Shown one piece after another: positions 1-38,381 of a stretch of DNA of 38,381 nucleotides. The notes beneath the pieces were generated by a model. That model made no database searches. It was given only the letters and a program-made list of their open reading frames with translations, and was not told the origin of the DNA. Within the stretch, counting starts at the first letter, position 1, and each line of letters begins with the position of its first letter. The DNA comes from a virus (taxonomy: Duplodnaviria > Heunggongvirae > Uroviricota > Caudoviricetes): the IMG/VR virus record IMGVR_UViG_2909303794_000008. One strand, written 5' to 3'. A program made the translations under genes and the position numbers.

Positions 1-258
1 ATGCAAACCGTTATTTTTGGTCGTCCGGGTTGCCCTTACTGTGTGCGTGCAAAAGATCTGGCTGAGAAATTGAGCAATGAACACGATGATTTTCAGTATC
101 ACTATGTAGATATTCGTGCGGAAGGGATCACTAAAGAAGATCTACAACAAAAGGCAGGTAAACCCGTAGAAACCGTGCCGCAGATTTTTGTCGATCAGCA
201 ACATATCGGCGGCTATACCGATTTTGCTGCATGGGTGAAAGAAAATCTGGACGCCTGA
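1..258 (+). CDS. grxA: glutaredoxin 1
   Basis: 85-aa ORF with CPYC active-site motif (GRPGCPYCVRAK); recognised as E. coli GrxA; ATG start, TGA stop at 256-258. Confidence 0.95.
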   Translation: MQTVIFGRPGCPYCVRAKDLAEKLSNEHDDFQYHYVDIRAEGITKEDLQQKAGKPVETVPQIFVDQQHIGGYTDFAAWVKENLDA

Positions 259-267
259 TCGTCTGAC

Positions 268-300
268 AAGCCCTCGCGTTGAGGGCTTTACTGATTTTTT
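268..300 (+). terminator. rho-independent terminator-like hairpin downstream of grxA
   Basis: stem aagccctc(268-275)/gagggctt(281-288), loop gcgtt, then T6 run at 295-300; the ybjM stop codon (288-290) lies inside the stem. Confidence 0.5.
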
Positions 301-665
301 CTGTGCTGTGGTTTAAACAAACTACTGATAAATAAGAAACACAGTGCCCCCAGCGCACACCAGAACACCGCACTTAATAACCATGCCAGCTCTTGCCAGA
401 ATGAGCGCGTCGGTGAAAAAAACAGCCGCATAATGAGCATCGAACAGGGTGCCGCCAGCATTGCGCCAAACAGAGGTTTCAGGACTTCTCTACGCTGTGA
501 AAAGAAGCTGGCGACTGCTCCAGGAAGAATGAAAAATAGCAAGCCGATTTCAGGATGCCCGGCAGCCCGAAAAGCGCCTTTCATGTGCGTCGCCAGAAAA
601 AGGCACACCACAATGAAGAGGACAAAACAGCAGATTGCCCCCGCCCAACGTTGTTTATGTTTCAC
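288..665 (-). CDS. ybjM: inner membrane protein YbjM
   Basis: 125-aa hydrophobic multi-TM protein; size and neighbourhood (between grxA and ybjL) match E. coli ybjM; start codon not verified. Confidence 0.8.
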   Translation of the reverse strand: MKHKQRWAGAICCFVLFIVVCLFLATHMKGAFRAAGHPEIGLLFFILPGAVASFFSQRREVLKPLFGAMLAAPCSMLIMRLFFSPTRSFWQELAWLLSAVFWCALGALCFLFISSLFKPQHRKNQ

Positions 666-934
666 TCGTTCCTCCTGACACTGCGTCTATCGAACACATT
701 TTTCGCCAGTGTGGCGTTCAGTAAGATAAAGCCGCTTCGCATTCCATGCTAATATAGGCCAACGCAATTCATATAGCCGTTGATACCTAATGTGATTACA
801 CTAGTAAAATATATTGTTACTTTACTATCGTTTAGGTGCGCTGAATGAATCTGCGCCCTGAATTCTGGTAAAAAACATTATCGTAAATTACCATTTCTTT
901 CAACAGCTTACTAGTAAACAAGAAGTTAGCCTCC

Positions 935-2620
935 GTGAATATAAACGTCGCCGAATTGTTAAATGGGAATTACATTCTGTTATTATTTGTGGTCCTCGCG
1001 CTTGGGCTATGTCTCGGAAAGTTACGACTTGGTTCGATCCAACTGGGTAATTCCATTGGCGTTTTAGTCGTATCGCTGTTATTAGGCCAACAACATTTCA
1101 GCATTAACACCGATGCGCTTAATCTTGGCTTTATGCTGTTTATTTTCTGTGTTGGGGTTGAAGCCGGACCGAACTTTTTTTCCATTTTTTTTCGCGATGG
1201 GAAAAATTACCTAATGTTAGCACTGGTGATGGTTGGCAGTGCGCTGGTGATCGCCTTAGGGTTAGGTAAGCTGTTTGGCTGGGATATTGGCCTGACGGCC
1301 GGTATGTTAGCAGGCTCTATGACGTCGACACCGGTTCTGGTCGGTGCTGGCGATACACTGCGTCATTCCGGCATGGAAAGCAGGCAGCTCTCACTGGCAC
1401 TGGATAATCTGAGCCTCGGGTATGCCTTAACCTATTTAATCGGTCTGGTGAGTTTGATTGTTGGTGCGCGTTACTTGCCGAAATTGCAGCATCAGGACTT
1501 ACAGACCAGCGCCCAGCAAATCGCCCGCGAACGTGGCCTGGACACTGATGCCAACCGTAAGGTTTATTTACCGGTGATCCGCGCCTATCGCGTCGGCCCG
1601 GAGCTGGTGGCCTGGACCGACGGCAAAAATCTGCGTGAACTGGGTATTTATCGACAAACCGGCTGCTACATTGAACGTATTCGACGTAACGGGATTCTGG
1701 CAAATCCAGACGGTGATGCCGTGCTACAAATGGGCGATGAAATAGCGTTGGTAGGCTATCCCGACGCCCATGCCCGACTCGATCCCAGCTTCCGTAACGG
1801 TAAAGAAGTTTTCGATCGTGACCTTCTCGACATGCGTATCGTCACTGAAGAAGTGGTCGTTAAAAACCATAACGCTGTAGGTAAACGTCTCGCACAACTG
1901 AAGTTGACCGATCACGGTTGCTTCCTTAACCGCGTCATTCGTAGCCAGATTGAGATGCCGATAGATGACAACGTCGTGCTTAACAAAGGTGACGTTTTAC
2001 AAGTCAGCGGTGATGCCCGTCGCGTAAAAACCATCGCCGATCGCATCGGCTTTATCTCGATTCACAGCCAGGTCACTGACCTGCTGGCATTTTGCGCCTT
2101 CTTTGTTATTGGGCTGATGATCGGGATGATCACCTTCCAGTTCAGCACATTCAGTTTCGGCATGGGGAACGCTGCCGGGTTGTTATTCGCCGGAATTATG
2201 CTGGGCTTTATGCGTGCTAACCACCCGACCTTCGGTTACATTCCGCAGGGTGCATTAAGCATGGTGAAAGAGTTCGGCTTGATGGTGTTTATGGCAGGCG
2301 TTGGTCTGAGCGCCGGTAGCGGTATTAATAACGGTCTGGGCGCGATTGGCGGTCAGATGTTGATTGCCGGATTGATTGTCAGTCTGGTGCCCGTGGTTAT
2401 CTGTTTCTTGTTCGGTGCTTATGTATTGCGAATGAACCGCGCGCTGTTGTTCGGCGCAATGATGGGCGCACGTACCTGCGCGCCGGCAATGGAGATCATC
2501 AGTGATACAGCTCGCAGTAACATCCCGGCGCTGGGCTATGCGGGCACCTATGCAATCGCCAACGTCCTGCTGACGCTGGCAGGGACAATCATCGTCATGG
2601 TATGGCCAGGATTAGGATAA
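935..2620 (+). CDS. ybjL: putative AAE-family transporter YbjL (two TrkA-C/RCK_C-like domains)
   Basis: 561-aa ORF with N- and C-terminal membrane halves and a soluble middle; GTG start at 935; recognised as E. coli YbjL by sequence and synteny. Confidence 0.9.
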
Positions 2621-2732
2621 AACTGAAGTTGCCCTGAAAATGAAATTTTTTTGCACAACCGCAGAACTTTTCCGCAGGGCATCAGTCTTAATTAGTGCCA
2701 CTGCTTTTCTTTGATGTCCCCATTTTGTGGAG

Positions 2733-2775
2733 CCCATCAACCCCGCCATTTCGGTTCAAGGTTGATGGGTTTTTT
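2733..2775 (+). terminator. rho-independent terminator (probably ybjL, host side of prophage junction)
   Basis: perfect 10-bp stem cccatcaacc(2733-2742)/ggttgatggg(2760-2769) followed by T6 (2770-2775); coordinates anchored on ybjL and ogr stop codons. Confidence 0.55.
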
Positions 2776-2855
2776 GTTGCCTGAAATTTAAGCTGTTTAA
2801 AATCATGATGTTAGAAACACTGTTTTTTAACGATGGCGACAAAATGGCGGCAGCG

Positions 2856-3074
2856 TCAAAGAGAGAGCGCCACCTGTCCTGATTTCATTGGATGCGGCTG
2901 AACCGGATTTGACTCTTTTGGCGTTGCAATCGAACGAACAAAAGTTTCATGGGTAACAAAAGTATGGCTGCAGTTAATGTTCTGGCACTGGTTGTAACGC
3001 TCTTTGGTCAATGAAGATACCTGAAAACTGCTGCGAGTATGGGCGGCACTTCCACACAGTGGGCAAATCATCAT
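2856..3074 (-). CDS. ogr: Ogr/Delta-type zinc-finger late-gene transcription activator
   Basis: MMICPLCGSAAH...CQNINCSHTF C4 zinc-finger pattern as in P2 Ogr; start moved to internal Met (72 aa) to match Ogr length; located just downstream of gene D as in P2. Confidence 0.8.
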   Translation of the reverse strand: MMICPLCGSAAHTRSSFQVSSLTKERYNQCQNINCSHTFVTHETFVRSIATPKESNPVQPHPMKSGQVALSL

Positions 3075-3164
3075 TTTTCGAGTTCTCCCCATTTTTGCTA
3101 AATTCACAATAATGATACCGCACTATTCCATTTTGCAAACTTAAAAGTTCTCCATTGCGAAGAA

Positions 3165-4265
3165 TCATTCCATTTCGAAATCATCAATCCTCACTTCAAG
3201 CTCCAGACTGGTCGTAAAACCGTTATCCGGGCTGACGGTATGCGTCAGAGTCGTAATGGTCCATTCCGCATCATCTATCGGCTGTTTAAAGCCACTGACT
3301 TTCACTGGCATTTCCGTGTAGAGATCTGCCCGCCCTTCTGCCAGTTGTAGCGAGAATGACGCAACGCCGCGTTGCAGGCGTTCCCACTGCATTTTCGCCG
3401 CTCGTTCGGCGTTGCTCCGGTTGGCATAAGTGCGATTAAGTACCAGCACGTTTTCATCCGTACCCACCAGGTAATCGCCCTGCTTCGCTTCTGGCTCTTT
3501 CTTCTGCTTCTTAGTTCTGCGCTTACGCTTCACCGTGGTGCTTTCTTTCTTCGCAGGTTCGCGGGTATGCAACCAGCTGGCAATTACGCCCGTGTAGGCT
3601 CCGCGATCTGCCAGGGTAAAGCGGTGACTGTCGCCGTCCTTGCGTGTGATAGTGATCACTGGCAGTGGTTTACCAGTGGCGCTTTTGCCCTGCCCCTGCC
3701 GGATGAATAGCAGATTGCCATTTTTCACCGACGCGATGGCACCGTACTGTCGCGCCAGCCGCATCAGAAAACTGCCGTCACTCTCATTAGTCTGGTCTAT
3801 ATGTTCCACGGGCTTATCCGACAGGTCTTTACCCAGCGCCATCTTCAGCTTGTGACGCGCGGCTATTTCCTTTACCACTTCCCCGACGGTGGTCTTGTGC
3901 CAAGATTTTTCACGGCGGGTATTCAGGGTTTCCCGAAAATCAGCACTTCGCGCCCGGATAGTCAGGCGGTCCGGTGCGCCAGTGTGTTCAATCTCGTCCA
4001 CCGTGAATGCCCCTTTCGGGAAAAGCGGCTGCCCCTTCCAGCCCAGCGCCAGCGTAATGACCGCACCACGGCGCGGCAGCACGATTTTTCCATCGGCGTC
4101 GTCCAGCTCCAGATCAAGCTGGTCCGCTTCAAATCCCCGGTTATCCGTCAGCGTCAGCCCCATCAGGCGGTTGTCCAGCACAGTGGTGATATCCCTGCCT
4201 TCAATACTGATGCTGAATGCCGGAGTTTTGTTGCCTTTGTTAAGCAGTTCAGAGCTGAAATTCAC
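3165..4265 (-). CDS. D: tail protein D (late control gene D)
   Basis: 366 aa, last gene of the FETUD tail operon; P2 gpD-like sequence and position. Confidence 0.85.
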   Translation of the reverse strand: MNFSSELLNKGNKTPAFSISIEGRDITTVLDNRLMGLTLTDNRGFEADQLDLELDDADGKIVLPRRGAVITLALGWKGQPLFPKGAFTVDEIEHTGAPDRLTIRARSADFRETLNTRREKSWHKTTVGEVVKEIAARHKLKMALGKDLSDKPVEHIDQTNESDGSFLMRLARQYGAIASVKNGNLLFIRQGQGKSATGKPLPVITITRKDGDSHRFTLADRGAYTGVIASWLHTREPAKKESTTVKRKRRTKKQKKEPEAKQGDYLVGTDENVLVLNRTYANRSNAERAAKMQWERLQRGVASFSLQLAEGRADLYTEMPVKVSGFKQPIDDAEWTITTLTHTVSPDNGFTTSLELEVRIDDFEME

Positions 4266-4747
4266 GACAGAAGCCCTCCCACCGTTTTACTGATATCGCT
4301 TAAGGCTGATGTTGCCGTTCCCTGCAGATTATTCAGCTGCGCACTGAGATCACCGAACATATCGGACAGGGATTCATCCACCCGTTTGAGCGACAGGGTG
4401 AACTCAATCCGGCGCGGCATACCGTCGCGGAAAAACTCCGTTTTAGTCTGCTTCAGTCCCTCAATCACATACATGCCGTAAATCGTGCCGCTGCCTTCAA
4501 TCAGAGGCCATGCTTTCCCCTGTTCTGCCATCTGCTCCAGTGCCAGCAACGACAGCCTGCCGCCTGTTATCTCCGGCATAAGAACACCGGAAAGCGTCAG
4601 CATGTCGTTGTCCGGTCCCAGAAACTGCGTGGACGGACGACGATTTACCCGGCTGTTAGCCGCATGTCGCCAGCTGCGCTGATACTGCAGTTCCTGATAC
4701 GGCACGGTGCGCAGCATAAACACGTACAATCCCAGCACCATCATCAT
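4262..4747 (-). CDS. U: tail protein U
   Basis: 161 aa; 4-nt overlaps with T and D; P2 gpU position. Confidence 0.85.
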   Translation of the reverse strand: MMMVLGLYVFMLRTVPYQELQYQRSWRHAANSRVNRRPSTQFLGPDNDMLTLSGVLMPEITGGRLSLLALEQMAEQGKAWPLIEGSGTIYGMYVIEGLKQTKTEFFRDGMPRRIEFTLSLKRVDESLSDMFGDLSAQLNNLQGTATSALSDISKTVGGLLS

Positions 4748-7700
4748 GCGTCGTATCCCCCCTGATCGCTGTAGTTACTCCTGGCCTTTGCCTTCAGCCT
4801 GCGTTCACGTTCATCAAGCTGGCGGGCCACCTCCCGCGCAATATCCTGCGCACTTTGTCCTGGCTGCGTCTGGATGATGATCTGCGTCGGTGCCTCAATC
4901 CTGTAAACGGGCGGCACAGTGGCTGCGCGACTCACAATTGCTTCTCCACCTTTCGCGGGAAGTGCCAAAGGGTGCAACGGTGGAAGCTCTGCTGGCGCGG
5001 CAGCAACTCCCATCATTCCGGTAACAACGGCAGCCAGTGCAGCTGTATTTCTCCGGCTGGTCACATTTGCCGGGCCGTTAACAATTTCCGGCCCGTTTTC
5101 ACCGACGATGCCAAACTGCCCGCGCGGGATATACCCGCCGCTGTCATACATCCCCGCAAAGCCATATCCCCATGATGGAAAACCACCCGATGGCATCATC
5201 ACTTTACCGTCTGCATTCACCGTCGCAGGTTGCTGACGCGTCACGCTTTCCGGCAGTTTTGCCTTTGCGGCCTCTTTACTGACAATGCCGAGCTTCTCCA
5301 GCAACCAGGAAACGCCGGATTTCAGGGAGTCCAGCGGATGCATGACCATATTTAGCCCTTCCGCCAGTGCCTCCCCGAATCGTCGCCCCATTGCCGCTGC
5401 ACTCTGCAGTTCGGCAGAGGTCGACTTAACGGGCGTCAGCAGATCAGTAAACCAGCCCCACAGCGCCTGTACTTTGTCGCCAATCCACTGGAACACGGGC
5501 TTAAGCGGTTCGAATGCTTCACTGACGGGACCTGCCGCCGCTTTGAATCCTTCCACCACGCCACCAAGAAATGCGGTGATGGGTTGCCAGTATTTCCAGA
5601 CAACCAGCGCCACGCCCGCCAGTGCAGTAACCACAAGACCTATCGGACTGAGCAGAGCACCTATCAGACCAGATACGGCATACAGGGCAACGCGCAGCAT
5701 CGCCAGTGGACCAGATGCCAGTACTCGCAGCACCGTGCCTGCGGCGGCCAGTCCACCGCGCAGTACCGCCAGAGGATTCATAAACATCACAGCAACAGCA
5801 CGTAAACCGGATAATCCAGACCGCAAAAGTGCAACCGGCGCACCTGCTACAGTTTTCAGGACATTTCCCGTCAGTAATGCCGTGCGGCGCAAAGACGACA
5901 ACGGCGCAGTAAGTAAACCTGCGGCGTTGCCCGATGAAGCAAGCCCGCGTCGCAGCAGTGCCAGTGGTGCGCCAGCCAGCCAGGACAACGCGCTGCTGGT
6001 TCGGGTTACTGCTGCCGTAACGGAAGGTAACGTTTTGATACCCAGCACAGAGAATCCCAGACGAATCACTGCCAGCGGCCCCAGCACTGCAGCCAGCGCC
6101 ACCGCTAAGGTTCCGAGGCCTACGGTAACCGCAGCCACCACAGCGGCTACTTTCATCAGTGTGCCTGTCAGTTCCGGGTTAGCTTCCACCCAGCGGCGCA
6201 ACGCCCCCGTGATGCTTTTCACCGTGTACAGAATATCCATCAGCGGCTGGCGCAGCGTTTCGCCCAGGCTGCTGAAGGTGTTCTGCGCTCCGGTTTTGAC
6301 CAGCAACCACTGCGCAGAAAGTGAGTCCTTGTTAATGTCGGATTCTTTCTGCATGGAGCCGAGCGCATCATTGCCCGCTGTCAGTTTTAGCTGGCGCTGC
6401 AGTTCCGGCAGGTTGTTTGCCAGTTTCGCCGCGTCATCGCCAAACTCTTTACCAAACAACATGGTCATGGCAGACAGACGTTTATCCTGCGGCAGTGCGT
6501 TCACCTTCTCCAGTACGCGCTGGATAGTTCCCATCGCATCCTTCGTCATCTGCTTTTCAATCACTTCAGGATTGAGTTTCAGCAGATTCATCCCTTCAAA
6601 GAAACTCTTGCTTTGCATGGTGGCAATGGACAATTCACGCACCATCGCGTTTGCTGCACTGGCTGCAACCTCTGGCGCAGCGCCCAGTGTCAGAAAGGTG
6701 GAACCCAGCGCCGCCGCTTTACGATAATCCAGACGATCAGCCACACCGCCCAGGCGTTGCATGACATCAATGATGTCTGCCCCTTTCGACATGGCGTTAT
6801 CATCCAGATAGTTCAGCGCATCACCGAGCTGTTCAATATTGCGGGTAGGAATTTTGTAGAGCTGGGCGATTTTCCCCAGACTTTCTGACAGTTCATCCGC
6901 TGGCAGCTCAAAGGCTGTTGCCGCCTTTGCTGCCGTACTGGCGAAGGCCAGCAGGTCACGTTTCTGGTCCTCCCAGCTGTCGTCAGGGTTTGCGACGTTC
7001 ATGCGCGCCCCACCTTCAACCAGTGCAGCGAAATCCACCGCACCGTTTTCCATCGGCAACTGTTCGCTGGCAGCCTTGATGGCATCCTGCATTTCATAAA
7101 AACGTGCAGTGCGGTTGCCATTATCGTCACGCAGACCATTGACCTGCTTTGCCACACCTTTCATGGCATCTTCCATGCTGGTATAGCTTTTTACTGCCGC
7201 CATCACTGGTGCGCCCATTGCCAGCCCTGCAGCCGTGGTGGTGGCTCCGGCACCTGCAATACGATCACGCACCTCCAGCGAACGGGCATAACTGGCACGC
7301 GCTGCATTCATCCTGCGCTGAGCTTCCCCCAGTCGCTTCAGCCGCGCCTCCTGTTTCGAAAGTTCCTGGTTATAACGTGATGTTTCACGGGCTAAACGGG
7401 CAGTTGCTCCCGCATCATCTTTCGCAGAAATTCCCGCCCGGTACAGTTCAGCACGCACAAGCGCCGTTTGCTTCTGCAAATATTTTTGTTGTTCTTCCAG
7501 GCGTTGGACTGCCAGCGTTTGCCGACCTAAAGCCACAAGATGCCTTTGTGATGGTTGCTCCATCGCCTCCAGCTCAGAGCTAAGCAAATTAGCCTTCTGT
7601 CTGGCATAGTTCAGCCTGTCGCCTAACTTCTTGTTATCAGCCTGCAGCTTGCGAAATTTTTCCAGGCTGTTACCCACCTGATTGAGTTGCTTTAATGCGT

Positions 7701-7821
7701 CACGGGAGTTTCTGATTGCGCCAGCCAGCTCTTTCGAACTGGCCTGTGCAGCACGGAATGGGCGGGTGAGTTTGTCAACCGCATTAAGAATGACCTGCAG
7801 GCGCAGGTTGTTATCACTCAT
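4744..7821 (-). CDS. T: tail tape-measure protein T
   Basis: 1025 aa, N-terminal coiled coil, Ala/Gly-rich hydrophobic middle, ATG at 7821; position after E/E'. Confidence 0.9.
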   Translation of the reverse strand: MSDNNLRLQVILNAVDKLTRPFRAAQASSKELAGAIRNSRDALKQLNQVGNSLEKFRKLQADNKKLGDRLNYARQKANLLSSELEAMEQPSQRHLVALGRQTLAVQRLEEQQKYLQKQTALVRAELYRAGISAKDDAGATARLARETSRYNQELSKQEARLKRLGEAQRRMNAARASYARSLEVRDRIAGAGATTTAAGLAMGAPVMAAVKSYTSMEDAMKGVAKQVNGLRDDNGNRTARFYEMQDAIKAASEQLPMENGAVDFAALVEGGARMNVANPDDSWEDQKRDLLAFASTAAKAATAFELPADELSESLGKIAQLYKIPTRNIEQLGDALNYLDDNAMSKGADIIDVMQRLGGVADRLDYRKAAALGSTFLTLGAAPEVAASAANAMVRELSIATMQSKSFFEGMNLLKLNPEVIEKQMTKDAMGTIQRVLEKVNALPQDKRLSAMTMLFGKEFGDDAAKLANNLPELQRQLKLTAGNDALGSMQKESDINKDSLSAQWLLVKTGAQNTFSSLGETLRQPLMDILYTVKSITGALRRWVEANPELTGTLMKVAAVVAAVTVGLGTLAVALAAVLGPLAVIRLGFSVLGIKTLPSVTAAVTRTSSALSWLAGAPLALLRRGLASSGNAAGLLTAPLSSLRRTALLTGNVLKTVAGAPVALLRSGLSGLRAVAVMFMNPLAVLRGGLAAAGTVLRVLASGPLAMLRVALYAVSGLIGALLSPIGLVVTALAGVALVVWKYWQPITAFLGGVVEGFKAAAGPVSEAFEPLKPVFQWIGDKVQALWGWFTDLLTPVKSTSAELQSAAAMGRRFGEALAEGLNMVMHPLDSLKSGVSWLLEKLGIVSKEAAKAKLPESVTRQQPATVNADGKVMMPSGGFPSWGYGFAGMYDSGGYIPRGQFGIVGENGPEIVNGPANVTSRRNTAALAAVVTGMMGVAAAPAELPPLHPLALPAKGGEAIVSRAATVPPVYRIEAPTQIIIQTQPGQSAQDIAREVARQLDERERRLKAKARSNYSDQGGYDA

Positions 7822-8250
7822 CGTTGGCCCCGCATCTCTGAATCGCTTTATACCGCCATTCCAGCACTTCGGTCAGCGGCATAACGTCAGTAACGGATGG
7901 CGGCCAGTGAAAAATGGTGGCGATATCTGCCACCAGATCGTCAACCGTCAGGCTGTCGGTAAACCGGCAAGCACCGACTTCTTCAACAAAAAAGTGACAA
8001 CCTCAACCGACATGGCTGTGAGATCTGCCGGGTCCATCTCTGCGATTTCCTGTGCAGTCAGTGCCGGACTGGAGATGCGGGGGATCACGGTCATCATCGC
8101 GTTCACATCCATATCCATAATGGCCTGCAGGCGTGTGCCGCGCAGCGCACCAGACTGCGGTTTACGCAGCACAATTTCGGTGATTTCTGTTTTACCGCGC
8201 TTGATGGGGGTATCCAGTTGAATGGTCTTTTCAGTCTGCTTATCGCTCAT
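7814..8250 (-). CDS. tail assembly chaperone E+E' (product of programmed -1 frameshift)
   Basis: slippery heptamer T TTT TTG at 7987-7993 in frame (codons ACT TTT TTG); the -1 frame stays open for 57 codons to TGA at 7814-7816, overlapping the T start (minus-strand ATGAGTGA). Confidence 0.65.
7948..8250 (-). CDS. E: tail assembly chaperone E
   Basis: 100 aa ORF, ATG at 8250 preceded by AGGA; between FII and T as in P2. Confidence 0.8.
   Translation of the reverse strand: MSDKQTEKTIQLDTPIKRGKTEITEIVLRKPQSGALRGTRLQAIMDMDVNAMMTVIPRISSPALTAQEIAEMDPADLTAMSVEVVTFLLKKSVLAGLPTA
7987..7993 (-). other. -1 ribosomal frameshift slippery site (TTTTTTG)
   Basis: minus-strand TTTTTTG 13 codons before the E stop; coordinates anchored on E and T ORF ends. 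Confidence 0.65.
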
Positions 8251-8304
8251 TTTGCTGTCCTGTAAATTGGGTTCTGGCGCGGCATTCCGCGCCGTTCAGA
8301 TACA

Positions 8305-8820
8305 TCAGAGGCCGAGTGCGTTGCGGTGCGCTTCCATCAGGTCCACACCGTCCACAATTTCCACCATGTTGATAAGGTCCACTTCATAGAGCACCTCACC
8401 ATTGATGGTCAGCTTCGCGTAGCTGTTGGTACTGGTCACTTTGGTGGTGTTGCTTTCGCCCGTCTTCCACTCACCAGAGTCAACTTCTTTGTGACGTCCA
8501 CGCACCACAAGCTCCACGGCCTGCACTTCCCCGGTATCGTCACGCTGGATAGAGCCGGTAAAGCGCAACTGGATGCCATCCACCGTGGCTTTGCCCATCT
8601 GCTTAAACAGCAGCAGTTCAGTACCACCAATGGAAAATTCTGTGTCCAGCGCACTGTCATCAAGCCCCAGATCCACATCCACTGCACCTGGCATTCCGCC
8701 GCCGCGATACTTCTCATATTTGCGGGTGAATTTCGGCAGCGTCAGCGACTCTACGATCCCCTGCCAGTTGTTCCCGTCGTTAAACAGGTTCAGATGTTTT
8801 AATTTGCGTGGTAAAGCCAT
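8305..8820 (-). CDS. FII: tail tube protein FII
   Basis: 171 aa; P2 gpFII-like size and position downstream of FI. Confidence 0.9.
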   Translation of the reverse strand: MALPRKLKHLNLFNDGNNWQGIVESLTLPKFTRKYEKYRGGGMPGAVDVDLGLDDSALDTEFSIGGTELLLFKQMGKATVDGIQLRFTGSIQRDDTGEVQAVELVVRGRHKEVDSGEWKTGESNTTKVTSTNSYAKLTINGEVLYEVDLINMVEIVDGVDLMEAHRNALGL

Positions 8821-8829
8821 GTTGTCCCC

Positions 8830-10002
8830 TTACGCGCTGACCTGGCTGGCAAAATTCACCAGATACTGATCGGTGATGCGCTGGCGCAGCATCAGATTTT
8901 CAAGTGGCGGCACTGGCGTGTAGTCGTAGTCGATGGTGAGCTTCCCGGCTTTCAGCGTGTCTTTATCGTTCACCGACTCGTCCAGCCAGCAATCACCACC
9001 AATGAGATAGCCCTGACTGACCAGGCTGCGCATTTTGGCGCGGATACCTTCGATAATGTCGCGGGCCAGCGACTGGTTCAGCGGTTTGTCCACCGCCCAC
9101 ATGTGCGCTTCTGCCATCGTGTCCATCAGCACCTGCGCCGTGCGGGTGTAGTTTTCGAAGGCAAAGAGCGGATCATCGCTCAGACAGCGGGAACCCCAGA
9201 AGCGAAAACCATCCTTGCGCACAAGCGTGGTGACGTCGTTCTGGTTCAGCAGACCTGCATCGGTTGCCGGGTCCTGCAGATCCCAGAACACATCTGCAGA
9301 AATTCCGGTGACACCGTTCACGCCCACGTTGGACAGGCTTTTGTGCCATCCGGTTTGCTCGTCAATTTTGGCGCGCAGACCAAGCGCACGGGCGGTGGCA
9401 TATGCCGTTGCTTCGGCATTCAGCACAGTGTCCCAGCCAGTAAAGTCAGGCCAGATCAGCATCCCTTCGCGCTGGCTAAAGTTTTCACGGTAAGTGATCG
9501 CCTCCTGTACCGTCTTGCAGCCATATGCTGACAGGTAAGCAAATCCACGCAGGCTTTGCGCCACGCTCAGCAACTCAGTAGCTACCGCCTTGGTGTCGTG
9601 GCCTGGCACGCCGAGAATGCGCGGTTTAACGCCGAGCTGTGACTGGGCAGATAACAGGGCTTTCATACCTGTTTTTTTACCTTCAGCAGTCACTGCGCCG
9701 ATGATATTGGTCGTGGTTTCGTCTTCCGTTTCACCCTGCGGCACACGCACAACAACGGTCACGGGTTTTGCCTGGTCAGCGATGGCATCCAGCGAACGGG
9801 CCAGCGTACCGGACTCACCCGCTTTACCGCTGGCAGTAAGCACATCAGTGATCAGCACGGGTTTATTAAGAGGGAACATTTTTGCATCGGCATCATCGCC
9901 CGTGCAGACCATGCCCACGATGGCGGTGCTCACCGTAGTAATGGATCGAGTGCCTTCGTTGACTTCAACAACGCGCACCCCGTGGTGGTAATCCTGAGCC
10001 AT
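8830..10002 (-). CDS. FI: contractile tail sheath protein FI
   Basis: 390 aa; ATG at 10002 preceded by AGGAGG; P2 gpFI-like. Confidence 0.9.
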
Positions 10003-10078
10003 AGTGGCGAACCTCCTGATTGGATTAGGCTTCGCCCTATGTTGAAGTGATTGTGCCTGACAAACAGCTAAGCGCAGT

Positions 10079-10096
10079 TGTACCGTTATTCACACA
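10079..10096. promoter_or_regulatory. TGT-N12-ACA dyad (Ogr-type late promoter activator site) upstream of FI
   Basis: tgtaccgttattcacaca; centre ~85 bp upstream of the FI ATG. Confidence 0.5.
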
Positions 10097-10144
10097 AAAT
10101 GACGGTATTTGTCTGCTTTCAGGGATAATCAAAATAAAGCTGAG

Positions 10145-10711
10145 TCAGGGAGATTCATTGCTCTTATTTGCCGGAAATTTTCGATAAATGGTAGAAACGC
10201 CTACATCAAAAATCAGTGCAATACGCTGTCTTGATTCTCCGGCCTCGAGTAAACGCCCAATCTGTGCCCACTGTTCGCTGGTCAACTTAGGACGGCGTCC
10301 ACCTACTCTGCCTTTAACACGAGCTGCAGCCAGCCCTGCCCTGGTACGTTCAACTATCAGTTCGCGTTCCATTTCAGCCAGGGCACCCATGACATGAAAA
10401 AAGAAACGGCCCATTGGGGTACTGGTATCAATACTGTCAGTCAGGCTTCGGAAATTCACGCCACGCTGGCGCAACTCTTCTATCAGCGTAACAAGATGCC
10501 GCATACTGCGCCCCAACCTGTCCAGCTTCCAGACAACCAGCGTGTCTCCTGCCGATAGTGTTCTGAGCAGTTTTTTCAGTCCCGGTCGGTCGGACTTCGT
10601 GCCGCTGATTTTATCCTCAAAAATCCGCTCGCATCCTGCGCACTCCAGCGCGTTACGCTGCAATTCCGTGTTCTGGTCATTTGTTGACACGCGTACATAG
10701 CCAATAAGCAT
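10145..10711 (-). CDS. serine DNA invertase (Pin/Gin/Cin/Hin family)
   Basis: MLIGYVRVSTNDQ N-terminus with catalytic Ser, resolvase core and C-terminal HTH; start set to second ATG (10711) with better spacing to the AGGGGG SD; sits 56 bp outside crossover site A. Confidence 0.9.
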   Translation of the reverse strand: MLIGYVRVSTNDQNTELQRNALECAGCERIFEDKISGTKSDRPGLKKLLRTLSAGDTLVVWKLDRLGRSMRHLVTLIEELRQRGVNFRSLTDSIDTSTPMGRFFFHVMGALAEMERELIVERTRAGLAAARVKGRVGGRRPKLTSEQWAQIGRLLEAGESRQRIALIFDVGVSTIYRKFPANKSNESP

Positions 10712-10766
10712 GAGCATCCCCCTGAATAAAAACCGGAGATGATGCCAGTTGCCCGTTATCTCTGCA

Positions 10767-10792
10767 TTTTCATAAACGTTGGTTTGGGAGAA
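10767..10792. repeat. invertase crossover site A (gix/pix-like, 26 bp)
   Basis: ttttcataaacg-tt-ggtttgggagaa; its reverse complement matches site B in 15 contiguous bp (CTTCTCCCAAACCAA). Confidence 0.7.
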
Positions 10793-11152
10793 GCGGCAAA
10801 ACGGGATGTGGGGACAGGGGAAAATCAGATACCGGATATCTCCAACTTTCCATTTACAAAAAACAATCCTCTTAATTTTGAGTTACCAGGAGGATTAATT
10901 CTGAAAGCCGGGTATGGAAAGCTGACAACGCAGTCCAGTATCTGGATTAATTTCCCTGCAGCATTCCCTAATGACTGTATTGCCGGAGGAGCTTTAAGTG
11001 CGGAAGAGAACACAAATGACTATGTATTTGCTCAAACTACATCACGCAAAGCAGGAGGATTAACTCTGGCGTTTTATCGTGGGGGCATTAGTCAGCCACC
11101 AACAGCCAATTCCAGAGAACTTTCTTTCTCGTGGTTTGCGATAGGATATTAG
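10781..11152 (+). CDS. alternative tail-fibre C-terminal variable domain (silent orientation; would fuse to H after inversion)
   Basis: the codons GGT TTG GGA GAA (GLGE) are in frame at both crossover sites, so inversion gives an in-frame H constant-variable fusion; the track ORF 10739-11152 starts outside the segment. Confidence 0.6.
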   Translation, partial: GLGEAAKRDVGTGENQIPDISNFPFTKNNPLNFELPGGLILKAGYGKLTTQSSIWINFPAAFPNDCIAGGALSAEENTNDYVFAQTTSRKAGGLTLAFYRGGISQPPTANSRELSFSWFAIGY

Positions 11153-11153
11153 A

Positions 11154-11594
11154 ATGAGAATTTTTTTCAGTGCATCAACATTGTGGTTTTATGATGAAAC
11201 TCGCAAAGAAGAATATCACAACGGTATTGGATGGCCAGATGATGCTATCGAAATATCAGATGATGAATGGAATAAATATACGCAAATTCCTCCTGATGGT
11301 TTTATATTAGGTGCCACCTCTCAGGGAAGACCTGCATGGATATTAATATCTCCGCCAGATAAAAAAATGGTTATGGATATTGCTGAAACTAAAAAACAGC
11401 AGTTAATTAGCCAGGCCAATGAATACATGAACAGTAAACAATGGCCCGGTAAAGCCGCTATTGGTCGTCTGAAAGGCGAGGAACTGGCGCAATATAATTT
11501 GTGGCTGGATTACCTGGACGCACTGGAGCTGGTTGATACCTCCAGTGCTCCAGATATTGAATGGCCTACGTCTCCGGCAGTTCAGGCCAGATGA
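11154..11594 (+). CDS. tail fibre assembly protein (alternative copy, Tfa')
   Basis: 146 aa directly after the alternative fibre end; C-terminal LDYLDA...DTSSAPDIEWP motif shared with G. Confidence 0.7.
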   Translation: MRIFFSASTLWFYDETRKEEYHNGIGWPDDAIEISDDEWNKYTQIPPDGFILGATSQGRPAWILISPPDKKMVMDIAETKKQQLISQANEYMNSKQWPGKAAIGRLKGEELAQYNLWLDYLDALELVDTSSAPDIEWPTSPAVQAR

Positions 11595-12168
11595 CATCCG
11601 GCGCTGTGCTGGTATCTGTTGCCGTCACCGCGTCAATGTAATCCAGCACAGCGTTAAGCCGGGTTGTTTCTGCCTGCGTCAGTTTACGTCCGGCCTGCAA
11701 TTTCAACTGAATCAGACTGACGGAAGCCATTGCTGCATCAATTAGTGGCTGGCGCAGTGCTTCTGCCGCGTCTACTGCGGCATTATGCTGTGCCTCAGTA
11801 TCTGTCACCCATTTCTCACCATCCCATTCATCGTATGGCGTTAACGGAGCGATAGTGGTCGTATTTTCATGATAATCACCCGGACCTGTGATTTCTTTCG
11901 ATTCTCCTGTTTCGGTGCTATAAACGATTTCACCGCGATGGTCTGGCACATATTCCCATGAGTTTAAATCCATCGAACGGCAGATAGCATAACCCGCCTT
12001 ATGTGTGCCAGGGGCATCTAAACAGGAATATGCAGGGATACCGACACCAATGGCAAGATATTCATTTGAAGTGGAAATATATTCCCGAGTTTCACCATCA
12101 TAGTTATAGACGGTAATATTCCCCGCCTTCGTGGCAATAAGCTCGCTATTTAATACGGCGTTATCCAT
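11566..12168 (-). CDS. G: tail fibre assembly protein G (active orientation)
   Basis: 200 aa directly after H (1-nt TAATG overlap); C-terminal LDYIDA...DTSTAPDVIWP motif. Confidence 0.8.
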   Translation of the reverse strand: MDNAVLNSELIATKAGNITVYNYDGETREYISTSNEYLAIGVGIPAYSCLDAPGTHKAGYAICRSMDLNSWEYVPDHRGEIVYSTETGESKEITGPGDYHENTTTIAPLTPYDEWDGEKWVTDTEAQHNAAVDAAEALRQPLIDAAMASVSLIQLKLQAGRKLTQAETTRLNAVLDYIDAVTATDTSTAPDVIWPELPET

Positions 12169-13667
12169 TATGCAGCCCTCACGATATAGTTAAATGCAAT
12201 ATTTCGTGGACGGGTTTCACTCCCGCCGGGGAGCTGAAAAGCGTTGATAATCCCACCGCTTGCCTGACTTATTCCATCCGTGTACAACCCGCCACCGGCA
12301 CTGTCGCTGAGTGCAAATGTTTTTGATGGTGAACTGTTTGAAGCTGGCCCCCAGTATTTTAATGCGAGCTTTCTGACTTCATCACTCTGAATACTCAATA
12401 AAGCACGCCCTGTATCAATGCCGCGCCCATCATCCCAGCCACGAATAAACTCACCACGTAAATCAGGCAATTTATTTGTCGGATAAGCCTTTGCCAGTTC
12501 CGGGTATTCTTCAGCAGAAAAAGCTGCACCGTTGCATTTCAGCCAGCCTGTCGGCGGAGTGGCTGAAGGCCATGGAACAGGGACACCAACAGGTAATGCC
12601 GAACCTTCTCCCAAACCAAGGTATGTGAGAAGACCAGCTACATCCTTTCCACTCAAATTAGTCAGCGTATTGTCCAGCGGTTGTTTACCTGCCAGTGCAT
12701 TAAGCATTGTCGTGGCAAAGTTTGGGTCATTCCCCAGCGCCGCCGCCAGTTCGTTCAGTGTATCCAGTGCCGCAGGTGCAGAACCTACCATTGCCGCAAT
12801 CGCCGATTTCACAAAAGCCGTAGTGGCAATCTGTGTATTGTTGACCGACTGTGCCGCAGTAGGTGCTGTTGGCGTTCCGGTGAGTGCCGGACTCGACAAC
12901 GGCGCTTTCAGTGCCAGCGCATTGTTAATGGTGGTACTGAAATTCGGATCATTGTTAATGGCTGCGGCTATTTCTTTTAGCGTGTCCAGCGTGGCTGGAG
13001 CACCATTAATAAGGGCCGTCAGTGCCGCCTGAACAAACGCGGTGGTCGCAACCTGCGTGGTGTTATTCCCTGCCGCTGGCGTTGGCGCTTTTGGTGTCCC
13101 GGTAAACGTCGGACTTTCTTTCTGTGCATACTGTGAATGCGGGTCCGGTGCGGCAAGATGTTTTGCCATCTGATCATCCACGTACACCTTCAGCTCCAGT
13201 ACCTTGTCATCCACATACTTGCGGGTTGCCAGCACTACGGCAGGGTCGATTTTCAGGGTGATATTGTCCGTGCTGCTGGTAATCAGCACCATGCGCACGG
13301 TCTGGGTACGCCCGCTGCCTTCAGCCAGTTGCGGTTTATAGCTTTCCGGGCAGTTCCCCACGGCAATCAATGCCCCTGACTCATCAAACAGGCCCACTTC
13401 ACGTATCCACCAACCGCCCTCGTTTTCAGGGATCACCTGTTCAGCAATAATCTGGCTGCTGTTCTGCGGGTCGATATAGAGCATATTCAGCGCAGCCCGG
13501 CGTTTCTCATTTACCAGTGCCGTCTGCTTTGCGTCCGGCGTCGGCAATGCTCCGCCGCCATCGCCCACCGCCATATGGGTAATTTTTAGCGGCACACCGA
13601 GCGCGGCGGCGCTGGCAAGTTTCGCCGCGCCAATATCCGTCAGCAGGGTATAAAATTTTGTGCTCAT
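12168..13667 (-). CDS. H: tail fibre protein H
   Basis: 499 aa with conserved N-terminus and repeated Ala/Thr-rich segments; crossover site B lies at codons 351-354. Confidence 0.9.
   Translation of the reverse strand: MSTKFYTLLTDIGAAKLASAAALGVPLKITHMAVGDGGGALPTPDAKQTALVNEKRRAALNMLYIDPQNSSQIIAEQVIPENEGGWWIREVGLFDESGALIAVGNCPESYKPQLAEGSGRTQTVRMVLITSSTDNITLKIDPAVVLATRKYVDDKVLELKVYVDDQMAKHLAAPDPHSQYAQKESPTFTGTPKAPTPAAGNNTTQVATTAFVQAALTALINGAPATLDTLKEIAAAINNDPNFSTTINNALALKAPLSSPALTGTPTAPTAAQSVNNTQIATTAFVKSAIAAMVGSAPAALDTLNELAAALGNDPNFATTMLNALAGKQPLDNTLTNLSGKDVAGLLTYLGLGEGSALPVGVPVPWPSATPPTGWLKCNGAAFSAEEYPELAKAYPTNKLPDLRGEFIRGWDDGRGIDTGRALLSIQSDEVRKLALKYWGPASNSSPSKTFALSDSAGGGLYTDGISQASGGIINAFQLPGGSETRPRNIAFNYIVRAA
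12606..12631. repeat. invertase crossover site B (inside H)
   Basis: ttctcccaaacc-aa-ggtatgtgagaa; inverted copy of site A; resembles gix-type half sites. Confidence 0.7.
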
Positions 13668-14269
13668 GGATTCACTCTCATTGTGTCAATAACATGGACC
13701 GCCCCGCCTTCATGCGCGGTGCCACCGGAAATAATCGTTTCGTTGATATACGGATAGATCGTGATTTCTTCGCCAAGATAGCTGGCGGCTCCCACCCAAT
13801 GCGGGCCGCTGGTCTGCAGATTGATGGACATGCCGATCATGTGGCGGCTACATGGTTTGGCATCGCTTATCAGTCGCTCAAGTTCCAGATAGGTATCTTC
13901 AGTAATGCCCTGGTCCTGCACGCCGATATCCAGGCGAAACGTGCCCGGTGCCTCTCCGGTCTGCCACCACTCAATAATGCGGATCAGAAAGCCGAACGGC
14001 TCCACCACCCGCCGCACGGCACTGGTGGTCCCTTTATGCTGATGAATATAAAAAGCATCCTTCACCACCTGGCGCTTGACGCTTTCTGTCCAGCTCTCGT
14101 CCCAGCGATCCACAGAGAACGCCCAGGCGAGATAAGGCAGGAAACTGACCGGACAGGTTGCCGGATTCCACAAGTCACGCAGCGGCACCTGCAGATCAGA
14201 AATCCCACTGCAGGTTTGCGCCAGTCGTCGCTCCAGTGAAGTTGAACCCGGTGGCAGCAGACTATTCAT
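13664..14269 (-). CDS. I: baseplate protein I
   Basis: 201 aa; overlaps J and H ends; P2 gpI position. Confidence 0.8.
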   Translation of the reverse strand: MNSLLPPGSTSLERRLAQTCSGISDLQVPLRDLWNPATCPVSFLPYLAWAFSVDRWDESWTESVKRQVVKDAFYIHQHKGTTSAVRRVVEPFGFLIRIIEWWQTGEAPGTFRLDIGVQDQGITEDTYLELERLISDAKPCSRHMIGMSINLQTSGPHWVGAASYLGEEITIYPYINETIISGGTAHEGGAVHVIDTMRVNP

Positions 14270-15170
14270 CCGTTCCTCCGTTGGTCACGCTCCACTGCGT
14301 ACATGATGCCGCCTGCGTTTTGTTCAGAACCACATCCGCCAGCGGGGAAGCCAGCTCCACACGCTGCACACCCTCAACATGCAGAGCGGCAAAAATGGCG
14401 CTACGGCGAATATCCCGACCCAGCCGCGTCTGACTGGCGATGTACCTCTGCAGGCTGGCTTTTGCCGCTGCCATTACCGGCTCTGCTTCCGGCCCCGGAT
14501 AGAGAAAAATGGTGGCTTCCACGCGATACGGGATGATTTCTGCGCTGCGAACCGTCAGACGGTCAGCCACCGGGCGGACGTTCTCACTGTTCAGGGCGTT
14601 CTCCACCACATCCAGCAGGTCTTTTTCTGCAGTTCCATCGCCTTCGCGGCTAAGAACAGTCAGCACCACCTCTGCAGGTGCCGGGCTGGTTGCACTGGCA
14701 TCCGCCACCCGACCGTCGGCGCTTCGTGCATGAAATTCATAAGCTGCAGTTGGCCCCGCAACTGAAAGCCCTTCAAAGGCTGCGGGCACACGCAGGCGTA
14801 ACGCTTCATCGCTTTCCATCACAGCCGCAACGGGCGGCACAGCGTCATTATCAGCAGGCGTCACCGTCAGGCGTTTCACGTTGTAGTTGGCAGCGAGCTG
14901 GTCAAGATCGCCGCCCATCGCGTAAGCCACCATCACCGCCTGCGCGGCTTCGTTAATGCGCTGGCGCAGAAGCAACTCACGGTAAGCGTTCTCCTGCAAC
15001 AATTTAGTGGCGGGTTCAGATTCCAGTTCCAGCGTGCGGATCACTGCTTCCTGCTCATCTTTCGGATGAAGCGCCACAAATTCTGCCTTGCGTTCGGCAA
15101 GCAGCGTCTCAAAGTCCGGCACATCCACAATCTGCGGTGCAGGCAACTGCGAAAGGTCAATCACTGCCAT
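14262..15170 (-). CDS. J: baseplate protein J
   Basis: start moved to internal Met (MAVIDLSQLPAP), giving 302 aa, the expected gpJ-like length. Confidence 0.8.
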   Translation of the reverse strand: MAVIDLSQLPAPQIVDVPDFETLLAERKAEFVALHPKDEQEAVIRTLELESEPATKLLQENAYRELLLRQRINEAAQAVMVAYAMGGDLDQLAANYNVKRLTVTPADNDAVPPVAAVMESDEALRLRVPAAFEGLSVAGPTAAYEFHARSADGRVADASATSPAPAEVVLTVLSREGDGTAEKDLLDVVENALNSENVRPVADRLTVRSAEIIPYRVEATIFLYPGPEAEPVMAAAKASLQRYIASQTRLGRDIRRSAIFAALHVEGVQRVELASPLADVVLNKTQAASCTQWSVTNGGTDE

Positions 15171-15516
15171 TCTCTGCTCCTGTTGATACGGAAAGGGACA
15201 CAGGCACACCGTTATTCCGCCGCCCGGTCAGCTCCACCACCATTGAACCGTCAAAATTGCTGTTGATGGTGATGGAATCCAGCGTCAACCGTGGCTCCCA
15301 GCGACTCAGCGCCACATACACTGCCGACATGACCTGCAGGCGTAATGCCGGATTTTGTGGCTGATCTATCAGTGCCGACAGCAGGGAACCATATTCCCGG
15401 CGGGCAATACGGCTACCCTGCGGTGTCAGCAGAATGTCCCGCACCGACTGGCGCAGATGATCAATATCAGTAATGACTTTGCCGCTGGTATTGTTCATCC
15501 CGCTATAAAGCGTCAT
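15157..15516 (-). CDS. W: baseplate protein W (gp25-like)
   Basis: 119 aa between V and J. Confidence 0.85.
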   Translation of the reverse strand: MTLYSGMNNTSGKVITDIDHLRQSVRDILLTPQGSRIARREYGSLLSALIDQPQNPALRLQVMSAVYVALSRWEPRLTLDSITINSNFDGSMVVELTGRRNNGVPVSLSVSTGAENGSD

Positions 15517-16091
15517 ACCGGGCCTCCGGTTGTATCGCCGCCTTTCAGGACGCCAGTATGCTGATGCGCATCAACCACGATCCCGTTAGAACTCATCGCT
15601 CCGCCGCCCTGGGTAACGCCACCATTGATCACCACTTCGCTGTTAATGCGCGTGTGGTCAGCCTCCAGTACAAACTCACTGGTTTTCATGGTGATGTTGT
15701 CAGCGGCCTCAATGACCATTGATTTGATGCCCCTGACATACCAGCGCCCGGTGGCGGGTTCGTATTCAAACCAGCCACCGTCAGGATGTTCTGTCACGCA
15801 GGCGTCCGCCGACGTCGACGGTGGCGCGAACTGATTCGAATAGATGGCGGGTAACGCAAAGGCGGTTTCCAGATTGCCGCCCAGACTCAGCAGCACCACC
15901 TGCTCACCTTCCGATGGTCGCCACCATGTGCGGGTATTCCCGGCACGCAGCGTCAGCCAGCTGATCCAGTTGGTTTCAAGCTCGCCCGTTTTCACCCGGC
16001 AAAGCCAGTTTTCCCTGTCCACTTCGGTGACTACCCCTGTGCGGATCAGGTTGGTGATAAGGCGCATGATTTCGGTTAATTGTGCGTTCAT
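15513..16091 (-). CDS. V: baseplate spike/assembly protein V
   Basis: 192 aa; N-terminus MNAQLTEIMRLITNLIRTG resembles P2 gpV; ATG at 16091. Confidence 0.85.
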   Translation of the reverse strand: MNAQLTEIMRLITNLIRTGVVTEVDRENWLCRVKTGELETNWISWLTLRAGNTRTWWRPSEGEQVVLLSLGGNLETAFALPAIYSNQFAPPSTSADACVTEHPDGGWFEYEPATGRWYVRGIKSMVIEAADNITMKTSEFVLEADHTRINSEVVINGGVTQGGGAMSSNGIVVDAHQHTGVLKGGDTTGGPV

Positions 16092-16137
16092 AGGGAAAGG
16101 TTGCCATCAGGGGAAGAAAGGCGGCAGTGCTGCAACT

Positions 16138-16155
16138 TGTATCAGTGCTGATACA
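16138..16155. promoter_or_regulatory. TGT-N12-ACA dyad (Ogr-type activator site) upstream of V
   Basis: tgtatcagtgctgataca, nearly perfect palindrome in the S-V gap; centre ~55 bp from the V ATG. Confidence 0.5.
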
Positions 16156-16159
16156 AAGA

Positions 16160-16606
16160 TCACCCCGCCAGCCATTGCAGAATCATGTCGCGGGTCATTG
16201 CCTCAACATCATCATTTACACCCAGCAGGCGGCGCTCTGCGTAACGGACCTCCGGTCCTTTGCGACTGACGCGATCACGCAGGCCGTAATGGTGAACACG
16301 GGCAATACGCTGCACCTTGCCTTCAAACTGTACGCTGGCAGAGTCGGCGCTGGCGGCAGTTTTCAGGTATTTTGTGGTGCGCAGCTTTGCAAACATCTGA
16401 CGTTTGATGCGCCCCTTCTTGCTGCGTGCTGTTACCCTGCGCGGTTCATAACTGCTGCCATCTGGATTGCGCTGCATCCTGATATTCTGCTGCTGTGTCC
16501 GGCGCAGTTCCTGCACCAGCTGGCGCATCATGCGGCTTCTCGTGGCTGGTTCCAGATTCGCCAGCAAGGCACTCAGCCAGTCGTCCACCTTCTGCAGTTC
16601 AGCCAC
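16160..16606 (-). CDS. S: tail completion protein S
   Basis: 148 aa; P2 order R-S-V. Confidence 0.8.
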   Translation of the reverse strand: MAELQKVDDWLSALLANLEPATRSRMMRQLVQELRRTQQQNIRMQRNPDGSSYEPRRVTARSKKGRIKRQMFAKLRTTKYLKTAASADSASVQFEGKVQRIARVHHYGLRDRVSRKGPEVRYAERRLLGVNDDVEAMTRDMILQWLAG

Positions 16607-17051
16607 GTTTCACCGTCCACATTTCTTCAGGTTCATCGGGTTCTGCTACAGCTTCAACGCTCGACACACTGCCGTCAGTGCTGACCAGCACACGTTCCGT
16701 CAGTTGCAGGTTAAGGCTGATATCACAGACATCGTTGCGCAAAATATCCACATCAAAGGTGAATAGCTTTTCCCGTAACGCCGGGTTATTGATGGCATCG
16801 GGCTGGTTATCCCGAAGCCACAGTAAAACCGGGGCCATCAGCAGATTCTGGTCGCCGCTGAAATCCTCTATCACCACGTTCAGGGTGTAGCGGTACTCCC
16901 ATGACATGGAGCTGGCCCCCGTGGCAACCAGCGAACCGTTATCCACAAACAGATGCAGTTTGTCCGGGTTATTGCGGACATAAGGCACCGCTTTATTGAG
17001 GGCGTGGCGCAGGGATTGTGGTTTGTTCACTGTTTCGCTCCTGACACGCAA
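16599..17051 (-). CDS. R: tail completion protein R
   Basis: 150 aa; follows the lysis genes as in P2. Confidence 0.8.
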   Translation of the reverse strand: MRVRSETVNKPQSLRHALNKAVPYVRNNPDKLHLFVDNGSLVATGASSMSWEYRYTLNVVIEDFSGDQNLLMAPVLLWLRDNQPDAINNPALREKLFTFDVDILRNDVCDISLNLQLTERVLVSTDGSVSSVEAVAEPDEPEEMWTVKRG

Positions 17052-17283
17052 TAATCATGTCCACTTTGTCTGCACAGACCGCCCAGGCGGCCTCCGTTTC
17101 ATCCAGCAACGCGTTCAGGTCACCGTTAGTGCGCGGCGCTGCCTGCCCCAGCCGACACGGCGTCACTCGCGGACAACCACTGACGGTAAGCTGCACCTCC
17201 GGTGAGTGTGGGGCGTTCCCGCAGCCGGATAATGTCAGCAGGCAAAGGAGTATCAGCCCAGCGGCGTAAATCCTCGTTCTCAC
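16993..17283 (-). CDS. lysC: LysC-like outer-membrane lipoprotein (Rz1-like spanin component), nested out of frame in lysB/R
   Basis: signal peptide plus lipobox LTLSGC near the N-terminus, Pro-rich body; start codon not verified. Confidence 0.5.
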   Translation of the reverse strand: MRTRIYAAGLILLCLLTLSGCGNAPHSPEVQLTVSGCPRVTPCRLGQAAPRTNGDLNALLDETEAAWAVCADKVDMIIACQERNSEQTTIPAPRPQ

Positions 17284-17554
17284 GTTTCAGTTCCTCAATC
17301 CGGTGTTGTCGTTGTCTCAGTAGTGCGCTGGTCTGTTCTGCGTCGGCATAGAGTCGCGCCTGCTCCCGGTTGTTGGTTTCTGTCAGAATGGACAGGCTGA
17401 TAAGCTGGCTGTTGCTCTTTGCCAGTGCCTGGCTTTTGCTCTGCAGCTCATCTGCCTGCGTGCTGATGGTCTGGCTGGCATCAGCCAGCCGCCACGTCTG
17501 CCAGCCCAGCGCCGCCAGTAATAACGCCAGCACAACCAGCAGCAACCGGTTCAT
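17126..17554 (-). CDS. lysB: LysB-like (Rz-like inner-membrane spanin component)
   Basis: 142 aa, N-terminal TM helix then coiled coil. Confidence 0.7.
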   Translation of the reverse strand: MNRLLLVVLALLLAALGWQTWRLADASQTISTQADELQSKSQALAKSNSQLISLSILTETNNREQARLYADAEQTSALLRQRQHRIEELKRENEDLRRWADTPLPADIIRLRERPTLTGGAAYRQWLSASDAVSAGAGSAAH

Positions 17555-17928
17555 GCTGCTACCTGTTGCGCCATCTGATTACGGGTGTTCCAGAAGGCAA
17601 TAACGGTCAGTAGATAAAAGACCAGGGTAAGAGCCCACCCCGTCCAGGCGAGACTGACGACAATCAGCAATCGCATCATCCAGCTGATAAATACGTTTTC
17701 TTTTCGGGTAATTGTCTTCAGCAAAGATGCCCTCAACTCCTGCCAGAGCGGGCCGTTCTTAATTAACGCAGCCAGTGATACCGGAATTACTGCCCATGTC
17801 AGCAGACAGGCTACCCAGACACCAGATGCTGCCAGTACCGGAAAAATCCCCTGCGGATACACCATTGCGGCGATTAACAGCGCTATCCATAACATCAGAA
17901 ACAGCCCGCTGATTACTTTCTTTTTCAT
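17551..17928 (-). CDS. lysA: LysA-like membrane protein (lysis timing)
   Basis: start set to ATG at 17928 (MKKK), one nt after the K stop and preceded by GGGAG; multi-TM. Confidence 0.6.
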   Translation of the reverse strand: MKKKVISGLFLMLWIALLIAAMVYPQGIFPVLAASGVWVACLLTWAVIPVSLAALIKNGPLWQELRASLLKTITRKENVFISWMMRLLIVVSLAWTGWALTLVFYLLTVIAFWNTRNQMAQQVAA

Positions 17929-17929
17929 T

Positions 17930-18442
17930 TCAGTTTGCTCCCTGTAAGCACCAGGCCATCTCCCGCGCACGGCGGTTATCCAGCCCCTGATTAAACACAC
18001 CTTTTACATACACCCAGCGCGGCAACTGTCGGCACGCATCCGCCCAGCGCCGCTGATTGAGCAATTTCACCAGCGTGGAACTGCAGGCATTGCCCGTACC
18101 CACGTTGAAGGCAAACGACACCGCAGCGTCATACACCTTCTGCGGCGGCTGTTGCTTCACACACCTTTCCAGCGCCCGCTCCACACGCAGCACGTTGGAG
18201 ATCAGCCCTTCTGCTGCCTGTCGCTCCGTAATGGTTTTGCCGGGAATGACGCCCGACGTATTACCAATGCCGTCGGTCCAGACACCCGCGCTGCACTGAT
18301 ACGGCTGCAGACGACAACCTTCGTAATCGGCAATCAGTTTCAGCCCTTCCACGGAGGTGTGAAGCTGCTGAAAACCCGGCAGCGTGGCAGCAATAGCCAG
18401 CACGGCCCCGACAAGGCAGCGTTTAACGATTGATGGATTCAT
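17930..18442 (-). CDS. K: endolysin (lysozyme-like, with N-terminal hydrophobic signal-anchor-like segment)
   Basis: 170 aa; EGxxLxAYxD...GVWTDGIGNT lysozyme-type motifs; N-terminal LVGAVLAIAATLPGF. Confidence 0.8.
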   Translation of the reverse strand: MNPSIVKRCLVGAVLAIAATLPGFQQLHTSVEGLKLIADYEGCRLQPYQCSAGVWTDGIGNTSGVIPGKTITERQAAEGLISNVLRVERALERCVKQQPPQKVYDAAVSFAFNVGTGNACSSTLVKLLNQRRWADACRQLPRWVYVKGVFNQGLDNRRAREMAWCLQGAN

Positions 18443-18638
18443 AGTCCTCCCGCGAGATCTGCCCGTCGCGCAGAAGCTGGTAGGCTTTGTGTTTGTAGTA
18501 CCAGTTGATAGCCAGCATCAGCACACCGATCATCAGGCCGCCCAGCGTTGAGGCATCCTTGATGGACAAATCGCCCAGCCAGGCCAGCACGACGGCGATG
18601 CAATACGTGATAAAGGCGCTGATTCGCTCAAGCGTCAT
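18423..18638 (-). CDS. putative holin (small two-TM protein with charged C-terminus)
   Basis: 71 aa, two hydrophobic segments, Lys/Arg/Asp-rich tail; sits in the holin position between X and K. Confidence 0.5.
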   Translation of the reverse strand: MTLERISAFITYCIAVVLAWLGDLSIKDASTLGGLMIGVLMLAINWYYKHKAYQLLRDGQISREDYESINR

Positions 18639-18641
18639 AAT

Positions 18642-18845
18642 TCAGTCCCATAGCTGGACGGTCTGCACGGTGGTGGTTGTCGGAATGTCCGGCAGCTCCA
18701 CCTGCAGCCCGTGAGGTAAAAAGGGGCCGTATTCGGCAAGCCCCGGATTTGCCTTCAGTACCTGCTCCGTGACACCCTGCGTGCGCCCGTAATGACGCCA
18801 GCAAAGTGCGTCCACCGTGTCATACTGATGCGCACGCACTTTCAT
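18642..18845 (-). CDS. X: tail protein X
   Basis: 67 aa; size and position match P2 gpX. Confidence 0.8.
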   Translation of the reverse strand: MKVRAHQYDTVDALCWRHYGRTQGVTEQVLKANPGLAEYGPFLPHGLQVELPDIPTTTTVQTVQLWD

Positions 18846-19309
18846 CAGATAAGCTCCACTGTGCAGTGCGGCGCATCCTGCACCCGGCTGATGGCCCAGC
18901 GGGCGTCACGCCATAAATCACCGCTTGCTTCCGCCAGTTCCTCGCCTCGCTTCGCACCGGATGCCGTGGCGTCATAGTCCTGGTAACGTTCGTTGAGCAT
19001 GGCGCGTGCCCAGCAGTAAACCGCGTTGAAATAGTGCTGAATGCGCTCGCTTTTGCCGTCCAGTTGTTCCGCCGGGACTTCTGCCAGCGAGGCATACCCC
19101 AGCATCTGCTGGCGTCTGCGAAACTCATACAGCTCTGCGTTGACCTCCGAAATTGCCGACAGGGCAACCTGTTTTAAACGCGGCTGCGTCACCGTGCCGT
19201 CAGTGCGCATCACACTGCGAAACTCCGACAGGTCCACATCAGGCCAGAACGGCGTATTCCTGATGATTTCCGCCTGTTCCGGTGCCTGTTCTGGCGCAAC
19301 AAACTTCAT
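18845..19309 (-). CDS. L: head completion/stabilisation protein L
   Basis: the track ORF starts at GTG 19372; ATG at 19309 with GGAG SD is preferred; alternative start is 19372. Confidence 0.75.
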   Translation of the reverse strand: MKFVAPEQAPEQAEIIRNTPFWPDVDLSEFRSVMRTDGTVTQPRLKQVALSAISEVNAELYEFRRRQQMLGYASLAEVPAEQLDGKSERIQHYFNAVYCWARAMLNERYQDYDATASGAKRGEELAEASGDLWRDARWAISRVQDAPHCTVELI

Positions 19310-19404
19310 GCTGCTTTCTCCTGAAATAGAGGGCGGTGGACGGGGTTTTGATGTGGCAGTGCCTTTCGCCACCCCGTGCCGCCCGTGCGCGGGGGCACGT
19401 TCTG

Positions 19405-20055
19405 TCAGCGGCTGTCATTGCGCAGTCTGCGCTCCAGCTGCTGTTTGTCTTTTTTCACGCCACAGCGGGGATCGAGCTGTAACGCATGGTTGAGATGATT
19501 AAGGGCAGACGCCGGATTGCTTTCACTCAGGACAGCGCCAATCGCTTTATGCAGACGCGCCCGTGACTGGTCCGGCATATCCATACCGTCTGTCAGCTCC
19601 AGGGTCTGCAGCAACAGATCGGCATCAAAACCGGTGGCGGCAAGCATTGCGCTCTGGGCTGCATCTGCCATTTCCTCTGCCAGCACGGTCTGCACGTTGC
19701 GGTTACCTAACGGCATCACCCAGCCATGACGCAGGGCGTGACGCCCGATCTCCAGCGCCCCGGCATAATCTCCGGCATCAATGCGCCACAGCATCACGTA
19801 CATCAGCACGTCATCCTGTTGAGCGCCTCCGGCAGCCAGGACACCCTCCGCCCAGGCGGCGTACTTCGGCAGCAGCTCCACCTTGATTTCCGCTTTTTTG
19901 ACCGTGGACTGAACGCCCTTGAGACGGCGGCGGTCTTCCGCCAGTTGCAGCAGCATCAGGTCATAGCCCGACGCGTGGCGAACGCTGCCGCCCTCGCGGG
20001 CGGCCTGTTCAGCCTGAACGCGCAGGCGATGCTGCCGTGCGGGACTCAGGCTCAT
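19405..20055 (-). CDS. M: terminase small (endonuclease) subunit M
   Basis: 216 aa; ATG at 20055; resembles P2 gpM. Confidence 0.8.
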   Translation of the reverse strand: MSLSPARQHRLRVQAEQAAREGGSVRHASGYDLMLLQLAEDRRRLKGVQSTVKKAEIKVELLPKYAAWAEGVLAAGGAQQDDVLMYVMLWRIDAGDYAGALEIGRHALRHGWVMPLGNRNVQTVLAEEMADAAQSAMLAATGFDADLLLQTLELTDGMDMPDQSRARLHKAIGAVLSESNPASALNHLNHALQLDPRCGVKKDKQQLERRLRNDSR

Positions 20056-20058
20056 GAA

Positions 20059-21117
20059 TTACGCTCCGGTTTCTGCTGCTGCGGCGCTGAAGTCGCCAAT
20101 CTGGATGTTTTCCACCAGTGCGGCGCAGCGGTAGTCCTCAACCACATAGGCTTCGTTAACGGATTCAAAGTTTTCAATCCGGTCACGTTTCGGGTTGTCG
20201 ATAACTGAGCGGCGGCGGGTGTCTTCCTGCCAGTAGATGGACAGGTTATCCAGACGGGTGATCAGCAGTGCATTCGGCGGGAAGAACGGCGCACGCACGG
20301 CCTGCAGGCCACCCATGCGTTTCTGACTGATGATCATATCGGCAGCCAGTTTTTCACTGTTTTCCTGCTCTTTGTTGACCAGCGGGAAATACTTGTCAGA
20401 CAGCAGTTCACGACCGCAAATCACCACCAGATCGTCATCGTCCTGGTAGACCACATCGATAAGCTCATTGACGGCATCCATCACCACGGCGTCCAGGTTG
20501 GCATATTCGCCACCTTTCCCGACTTTCACCGCACCCGGTGTGGTTTCACCACCCGTGGTGGTGCTGCCCATGACGTGATCCGGTGCATCTTCACGGATTT
20601 TCTGCAGCCAGCCTTTGTTCACATCCTGTAGCAGCGGGTTTTCGCTACGGTTGGAGGTTTTCGCACGCTTCACGCCGTTAAAGCCGATCATGATGCGGTC
20701 CAGAGCCTGACGTTTCACGATGGCGTCACGGATGCGCACCTGGAAATCCTGAAACTTCGCCCACAGGTCCAGCTTCGCGTAGGTCAGCACCGTGTCAAAG
20801 TTGGTCTGCTCGCATTTATATTCCACATCGACCATCAGCGTCGGATCGACAGGTTCACGCTCTTTCGCGGTGGTGTCAGTGGTTCCGGCAATGGTGCTGC
20901 CAACTCCCAGCCCCAGCAGCTGACCGGACTGCTCAGTCACTGGCGTGACGTTAATCAGCGTCAGGAAAGCGGCGGACTGCTGGATCTGGTCTTCCAGCGT
21001 CTGCTGCACAGACGGCTCCACGGTGAACTTGCTGGACAGTTCTTCAACTGCCACACCGTTCAGACGCGCCAGCTGCTGCAGGTAAGCGTTAAAAGCAAAG
21101 CGGGTATTCTTCTTCAT
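20059..21117 (-). CDS. N: major capsid protein N
   Basis: 352 aa; strong resemblance to P2 gpN across the whole length. Confidence 0.9.
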   Translation of the reverse strand: MKKNTRFAFNAYLQQLARLNGVAVEELSSKFTVEPSVQQTLEDQIQQSAAFLTLINVTPVTEQSGQLLGLGVGSTIAGTTDTTAKEREPVDPTLMVDVEYKCEQTNFDTVLTYAKLDLWAKFQDFQVRIRDAIVKRQALDRIMIGFNGVKRAKTSNRSENPLLQDVNKGWLQKIREDAPDHVMGSTTTGGETTPGAVKVGKGGEYANLDAVVMDAVNELIDVVYQDDDDLVVICGRELLSDKYFPLVNKEQENSEKLAADMIISQKRMGGLQAVRAPFFPPNALLITRLDNLSIYWQEDTRRRSVIDNPKRDRIENFESVNEAYVVEDYRCAALVENIQIGDFSAAAAETGA

Positions 21118-21133
21118 CGGGTTTTGTGCTCCA

Positions 21134-21967
21134 TCAGCAATTGGTCAGAGTGTCAGCGGGGGCGTTACCGCCTGTTGCACGCTGGCGGTAGTCCTGGCGA
21201 CTGTCTTCATGACTCAGCTTGTCCACCAGTTCGTTAAAGGCGGTTTGCTGTGCCTGCAGGGCAGTCTCCAGCTCAGACAGGCGTTCTTCCTGCTCAGACA
21301 GGGATTTTTCGGTGCGTGCGCTCAGGTTCTGCTGCTCAGTGGCGACCAGCTCCACGGCCTTATGCACATCAGAGAACCGGGCGTCATCGGACTGCTCTTT
21401 TTTGGTAAACAGCGCCGTGACGCGGGCAAACAGGGACGGTTTGTCGTCCTGGATTTCTTCCAGTTCGATCACCGTTTCCTCTGCAGCGGTAAAGAGATTG
21501 GCAGGATTCTGCTTGCGGTTTGCCAGCGGGTTATGGGCTGCACTGGCGCTGAATGTCAGCATTTCCGTACCCAGACTGGCAGGGTCATCAGTGGCAGCCA
21601 GGCCGACCAGATAGGCTTTGCCCGTATCAGCGAACTTCGGGCTGACTTCCATAGAGGTGAATAATTTCTGGCCTTTTTTCACCAGTTCCACCAGGGACTC
21701 CGTTGGCTCAACGTCGGCATACAGCGCCATCTTGCCTGCCAGCGGACCTTCCGTGATTTCTTCAGCAAACAGCGCCGTCACCTTGCCGTAGCGGTTAAAA
21801 GTGCTGTCCGGCAGATAAGACTTGATGTGCTCAAGGTTAATCAGCGCGGTATACACCGCCGGGTTGTAGCTGGCTGCCATCTGTTCCAGCCATTCACGCT
21901 GGATTTCGCGTCCGTCGGTGGTGGCACCTTCCACCCCGATGCGAAAACGCTTTGCTTTCACTGTCAT
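21134..21967 (-). CDS. O: capsid scaffolding protein O
   Basis: 277 aa; N-terminus KRFRIGVEGATTDGR; divergent from P. Confidence 0.85.
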   Translation of the reverse strand: MTVKAKRFRIGVEGATTDGREIQREWLEQMAASYNPAVYTALINLEHIKSYLPDSTFNRYGKVTALFAEEITEGPLAGKMALYADVEPTESLVELVKKGQKLFTSMEVSPKFADTGKAYLVGLAATDDPASLGTEMLTFSASAAHNPLANRKQNPANLFTAAEETVIELEEIQDDKPSLFARVTALFTKKEQSDDARFSDVHKAVELVATEQQNLSARTEKSLSEQEERLSELETALQAQQTAFNELVDKLSHEDSRQDYRQRATGGNAPADTLTNC

Positions 21968-22045
21968 GAGCCGTGCTCCGTTAGAAAAAACTTACTGGAG
22001 CCTTATGGTTGCGGTGATGGGGGCAGTGAAACAATGCGCGGTATT

Positions 22046-22063
22046 TGTACCGACAACCACACA
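22046..22063. promoter_or_regulatory. TGT-N12-ACA dyad (Ogr-type activator site) in the divergent P/O promoter region
   Basis: tgtaccgacaaccacaca; centre ~88 bp from the O ATG and ~55 bp from the P ATG. Confidence 0.5.
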
Positions 22064-22109
22064 AACCGCAGGCGGGGAAAGCCTTCATTCAAGGCTGTAG
22101 GTTTGTGCC

Positions 22110-23876
22110 ATGAACACCACACTGACACCCGCAGATCTCGATCCCCGTCGGCAGGCCATGCTGCTGTACTTTCAGGGATACCGCGTAGCCCGCATTGCTG
22201 AAATGCTGGGCGAGAAAGTTGCAACCGTTCACAGCTGGAAAAAACGCGACAAGTGGGGTGACTATGGGCCGCTGGATCAGATGCAGCTCACCACCGCCGC
22301 ACGCTACTGCCAGCTCATTATGAAGGAGCACAAAGAAGGGAAAGATTTCAAAGAGATTGACCTGCTGGCGCGCCAGTCGGAGCGCCATGCGCGGATCGGC
22401 AAGTTTAACAATGGCGGCAACGAAGCCGACTTAAACCCTAACGTCGCCAACCGCAACAAAGGCCCGCGCCGTCAGCCGGAAAAGAACGTTTTCACCGATG
22501 AACAGATTGAGAAGCTGGAAGAAATCTTCCATTCCTCCATGTTCAACTACCAGCGCCACTGGTGGGAAGCCGGAAAAACCAACCGCATCCGCAACCTGCT
22601 GAAGTCACGCCAGATCGGCGCGACCTTCTATTTTGCCCGTGAAGCCCTGATTGACGCCCTGCTAACCGGGCGTAACCAGATTTTCCTTTCCGCCAGCAAG
22701 GCTCAGGCCCACGTCTTTAAGCAGTACATCATCGACTTCGCCAAAGAAGTGGAGGTGGAGCTGAAAGGCGATCCGATGGTGCTTCCTAACGGGGCCACGC
22801 TGTACTTCCTCGGCACCAATGCCCGCACGGCCCAGAGTTACCACGGCAACCTGTATCTGGATGAATATTTCTGGATACCGAAATTCCAGGAGCTGCGCAA
22901 AGTGGCTTCCGGTATGGCTATTCACAAAAAATGGCGACAAACCTATTTTTCCACGCCATCCAGCCTGACACACAGTGCTTATCCGTTCTGGTCCGGTGCG
23001 CTGTTCAACCGAGGGCGCAACAAAGCCGATAAGGTGGACATCGACCTGTCCCACAGCAATCTGGCCCCCGGCCTGCTGTGCGCAGACGGACAGTACCGCC
23101 AGATAGTCACTGTGGAAGATGCGGTGCGCGGCGGCTGTAACCTGTTCGACCTCGACCAGTTGCGCATGGAGTACAGCCCGGACGAATACCAGAACCTGCT
23201 GATGTGTGAGTTCGTGGACGATCTCGCGTCTGTGTTCCCACTCAGCGAGCTGCAGGCGTGCATGGTGGACAGTTGGGAAGTCTGGACCGACTTTCATGCA
23301 CTGGCCCTGCGCCCGTTTGGCTGGCGCGAAGTGTGGATCGGGTATGACCCGGCGAAAGGTACGCAGAACGGCGACAGCGCCGGATGCGTGGTGGTGGCGC
23401 CGCCAGCCGTGCCGGGCGGTAAGTTCCGCATTCTTGAGCGTCACCAGTGGCGCGGAATGGACTTCCGCGCCCAGGCTGACGCCATCAAAAAACTGACCGA
23501 ACAGTACAACGTGACCTATATCGGTATCGACTCAACCGGCGTTGGTCACGGGGTTTACGAGAACGTGAAAGCGTTTTTTCCTGCCGTCCGGGAGTTTGTC
23601 TACAACCCCAACGTTAAAAACGCCCTGGTACTCAAGGCCTACGACATTATCAGCCACCGCCGTCTGGAGTTTGACGCCGGACACACCGACATTGCGCAGT
23701 CATTCATGGCAATCCGTCGCGCAACCACCGCCAGTGGCAACCGCCCAACCTATGAAGCCAGCCGCAGCGAAGAAGCCAGCCACGCCGATCTGGCCTGGGC
23801 AACGATGCACGCACTGTTTAACGAACCGCTGCAGGGCGAGTCCGCCAATACCAGCAATATTGTGGAGATTTTTTGA
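22110..23876 (+). CDS. P: terminase large (ATPase) subunit P
   Basis: 588 aa, ATG at 22110; P2 gpP-like. Confidence 0.9.
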   Translation: MNTTLTPADLDPRRQAMLLYFQGYRVARIAEMLGEKVATVHSWKKRDKWGDYGPLDQMQLTTAARYCQLIMKEHKEGKDFKEIDLLARQSERHARIGKFNNGGNEADLNPNVANRNKGPRRQPEKNVFTDEQIEKLEEIFHSSMFNYQRHWWEAGKTNRIRNLLKSRQIGATFYFAREALIDALLTGRNQIFLSASKAQAHVFKQYIIDFAKEVEVELKGDPMVLPNGATLYFLGTNARTAQSYHGNLYLDEYFWIPKFQELRKVASGMAIHKKWRQTYFSTPSSLTHSAYPFWSGALFNRGRNKADKVDIDLSHSNLAPGLLCADGQYRQIVTVEDAVRGGCNLFDLDQLRMEYSPDEYQNLLMCEFVDDLASVFPLSELQACMVDSWEVWTDFHALALRPFGWREVWIGYDPAKGTQNGDSAGCVVVAPPAVPGGKFRILERHQWRGMDFRAQADAIKKLTEQYNVTYIGIDSTGVGHGVYENVKAFFPAVREFVYNPNVKNALVLKAYDIISHRRLEFDAGHTDIAQSFMAIRRATTASGNRPTYEASRSEEASHADLAWATMHALFNEPLQGESANTSNIVEIF

Positions 23877-24901
23877 TGGGAAAGAGTAAGAAAAACCGCA
23901 CTGCGGCGACGAATCAGATCCAGCATAAAAGCCAGACTTCAGCCGAAGCATTCAGCTTCGGTGATCCCGTTCCTGTACTTGACCGCCGCGAACTGCTGGA
24001 CTATGTGCAATGCGTACAGACAGATCGCTGGTATGAGCCGCCAGTGAGTTTCGACGGTCTGGCTCGCACCTTCCGCGCCGCCGTGCATCACAGTTCCCCG
24101 ATTGCAGTAAAGTGCAACATTCTGACCAGTACCTATATCCCTCATCCTCTGCTCAGCCAGCAGGCTTTTTCGCGTTTTGTGCAGGACTATCTGGTATTTG
24201 GCAACGCCTATCTGGAGAAACGCACGAACCGCTTCGGTGAAGTGATCGCCCTTGAACCTGCGCTGGCAAAATACACCCGACGCGGATTAGACCTGGATAC
24301 CTACTGGTTTGTGCAATACGGTATGACAACCCAGCCGTATCAGTTCACGAAAGGCAGCATCTTTCATCTGATGGAACCGGACATCAACCAGGAGATCTAC
24401 GGCCTGCCCGGTTATCTTTCTGCCATTCCGTCAGCCCTGCTCAACGAGTCCGCCACGCTGTTCCGCCGAAAGTATTACATTAACGGCAGTCATGCTGGCT
24501 TCATCATGTACATGACCGATGCTGCGCAGAACCAGGAGGATGTGAACAACCTCCGCAACGCAATGAAAAGCGCCAAAGGTCCAGGCAACTTCCGCAACCT
24601 GTTTATGTACTCACCTAACGGCAAAAAGGATGGTCTTCAGATTATCCCGTTGTCAGAAGTCGCGGCAAAGGATGAATTTCTGAACATCAAGAACGTGAGC
24701 CGGGATGACATGATGGCGGCACACCGCGTGCCTCCACAAATGATGGGTATCATGCCGAATAATGTTGGCGGGTTTGGGGATGTGGAGAAGGCATCCACGG
24801 TTTTTGTACGTAATGAATTAAAGCCTCTTCAACAACGAATTAGAGAGGTGAACAATTGGCTACATGATGACGTAATAAAATTCCAAGATTACTCCTTGTA
24901 A
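23876..24901 (+). CDS. Q: portal protein Q
   Basis: ATG at 23876 overlaps the P stop (TGATG); the track start 23873 is TTG; P2 gpQ-like. Confidence 0.9.
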   Translation: MGKSKKNRTAATNQIQHKSQTSAEAFSFGDPVPVLDRRELLDYVQCVQTDRWYEPPVSFDGLARTFRAAVHHSSPIAVKCNILTSTYIPHPLLSQQAFSRFVQDYLVFGNAYLEKRTNRFGEVIALEPALAKYTRRGLDLDTYWFVQYGMTTQPYQFTKGSIFHLMEPDINQEIYGLPGYLSAIPSALLNESATLFRRKYYINGSHAGFIMYMTDAAQNQEDVNNLRNAMKSAKGPGNFRNLFMYSPNGKKDGLQIIPLSEVAAKDEFLNIKNVSRDDMMAAHRVPPQMMGIMPNNVGGFGDVEKASTVFVRNELKPLQQRIREVNNWLHDDVIKFQDYSL

Positions 24902-24904
24902 TTA

Positions 24905-24942
24905 AAGCCTCTTCTTTAGAAACCCATCCAAAGAAGAGGCTT
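24905..24942. terminator. 13-bp perfect inverted repeat between convergent Q and NTase genes (bidirectional terminator-like hairpin)
   Basis: aagcctcttcttt(24905-24917)/aaagaagaggctt(24930-24942), 12-nt loop; no clear U-tract. Confidence 0.4.
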
Positions 24943-24953
24943 ATTGCCACCCG

Positions 24954-25271
24954 TTATATACCACATACAAAATTGATCTTAACGCTTTTATCAACAACAA
25001 GCAGAGAAGTGCCAACAGACTTAATAAATCCCAGTTCATACTCTTCTGAATGCGTCATTGTAATAATATGAACAGGAACAAATAAATCAAGCTCCCGCAG
25101 CTTTCGCTTCAATAATAAACCATCGACACAATCACCTATCACAAGCATATCAATATCATTTGCATCGCAAAAACTCTTTAATGCTGACCCAAATACATAT
25201 ACATCCACCATATATAAACTATGATGGATAATAACATCACAGATCGATTCAATCGTATGTTTAAAATTCAC
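24954..25271 (-). CDS. minimal nucleotidyltransferase (Pol-beta superfamily, MNT-like)
   Basis: 105 aa with the GS-X9-DID motif (VYVFGSALKSFCDANDIDMLVIG); GTG start overlapping the upstream TAG stop by 1 nt; AT-rich. Confidence 0.6.
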   Translation of the reverse strand: MNFKHTIESICDVIIHHSLYMVDVYVFGSALKSFCDANDIDMLVIGDCVDGLLLKRKLRELDLFVPVHIITMTHSEEYELGFIKSVGTSLLVVDKSVKINFVCGI

Positions 25272-25930
25272 TACCGTGAAATTCTTCGTAATAAATCACC
25301 CAACTTGTAAAGCTCCACCCCGATACTTTGAGCAGCCTCTTTTGCCTGAGTCGTCAATCGTCCATTAGGATTGGAGGAAAAAACAACATCACAATTGCCA
25401 TGCAACCCTATCGCATCTCTTACAGAACCCGCTGTCATATCATAATCATTCGCAGCGATAATAACTAAGTCCGCCAAGCCACGTCTTTTAAGTCTATATT
25501 TTTTGTTGGTTTCTCGCTCTACAGAGCTTACATGTGAATGTTGATTGAACACTCTATTTATAAACAAATGCTCTTTATCAAGATGCTCAAGCGGATTATT
25601 AGCTCTTAAAGAAGATGCAATATGCCCAAATGAACCCACTCCTATTTTCTTTTGTTCTAGTAATCTCATTGCATCACCAGAGATAAATTCAACACCTCCC
25701 TTGACTGATAGAAAATCAATTTTTTTATTGTCTAGGTATTCATTTATCTCAGGACATGTTATCCGGCCAGTATTGATTGCCCCGATCAAATAGGTGTCAC
25801 CCTGTGTAGTATTAATCACTAAAGTACCATCACCTATCACCTCTATATTTTCGACACATTTATTTTCTTGTAATTTTCCTGCCATCCATGAAATATAGCC
25901 TTCACTCGCATTTATGCTCATTGGATTCAT
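25271..25930 (-). CDS. hypothetical protein, middle gene of three-gene cargo operon
   Basis: 219 aa; ATGA overlap with the upstream gene and 1-nt overlap with the downstream gene; no domain recognised with confidence (weak Rx6H HEPN-like motif RANNPLEH). Confidence 0.5.
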   Translation of the reverse strand: MNPMSINASEGYISWMAGKLQENKCVENIEVIGDGTLVINTTQGDTYLIGAINTGRITCPEINEYLDNKKIDFLSVKGGVEFISGDAMRLLEQKKIGVGSFGHIASSLRANNPLEHLDKEHLFINRVFNQHSHVSSVERETNKKYRLKRRGLADLVIIAANDYDMTAGSVRDAIGLHGNCDVVFSSNPNGRLTTQAKEAAQSIGVELYKLGDLLRRISR

Positions 25931-26622
25931 CCTATAAATAGTTCAGATGCAGCTTCTGGAAACCTACTACCATTAGCATCGGTTAAGCCCAAATGTTTTG
26001 ATTCAAAGTCATCTATATGAACACAAAGCTTTGAAAAAACATTCTTCTCATCTTCACTCATGAGGTGATAGTTTTGTTCAACCAGTCGCTGTACTTTTCT
26101 ATTGTTGGGTAAGATATGAGATTGTACTTTTCTTAACCATACTTCTGCATTTGGATTTTCAGGGTCAACGCTGTTCTCTTGGGTTGGTCCATATGTTACA
26201 AAAATGGTATTGTTTTCTCTGAAGTATTTTTCTAACTCCTGTCTAACAGATTCTCGATTGTCATATGTTTTAACACCAAAGGTTGCATTTATTTTATCAA
26301 TATGGCCGTTTTTCCAAGAACGGATAATTTCATCAGTAAAATGTTCCTCTGCCTTATCAATTGTCGTATGGCAATTAGCACATAGAAGAATAATGTTGTC
26401 AAAATGACCTCTCTGCTCATCAGTTAGATCAGCATTGGTTCTAGGTCCATTATCAATGGCACTAAAAATGTGAGCAAGTTCTCCAATTGTTATATTTTTG
26501 TCGCCAGCATCAACAAACAAAGGTTGCAAACATTGTGGATTTTGGCAAAAGCCACCTGAGCTGGCAAAAAGCCGTCTAACTGTATTAGCGTTTGGAGAAG
26601 CTTTTCCCCTACTGCAAGCCAT
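25927..26622 (-). CDS. HNH endonuclease-domain protein
   Basis: 231 aa; CQNPQC...GELAHI...N...LLCANCH (HNH with zinc-binding cysteines); ATG at 26622 with AAGG SD. Confidence 0.65.
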   Translation of the reverse strand: MACSRGKASPNANTVRRLFASSGGFCQNPQCLQPLFVDAGDKNITIGELAHIFSAIDNGPRTNADLTDEQRGHFDNIILLCANCHTTIDKAEEHFTDEIIRSWKNGHIDKINATFGVKTYDNRESVRQELEKYFRENNTIFVTYGPTQENSVDPENPNAEVWLRKVQSHILPNNRKVQRLVEQNYHLMSEDEKNVFSKLCVHIDDFESKHLGLTDANGSRFPEAASELFIG

Positions 26623-26710
26623 GAACTAACCTTAAAAGTATAGAAATTAGGATGTTAATTTATTACTGAACAACCCTATAAGCAAGCTTGCTAATTGTGG
26701 TGAGCGCGCG

Positions 26711-26729
26711 CTCGTATCCCCGCCACGCC
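26711..26729 (-). other. putative cos (cohesive-end) site
   Basis: minus strand reads GGCGTGGCGGGGATACGAG followed by CGCGCGCTCAC; the first 13 nt match the P2/186 cohesive end as I recall it (GGCG[A/T]GGCGGGGAAAGCA[C/T]); lies in the intergenic gap between the two cargo clusters. Confidence 0.35.
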
Positions 26730-26914
26730 TGCCCGCTTTATGTAGCGGTTTTCATGCAGGCGCATGATCTACGCAAAATCCCACCAGTTCTGGCGTGCCT
26801 TAGCAAAAACGATCCGCAAACGATCATGCGATCTCATGCGGCATAGTCATGCACTTACGGGGGAAGTGAAATCCCGTAACCGAATGACCGCTTGAAAAAC
26901 AAAACTCTCGTTTT

Positions 26915-26949
26915 TATAAAGCACAAAGTCCGCTTTGAGCAAAGCGGAC
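26915..26949 (-). terminator. rho-independent terminator downstream of the KAP NTPase gene
   Basis: stem gtccgcttt(26928-26936)/aaagcggac(26941-26949) followed on the minus strand by TTTGTGCTTTAT. Confidence 0.5.
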
Positions 26950-27014
26950 GTTAATAATTTTACTGACTATCCCTAGTACTTCTAATAATATTGCCTATGT
27001 TAATCAACAAAAAG

Positions 27015-28907
27015 TTAATCAGTTCCCTCAGTAAAGAATTTGATTGCGCTAGTTAGTACATAGTCAATAAAAAACTTTACGTGAAAAACCTGAAAGGAGT
27101 TATTGGCTGCGTTTTGAGTGAAATCTACAGCTATCTCTTTTAGGTTAATCAACCAGTTGTATTCTTCGGTCAGTCTGGTTCTAGCATCCCCATCAGAATA
27201 ACGATTCCGCAAGCTAAATGCCAGTTTCCTCATGAGGACTGGGTCAAGTTTCCTATAGCTTTCAATGAAAACTTCAGGAGGAACCAAGTGTAAAAAAGGC
27301 ACGTTATGAAGATTTAACTGCCTATTATTAGAATGACTCAATTCAGATACAAACGATAAGTTTCCCCTTTGCAACTCATCGCTGAACTGCAACGCAAATT
27401 CCGGAATTGATTCATCAAACCGTTTCTTCTTCGCTATCTCAATATGCTCAATAATGAGTTTGAATTCATCGCTATCCCTGTCAAGAAAACCAAAGCCACG
27501 CCATGCCCTTAATTCGTTATAATGCGTTTGCGCATATTCCTTATGTATATCTTCAGCTCTAAGTCTATTATAATAATTATTTATATTCTGTTTTGTCTCA
27601 TTTATGAGATCATGAACATCATCTGTTGTTAGACCTTCTTTCGCCATGTCCAGCAAAATACTCGCGGTCATCAGGAGTTCACCTAAGGAAGTGATCTTAC
27701 CTGAAAATAGATTATCCTTGGCAATGGCGTACTGCTCATTAAGCATAGTTTCATTAAGTTCTCGATAGTTCCACAAATACTCCCATGCTTGGGCATCGGT
27801 GCTTCTAAAAAATCGCGTAATATCCAACTGAGCGAGAAGTTCACTCGTTACCTTTCCATCACAGATTAGCTCCCTCCAGTACGCACCATCCAGTAACTTC
27901 TCGGTTAATACAGGAGATGAATATTTCTCGACGATCATGTCATACTTAGTTTTGGTACGCTCTTTACCTAAAAACATACCATAATTAACATTGCTGATTG
28001 AATCGAAATCCTCGTAGTTAAGGTTCCCTCCCCGGTACTCTATCGAGAAAATTAACAACTGCTGGAAAAATACCCTCATAAAATCGTCGTTGCTGACATA
28101 TTTATTTCCCAAAAGGGAAATGATGCGTTGTACATCAAGAAAGAACTGCCTCAAGTGTCTTAGATTATTATATTTCGCCGACACATAGATGTCTTCTATG
28201 GCCTGCATATCTTCTTTAAATATATTAGCAACGTGTAAACTGCTAATTACGCCCAAAAAAACATTACAAGCACTATGTAAATCTGACGTTACTTCAAATG
28301 TTTTACCAACAAGCTTTTCTTTTGTTCTCATGTATTCGCTGCTAGATTTCTCGTCATCATTATTTATTCGCTTTTCTCTATTGATTATTTCTTCTTCATT
28401 GGCAACCAAGATCGCTTTGTATCCGTTTACTTCTACAAAGTGGTTTATATATCCAAATAAAATTGGTAAATCTATACCAGCTCTCTCGATATCATCAAAG
28501 ACCAGCACAAAACCATCTGGTTTTCTACTAAAATCGTTAAGATTAATGGTGGGAACATTGGTATTGACATCAACGTCAGATTTATTATCGCCATTGAGAT
28601 CGATCTTGAAAGTAGCCTTAAGCGTATTTTTTAGTACATTTGCACCAAAGATAAGGGCTTTGTTTGATAGGACAGGATGAAGTTGACGATAGAACTCATC
28701 TTCAATCTGCTTAATAGAGTTGACGCCATACAAACTCACTTTTAGAAATTTAAACTCTGAATTCTTCTGCTTATATTCTTCAAGAACTTGTTCAATGAAC
28801 CAAGTTTTACCTGATCCCCAAGCACCTTTAAGCATAATGGCGTATTGAGGTTCAGTTGTAAGGCTAAGGTAATATTCTATATAGTCTTTGATGTACGTAT
28901 TGTTCAT
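27015..28907 (-). CDS. KAP-family P-loop NTPase
   Basis: Walker A GAWGSGKT near the N-terminus and Walker B-like VLVFDDIER about 100 aa later; start set to ATG 28907 (the track start 28958 is TTG); AT-rich. Confidence 0.7.
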   Translation of the reverse strand: MNNTYIKDYIEYYLSLTTEPQYAIMLKGAWGSGKTWFIEQVLEEYKQKNSEFKFLKVSLYGVNSIKQIEDEFYRQLHPVLSNKALIFGANVLKNTLKATFKIDLNGDNKSDVDVNTNVPTINLNDFSRKPDGFVLVFDDIERAGIDLPILFGYINHFVEVNGYKAILVANEEEIINREKRINNDDEKSSSEYMRTKEKLVGKTFEVTSDLHSACNVFLGVISSLHVANIFKEDMQAIEDIYVSAKYNNLRHLRQFFLDVQRIISLLGNKYVSNDDFMRVFFQQLLIFSIEYRGGNLNYEDFDSISNVNYGMFLGKERTKTKYDMIVEKYSSPVLTEKLLDGAYWRELICDGKVTSELLAQLDITRFFRSTDAQAWEYLWNYRELNETMLNEQYAIAKDNLFSGKITSLGELLMTASILLDMAKEGLTTDDVHDLINETKQNINNYYNRLRAEDIHKEYAQTHYNELRAWRGFGFLDRDSDEFKLIIEHIEIAKKKRFDESIPEFALQFSDELQRGNLSFVSELSHSNNRQLNLHNVPFLHLVPPEVFIESYRKLDPVLMRKLAFSLRNRYSDGDARTRLTEEYNWLINLKEIAVDFTQNAANNSFQVFHVKFFIDYVLTSAIKFFTEGTD

Positions 28908-29221
28908 TTTTAGTCCATTTTGATAAAATACATAAACATAGATGGTAAGTAGAGCCAAAGGCCAACTATGGAAAATTCAATCGGTAGTGTACATTGTAAG
29001 GTTATTATTAGTAAATTTTATAGAAATGCCCATAATCTTACAAAATTCAGATTATCCGTTGCGAATTAGTCTGCCATTCGTTAATTAACGAAAGTTAGCA
29101 GAAGAAACGTTTGCATCTTGCACAAAGCAGACGATCATTTATCAAAATGACCTTACACCTTATTTCACTCGTTGCCCAAACTAGCCCCCATCAGAATGAA
29201 TCCTCCTGGGGGCAACGTTTC

Positions 29222-29455
29222 TTAATGCAGCCAGCTGTCGTCTTCCCACACCTTCTGCATAATTTTCATCACTTGTTTTCTTTCTTCGTCCAGTTGCAGT
29301 CCGGTCAGTTCCACACCGTTAGAGCTACCTTTGCGGATACGAATTACCGTTTTGGGATACAGGGGGCGCAGATTGCGGTAAAGCTCGGATTCAAGGGCGT
29401 CCAGTGTAGACTGGCTAATCTTCTGCTCTTTATCGATCATTATTTCAATGCGCAT
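29222..29455 (-). CDS. dinI: DinI-family protein
   Basis: 77 aa starting MRIEIMIDK and ending WEDDSWLH, resembling DinI; GAGGTG SD; the track ORF is longer through an upstream in-frame extension. Confidence 0.7.
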   Translation of the reverse strand: MRIEIMIDKEQKISQSTLDALESELYRNLRPLYPKTVIRIRKGSSNGVELTGLQLDEERKQVMKIMQKVWEDDSWLH

Positions 29456-29465
29456 AAAAGTCACC

Positions 29466-29654
29466 TCAGCTGATGACATCCATTGAGCGGTTGTATTCGT
29501 GGCTTCTGATTTTTGCCATGAGTTCATCAGTCAATTCAGAAACCCACTGCAGAGCCAGCCCCTTCTCTTCATCACTACACTCACTAGCCGCTACAAGCTT
29601 AAGAAAAAAATCAATGCGCTGGAGCTTCAAAGACTCCAAAAAATAGTCCTGCAT
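29466..29654 (-). CDS. small SOS-regulated protein (possible Tum-like antirepressor)
   Basis: 62 aa, ATG at 29654 with GGAGG SD, about 40 bp downstream of a LexA box; function inferred only from context. Confidence 0.4.
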   Translation of the reverse strand: MQDYFLESLKLQRIDFFLKLVAASECSDEEKGLALQWVSELTDELMAKIRSHEYNRSMDVIS

Positions 29655-29695
29655 CTTTCCTCCTATGACACCACACGCAATGCTGTACGCATAAC

Positions 29696-29715
29696 CACTG
29701 TTTATATTTACAGTA
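29696..29715. promoter_or_regulatory. LexA operator (SOS box)
   Basis: CACTGTTTATATTTACAGTA = CTGT-N8-ACAG with an AT-rich spacer, 19/20 to the consensus TACTGTATATATATACAGTA. Confidence 0.75.
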
Positions 29716-29807
29716 TATAATAATCTTACTGATGTAAAACGTTTTTTTACGCTTATCAGCCTGATATGCCTGGTATTATTAAGAGCACGAATTGTTAGCC
29801 AGCGTAA

Positions 29808-32222
29808 TTAATACAGGTTCCGCCACTTATCATCTTCCTGCAAACGCTGGTTCCAATAGAAGATACGCAGGCCTGCTCCTGACGGAATACTGCCGCCGCG
29901 AAGGAGTAAATCGACCTCTTTCTCGCTGCCATCAAATCCTCTGGATTTCAGTTCATAGACGAGCTGCTGTCGTTGATGGTCTGTAATTCGCTGTTTGTAG
30001 TCTCTACGTCGTTTCGGTTTCACCAGACGTAACCTTGCAGCCAGTTCCCGGCGCTCCTTTTTGTTCATACTGTGCAGGTAATCGTGCAACTCCTTGTCAT
30101 CCATGCGGGTAAAGTCCGTTCTGGGGTCCCCATCAGCTGATTTATCTTTCTCCTGTTGGTTCAAATTTTCAGCAAGGGGACAGTTATTGCCACGAGTCCA
30201 AGGGGCGCAAGCGCCCTGGTCGGCTGCCGCCTCCTGAACATCAACGGCCTTACGAACCATTTTCCACTTCACGGCATGAGTGCAGATCTTGCCCTCTGCA
30301 ATAGGTGACCAGATGCCATAAATACGAATGCCGTGATCGCCATAGGCGGTCGGCTCTTCGTTGATTTCATAAGCGGTTCTGATGAGGTGATATTTGCGGG
30401 GAACCAGTACGCCGCCCTGCTTCATGATGTAGGTGGCAAAACAACCAGCATCAGCAGCAGCCAGGATGGCATCAAGGCGTGGGTTATCCAGTACCGGCGC
30501 ACCTGCTTTTTTGTCCCCCTGTTGCCTTGCCGCCTGACCAGCCAGCAATCGCAGTTCACGGTAAGCCTGACGCCCCGGAATGCCAAAGAAGCGGAATTGC
30601 TGAACACGATGCAGAGACGCCCAGGCATTAACGTATTCAGCATTATCACGCAGGGATTTCCCCGTTTCCTTGCTGATCTCGCCAGCCAGACCACGCCCGT
30701 CAATGTTCTTACTGATGTATTTCGCGATGTAGCTTGTTGGCGTTCCTTTGCGCGGGTTAATCAACTCAGACTTAAAGCGCGGCCCAGTGTTATTGCCCAG
30801 CTCCTCGCGGTCTTCACGGATGGCAAACTTACGCAGTAATGCAGTGATGGCACGGCGGTCTTTTTTGCGCATGAAACACAACAGGTGCCAGTGAACTGTG
30901 CCGTCATGATGCGGCTCAGCCACCCGCACGCCATACCAGCGCAACCCGGCTTTGTGCATCGCCTTACGAAATGCAGCAAACATGCCGACCAGATAATCGC
31001 TGCTTTGTCTTACCGTCGCGTTTGTCCAGGTCGGGTTTGGTCTGCCGTTATTGAGCGTGGAATGGAAACGTGACGGACAGGTGATGGTGTAGAAAACGGC
31101 GCAGTCACCGCGCATTTCCGCGATAAGCTCCAGACCTTTAACACAGGCCATCATCTCATTGCGGCGATGCGCCGGGTTGCTGCTGCTGGCGTTTACCACA
31201 TCCTCCATGTCCAGCGTGTCGCCGTCTTCGTTCACCAGTTCATGAGAACGGAAAAACTCCAGCGACTTACGGCGCTGCTCACGTTTATGCATCACGGCTT
31301 CATAGCTGACATAGGGAGATGCTTTTTTGCTGACCAGGCAGACAGCACGCAACTGCTCTTCCCGCCATTCGCAACGCATCTTCCATAATTTCCGATACCA
31401 CCAGTCGGCGCACAACATACGCGCCAGCGAACCCGGAATGAGTTCATAGGGCACGGGTTTACGGCGGTTTCTTTTCCGACGGAGTTGCTCAAACGCAGGA
31501 GGGATTACATCCAGACGCAGGGTTTCCGCTGCCACCTTTTCCCATGTCTTGCGGATTTCTTCTGGCTTAACGTCATCGGTGGCATACAAATCACCACAAG
31601 CTGCATCAAGGCACATGCTCATATGCGCGGCAACAAGGGTAGACAGGCGCTTCACCTGATCCTGACTCATTTCAGGCAGGATCAGCAGGCCGTCCAGCCC
31701 TTCATGGCTTGCCATAAAGCGAAAAGAAGTGGATAGCTGACTCTCGCGTACATGCTCCAGTCGTTCCAGACATGGCTTAATCGTCTCACGCAAATAGCGG
31801 GAATAAGCCTTTGGCCTGCCCAGGCTGCTGAAGTATTCAATACGTTGCATCAGCGGCTTGCTGATATGGGAAGGCTGGGCGTTGACGTCCGCCAGAATGA
31901 CCATATCCGGATTAAAACGCTGCTGCTCATGCGCCAGCTTTGCCCGACTAATGAGCTTATCCTGCTCGATTTCGCGCTGGACAGGATCACGGGATTCATT
32001 AAAGAAATAACGCTCCCAGACCTGATCACTCAGCGCCTCACGGCGCAGCTGTTCCTGCTCGTTATCGGCAGCGTACAGAGTGATCAGGTTTGAAAGCGCA
32101 GAAACCGGCGCAACTTCCGCCGGGTCCAGATAAGGGTTAATGGCCTTTTTCGGGCTGCTCCATGAGAATGCTGCTGCGACCTCGTTAAAGCCGCTGCAGT
32201 TGTTCATATCAGCATGGCTCAT
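29808..32222 (-). CDS. A: replication initiation endonuclease A (rolling-circle Rep)
   Basis: 804 aa; HWH metal-binding motif and YIAKYISKN tyrosine motif; ATGA overlap with dam. Confidence 0.9.
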
Positions 32223-33076
32223 GCACGCACTCCGTACACGGCAGAACTATCCACGCCACGCGAAGGATCAAATCCCACCCAGCAGCGCGGCCCGGAAACA
32301 GCGATGATTTCTGTTGCTGATTTACACTCGCCAGCTGCCACACCGATGCTGCGTTTTACCTTGATATAGTGGTGAGTAAAATTGCGATACAGCGAACGAA
32401 TCAGGGATGTGTCACTGTTAGAAACAATGACCGGATGTCCTTCAGATGATCGATGTTCAAGAACGGATGCCAGGTGATACTGGTCATCTTCAGTGAAACC
32501 ATCAGTGTGATAGCCGGAAAACGTACCGTCATAAGGCGGATCGCAATACACCACATCCCCCGCCTTCAACATCGCCAGCGTTTCATCAAAGCTGGCGCAG
32601 ATAAACGTTGCCCGCTGGGCTTTTTCTGCAAATGCGCGAATTTCTTTTTCAGGGAAATACGGTTTTTTATAATTCCCGTAGGGAATGTTGAAATGTCCGC
32701 TCTTGTTATAACGACATAACCCACGGTAACCGTGACGATTGAGATACAGGAAATATACTGCTTTCATGAAATCAGTAATTTCAGATGAGTAATTAAACTC
32801 CTGCCTTATGTTGTAATAAGCCACCTCCCTGTTTGCTTCCTCAAATAAGACTCTGGCACGAGATATAAATGATTCGCAATCAGCGGCAATCTTTTTATAG
32901 AGGTTGATTAAATCAGGATTAATATCAGCAACCAGATAGCTGGGGTAATCCGTCGCCATCATCACAGCACAGGAACCCGCGAAAGGTTCAACCAGTCGCG
33001 GGCCAGCAGGAAGGTGTTTTTTCAGTTCGGACATAATGGCGGTTTTATTACCCGCCCATTTCAGGATGGTGCTCAT
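32219..33076 (-). CDS. dam: DNA adenine methyltransferase (Dam-like, GATC type)
   Basis: LKWAGNK, EPFAGS (motif I) and DPPY (motif IV); start set to ATG 33076 (ATGA overlap with the upstream gene). Confidence 0.85.
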
Positions 33077-33300
33077 ACAGCACCTCCGTTGTAATGTTTG
33101 CCTTTCAGCTCTGCGATTTCCTGGCAGGTAATGCAAAGCTGCACTCCCGGAATGGCGCGGCGTCGTGCTGGCGGAATTGGCGCTTCACATTCAATACAAA
33201 GCACGCGAGACACGCCCGGTGTTTTGGCACGGGCAGCACGAATATGGCGCTGGCGTTCTTCTTCAACGCGCTGCTGTACGAGATCCATTGCATCAGCCAT
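33073..33300 (-). CDS. TraR/DksA-family C4 zinc-finger protein
   Basis: 75 aa; CIECEAPIPPARRRAIPGVQLCITCQ. Confidence 0.6.
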   Translation of the reverse strand: MADAMDLVQQRVEEERQRHIRAARAKTPGVSRVLCIECEAPIPPARRRAIPGVQLCITCQEIAELKGKHYNGGAV

Positions 33301-33539
33301 TAGTGGATCTCCTGCGCTTCGTTCTGGATTGCTTCAGCAGTTACACGCAGCAGTTCTGCCGCTTCGACGTGGTTTAGCTGGCGGGATGTGATATGACACG
33401 CCAGGCTATCAAGGCGAGCTGCCATTGCTTCAGCCCTTGCCCGGCGTTCTTCTAGACGAGCCTCTGTCAGTAAAATATTAAGCCCTGCGTCATCCGGTCC
33501 GGTTTTAGTCGTGAGGATTTCAATATTACGCATAATCAA
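33300..33539 (-). CDS. hypothetical early-region protein
   Basis: 79-aa ORF in the B-A interval of the early operon. Confidence 0.4.
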   Translation of the reverse strand: MIMRNIEILTTKTGPDDAGLNILLTEARLEERRARAEAMAARLDSLACHITSRQLNHVEAAELLRVTAEAIQNEAQEIH

Positions 33540-33600
33540 TTCTCCTGAATTTAGATAAAGGGATGCCCGGCGGGTTTACGCCATTAATTTCATTAGTTGG

Positions 33601-33942
33601 TTAATTCGGCATGGTTAGCCGTCTGGGAAATAAGCTCACCACCGCACGAAAATGATTCATTGCTTTAATCAGCTCCCGCTTTTCGTCAGTGGTCAGCTCA
33701 TTAATGCTGATGCTATGACGTTCAGCTGGAATTTTTGCCATAAAGAATATAGCAGCCAGTGCCCGTTTATTTTGTTCATTATTGATATCCCGTGGATCAC
33801 GCATATCTTTAATAAACCGCTCAAGCTCTGACTCAATATTCAAACCAAAAACTTTCGCCCTTAACTCCGCAATATGATTAAGTCCATTCAGGCGTTCACC
33901 GGGTCTTAATGGAACAGTCGCCGCAGCGCCTTCAATAGCCAT
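33601..33942 (-). CDS. hypothetical early-region protein
   Basis: ORF with start tentatively at internal Met; overlaps the upstream gene by ~37 nt. Confidence 0.35.
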   Translation of the reverse strand: MAIEGAAATVPLRPGERLNGLNHIAELRAKVFGLNIESELERFIKDMRDPRDINNEQNKRALAAIFFMAKIPAERHSISINELTTDEKRELIKAMNHFRAVVSLFPRRLTMPN

Positions 33943-34106
33943 TTGTTCCCCCATTTTTTCGTAGATAGTTCTGCCAGCAATTCATCTTGTGAACGGCACG
34001 GATGCCAGCGTTTACCATCCTCACCCATGATCCAGCCGTGACCGTAGTGCATTGCCGGACTTTGTTTTACCAGCAGCGATGCAAATGATGGTTCTTTCGT
34101 CAGCAT
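33906..34106 (-). CDS. hypothetical early-region protein
   Basis: 66 aa from internal Met (MLTKEPSF), placed after the B stop. Confidence 0.4.
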   Translation of the reverse strand: MLTKEPSFASLLVKQSPAMHYGHGWIMGEDGKRWHPCRSQDELLAELSTKKWGNKWLLKALRRLFH

Positions 34107-34113
34107 AAGCACC

Positions 34114-34623
34114 TCACAGCAAACCGAATGAAGCACCGAGGCCAGTCACGGTATCAACTGCACTCGCCATCGCAGGATTAGCCTGTAAACGGGCCTGCAA
34201 TGAAACAGCGGCCAGCGCCATCAGTCGTGTTACAGAGTTAATGCTGCTGATAGCATCACGACGACCTGCACTGGTTTTTACATCGCCAGATACCGCACCT
34301 GCAGCAACACGCCCGATCTCTGCGGTTGCACTCATGACATAATGCGGCAGTTTCTCTTTTGCCACCTCATTAATCGGTACACATGGCAGGCAGTGAATCT
34401 GTGCCAGAAAGCCATCTACCAGCGTTGAATCTTCAGTCAGATCGGTAAGCAACCAGATTTCTGGTGCGGTTAATAAATGAGGTTGAGCTGGGTTCAGCTT
34501 GTTCCGCAGAATCTGTACATTCATGCCTGCACGTTCTGCCAGTCGCACCAGGTTGTGGCGCAGTGCGAATGCACGACAGGCTTCGTCAAAATGTGGATGT
34601 TTGGAAACTTGGTAATCAAACAT
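34114..34623 (-). CDS. B: replication protein B (helicase-loader-like)
   Basis: start set to [12 protein letters not shown], giving 169 aa; P2 gpB-like. Confidence 0.8.
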
Positions 34624-34655
34624 AGTCGACACCCCTGATGTATCCCAAAATGGAA

Positions 34656-34877
34656 CTAGTTGAATACAACATTGCAATCAGTAAGTGCATCAACGGTAAG
34701 AGCAGCAAGGTTGATCATTACCTTTTCTCTTTTCTTGTCTTTCCGAAGGCGATGGCGAGGGATGCGACCATCAGCCAGCATATCGTTGATGGTGTCGATA
34801 GAAAGACCAGTAAGTTCGCTATAACGCTCAATTGTGACGTGTGGCGTATTCAGAGTTATTGAAATGTTAGGGGTCAT
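34656..34877 (-). CDS. Apl/Cox-like excisionase/early regulator
   Basis: 73 aa from ATG 34877 with AGGAGA SD; first gene of the early operon, divergent from cI. Confidence 0.5.
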
Positions 34878-34972
34878 GATGCAACATCTCCTATTGGCTT
34901 GTGGTGAGCCTGTAGTAATCGTGACAAGTACCCAAACGGGGACAAAATTGATACTAGGATCGCAAAAGAGAT

Positions 34973-35569
34973 ATGTCAACATCAAAGTACCCAAATGAGA
35001 TCAAAATAAATCCCAATAAAGGTGGTAAGGCTGCGATTGAGCGATTAGTCGAAGCTTATGGCTTTACGACACGACAGGCTTTAGCTGATCACTTGGAAGT
35101 ATCAAAAAGCACTCTGGCGAACAGGTATTTGCGGGATACGTTTCCTGCAGACTGGATAATCCAATGTGCTCTTGAAACAGGAACCTCACTGAAATGGTTA
35201 ACCACCGGGCAAGGCCTTAAGCAAAGCTCGCTGACAGCAGCTACAGAAGAGCTTGCCAAGTTTCGCCTTACCGCAGGCAAAATGATTGAAGATGGTTCAT
35301 ATGTCTTCGATTCATCATTTCTTCCTGCAAATCTTTCATCACCAATTGTTATTCAGGATGGGCTCGTCACATACATTTGTGATCAAAAATTTTCTGAAGT
35401 ACTTGATGGGCACTGGTTAATCAACATCGACGGAACCTATTCCATTCGAAAAATCACAAAGCTTCCAAAAGGTATGATTAAAATTACAAGTACAGAGAAT
35501 AGCTTTGAATGTGCATTTTCTGATATTGAAGTAGTTGCTTGTATAAGAAGTACAATAGTTTCAAATTAA
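34973..35569 (+). CDS. cI: CI immunity repressor (phage 186 CI type)
   Basis: 198 aa; N-terminal EAYGF...LANRY...CALETG...WL.TG and C-terminal WLINIDGTYSIRKITKLP resemble 186 CI. Confidence 0.8.
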   Translation: MSTSKYPNEIKINPNKGGKAAIERLVEAYGFTTRQALADHLEVSKSTLANRYLRDTFPADWIIQCALETGTSLKWLTTGQGLKQSSLTAATEELAKFRLTAGKMIEDGSYVFDSSFLPANLSSPIVIQDGLVTYICDQKFSEVLDGHWLINIDGTYSIRKITKLPKGMIKITSTENSFECAFSDIEVVACIRSTIVSN

Positions 35570-35589
35570 TATAGTAAAAGGATTTAAAA

Positions 35590-37266
35590 ATGAATTCATT
35601 TTCCATCGTTATATTCTTATTAGCATTTCTCGCCCCCATTCTAGCTGTAATATTATTTAAGCAAAGCAAAAAACATAAAGCGGCTATAGATACCTTGACA
35701 GCTAACAACATAGCCCTTTCCAACCAACTGAAAGAAAATCAAGAAGAATTAGCACAGACTGTACGAGATCTATCAGAGCTTGAAGGACGAGCTGCACCAT
35801 TATGGCAATACGTAGAATTGCACAGCGCAGTGATGGAAGCAGAGAATAAGATAAAAAATGCAGACTCAATAGCCAGGCAAAAAATAGAAGAAGCCCAAAT
35901 AAAGGCTGCTAAGACAGTAAACGAAGCAAATTATCAAGCTCAGATAAAAATAAGCAACGCTAATAGCGAAGCTATAGCAATTACTAAAGACGCTCGCGAT
36001 GCACGCCTGAAAGCTAAAGAACGTCTTGATAATGCCAATAGTAAAGCAAATGAGCTGATCTCAAATGCTAATGACAATGCAGTGAAAATTATTTCCGATG
36101 CAGAAGAAAGAGCAAAAGAGATTGCTGGTTCAGCATATGAAGCTAAAGAGTTTGCAGAAAAATATGAAGCAGTTGCCAAATCAATGAAAAATAAAATTGA
36201 AGGTTATGGTGATGAATGGATCATCCCTAACCGTAGCGTTCTCGATGAATTGGCAGAAAATTATGAGTTTACAGATGCAGGCAAGGAATTACAAAAAGCC
36301 AGGGAGTTAACAAAATCATTAATAAAAACTAATAAAGCTGCTTCGTGTGATTATGTTGAACAAAACAGGCGTAATACTGCTATCAACTTTGTTTTAGATG
36401 CCTTCAATGGAAGAGTTGACAGTATTTTATCAAAAGTCAAACACAACAATTTTGGAAAACTTTCCCAAGAGATAAAAGATGCGTTTCAACTTGTAAATTA
36501 CAATGGTTCTGCCTTTAGGTCCGCAAAAATAAGTGACATCTATCTTCAAGCTCGACTCAACGAGCTAAAATGGGGTGTTGCAGTTAATGAAATTATGCTC
36601 GAAGAAAAAGAAGAGCAAAGAAGGATTAAAGAACAACTTCGTGAAGAGGAAAGAGCTCGTAGGGAGTATGAAAAAGCGATAAAAGAAGCTGAAAAAGAAG
36701 AGAAAGCTATTCAGCAAGCTATAAATAAAGCAACAAAAGAGCTTATGCTTGCAAATGAAGAACAACGCTTAGCTTTAGAGCAAAAAATAGCTGAACTACA
36801 GTTAAAATATGAAGAAGCTGAAGCTAAAAACCAACGAGCTATTTCTATGGCTCAACAAACTAGATCAGGCCACGTTTATATAATTAGTAATATTGGCTCA
36901 TTTGGCGAAGATGTATATAAAATTGGAATGACACGCCGCCTTGAACCACTTGATCGTGTTCGTGAACTCGGTGATGCTAGTGTTCCTTTTTCGTTCGATG
37001 TTCATGCGATGATTTATAGTGATGATGCACCATCATTAGAAAATCATCTGCATAAAGTCTTCAACGAAAAACAGGTCAATAAAATTAACTCACGAAAAGA
37101 GTTTTTCAACGTAAATATTAAAGAAATTAAGTCTGTTATTGAAGATATGAACATCAACGCACAATGGACAATGTTTGCGGAAGCGAAAGAATATAGAGAG
37201 TCACTGGCGATTGAGCAAGAGCGCAAAGCAGCAACTTCCGCCAACGATGAACTGCATGTTGCTTAG
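35590..37266 (+). CDS. membrane-anchored coiled-coil protein with C-terminal T5orf172 (GIY-YIG-like) domain; DUF4041-like architecture
   Basis: 558 aa; N-terminal TM helix, long coiled coils with repeated NANS/KANE motifs, C-terminal GHVYIISN...VYKIGMTRRL...ENHLH...EFF motif; AT-rich; AAAGGA SD 20 bp after the cI stop. Confidence 0.6.
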   Translation: MNSFSIVIFLLAFLAPILAVILFKQSKKHKAAIDTLTANNIALSNQLKENQEELAQTVRDLSELEGRAAPLWQYVELHSAVMEAENKIKNADSIARQKIEEAQIKAAKTVNEANYQAQIKISNANSEAIAITKDARDARLKAKERLDNANSKANELISNANDNAVKIISDAEERAKEIAGSAYEAKEFAEKYEAVAKSMKNKIEGYGDEWIIPNRSVLDELAENYEFTDAGKELQKARELTKSLIKTNKAASCDYVEQNRRNTAINFVLDAFNGRVDSILSKVKHNNFGKLSQEIKDAFQLVNYNGSAFRSAKISDIYLQARLNELKWGVAVNEIMLEEKEEQRRIKEQLREEERARREYEKAIKEAEKEEKAIQQAINKATKELMLANEEQRLALEQKIAELQLKYEEAEAKNQRAISMAQQTRSGHVYIISNIGSFGEDVYKIGMTRRLEPLDRVRELGDASVPFSFDVHAMIYSDDAPSLENHLHKVFNEKQVNKINSRKEFFNVNIKEIKSVIEDMNINAQWTMFAEAKEYRESLAIEQERKAATSANDELHVA

Positions 37267-37324
37267 CAATGTATGTTTCATAGTAATCACACATTGATTA
37301 CTGGTTGTATATACAGTTAAATTT

Positions 37325-37349
37325 AGCCCTCTGATATGAGGGCTTTTTT
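37325..37349 (+). terminator. rho-independent terminator abutting the int start codon
   Basis: stem agccctc(37325-37331)/gagggct(37338-37344), loop tgatat, T6 at 37344-37349, then ATG of int at 37350. Confidence 0.6.
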
Positions 37350-38381
37350 ATGGCAGTACGAAAACTCACCACAGGAAAATGGCTTTGCGAATGTTACCCC
37401 GCCGGACGTAGTGGACGTCGTGTACGTAAACAATTCGCCACCAAAGGCGAAGCTCTGGCTTTTGAGCGTCACACGATGGAAGAAACCGAAGCAAAGCCCT
37501 GGCTGGGTGAATCAGTGGATCGTCGAACACTGAAAGACGTGGTTGAACTATGGTTCAAACTACATGGTAAATCTCTGACAGCTGGGCAGCATGTCTATGA
37601 CAAATTGCTGTTGATGGTTGACGCTCTGGGCAATCCCCTTGCAACCGATCTCACCTCTAAAATGTTTGCCCACTATCGAGATAAACGTCTGACAGGAGAG
37701 ATCTACTTCAGCGAAAAATGGAAGAAAGGAGCAAGCCCGGTCACCATTAACCTGGAGCAAAGCTATCTAAGTAGTGTTTTTAGCGAACTATCCCGCCTGG
37801 GCGAATGGTCGTATCCGAACCCACTGGAGAACATGCGAAAATTCACCATCGCAGAAAAAGAGATGGCATGGCTTACCCATGAGCAGATTGTTGAATTGCT
37901 GGCTGATTGCAAACGTCAGGACCCAATTCTGGCACTGGTAGTTAAGATATGCTTAAGCACAGGCGCACGTTGGCGTGAAGCCGTAAATCTTACCCGCTCA
38001 CAGGTGACCAAATACCGAATTACCTTTGTAAGAACGAAGGGGAAGAAAAACAGAAGCATCCCTATCAGTAAAGAGCTTTACGAAGAGATCATGGCGCTTG
38101 ATGGGTTCAATTTCTTTACAGACTGCTATTTTCAATTTTTATCCGTGATGGAAAAAACGTCTATCGTGCTCCCTCGCGGTCAACTGACACACGTTCTGCG
38201 CCATACGTTTGCGGCGCACTTCATGATGTCGGGTGGAAATATCCTGGCCTTACAAAAAATTCTCGGGCATCACGATATAAAAATGACTATGCGTTACGCA
38301 CATCTGGCACCGGATCACCTGGAAACTGCATTACGGTTTAATCCGCTGGCAACACTACCAACATCAATAGCAAGTTTTTGA
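37350..38381 (+). CDS. int: tyrosine integrase (P2 Int-like)
   Basis: 343 aa; C-terminal catalytic region HVLRHTFA...LGHHDIKMTMRYAHL; stop at window end. Confidence 0.95.
   Translation: MAVRKLTTGKWLCECYPAGRSGRRVRKQFATKGEALAFERHTMEETEAKPWLGESVDRRTLKDVVELWFKLHGKSLTAGQHVYDKLLLMVDALGNPLATDLTSKMFAHYRDKRLTGEIYFSEKWKKGASPVTINLEQSYLSSVFSELSRLGEWSYPNPLENMRKFTIAEKEMAWLTHEQIVELLADCKRQDPILALVVKICLSTGARWREAVNLTRSQVTKYRITFVRTKGKKNRSIPISKELYEEIMALDGFNFFTDCYFQFLSVMEKTSIVLPRGQLTHVLRHTFAAHFMMSGGNILALQKILGHHDIKMTMRYAHLAPDHLETALRFNPLATLPTSIASF

Follow-up and report, generated by a model that had tools for sequence, protein, structure and literature searches.

A phage whose hosts are Dam-positive keeps a dam gene of its own tied to its replication gene, and this is a puzzle. 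All known hosts already carry Dam, so the selective benefit of the phage copy is not self-evident. The gene was followed up in a stretch of viral DNA of 38,381 nucleotides, hereafter the window, for which a sequence-only reading had proposed a complete, orphan Dam-type adenine methyltransferase in an early operon.

Identification of the dam gene

An intact ORF was found exactly where the complete methyltransferase had been placed, i.e.:

32219..33076, minus strand: dam, a 285-aa Dam-family N6-adenine DNA methyltransferase (ORF, PF02086, TIGR00571 and match to E. coli Dam, EcoDam)

The sequence was read from the ATG at 33076-33074 to the TGA at 32221-32219, i.e., 286 codons that encode 285 aa. 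In the Pfam search, PF02086 matched the product over profile positions 1-253 of 253 (E 7.6e-77; 258.9 bits, cut-off 22 bits). In the NCBIfam search, TIGR00571 'dam' matched over positions 1-266 of 267 (E 1.2e-95; 320.2 bits, cut-off 114.85 bits). Both scores are far over their cut-offs, and the family matches are far beyond chance. The best PADLOC model was the orphan methyltransferase, oMTase (E 3.7e-112). The SAM-binding motif I (EPFAGS, of the FxGxG type) and the catalytic motif IV (DPPY), which had been named from the sequence, were both located, at aa 30-35 and aa 179-182. They align with E33-G37 and D181-Y184 of EcoDam, and motif I is N-terminal to motif IV, which is the alpha order.

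The product scored 292.1 bits against the chromosomal Dam equivalog NF008152 (PRK10904), which is under the 441-bit cut-off, so it is assigned to a clade of Dam paralogues of phage origin and not to the housekeeping Dam. This clade is that of the 186-like (Peduoviridae) prophages of Enterobacterales. When the gene was compared with that of phage Cartapus, the differing codons were 23 synonymous and 11 non-synonymous and the reading frame was intact, which suggests purifying selection. The dam gene is real and intact, but it is an ordinary prophage gene of the GATC-type Dam family.

Comparison with E. coli Dam

In phmmer search against PDB, the product matched EcoDam with E 4e-75. The identity to the crystallised enzyme was 48% across 257 aligned residues, and 44% (124/285) over the entire protein. 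The two enzymes (EcoDam as PDB 2G1P and 4GOL) share the fold family, the motif order and the catalytic residues, and both are orphans. They differ in that the window gene is phage-borne and presumably restricted to the lytic cycle.

The EcoDam residues K9, Y119, L122, R124, P134 and Y138 and the DPPY motif are all kept in the window protein. Among 120 clade members with 71-97% identity, K9, Y119, R124, P134 and Y138 were invariant, L122 was near-invariant, and DPPY was intact in at least 117. The phosphate-contact residues R95, R116, N126 and N132 of EcoDam were also conserved in the alignment. The clade has its own changes near the DNA interface, i.e., N120R, R137N/H (Asn in the window protein) and G39C. 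The Arg in place of N120 is present in the window protein and in all 120 of the clade members, and T4 Dam has Ser at the equivalent position. Compared with EcoDam, the window protein also has a 5-residue deletion directly after DPPY and an extra 22-aa C-terminal tail. These substitutions, the deletion and the tail could modulate specificity or kinetics. In EcoDam, K9, Y119, L122, R124, P134 and Y138 have roles in GATC reading, and N120 contacts the orphan thymine and does not take part in sequence selection (PMC4417163). The window protein should methylate adenine in GATC through base flipping, as EcoDam does.

Position in the early operon

The genes and signals around dam are as follows:

29808..32222, minus strand: gene A, rolling-circle replication endonuclease, 804 aa (PF05840 Phage_GPA, E 7.6e-128)
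33073..33300, minus strand: TraR/DksA-family C4 zinc-finger gene, 75 aa (PF01258, E 3.1e-11; TIGR02419, E 3.9e-18)
33083..33087, minus strand: GGAGG Shine-Dalgarno sequence, 6 nt upstream of the dam ATG and within the 3' end of the TraR-like gene (read from the sequence)
33300..34877, minus strand: upstream genes of the operon, i.e., apl/cox-like, cII, fil, DUF5347 and DUF2732 (Pfam for CII, Fil, DUF5347 and DUF2732; RefSeq annotation of ECCHD184; synteny)
34951..34979, minus strand: candidate pR-type early promoter, TTGACA-17-TAGTAT, directed into the operon, a consensus match only (promoter scan, 10/12)
34973..35569, plus strand: cI immunity repressor (PF07022, PF16452; role from the phage 186 annotation)

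The stop codon of the TraR-like gene (33075-33073) overlaps the dam start (33076-33074) by 4 nt, ATGA, and the dam stop (32221-32219) overlaps the gene A start (32222-32220) by 4 nt in the same way. The proposal that dam is translationally coupled between A and a TraR-like gene agrees with these two junctions. The TraR-like neighbour is also present in strain ECCHD184, phage Cartapus and phage 186, and a note in the phage 186 record says that translation of A apparently needs translation through the end of the upstream ORF.

The gene order on the one strand is apl-cII-fil-...-DUF2732-TraR-like-[slot]-A, divergent from cI-int, and it matches the pR operon of phage 186. By synteny with this annotated record, dam is placed in the early lytic pR operon of a 186-like (Peduoviridae) prophage, and the early-operon assignment of the sequence-only reading was upheld. 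The position of the candidate promoter fits that of pR beside cI in the phage 186 record, and a promoter function is presumed. The promoter scan detected no promoter-like site on the dam strand between 33076 and 34950. In the lysogen, the cI repressor would presumably silence the operon and dam with it.

Terminators were also considered. A counterpart of tM1 of phage 186 was sought just inside gene A, where no alignment between the A genes of the two phages was obtained. For the CCGGCG hairpin at about 32100-32125, folding was not superior to that of shuffled sequence (z = -0.13), and there was no hit to it in the terminator scan, so that it is not put forward as a terminator.

Prophage setting and orphan status

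The prophage is 186-like (Peduoviridae) and resides in E. coli, where its insertion point is downstream of ybjL. A near-identical prophage has its opposite end before rcdA and carries 26-bp direct repeats at its flanks; the left copy of the repeat is in the window at 2765-2790. A 186-type cos sequence, i.e., the cohesive end, was found at 26711-26729. The block that contains dam is 99.9% identical in strain ECCHD184.

The neighbours of dam are the TraR-like gene and the gene of gpA, and the remaining prophage is accounted for by phage genes. No restriction endonuclease gene adjoining dam was detected in Pfam and defence-model scans or in the ECCHD184 annotation. The only nuclease nearby is encoded in an HNH cassette (24954-26622; HNH gene 25927-26622), 5.6 kb from dam; the cassette occupies a cargo site, of exchangeable content, that separates the portal gene from cos. 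ECCHD184 and phage Cartapus lack the cassette, yet both retain dam, and in ECCHD184 the site is filled by other genes. The dam gene is an orphan methyltransferase, and exchange of the HNH cassette does not depend on it. The earlier claim that a cognate restriction enzyme is absent nearby was thus borne out, the swappable cassette being missing in ECCHD184 beside the same dam block.

GATC sites in the prophage

The genome-wide observed/expected ratio of GATC was 0.74. This is within the range of other 4-bp palindromes, so the ratio is uninformative; the site is neither strongly avoided nor enriched. GATC sites are enriched beside cos. The co-occurrence of dam with these cos-flank sites was set aside, since it was weak after relatives were collapsed and the key sites are also present without dam.

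Proposed role and alternatives

It is very probable that dam encodes an orphan, S-adenosylmethionine-dependent alpha-class (D12) Dam of the 186-like clade, which is GATC-specific, serves the lytic cycle and supplements the host Dam. We infer the GATC specificity, the expression timing and the biological benefit. Transcription of the gene would start at the pR-type promoter, as part of the early lytic operon, and its translation would be linked to the preceding TraR-like gene and to the following initiator A. Because of the placement in the pR operon, dam would be silent under CI in the lysogen and would be made together with A only upon induction or infection. Host Dam is scarce, and the phage enzyme may therefore top it up during rapid rolling-circle replication. 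The progeny genomes would then be fully methylated at about 117 GATC sites ahead of packaging. Once fully methylated, they may escape nucleases whose GATC-containing target sites are cut when unmethylated, and no hemimethylated DNA would be left for SeqA and MutH, whose substrate it is.

The roles suggested in the sequence-only reading, i.e., protection from restriction, packaging and gene regulation, are generic ones. Four other explanations were weighed. The main job of the enzyme could be to methylate particular GATC sites, i.e., the cos-flank cluster or a site at pR, and so to gate terminase or early transcription, as at P1 pac. Four GATC sites (26766, 26811, 26822 and 26830) are found no more than about 125 bp from the cos end (26711-26729). 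Repeated GCATG motifs overlap with them, and nowhere else inside the prophage do four or more GATC sites fall within 150 bp. Across 116 related loci, the GATC count is 1.7-3.1 in the 150 bp that precede cos, compared with 0.33-0.53 elsewhere in the same loci, and the cos-flank count is 3.1 in dam-positive loci and 1.7 in dam-less loci. A GATC at 34958 also falls in the spacer of the pR-like promoter match. However, the conserved pair at -96/-85 is found in dam-less lineages too, and phage 186 has no GATC at the homologous place. When near-identical sequences were collapsed, the difference became small (2.3 and 1.4) and is confounded by relatedness. One cluster of four sites in 35 kb is not significant when all positions are counted, and the host Dam could methylate the cos-flank sites regardless. 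This explanation is considered unlikely. It is just as doubtful that in 186-like phages methylation by the phage Dam, added to that by host Dam, controls how terminase recognises or cuts cos, with the GCATG-overlapping GATC sites as the targets and P1 pac cleavage as the model, and that, in parallel, the slot between the TraR-like gene and A is a dedicated exchange site for modification genes (Dam, PAPS-reductase-like and TGT/DpdA-like) with a translational tie to A. A pairing of dam with the HNH nuclease gene (25927-26622), as the methylase half of a restriction-modification system, would draw on the presence of a gene for an HNH-domain protein at a distance of 5.6 kb. But gene A, a 62-aa ORF, a DinI/Tum-like gene and a KAP NTPase gene intervene, the transcription units differ, and the dam-positive ECCHD184 and Cartapus lack the cassette. 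The HNH protein also best matches defence-effector models (PDC-M68A and CBASS-type effectors) and not type II restriction enzymes. On the cassette exchange and these matches, the HNH nuclease was rejected as the cognate restriction enzyme, and the chance of such a pair is negligible.

The clade might instead have an altered or relaxed specificity and methylate beyond GATC or in place of it, with a wider anti-restriction cover. The invariant N120R, the R137N/H change, the deletion after DPPY and the C-terminal tail would fit this, as would the score under the chromosomal Dam equivalog cut-off. Position 120, however, does not select sequence, and in T4 Dam it is occupied by Ser. All EcoDam residues shown to discriminate the GATC pairs, i.e., K9, L122, R124, P134 and Y138, are kept (PMC4417163). 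We regard an altered specificity as quite improbable. Expression of dam in the lysogen would make it an epigenetic factor of lysogenic conversion, which alters GATC methylation of the host and, through it, gene expression, mutation rate or virulence. Overproduction of Dam is known to change host phenotypes, and this lends the explanation some ground. Speculation in a Klebsiella study that resistance might be affected when a Fels-2-like prophage with this gene is amplified (PMC7826664) is in its favour too. On the other side, the overlapping codons embed dam in an early lytic operon that is presumably CI-repressed, the dam strand has no promoter-like site from 33076 to 34950, and the host by itself leaves almost no GATC site unmethylated. 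A role in conversion is therefore judged very improbable, and supplementation of the host Dam during lytic growth is the preferred explanation.

Known relatives and distribution

The dam gene of this kind of prophage is already known, both from routine annotation and from a 1990 report in a 186-related prophage. In that report (PNAS 87:9454), Hsu, Inouye and Inouye reportedly described a Dam gene in the 186-related retron-Ec67 prophage. Its product is UniProt P21311, i.e., M.Eco67Dam, for which a length of 285 aa and an identity of about 44% to E. coli Dam were reported. The window gene appears to be its counterpart; the reported length and identity agree with those of the window protein (285 aa; 124/285, 44%). 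One cluster member, 96% identical to the window protein, is named 'retron EC67 DNA adenine methylase' by annotation transfer. The Ec67 element is 34 kb long, encodes Dam and has 26-bp direct repeats at its flanks (PMC7826664). The near-identical relative of the window prophage has flanking repeats of the same length. The window prophage differs in that it has no retron and carries the HNH cassette in the cargo site instead.

T4 Dam (PDB 1YFJ; E 1.2e-17) and P1 dmt (E 2e-21) were also matched, and both are much more distant in sequence. Like the proposed enzyme, they are orphan phage GATC methylases of lytic growth; further phage Dam enzymes are those of 933W and HP1. P1 Dmt, a fusion protein, is known to act in pac cleavage, and the DNA that T4 Dam methylates contains hydroxymethylcytosine; no such specialised role has been demonstrated for the 186-like clade. 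DpnM, i.e., M1.DpnII (PDB 2DPM; E 4.2e-32), is likewise a GATC methylase of the Dam family, but it is partnered with the DpnII endonuclease in a restriction-modification system, and the window gene has no partner nuclease.

Of 5426 complete E. coli genomes, 1239, i.e., nearly a quarter, carry a near-identical dam gene. Relatives in phage records numbered 56 by DNA and 474 by protein, including Klebsiella and Salmonella phages, and the 90%-identity protein cluster has 4038 sequences. Clinical E. coli, Klebsiella and Salmonella very commonly carry the clade, and the gene is already annotated as 'DNA adenine methylase' in RefSeq records of E. coli and in phage records. In the accessible literature, no study that measured the specificity of the enzyme or its effect on phage fitness was found. 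A Klebsiella methylome paper does not mention the prophage Dam, and a Salmonella prophage review treats host Dam only. The gene could matter for methylation-sensitive defence systems and for reading the GATC methylomes of induced cultures.

M.EcoMIV of the E. coli ST131 strain EC958 was reported to be transcriptionally silent (PMC4659465). This enzyme was considered as a candidate for the same gene and rejected, since the EC958 prophage in the examined region is Mu-like and its methylase CDS has 765 nt, i.e., about 254 aa. The RT-PCR data of EC958 are therefore not usable for dam.

Among relatives, the slot upstream of gene A varies in gene content, and several of the genes in it come from families with a link to DNA modification. 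These alternatives include a PAPS-reductase-domain protein and a TGT/DpdA-like protein.

Sequence and family of the Dam protein

The Dam-family methyltransferase gene (dam) is open throughout from 33076 to 32219 (-), with 285 codons and a stop, and its protein carries the motifs EPFAGS (aa 30-35) and DPPY (aa 179-182). The coordinates and motifs named in the sequence-only reading were thus correct. The upstream 75-aa TraR-like gene ends in a TGA (33075-33073) that overlaps the dam ATG (33076-33074), and GGAGG was found 6 nt 5' of this ATG. At the other end, the downstream 804-aa replication gene A begins with an ATG (32222-32220) that overlaps the dam TGA (32221-32219). These overlaps confirm the proposed placement between A and the TraR-like gene.

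In domain search, PF02086 (D12-class N6-adenine methyltransferase, Pfam) covered the protein profile-wide (E 7.6e-77). The NCBIfam model TIGR00571, i.e., "Dam family site-specific DNA-(adenine-N6)-methyltransferase", scored 320 bits (cut-off 115). The score to the chromosomal-Dam equivalog model was 292 bits, below its cut-off of 441, so the protein was placed in the Dam family as a paralogue distinct from the housekeeping enzyme. The top PADLOC model and the top PHROG were "orphan methyltransferase" and "DNA methyltransferase", respectively. Among solved structures, E. coli Dam entries (E about 4e-75) ranked first, followed by DpnM and T4 Dam.

The protein was aligned pairwise with EcoDam, the crystallised chromosomal Dam of E. 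coli. The identity was 48% over 257 positions, i.e., 124/285 (44%) for the whole protein. In EcoDam, K9 and Y138 read the first base pair, L122 and P134 touch the third, Y119 intercalates, and R124 touches the fourth base pair, where discrimination is lost in R124A (PMC4417163). Every one of these residues is kept in the window protein, and the GATC-reading residues are invariant or nearly so in 120 homologues of 71-97% identity. Because they are kept across the clade, specificity of the window Dam for GATC is strongly suggested. The phage Dam clade differs from EcoDam by an invariant Arg (dam codon 118) at N120, the orphan-thymine contact of EcoDam, by N/H at R137, by Cys at G39, and by a five-residue deletion after DPPY. 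It also adds a 22-residue C-terminal tail (window 32219-32290) with a semi-conserved W-x-G-x-D...G-x-D...V pattern.

Prophage context and expression

The window contains E. coli ybjM and ybjL, and then a 186-like prophage that begins with a 26-bp attachment repeat (2765-2790) and reaches the integrase gene at the window end. The following features were recognized.

Around dam, (-), in order: apl/cox-like, cII, fil, DUF5347, DUF2732, TraR/DksA-like zinc finger, dam, A
Downstream of A, (-): 62-aa ORF, then DinI/Tum-like gene
Divergent from the dam operon: cI, DUF4041 gene, int
26711-26729 (-): 186-type cos, GGCGTGGCGGGGATACGAG, preceded by ATAAAGCGGGCA
24954-26622 (-): three-gene cargo cassette between the portal gene and cos
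Cassette, HNH-domain protein: 231 aa, PADLOC PDC-M68A (E 2e-29)
Cassette, second protein: 219 aa, without family
Cassette, third protein: 105 aa, weak nucleotidyltransferase-like

The layout around dam is that of the early lytic (pR) operon of phage 186, which bears out the early-operon assignment. In phage 186, the slot between the TraR-like gene and A (locus L005 4891-6748) holds three non-essential genes, i.e., exonuclease-like, DUF5405, and PAPS-reductase-like. According to the phage 186 record, A apparently can be translated only when the last of these genes is itself translated to its end. Since the overlapping arrangement of dam and A is that of phage 186, analogy makes their translational coupling plausible. 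A promoter-like site, TTGACA-17-TAGTAT, adjoins cI at the expected pR position, and the promoter scan found no promoter-like site nearer to dam on its strand. Because the nearest site is this pR-like one beside cI, dam would be expected to be expressed only once CI repression is lifted.

Among the neighbours of dam, no nuclease was found except replication protein A. The other nuclease-like gene nearby was the HNH gene alone (25927-26622), whose top matches were defence-effector models. The cassette site is the insertion place of retrons Ec67 and Ec86 in related prophages (PMC6868368). E. coli ECCHD184, which has a near-identical prophage, carries a DprA-like gene and a hypothetical gene in place of the cassette, yet shares 99.9% identity with the window over the 11.7-kb block that runs from cos to int and includes dam. 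Phage Cartapus has dam and lacks the cassette cargo. Because the cargo varies while the dam block stays, the HNH protein was rejected as the restriction partner of dam. The earlier statement that no cognate restriction enzyme lies nearby holds; the observation on dam was correct, and its interpretation is sound.

Two further genes matched defence models. A KAP-family P-loop NTPase (647 aa, 27015-28958 (-); candidate model PDC-S49, E 4e-160) lies at the genome's right end, the position of orf97 in phage 186. A protein with DUF4041 and T5orf172/MUG113 (GIY-YIG-like) domains (558 aa, 35590-37266 (+); PD-Lambda-1, E 4e-120) is inserted between cI and int.

Distribution and relation to retron-Ec67

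Of 5426 complete E. coli genomes, 1239 carry dam by DNA similarity, almost always as a single chromosomal copy. Its annotation there is "DNA adenine methylase", with "TraR/DksA family" and "replication endonuclease" on either side. The gene also occurs at about 95% identity in Peduoviridae phages of Klebsiella, Salmonella, and Escherichia. The exact protein is WP_101972966.1, belonging to a 90%-identity cluster of 4038 sequences, and homologues of 70-97% identity are spread across Enterobacterales. One 96%-identical cluster member bears the name "retron EC67 DNA adenine methylase".

As cited in later papers, the retron-Ec67 element of 1990 spans 34 kb, has 26-bp direct repeats, and codes for a Dam methylase (PMC7826664). 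Its nature as a prophage related to 186 was recognized later (Dodd & Egan 1996, in PMC7826664 and PMC6868368). In the window, the 26-bp repeat ATGGGTTTTTTGTTGCCTGAAATTTA lies directly downstream of ybjL. ECCHD184 has copies at locus L003 4864-4889 and 40885-40910, the second 85% identical, 36 kb away, and before rcdA. These repeats fit the 26-bp repeats published as flanking the Ec67 element. The 1990 Dam ORF is reportedly 285 residues long and 44% identical to E. coli Dam, and the element is said to map at 19 min. These three points agree with the window dam and its place beside ybjL. The window dam is a putative counterpart of the Ec67 prophage Dam, in part by annotation transfer. Genes of its kind have been known since 1990, and dam itself is common and annotated.

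The prophage D12 methylase in the analysed region of E. coli EC958, taken as the published M.EcoMIV, was also compared. It lies in a Mu-like prophage (locus L004 31787-32551) and is shorter (about 254 aa), and identity with dam was rejected. The two should not be conflated in reading the ST131 methylome literature.

Likely function and GATC sites beside cos

The Dam supply of E. coli is limited, and fast-replicating phages that lack a Dam enzyme have incompletely methylated DNA. Both SeqA and MutH take hemimethylated GATC as substrate. The window Dam would be produced alongside replication initiator A in lytic growth, and replicating phage DNA would be methylated at GATC. The prophage has about 117 GATC sites, an ordinary density, and therefore offers ample substrate.

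The slot between the TraR-like gene and A was compared in six related loci (L008, L026, L059, L101, L103, and L116). It was empty, or held dam alone, dam with a PAPS-reductase-domain protein, dam with a 213-aa protein, DUF5405 with a 276-aa protein, or DUF5405 with an ASCH/DUF3850 protein. The 276-aa protein is a relative of the 213-aa one and matches phrog_887, "queuine tRNA-ribosyltransferase" (E 2.7e-94), the family to which DpdA-type DNA-modifying transglycosylases belong. The slot resembles a site of gene exchange, used in part by DNA-modification genes. Such a collection fits, circumstantially, with marking of phage DNA against host nucleases.

A role of Dam methylation in controlling cos, like that at P1 pac, was also considered. 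The last ~125 bp before cos (to 26833) hold four GATC (26766, 26811, 26822, and 26830) among five GCATG repeats, with a hairpin. Of 120 viral contigs with a 186-type cos core, 116 had sufficient flanking sequence to be scored. In the 150 bp before the cohesive end, the mean was 3.1 GATC in 36 dam-carrying loci and 1.7 in 24 dam-less loci with the TraR-like gene and A, against 0.33-0.53 per 150 bp elsewhere in those loci. These counts would favor such control. However, the most conserved GATC pair (-96, -85) also occurs in dam-less lineages, phage 186 has no GATC at these positions, and the difference shrinks to 2.3 versus 1.4 when near-identical flanks are collapsed, still confounded by relatedness. 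The enrichment seems genuine in this group of phages yet shows no tie to their dam gene, and P1-pac-like control is improbable.

Across the 116 contigs, GATC density in the 150-bp flank was 3-5 times background, with or without phage dam. The longest GATC-free stretch of the window is 9944-12947 (3003 bp). It spans a recombinase/invertase gene (10145-10717) and adjoining tail-fibre and tail-fibre-assembly segments, and this region differs from ECCHD184 too.

Follow-up and report, generated by a model that had tools for sequence, protein, structure and literature searches.

A predicted membrane-anchored nuclease of the SNIPE (PD-λ-1) family in the repressor–integrase interval of a P2/186-type Escherichia coli prophage

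In a P2/186-type Escherichia coli prophage, the gene that separates the repressor gene from the integrase gene very probably encodes a membrane-anchored anti-phage nuclease of the SNIPE (PD-λ-1) family. It is located at positions 35590–37266 on the forward strand (ATG start, 558 codons plus stop; ORF finder) of the window, that is, the whole 38,381-nt stretch of IMG/VR record IMGVR_UViG_2909303794_000008. A full-length match was obtained to the PADLOC PD-Lambda-1 model PDLC03976 (E = 4e-120, residues 116–550 against profile positions 37–481 of 491), alongside a match to a second PADLOC model, PDLC03977 (E = 4e-116), and to PHROG family phrog_1847 (E = 4e-132). Pfam searches placed DUF4041 at residues 267–322 (E = 3e-12), T5orf172 at residues 427–520 (E = 9e-17) and MUG113 at residues 443–520 (E = 1.6e-19), all above the gathering score. 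The first-pass annotation, made from the letters of the DNA, had proposed a candidate single-gene defence protein with a DUF4041–T5orf172/MUG113 architecture, and both parts of that proposal agree with the profile searches.

PD-Lambda-1 came from a functional screen of E. coli (Vassallo 2022, PMC9519451); it was later renamed SNIPE, and its mechanism was worked out (Saxton 2026, Nature, PMC13190303). The family, its mechanism and the name of this exact protein are already in public resources, and the finding as such is already known: RefSeq entry WP_023150405.1 is 100% identical to the 558-aa protein, and E. coli copies are named there ‘DUF4041 domain-containing’ or ‘SNIPE associated domain-containing protein’. 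The first-pass annotation had left the SNIPE family unnamed, and the family mechanism has been published since.

For comparison, the 500-aa ‘PD-lambda-1’ protein of phage PhiR26_1 was taken as the reference SNIPE, because its length matches that of RCP76574.1 (ECOR26), which equals XSB42081.1, and because it carries all residues mutated in PMC13190303 (E223, N250, L253, W257, E264, K305, I308, T319 and E414). BLASTP aligned residues 265–555 of the present protein with residues 196–487 of the reference at 49% identity over 293 aa (E = 6e-77); the nuclease domains are near-identical in their motifs, with an identity well above the 49% overall. The first ~200–264 residues gave no detectable BLASTP similarity to the reference SNIPE. 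The 558-aa form recurs in Citrobacter, Salmonella, Klebsiella, Enterobacter and other Enterobacteriaceae with identities of at least 82%, and its subfamily appears to be a widespread enterobacterial branch of SNIPE, distinct from the assayed ECOR26 protein.

Gene, start codon and domain organization

The ATG at 35590 is separated by a 20-nt spacer from the cI stop codon, which ends at 35569, and direct reading of the sequence places a Shine–Dalgarno-like AAGGA at 35578–35582 (+ strand), 7 nt before the ATG. The GC content of the ORF is 0.369 against 0.504 for the window, with a GC3 of 0.27, and the drop in GC already begins in the 3′ part of cI. The ORF list, the base composition and the AAGGA motif thus match the earlier description of an AT-rich 558-aa ORF starting 20 bp past cI with its own Shine–Dalgarno sequence. 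Because a frame of 558 codons is maintained in 37% GC DNA, its pN/pS is low and it has more than 7,900 homologues, 35590–37266 is a real gene beyond a chance ORF.

Among alleles differing by ~6% in DNA, pN/pS ranged from 0.01 to 0.29 within the gene. The DUF4041–nuclease part, at 0.01–0.02, is under strong purifying selection; codons 1–81, at 0.19–0.29, show values ~10 times higher, which nevertheless indicate that these codons are translated. An alternative database form of the protein is 477 aa long and starts at M82. The 558-aa long form is favoured over it, since Met1 and the hydrophobic segment are kept across genera, the Shine–Dalgarno sequence is well spaced, a transmembrane segment is present in distant relatives, and codons 1–81 have the pN/pS given above.

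The predicted transmembrane helix occupies codons 4–23 (35599–35658, + strand). With a Kyte–Doolittle value of 2.99 it is the sole strongly hydrophobic 19-mer in the protein, and it is followed by the basic stretch KQSKKHK, a positive-inside flank from which an N-out, C-in topology is predicted. The hydrophobic N-terminal segment is kept in close and distant relatives, and 37 of 40 diverse members of the subfamily have a transmembrane-like segment, in line with the N-terminal membrane helix read at first pass. For SNIPE homologues at large, ~66% have been reported to carry one or two transmembrane helices.

The structure was modeled with AF2. A run on 20 close homologues gave a pLDDT of 54.5 and was set aside, whereas an alignment of 40 diverse relatives (27–52% identity) yielded the model used here, with a mean pLDDT of 83.3. 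It comprises helices at residues 2–74, 79–179 and 181–204, a compact helical domain at 218–310, a long helical stretch at 316–425 and a C-terminal β/α domain with the order β-β-α-β-α. The two coiled-coil stretches claimed earlier correspond in this model to the long helices at 2–204 and 316–425, and the C-terminal domain has the T5orf172 fold.

Codons 24–204 (35659–36201, + strand) are predicted to form a helical, coiled-coil-like stalk, which lacks similarity to the reference SNIPE and bears NANS motifs at residues 123 and 148 and a KANE motif at residue 152. Pfam and NCBIfam searches detected no significant domain in residues 1–264. The most variable stretch of the protein is residues 24–60, with a pairwise identity of 0.58 versus at least 0.91 for residues 121–525. 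According to PMC13190303, SNIPE's N-terminal part diversifies and may set specificity; the fast N-terminal evolution of the 558-aa subfamily agrees with that view. An exhaustive search with residues 1–264 returned 321 representative clusters. The idea that this segment is a portable adapter joined to varied effectors was rejected, and the N-terminal module belongs to one SNIPE subfamily, because 39 of the 40 long sequences recovered carry DUF4041 and 32 of the 40 carry T5orf172.

Downstream of the stalk lies an extended DUF4041 domain (codons 205–335, 36202–36594, + strand), modeled with a pLDDT of ~90 or more, within which the Pfam core at residues 267–322 corresponds to nt 36388–36555. In the diverse alignment, near-invariant residues span positions 171 to 309, and the conserved domain, as judged from these sequences, reaches upstream beyond the 56-aa Pfam model by a wide margin. 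Eleven lysine or arginine positions (238, 242, 260, 261, 275, 282, 284, 310, 313, 322 and 327) are each conserved in at least 75% of the 40 diverse members. A long charged α-helical linker follows (codons 336–425, 36595–36864, + strand; AF2 helices 316–387 and 390–425) and aligns with the linker of the reference SNIPE.

The GIY-YIG-type nuclease domain (T5orf172/MUG113) was delimited by Pfam, BLASTP and Foldseek to codons 426–525 (36865–37164, + strand). Its motifs lie at residues 427 (GHVYII), 442 (VYKIG), 447 (MTRR), 484 (ENHLH) and 504 (EFF). BLASTP aligned E484 (codon 37039–37041) with the catalytic E414 of SNIPE. Among close homologues, G427-H-V-Y430, Y443-K-I-G446, R449/R450, E484 and N497 are invariant; in the diverse alignment, G427, Y430, G446, R449, E484 and N497 are kept in 32–34 of the ~35 sequences with a residue at the position (E484 in 32 of 34). 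A Foldseek search against predicted viral structures returned 40 matches at E ≤ 1e-3, superimposing locally at ~2 Å over 95–105 residues, and nearly all of them were T5orf172, BRO C-terminal or GIY-YIG proteins. The profile matches, the structural neighbours and the conserved residues together uphold the T5orf172/MUG113 GIY-YIG-like fold first suggested for this domain.

Prophage context and the repressor–integrase slot

The window carries a complete P2/186-type E. coli prophage, integrated next to rybB: it starts with the host genes ybjM and ybjL and the sRNA gene rybB and ends at the stop codon of int. A 198-aa, 186-type cI repressor (34973–35569, + strand; Pfam Phage_CI_repr, E = 8e-32; Phage_CI_C, E = 4e-27) precedes the defence gene, its product being 33% identical to 186 CI (E = 4e-35). 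On the opposite strand lies cII (34114–34677, − strand; Pfam Phage_CP76, E = 1e-41), a CP76-type gene for the activator of the early operon that runs divergently; it marks the phage as 186-like. A 343-aa tyrosine integrase (37350–38381, + strand; Pfam Int_N, E = 3e-32; Phage_integrase, E = 7e-22; PHROG 1) completes the locus.

Phage 186 has cI directly adjoining int, and the 115-bp gap between repressor and int in P2 holds no gene, as the first-pass annotation had stated for P2. Because neither phage has a gene between repressor and integrase, the defence ORF represents an insertion when compared with either. The same cI–gene–int block is found in phages KP12 and vB_EcoM-813R9, where the gene is labelled ‘chromosome segregation ATPase’. 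Across 5,426 complete E. coli genomes the gene occurs in 164–165, always chromosomal and in single copy, and all 164 genomes with the full gene contain the whole 3.4-kb cI–gene–int block. About 1,134 E. coli genomes carry the same integrase type, and SNIPE fills ~14% of these slots. Preferential retention of the cI–SNIPE–int module in decayed prophage stubs was considered and dropped, the SCU-118 deletion junction being found in only 7 genomes.

The variability of this slot was surveyed in 80 viral contigs whose integrase shows at least 98% identity. Across these loci, cII was 86–100% identical, cI alleles ranged from 44 to 100% identity, and the cI–int gap measured 401–2,634 bp. The gap was occupied by at least 11 alternative cargo sets with GC contents of 0.31–0.37, co-oriented with cI and int. 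Most frequent (~42 of the 80 loci) was a Cys-rich protein of 63 aa whose start resembles a signal peptide; SNIPE was present in 16, always with a cI allele at least 95% identical. Further occupants were an Old homologue (locus L072; PADLOC, 9e-235), PDC-S20, PDC-M18A/B, PDC-M11A/B and several proteins without any match. As judged by these matches, the alternative occupants appear to include known or candidate defence systems. Base composition, absence from 186 and P2, and the alternative cargos behind the same integrase all bear out the cargo status assigned to the gene at first pass.

P2-like defence hotspots have been described repeatedly (Rousset 2022, PMC9122126; Vassallo 2022; NAR 2026, PMC13586616; Egorov 2024, preprint). 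The classic ones are the gpA–portal interval and the tail-gene region (Z/fun), unlike the repressor–integrase interval used here, a hotspot previously known only coarsely. AT-rich lysogenic-conversion cargo that excludes other phages is also familiar from P2-like prophages in the form of old and tin, which the present gene resembles in this respect.

DNA similarity between the cassettes covers cII, the operator region and the cI N-terminal domain, ends at ~35200–35225, and resumes at 37267–37291, directly past the cargo stop codon. Between cassette types, the protein sequence of the cI N-terminal domain is 57–71% identical and that of the C-terminal domain 31–43%, with one exception at 77%.

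Expression and the spacer before int

A consensus scan identified a promoter-like site, GTGACA-16-CAAAAT, just upstream of cI (34921–34948, + strand), a candidate counterpart of the 186 lysogenic promoter pL; in 186, the lysogenic operon is annotated with pL and pE ahead of cI and int. A promoter of the defence gene’s own was considered and rejected: the 351 nt upstream contain one 8/12 match, no more than the background inside the ORF. Nor did a terminator scan detect a terminator-like site between cI and the defence ORF. Given the shared strand, the 20-nt gap, the lack of an intervening terminator, the lack of a promoter above background and the analogy with the 186 operon, co-transcription of the defence gene with cI from the lysogenic promoter is most likely, being the most economical reading.

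The 83-nt spacer in front of int belongs to the conserved backbone and folds well as RNA (−29.7 kcal/mol, z −4.0). Directly past the cargo stop codon, and after every cargo type, this backbone forms a first hairpin or inverted repeat (AATGTATG...CACACATT; 37268–37295, + strand); its stem of 8 bp is preserved in 15 alleles, where one change is compensatory. The terminator scan further detected a GC-rich hairpin (37325–37344) with a T-run that reaches the int ATG (37325–37349 in total, + strand). All allelic forms of this hairpin pair, that of locus L076 with a compensatory C>T/G>A change, and its 3′ arm GAGGG is the only Shine–Dalgarno-like motif for int. The possibility that the terminator-like hairpin was imported with the cargo was rejected, as it belongs to the backbone before int whatever the cargo. 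Many alleles also have, in the pre-int spacer, the strong promoter-like TTGACA-16-TAAAAT; the form in the window is weaker. These features suggest that int may be partly uncoupled from the cI–cargo transcript, and the term ‘cI–int operon’ may be oversimplified, because cargo and int have a conserved terminator-like hairpin between them. An Rfam search found no RNA family near the defence locus.

Proposed mechanism and comparison with known systems

The reference SNIPE is a single-pass inner-membrane protein whose DUF4041 domain binds DNA and the siphovirus tape-measure protein, and to the latter it can be crosslinked; its GIY-YIG domain, with catalytic E414, cleaves phage DNA during injection (PMC13190303). 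The protein described here shares with it a single N-terminal transmembrane helix with a basic cytoplasmic flank, a stalk, DUF4041, a long linker and a C-terminal GIY-YIG/T5orf172 domain, and both are single-gene systems on temperate phages. They differ in length (500 aa versus 558 aa here, with the domains offset by 70 residues) and in residue W257 of the reference, which is K327 in the present protein; in the reference SNIPE, W257R strengthened binding of the Bas14 tape measure (PMC13190303). The carriers differ as well: in a lambdoid phage, the reference gene stands alone, on the opposite strand, between ren and rha, whereas here a 186/P2-type myovirus carries the gene inside its presumed lysogenic transcription unit.

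From these comparisons, we consider it highly likely that the best explanation of the locus is a SNIPE-type membrane-tethered nuclease, expressed in lysogens, that cuts incoming siphovirus DNA. Co-transcription with cI would make the product constitutive in lysogens. The N-terminal helix would anchor the protein, with the long helical stalk leading to DUF4041, which, as in the reference SNIPE, would bind DNA and the siphovirus tape-measure protein; the C-terminal GIY-YIG/T5orf172 domain, with putative catalytic E484, would then cut phage DNA at injection. The membrane tether would hold the nuclease off the chromosome and the resident prophage. By homology we infer nuclease activity, action at injection, siphovirus targeting and harmlessness to the carrier myovirus. 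The last point is expected because the reference SNIPE spares resident prophage DNA and the myoviruses of the BASEL panel: it has no effect on myoviruses, podoviruses, plasmid transformation or resident prophage induction, and no BASEL-panel myovirus was affected by it (PMC13190303).

The dependence of the reference protein on its tether also gives a reason to weigh abortive infection, in which a nuclease released or activated by infection would degrade host and phage DNA and kill the cell. When its transmembrane segment is deleted, the reference SNIPE becomes nucleoid-bound, generates double-strand breaks and is toxic (PMC13190303), and it is the N-terminal region in which the 558-aa subfamily departs from the reference. 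Intact reference SNIPE, however, is a direct defence, with cells surviving at high MOI and the nuclease remaining at the membrane (PMC13190303), and the DUF4041–linker–nuclease part studied here is 49% identical to it, with a much higher value for the nuclease domain. Host suicide is therefore an improbable mode of action for this protein.

A further reading takes T5orf172 as a non-catalytic DNA-binding module, the protein then serving in superinfection exclusion or regulation by preventing DNA from entering or replicating, without cutting it. Annotations frequently call T5orf172 a ‘DNA-binding domain’, and many of the structural neighbours found by Foldseek are BRO-type. We regard this reading as very improbable, since the GIY-YIG catalytic positions, including the glutamate equivalent to E414, are kept across the subfamily. 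In the reference SNIPE, E414A abolishes defence, and labelled phage DNA undergoes cleavage (PMC13190303). The view of the product as a coiled-coil protein with a structural or housekeeping role, such as an SMC-like ‘chromosome segregation ATPase’, which draws on the label in the KP12 and vB_EcoM-813R9 GenBank records and on coiled-coil matches to DivIVA/Wag31 and SMC that are weak and below threshold, is effectively refuted: no Walker A motif ([AG]xxxxGK[ST]) occurs anywhere in the 558 residues, NCBIfam scores are 15–23 bits against cut-offs of 260–729 (SMC_prok_A, 15.5 versus 729), and the specific domains are DUF4041 and T5orf172. No clear structural or housekeeping homology, of the kind that would have spoken against a defence role, was thus encountered, and the search for T5orf172/GIY-YIG-like domains recovered both T5orf172 and MUG113.

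Zorya and Kiwa resemble the SNIPE-type nuclease proposed here in that they, too, are thought to act at the inner membrane during genome injection (discussion in PMC13190303). They are, however, unrelated multi-gene systems with other sensors and effectors, and a PADLOC scan of the 558-aa protein gave no Zorya or Kiwa match.

The reference SNIPE associates with ManYZ, and its N-terminal region is the proposed contact (PMC13190303). Because the membrane-proximal ~200 residues of the present protein are unrelated to those of the reference, an association with ManYZ should not be taken for granted, and its phage range may not be the same. Tentatively, and with the balance tilted somewhat against it, we propose that the 558-aa subfamily may dock at a non-ManYZ inner-membrane entry route, thereby excluding other siphoviruses, and that cI allele and cargo may in addition swap as one cassette. 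In such an exchange, the cI allele, its C-terminal domain in particular, would move together with the cargo between the cII/operator side and the structured pre-int spacer. If so, immunity type and anti-phage cargo would be inherited together.

With the family already described, the added value of the analysis is modest. It provides a fine-scale account of the repressor–integrase slot as a defence hotspot, a SNIPE subfamily with a divergent N-terminus suited to testing N-terminal control of phage specificity, and a correction of the ‘chromosome segregation ATPase’ label in two phage records. What interest remains attaches to the variant N-terminus, together with a lysine (K327) in place of W257, and to the way cI allele and cargo are linked like a cassette. 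For the biology of the host, membrane-side cutting of entering viral DNA would be a form of immunity carried by common P2/186-type E. coli prophages, and from the position of the gene its product is expected whenever the repressor is made.

Cargo of the repressor–integrase slot

Cargo between the 186-type cI repressor gene and the integrase gene was compared in 80 viral contigs (L009-L088) whose integrase is at least 98% identical to that of the window. At least 11 different AT-rich cargo sets, all co-oriented, were found at the position equivalent to window 35200-37349, identifying the repressor–integrase slot as a defence hotspot at fine scale. The occupants comprised Old, PDC-S20, PDC-M18A/B, PDC-M11A/B and SNIPE, together with uncharacterised proteins of 323/324, 488, 349+201 and 354 aa. 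Each cargo set was linked to its own cI allele; between cassette types, the repressor's C-terminal domain retained 31-43% identity, compared with 57-71% for the N-terminal domain. The most frequent occupant was a 63-aa protein (L009:5621-5812 and about 42 other loci) with six Cys and a signal-peptide-like N-terminus (MLGKVFFVVLSCSLLL...), which matched nothing in Pfam or PADLOC and at times shared the slot with PDC-S20.

The spacer ahead of int

The spacer preceding int (window 37267-37349) was kept regardless of cargo, as seen in the equivalent 100 nt of locus L002 and the same 80 contigs. It contains an inverted repeat, ATGTATG-N-CATACAT, immediately 3' of the cargo stop codon, and many alleles also have TTGACA-16-TAAAAT, which resembles a strong promoter. 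The int ATG is directly preceded by a GC-rich hairpin with a T-run; the hairpin's 3' arm (GAGGG/GGAGGG) is the sole SD-like motif for int. A few compensatory changes were seen (contig L076). The hairpin and T-run may act in termination or attenuation, or may sequester the SD.

Integration, decay and other candidate defence genes

At the left prophage end, immediately ahead of ogr, sits the host sRNA gene rybB (window 2700-2778, +; Rfam RF00110, 105 bits), and the phage probably integrates at the rybB 3' end, between ybjL and rcdA. Some strains retain only a stub of ogr, a truncated cII, an apl-like gene, cI, SNIPE and int (E. coli SCU-118, L004, 2906-7312), in which a deletion fuses window ~3225 to ~34364; this junction was found in only 7 complete genomes. 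In E. coli E308, the prophage with a 100%-identical SNIPE gene has several pseudogenised structural genes.

In the prophage of the window, the gpA–portal region, a classic P2 hotspot (window 25271-28958, -), also contains candidate defence genes. They encode a 646-aa KAP-family NTPase and a 230-aa HNH-like protein, which match PADLOC PDC-S49 (5e-160) and PDC-M68A (2.5e-29), respectively, and a 218-aa protein without a match. An orphan Dam-like DNA adenine methyltransferase (window 32219-33136, -; PADLOC oMTase, 3.6e-112), encoded in the early operon beside the replication gene, may shield the phage from restriction.

Database records and relatives in other phages

The SNIPE homologue is named 'chromosome segregation ATPase' in OM835953.1 (Klebsiella phage KP12) and ON470620.1 (Escherichia phage vB_EcoM-813R9). 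KP12 has a P2/186-type genome, yet is classified under Vequintavirinae; roughly 13 kb of the 813R9 record consists of genes from the E. coli chromosome (artP...ybjT, and rcdA onward).

Phage relatives of the 558-aa protein are encoded in PP438427.1, OM868080.1, KP836356.2 and OZ018341.1. Synechococcus phage proteins shared 51.5% identity with it over aa 35-541, and Marinitoga virus proteins 55% over aa 145-553. Since both resemble most of the 558-aa protein more closely than the E. coli reference SNIPE does, sequence comparison indicates that its SNIPE subfamily ranges far outside enterobacteria.

Follow-up and report, generated by a model that had tools for sequence, protein, structure and literature searches.

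The stretch of DNA analyzed here (the window; 38,381 nt) carries, on its plus strand, cI followed by a gene for a PD-Lambda-1 defense protein (the cargo gene) and then by int, which encodes a tyrosine integrase of the P2/186 family; cII lies on the opposite strand upstream of cI (Table 1). In an alignment with the integrases of P2, 186, ev040, and Vibrio, the start codon of int is conserved, with the protein beginning MAVRKL. The stop codon of the cargo gene stands 3 nt before the first half-site of a CII-type repeat, and transcripts of the cargo gene run into the hairpin that precedes int.

Table 1. Positions of genes and sequence elements around the cI-int junction of the window, with the evidence for each
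Feature	Position	Strand	Evidence
cII, activator predicted for both CII-type sites	34114..34623	-	69% identity to 186 CII
pE CII site ATGTTTG-N13-CAAACAT, reference for the int-leader site	34597..34623	+	Identity to 186 pE
cI	34973..35569	+	Pfam Phage_CI_repr 8e-32, Phage_CI_C 4e-27
Cargo gene, PD-Lambda-1 defense protein (DUF4041 + T5orf172)	35590..37266	+	PADLOC 4e-120, Pfam
CII-type left half-site ATGTATG	37269..37275	+	Motif search, relatives
Inverted repeat AGTAATCA/TGATTACT, incidental	37282..37302	.	Shuffles, relatives
CII-type right half-site CACACAT, abuts -35	37288..37294	+	Motif search, relatives
-35 hexamer TTGATT (candidate)	37294..37299	+	Relatives' sequences, promoter scan, spacing
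LexA box TACTGGTTGTATATACAGTT (putative)	37299..37318	.	Matrix score, conservation, recA-like layout
-10 hexamer TTAAAT (candidate)	37317..37322	+	Position 17 nt after -35 in both subfamilies
Hairpin AGCCCTC-TGATAT-GAGGGCT, int SD in 3' arm	37325..37344	+	Folding, terminator scan, relatives
Predicted Pint start, ~37329	37327..37331	+	Two estimates (-10 spacing; 186 pE geometry)
Shine-Dalgarno (SD) GAGGG of int	37338..37342	+	Sequence, opening cost
T6 tract, terminator tail and SD-ATG spacer	37344..37349	+	Sequence, terminator scan
int, P2/186-family tyrosine integrase, 343 aa	37350..38381	+	Pfam Int_N 3e-32, Phage_integrase 7e-22

The hairpin over the int ribosome-binding site

Upstream of int, AGCCCTC (37325-37331) pairs with GAGGGCT (37338-37344) across a TGATAT loop to form a 7-bp stem with five G-C pairs. 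The int ATG (37350-37352) stands directly 3' of the T6 tract, and GAGGG, the sole purine-rich SD candidate for int, is 7 nt from the ATG and wholly inside the 3' arm. Hairpin, T6, SD, and start codon were all found at the positions that a preliminary description of this DNA had assigned to them. The element has the structure of an intrinsic terminator (GC-rich 7-bp stem, 6-nt loop, and T6 on the transcribed strand) and was the top terminator-like site in a scan of 34600-38381; it is also an SD-sequestering hairpin, with the int SD held in a stable stem near the start codon. RNA spanning 37262-37380 folds at -33.4 kcal/mol (z = -4.0; none of 200 shuffles was equally stable) and the hairpin alone (-38 to +3 of int) at -13.3 kcal/mol (z = -4.2). 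Opening int positions -15 to -5 costs 13.3-13.7 kcal/mol, and the value of 13.7 kcal/mol ranks second from the high end among 34 window genes (median, 4.5 kcal/mol). When the 5' arm is removed, the int SD and the U-tract are still able to pair weakly with codons 10-16; the probability of an unpaired SD saturates near zero through this weak alternative pairing, and opening free energies were used instead.

The ~85 nt upstream of int (the leader) are kept behind at least 12 different cargos (80 loci with Int 98-100% identical). Phage 4LV2017 has them behind a different cargo again, and in ev040 and ev129, which have no cargo at all, they follow cI directly. The leader is carried by 1119 E. coli genomes, and the prophage of E. 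coli ECCHD184 is 99.8% identical to the window. Because it is conserved behind at least 12 cargos or none, the leader is, on this sequence comparison, part of int and not of the cargo gene. The element had been described as a terminator after the cargo gene, which is not how it behaves: the leader travels with int, and the idea that the hairpin is part of the cargo was ruled out on the same ground. The leader was not found in 186, RE2010, Cartapus, or ST15-OXA48phi14.1, in all of which cI abuts int.

Farther afield, the leader is present in 19 diverse Enterobacterales loci whose Int is 48-98% identical to that of the window. Stem sequences differ entirely across these loci; at least eight unrelated stem sequences were found, all of which pair the int SD. 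The proposal that the stem sequesters the int SD was borne out here, with an SD-pairing hairpin at z ≤ -3.5 in 17 of the 19. Within the close clade, locus L073 shows a compensatory change from C-G to T-A (AGTCCTC/GAGGACT). Leader loci had a median minimum free energy of -14.0 kcal/mol, and 57 int loci that lack the leader had one of -4.2 kcal/mol (Mann-Whitney P = 6e-9). The hairpin and the occlusion of the SD were computed directly, as was the retention of SD pairing through complete turnover of the stem, and SD pairing upstream of int is clearly under selection.

The T-tract has a narrower distribution. A run of at least five T is confined to the two clades nearest the window; the stem is kept without it in the Serratia, Yersinia, Rahnella, Ewingella, Brenneria, and Kluyvera versions and in phage ev040, and likewise at loci L096, L099-L102, L114, and L162/163. 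Since the T-tract is limited to the two closest clades while the stem is kept elsewhere, termination is, judged from these sequences, not a conserved property of the hairpin. Presence of the T-tract showed no simple correlation with presence of cargo, as loci lacking it also carry cargo.

A candidate int promoter with CII-type and LexA-type sites

At its upstream end the leader contains an inverted repeat of the 186 CII type, ATGTATG-N12-CACACAT. A search of the 38-kb window for ATGTWTG-N12-14-CAWACAT with at most one mismatch returned two matches, one at the establishment promoter pE (34597) and one in the int leader, and none in shuffled sequence; relatives have the motif in just two places, at pE and 77-86 nt ahead of the int ATG. 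Both half-sites at the window pE (ATGTTTG-N13-CAAACAT) are identical to those of the annotated 186 pE CII site. The int-leader site of the window has one mismatch to ATGTWTG/CAWACAT and departs from pE in its spacer (N12 instead of N13) and its half-sites (ATGTATG/CACACAT instead of ATGTTTG/CAAACAT), while perfect ATGTTTG-N13-CAAACAT sites stand in the int leaders of ev040, L104, L114, and L162/163. The distance from the end of the half-site to the -10 is 22 nt in the int leader, 21 nt in 186 pE, and 22 nt in the window pE. A cognate cII is present in the window, its product matching 186 CII over all 169 aa (69% identity; E = 3e-95), and CII is predicted to act on the int-leader site.

The right half-site abuts the -35 of a candidate promoter, Pint, composed of TTGATT, a 17-bp spacer, and TTAAAT, with the hairpin starting 2 nt past the -10. 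In relatives the -35 is TTGACA or TTGACC, and the -10 is the hexamer lying 17 nt after it in both subfamilies (TTAAAT or AAAAAT), the 17-bp spacing being kept in both through a compensating 1-nt shift. A promoter scan flagged the homologous TTGACA-17-AAAAAT (L003) and TTTACA-16-TAAAAT (L101), each with 10/12 matches; TTGATT/TTAAAT in the window's own leader, with hexamers weaker than in relatives, was not flagged. It is worth noting that a near-consensus -35 such as the TTGACA of relatives is unusual for an activator-dependent promoter.

The predicted Pint start falls within the 5' arm, at ~37329, by two independent estimates. One adds 7 to the end of the -10, and the other adds 38, as in the geometry of the annotated 186 pE, to the center of the CII right half-site (37291). 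They rest on hexamer spacing and on the assumption that 186 pE starts where its annotated feature ends downstream. Opening the int ribosome-binding site (RBS; -15 to -5) costs 13.3 kcal/mol in read-through RNA versus 3.7 or 1.9 kcal/mol in RNA from the predicted start. Among the 19 diverse loci the predicted start lowers this cost from 7-18 to about 1-7 kcal/mol, and the drop is 4 kcal/mol or more in 18 of them. In leader loci the stem begins ~2 nt past the end of the -10, or its outer pairs reach back over the -10, and whatever its sequence, the 5' arm falls in the -6 to +1 interval after the -10 in every lineage. Moving the predicted start 3-4 nt upstream would keep 5-7 stem pairs.

The spacer of the candidate promoter is filled by a putative LexA (SOS) box, TACTGGTTGTATATACAGTT, with its core CTG-N10-CAG at 37301-37316. 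Scoring 25.1 bits, it surpasses every other match to a LexA matrix in the window, the tum box (23.8 bits) included; known Escherichia coli LexA boxes have a leave-one-out median of 19.4 bits with the same matrix, which was built from a set of sites of which recA alone was verified. The box is of the CTGG type, which it shares with those of ruvA, cho, and dinG. Across 50 distinct leader sequences CTG and ACAG never change, and the fourth base varies between G, T, and A. Upstream of int, a box of at least 15 bits occurs in 24 of 82 loci, Vibrionaceae included, and 56 loci score below 6 bits. In Vibrio and Photobacterium, near-consensus boxes lie 28-33 nt ahead of the int ATG and overlap the -10 and +1; these loci lack the hairpin, the region upstream of int in Vibrionaceae folding at only -3.7 to -10.6 kcal/mol. 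The identity and the conservation of the CII-site, promoter, and LexA-box motifs are established at the level of sequence, and we infer that LexA binds the int-leader box.

A 7-bp inverted repeat just upstream of the hairpin had also been pointed out. It is present, in fact as an 8-bp repeat (AGTAATCA/TGATTACT at 37282-89 and 37295-302), but functional support for it was not found: perfect 8-bp repeats of this kind number 8 in the window and 4.85 in shuffles, which is not above chance, and the repeat is disrupted by T>C in KP12, L040, and L066 and absent from all relatives with other cargos. Its left arm lies in the variable spacer of the CII site, and its right arm consists of the -35 hexamer and the first bases of the LexA box. 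As a functional element it was therefore ruled out.

Two proposed classes of int transcript and the alternatives

We propose, with a probability of roughly 0.6, that the hairpin closes, on the downstream side, a short and conserved stretch controlling int (37269-37352), with a regulated Pint, in a 186-type P2-like prophage. Pint would be a sigma-70 promoter with two inputs, a CII-type activator site abutting the -35 in the same geometry as at pE and a LexA box in the spacer. The cI and PD-Lambda-1 transcripts of the lysogenic operon would contain the whole hairpin, so that int would be insulated from cI and cargo transcription; in the window clade these upstream transcripts would either stop at the T-tract or read through with a locked RBS (~13 kcal/mol). 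Transcripts from Pint, in turn, would begin at ~37329 without the stem and with the SD open (2-4 kcal/mol). Int synthesis would depend on CII, made after infection and after pR derepression, and on loss of LexA in the SOS response. We infer that LexA and CII bind, that the promoter fires, where exactly it starts, and how the two inputs combine. Several points count against the model: the weak hexamers of the window, the departures of its CII site from pE, the near-consensus -35 of relatives, the weak pairing of the SD with codons 10-16, the stem pairs that a slightly earlier start would keep, and LexA itself, which when bound in uninduced cells would be expected to keep CII from driving int transcription after infection.

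The preliminary description had tied int translation to transcriptional read-through or melting of the hairpin and had named an independent int promoter downstream of the stem as evidence to the contrary. Such a tie probably does not exist, as the conserved predicted promoter ends 2 nt before the stem. A candidate for an independent promoter, with its predicted start inside the 5' arm, was found and comes close to the one envisaged. On the sequence evidence, a separate, regulated transcript is the probable source of Int, and not read-through out of the cargo gene.

The alternative that survives best, which we nonetheless consider unlikely, accepts Pint and sets its start a few nucleotides further upstream. 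The hairpin would then be part of all int transcripts and serve as a constitutive damper, a 5' stabilizer, or a stem opened by a factor, for example by Int in an autoregulation like that reported for P2. With a start at 37326 or earlier, 6-7 stem pairs would indeed be retained, and integrases are required at low levels only. P2 Int reportedly regulates its own expression post-transcriptionally (attributed to Yu et al., 1994), which would fit this alternative. Against this, the location of the 5' arm between -6 and +1 in every lineage would be expected if the arm is excluded from the transcript and is otherwise unexplained. Furthermore, with a T6 terminator a few nucleotides past the start, most Pint transcripts of the window clade would be aborted, and promoter versions in Vibrionaceae have no hairpin.

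A more conventional reading, in our judgment quite improbable, is that the cI-cargo operon has its intrinsic terminator in the hairpin and that int, having no promoter of its own, is expressed by read-through only when the stem is melted or disrupted. The hairpin with T6 is a good terminator-like site that holds the int SD in its 3' arm, 186 int is expressed from the lysogenic operon, and the promoter scan passed over the window's own leader, all of which would fit. This reading, however, gives no role to the conserved -35 and -10, the LexA box, and the CII site directly upstream, and it is at odds with a leader that accompanies int instead of cargo and with most stem-keeping lineages having no T-tract. 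Moreover, in operon-dependent phages of the 186 type cI abuts int with no leader between them.

It is also conceivable, if very unlikely, that CTG-N10-CAG is bound not by LexA but by a protein of the phage (CI, Apl/Cox, or Int), as its operator, or is no more than AT-rich spacer sequence. The equivalent position of 186 pE is occupied by the CI operator FR, and Vibrio phage yong1 has a TACTG-N7-CAGTA palindrome whose spacing is wrong for LexA, which is weak evidence in the same direction. The palindrome is nevertheless invariant, although CI proteins of the LexA-box loci are only 34-86% identical to the window CI; a CI operator is unlikely given that diversity and was ruled out on it. Nor does the rival account for the occurrence of the palindrome across Enterobacterales and Vibrionaceae, for a score exceeding both the known LexA-box median and the phage's own tum box, or for the lack of anything similar at the pR/pL or pE operators of the window. 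Finally, that the region encodes a RyhB-like small RNA ending at the terminator is scarcely credible: the Rfam RyhB match (RF00057; 37283-37351, E = 0.0006 in a 221-nt search) reaches 30 bits against a gathering score of 55 and draws on the terminator stem, the U-tract, and a pair of short words, the stem sequence varies among relatives, and no family reached gathering at the leader of ten relatives, so RyhB identity was ruled out.

Comparison with known systems and implications

The proposed control of int by Pint has counterparts in several known systems, none of which it matches in full. In lambda, CII is described as activating int. As at lambda pI, int here would have its own promoter driven by the same CII-type establishment activator as repressor synthesis, and Int output would therefore differ by transcript of origin. 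The proteins and the site are not homologous to those of lambda, the window having a 186-type CII and 7-bp inverted half-sites, and to our knowledge lambda pI has no LexA box. Lambda discriminates between int transcripts at their 3' end (sib/RNase III), whereas discrimination here is proposed to occur at the 5' end, through inclusion or exclusion of the SD-pairing arm.

The closer model is 186 pE, with which the int leader shares the half-sites seen in relatives (ATGTTTG-N13-CAAACAT), the 21-22 nt to the -10, and a repressor operator overlapping the core promoter. It differs in that pE drives cI, and in 186 itself int abuts cI with no leader; in that the pE operator is the CI site FR and that of the int leader a LexA box; and in the near-consensus -35 of the int leader. 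In the window, the CII site of the int leader has the spacer N12 and deviates at one or two bases. In P2, int likewise lies downstream of the repressor gene and has a similar RBS of the form GGAGGG-T-rich-ATG. The 115-nt gap between C and int of P2 contains no LexA box, CII site, or SD-pairing stem, and P2 has no CII; regulation of P2 int is reportedly by Int itself.

The arrangement of a -35, a 16-bp CTG-N10-CAG core as spacer, and a -10 is that of the E. coli recA promoter and other SOS promoters, with TTGATA-CTGTATGAGCATACAG-TATAAT in recA and TTGACA-CTGGTTATACATACAG-T-AAAAAT in the int leader (layout checked upstream of recA). Unlike recA, the int leader controls a phage recombinase, adds an activator site, and continues into an SD-pairing hairpin. 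Integron integrase promoters (intI1, intIA) are described as having a LexA box that overlaps the promoter of a tyrosine recombinase, so that recombination is licensed by the SOS response (PMC3108266, PMC3323433). Integrons are a different element with a recombinase of another clade, and have neither a CII input nor an SD hairpin. In the literature searched, we found no paper on control of an int promoter by LexA or CII in P2/186-like phages, and we know of no account of a LexA-box integrase promoter arrangement for integrases of this group. With intrinsic terminators and anti-SD:SD operators, the hairpin shares a GC-rich stem and U-tract after an upstream gene and an SD paired with a CCUC-type anti-SD mimic; in contrast to plain terminators and operators, its 5' arm lies in the -6 to +1 region of a promoter, and one DNA is proposed to yield two transcript outcomes.

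We give a broader form of the proposal even odds. In it, many 186-type P2-like phages, including prophages in about one-fifth of complete E. coli genomes, would express int from a dual-input promoter not described before, with CII as activator and host LexA as repressor, that starts inside an anti-SD:SD hairpin/terminator, such that one 60-nt sequence silences int on transcripts of the lysogenic operon and cargo and opens the RBS on its own.

In textbook models of 186 and P2, int is simply co-transcribed with the repressor. If the proposal is true, a group of prophages that is very common in enterobacteria would control int differently from these models, in a way that would resemble the logic of lambda pI with an SOS input added, and the capacity for excision and integration would be wired directly to DNA damage and CII, not just indirectly via Tum and CI. 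It would also provide a clean natural case of a promoter nested in a terminator and RBS-locking hairpin, in which the same DNA gives opposite translational outcomes by transcription origin, a design useful for synthetic insulation. For annotation, the hairpin and T-tract upstream of these int genes should not be read as plain cargo terminators. Such insulation may let the cI-int junction serve as a hotspot for cargo, and would offer a mechanistic reason why defense cargos such as PD-Lambda-1 swap between cI and int without disturbing int control.

The int leader and its genomic setting

At its right end the window carries the lysogeny arm of a P2-like prophage of the 186 type (Peduoviridae), in which a cargo gene separates cI from int. 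Judged from its sequence, the cargo is a PD-Lambda-1-type anti-phage defence gene (the same gene is labelled "chromosome segregation ATPase" in KP12 and vB_EcoM-813R9). Small ORFs reaching to ~29230 downstream of the LexA box at 29696-29715 occupy the position of p95/tum in 186. Because a tum-like ORF lies behind a canonical LexA box, the prophage looks SOS-inducible through an antirepressor, in the manner of 186.

Features of the lysogeny arm and of the int leader in the window
Feature	Position	Strand	Details
LexA box before tum-like ORF	29696-29715	-	TACTGTAAATATAAACAGTG; canonical; 23.8 bits; promoter-like hexamers
cII	34114-34623	-	69% identical to 186 CII
CII site of pE	34597-34623		same motif as in the int leader
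cI	34973-35569	+
Cargo gene	35590-37266	+	558 aa; Pfam DUF4041 + T5orf172/MUG113; PADLOC PD-Lambda-1, 4e-120
CII-type repeat of int leader	37269-37294		leader block 1
Predicted -35	37294-37299		TTGATT; TTGACA or TTGACC in relatives
Predicted LexA box	37299-37318		TACTGGTTGTATATACAGTT; leader block 3
Predicted -10	37317-37322		T(T/A)AAAT
Hairpin stem	37325-37331/37338-37344	+	AGCCCTC/GAGGGCT, loop TGATAT; from sequence
T6 tract	37344-37349	+	from sequence
int	37350-38381	+	ATG at 37350

The ~85 nt directly upstream of the int ATG (the leader) are kept whatever sequence stands before them. The leader aligns between the window and 4LV2017 (other cargo), ESSI2_ev040 and ev129 (no cargo; cI is followed by the leader). 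Across 80 IMG/VR loci with Int 98-100% identical, about 30 leader variants follow upstream sequences of at least 12 unrelated kinds, and similarity resumes every time at ATGTATG, the left half-site of the CII-type repeat. Scanning one genome per species turned up this arrangement in 16 further loci (Int 48-94% identical to that of the window) from Silvania, Raoultella, Klebsiella, Kluyvera, Dryocola, Serratia, Yersinia, Rahnella, Ewingella, Acerihabitans, Brenneria and others. This type of leader is common: at ≥80% identity, 1119 of 5426 complete E. coli genomes have it along with the 5' end of int. It is missing in 186, RE2010, Cartapus and ST15-OXA48phi14.1, where cI adjoins int, and the 115-nt gap before int in P2 is unlike it. 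The leader adjoins a cargo slot that houses defence genes; in the compared loci L006-L085, the junction of cI and int is a hotspot for cargo, from ~90 nt upstream of the int ATG outward.

Within int, codons 19-28 (37404-37431, +) hold a tandem 9-mer, GGACGTAGT/GGACGTCGT, and overlapping palindromes, ACGTAGTGGACGTC/GACGTCGTGTACGT. Int has 343 aa in the window, its ORF running to the very last base, against 350 aa in KP12; in many loci (L020-L085) the match stops at residue 338-339 (window end 38360-38381; L001 3584-4636). The att core probably overlaps the int 3' end, so that integrated and excised forms would have different Int tails. In the loci from Rahnella and Ewingella (L101, L102, 3622-3767), int is followed after ~100 nt by genes for the sRNAs SraC/RyeA and SdsR/RyeB, and these prophages may integrate at or beside that locus.

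Predicted promoter elements in the leader

The first of four leader blocks is an inverted repeat, ATGT(A/T)TG-N12/13-CA(A/T)ACAT, corresponding to the annotated CII binding site of 186 (ATGTTTG-N13-CAAACAT) at pE, the CII-activated establishment promoter. When up to one mismatch is allowed, the 38-kb window has exactly two copies of this motif, one at pE and one in the leader, and shuffled sequences have none; in relatives it is confined to pE and to a place 77-86 nt ahead of the int start codon, and ev040 and two Yersinia loci have a perfect copy at each. The promoter-proximal half-site lies 21-22 nt from the -10 at 186 pE, window pE and the int leader alike.

Block 2 is a predicted sigma-70 promoter, here called Pint. 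A promoter scan flagged it at 10/12 in L003 and L101 and gave no flag on the window's own, weaker copy. A one-base difference between two subfamilies, located between the -35 and the element that follows it, is compensated by a 1-base shift of the -10, and both keep a 17-bp spacer. That spacer is occupied by block 3, a predicted LexA box in the layout of the recA promoter (-35, 16-bp box core, -10). With a matrix of 26 E. coli SOS boxes (the recA site being the one confirmed in sequence), the leader box scored 25.1 bits, the top match of the whole window, against 23.8 for the tum box and a leave-one-out median of 19.4 for the known sites. Scores over 82 int loci were bimodal (24 at ≥15 bits, 56 at <6), and CTG and ACAG were invariant in 50 distinct leaders, the fourth base being G, T or A. 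In leader-bearing loci, the CI repressor shares only 34-86% identity with that of the window, which makes a phage-specific operator less likely. Vibrio/Photobacterium loci have no hairpin and altered spacing, retain the AAACAT-TTGxxx element, and carry a near-consensus LexA box overlapping the -10 and +1. Vibrio phage yong1 has TACTG-N7-CAGTA upstream of int (L090 2385-2405), which is LexA-like with the wrong spacing. The motifs and their conservation are established by computation, and from them we infer binding of CII and LexA.

The hairpin over the int ribosome-binding site

Every element of the hairpin, T-tract, SD and ATG set out in the preliminary description was found, and the sole SD candidate for int, GAGGG, lies in the 3' arm. 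The fold is far more stable than shuffled sequences (z = -4.0 over 119 nt; z = -4.2 for the hairpin segment), and 13.7 kcal/mol is needed to open the RBS of int, the second highest cost of 34 window genes (median 4.5). The inverted repeat noted just upstream is present and in fact 8 bp long; it is broken or missing in relatives, and the window holds 8 perfect repeats of that kind against 4.85 in shuffles.

Among relatives the hairpin (block 4) shows complete sequence turnover between lineages, with stems such as AGCCCTC/GAGGGCT, GCTCTCC/GGAGGGC, GTAGCCC/GGGCTAC, ACCCCCTT/AAGGGGGT, TCCTCCAT/ATGGAGGA, CACATTCTC/GAGAATGTG, ACTCTCCTAAA/TTTAGGAGAGT and ACAGCCCC/GGGGGCTGT, and the SD lies in the 3' arm in every one. 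The stem starts no more than ~2 nt past the -10 end, or its outer pairs reach back over the -10. Hairpin z was ≤-3.5 in 17 of 19 diverse leader-bearing loci, and median MFE was -14.0 kcal/mol with the leader vs -4.2 in 57 int loci without it (P = 6e-9); L073, in the close clade, has a clean compensatory stem change from C-G to T-A.

The element had been read as a cargo-gene terminator coupling int translation to read-through or melting. It is the best terminator-scan site of the region and has the structure of an intrinsic terminator, but the U-tract is not conserved: just two clades, those closest to the window, have at least five T after the stem. Since all these stems pair the SD, SD occlusion is the conserved property and the terminator tail a local addition. 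As an SD-sequestering hairpin, the element showed every property that computation can test. Of the earlier reading, sequestration of the SD is supported; a cargo terminator that ties int to read-through is not. In L003 (3551-3585) and most E. coli copies, which have the most frequent leader variant of E. coli, the T-tract after the stem pairs with the A-rich -10 (AAAAATGCTCTCC...GGAGGGCATTTTT) in a 13-bp, bidirectional-terminator-like stem, and the scan then drops its + strand terminator call. A RyhB sRNA match (37283-37351, +; 30 bits vs an Rfam gathering score of 55) rests on the terminator stem, U-tract and words ACAUU and CAGU, and was judged chance.

Predicted start site and proposed control of int

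Two independent sequence-based estimates (-10 end + 7 nt; CII half-site centre + 38 nt, the geometry of annotated 186 pE) place the Pint start at ~37329, within the 5' arm of the stem. By computation, opening positions -15 to -5 costs 7-18 kcal/mol in read-through RNA vs ~1-7 in RNA from the predicted start, with a drop of ≥4 kcal/mol in 18 of the 19 loci; in the window the cost is 13.3 kcal/mol for read-through RNA and 3.7 or 1.9 kcal/mol from the predicted start. This drop, with a start inside the 5' arm, leads us to propose two transcript classes: cI-cargo RNA (from pL or pE) would stop at the T-tract or bear a locked RBS, and Pint RNA, lacking the stem, would allow int translation.

The best explanation, held with moderate confidence (about 0.6), is that int has a promoter lying within the hairpin region and controlled by CII and LexA. 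In function, its four closest known counterparts are the int promoter pI of lambda, which CII activates; 186 pE, which shares the activator site; the recA promoter, which shares the LexA layout; and integron integrase promoters under LexA control (PMC3108266). Each component of the leader is already known; for P2/186-like phages, the literature searched, which was not complete, contained no description of a CII site combined with a LexA box at an int promoter, or of a transcription start splitting an anti-SD:SD hairpin.

From these elements we infer an active Pint with this start and two inputs, CII activating and LexA repressing. LexA should sit on the box in infected, undamaged cells too, which is a difficulty for CII action there. 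Int would be supplied in both situations that require it: following infection, with CII present, and following SOS induction, with LexA cleaved and derepressed pR yielding Apl as well as CII; in the stable lysogen, Int would be off.
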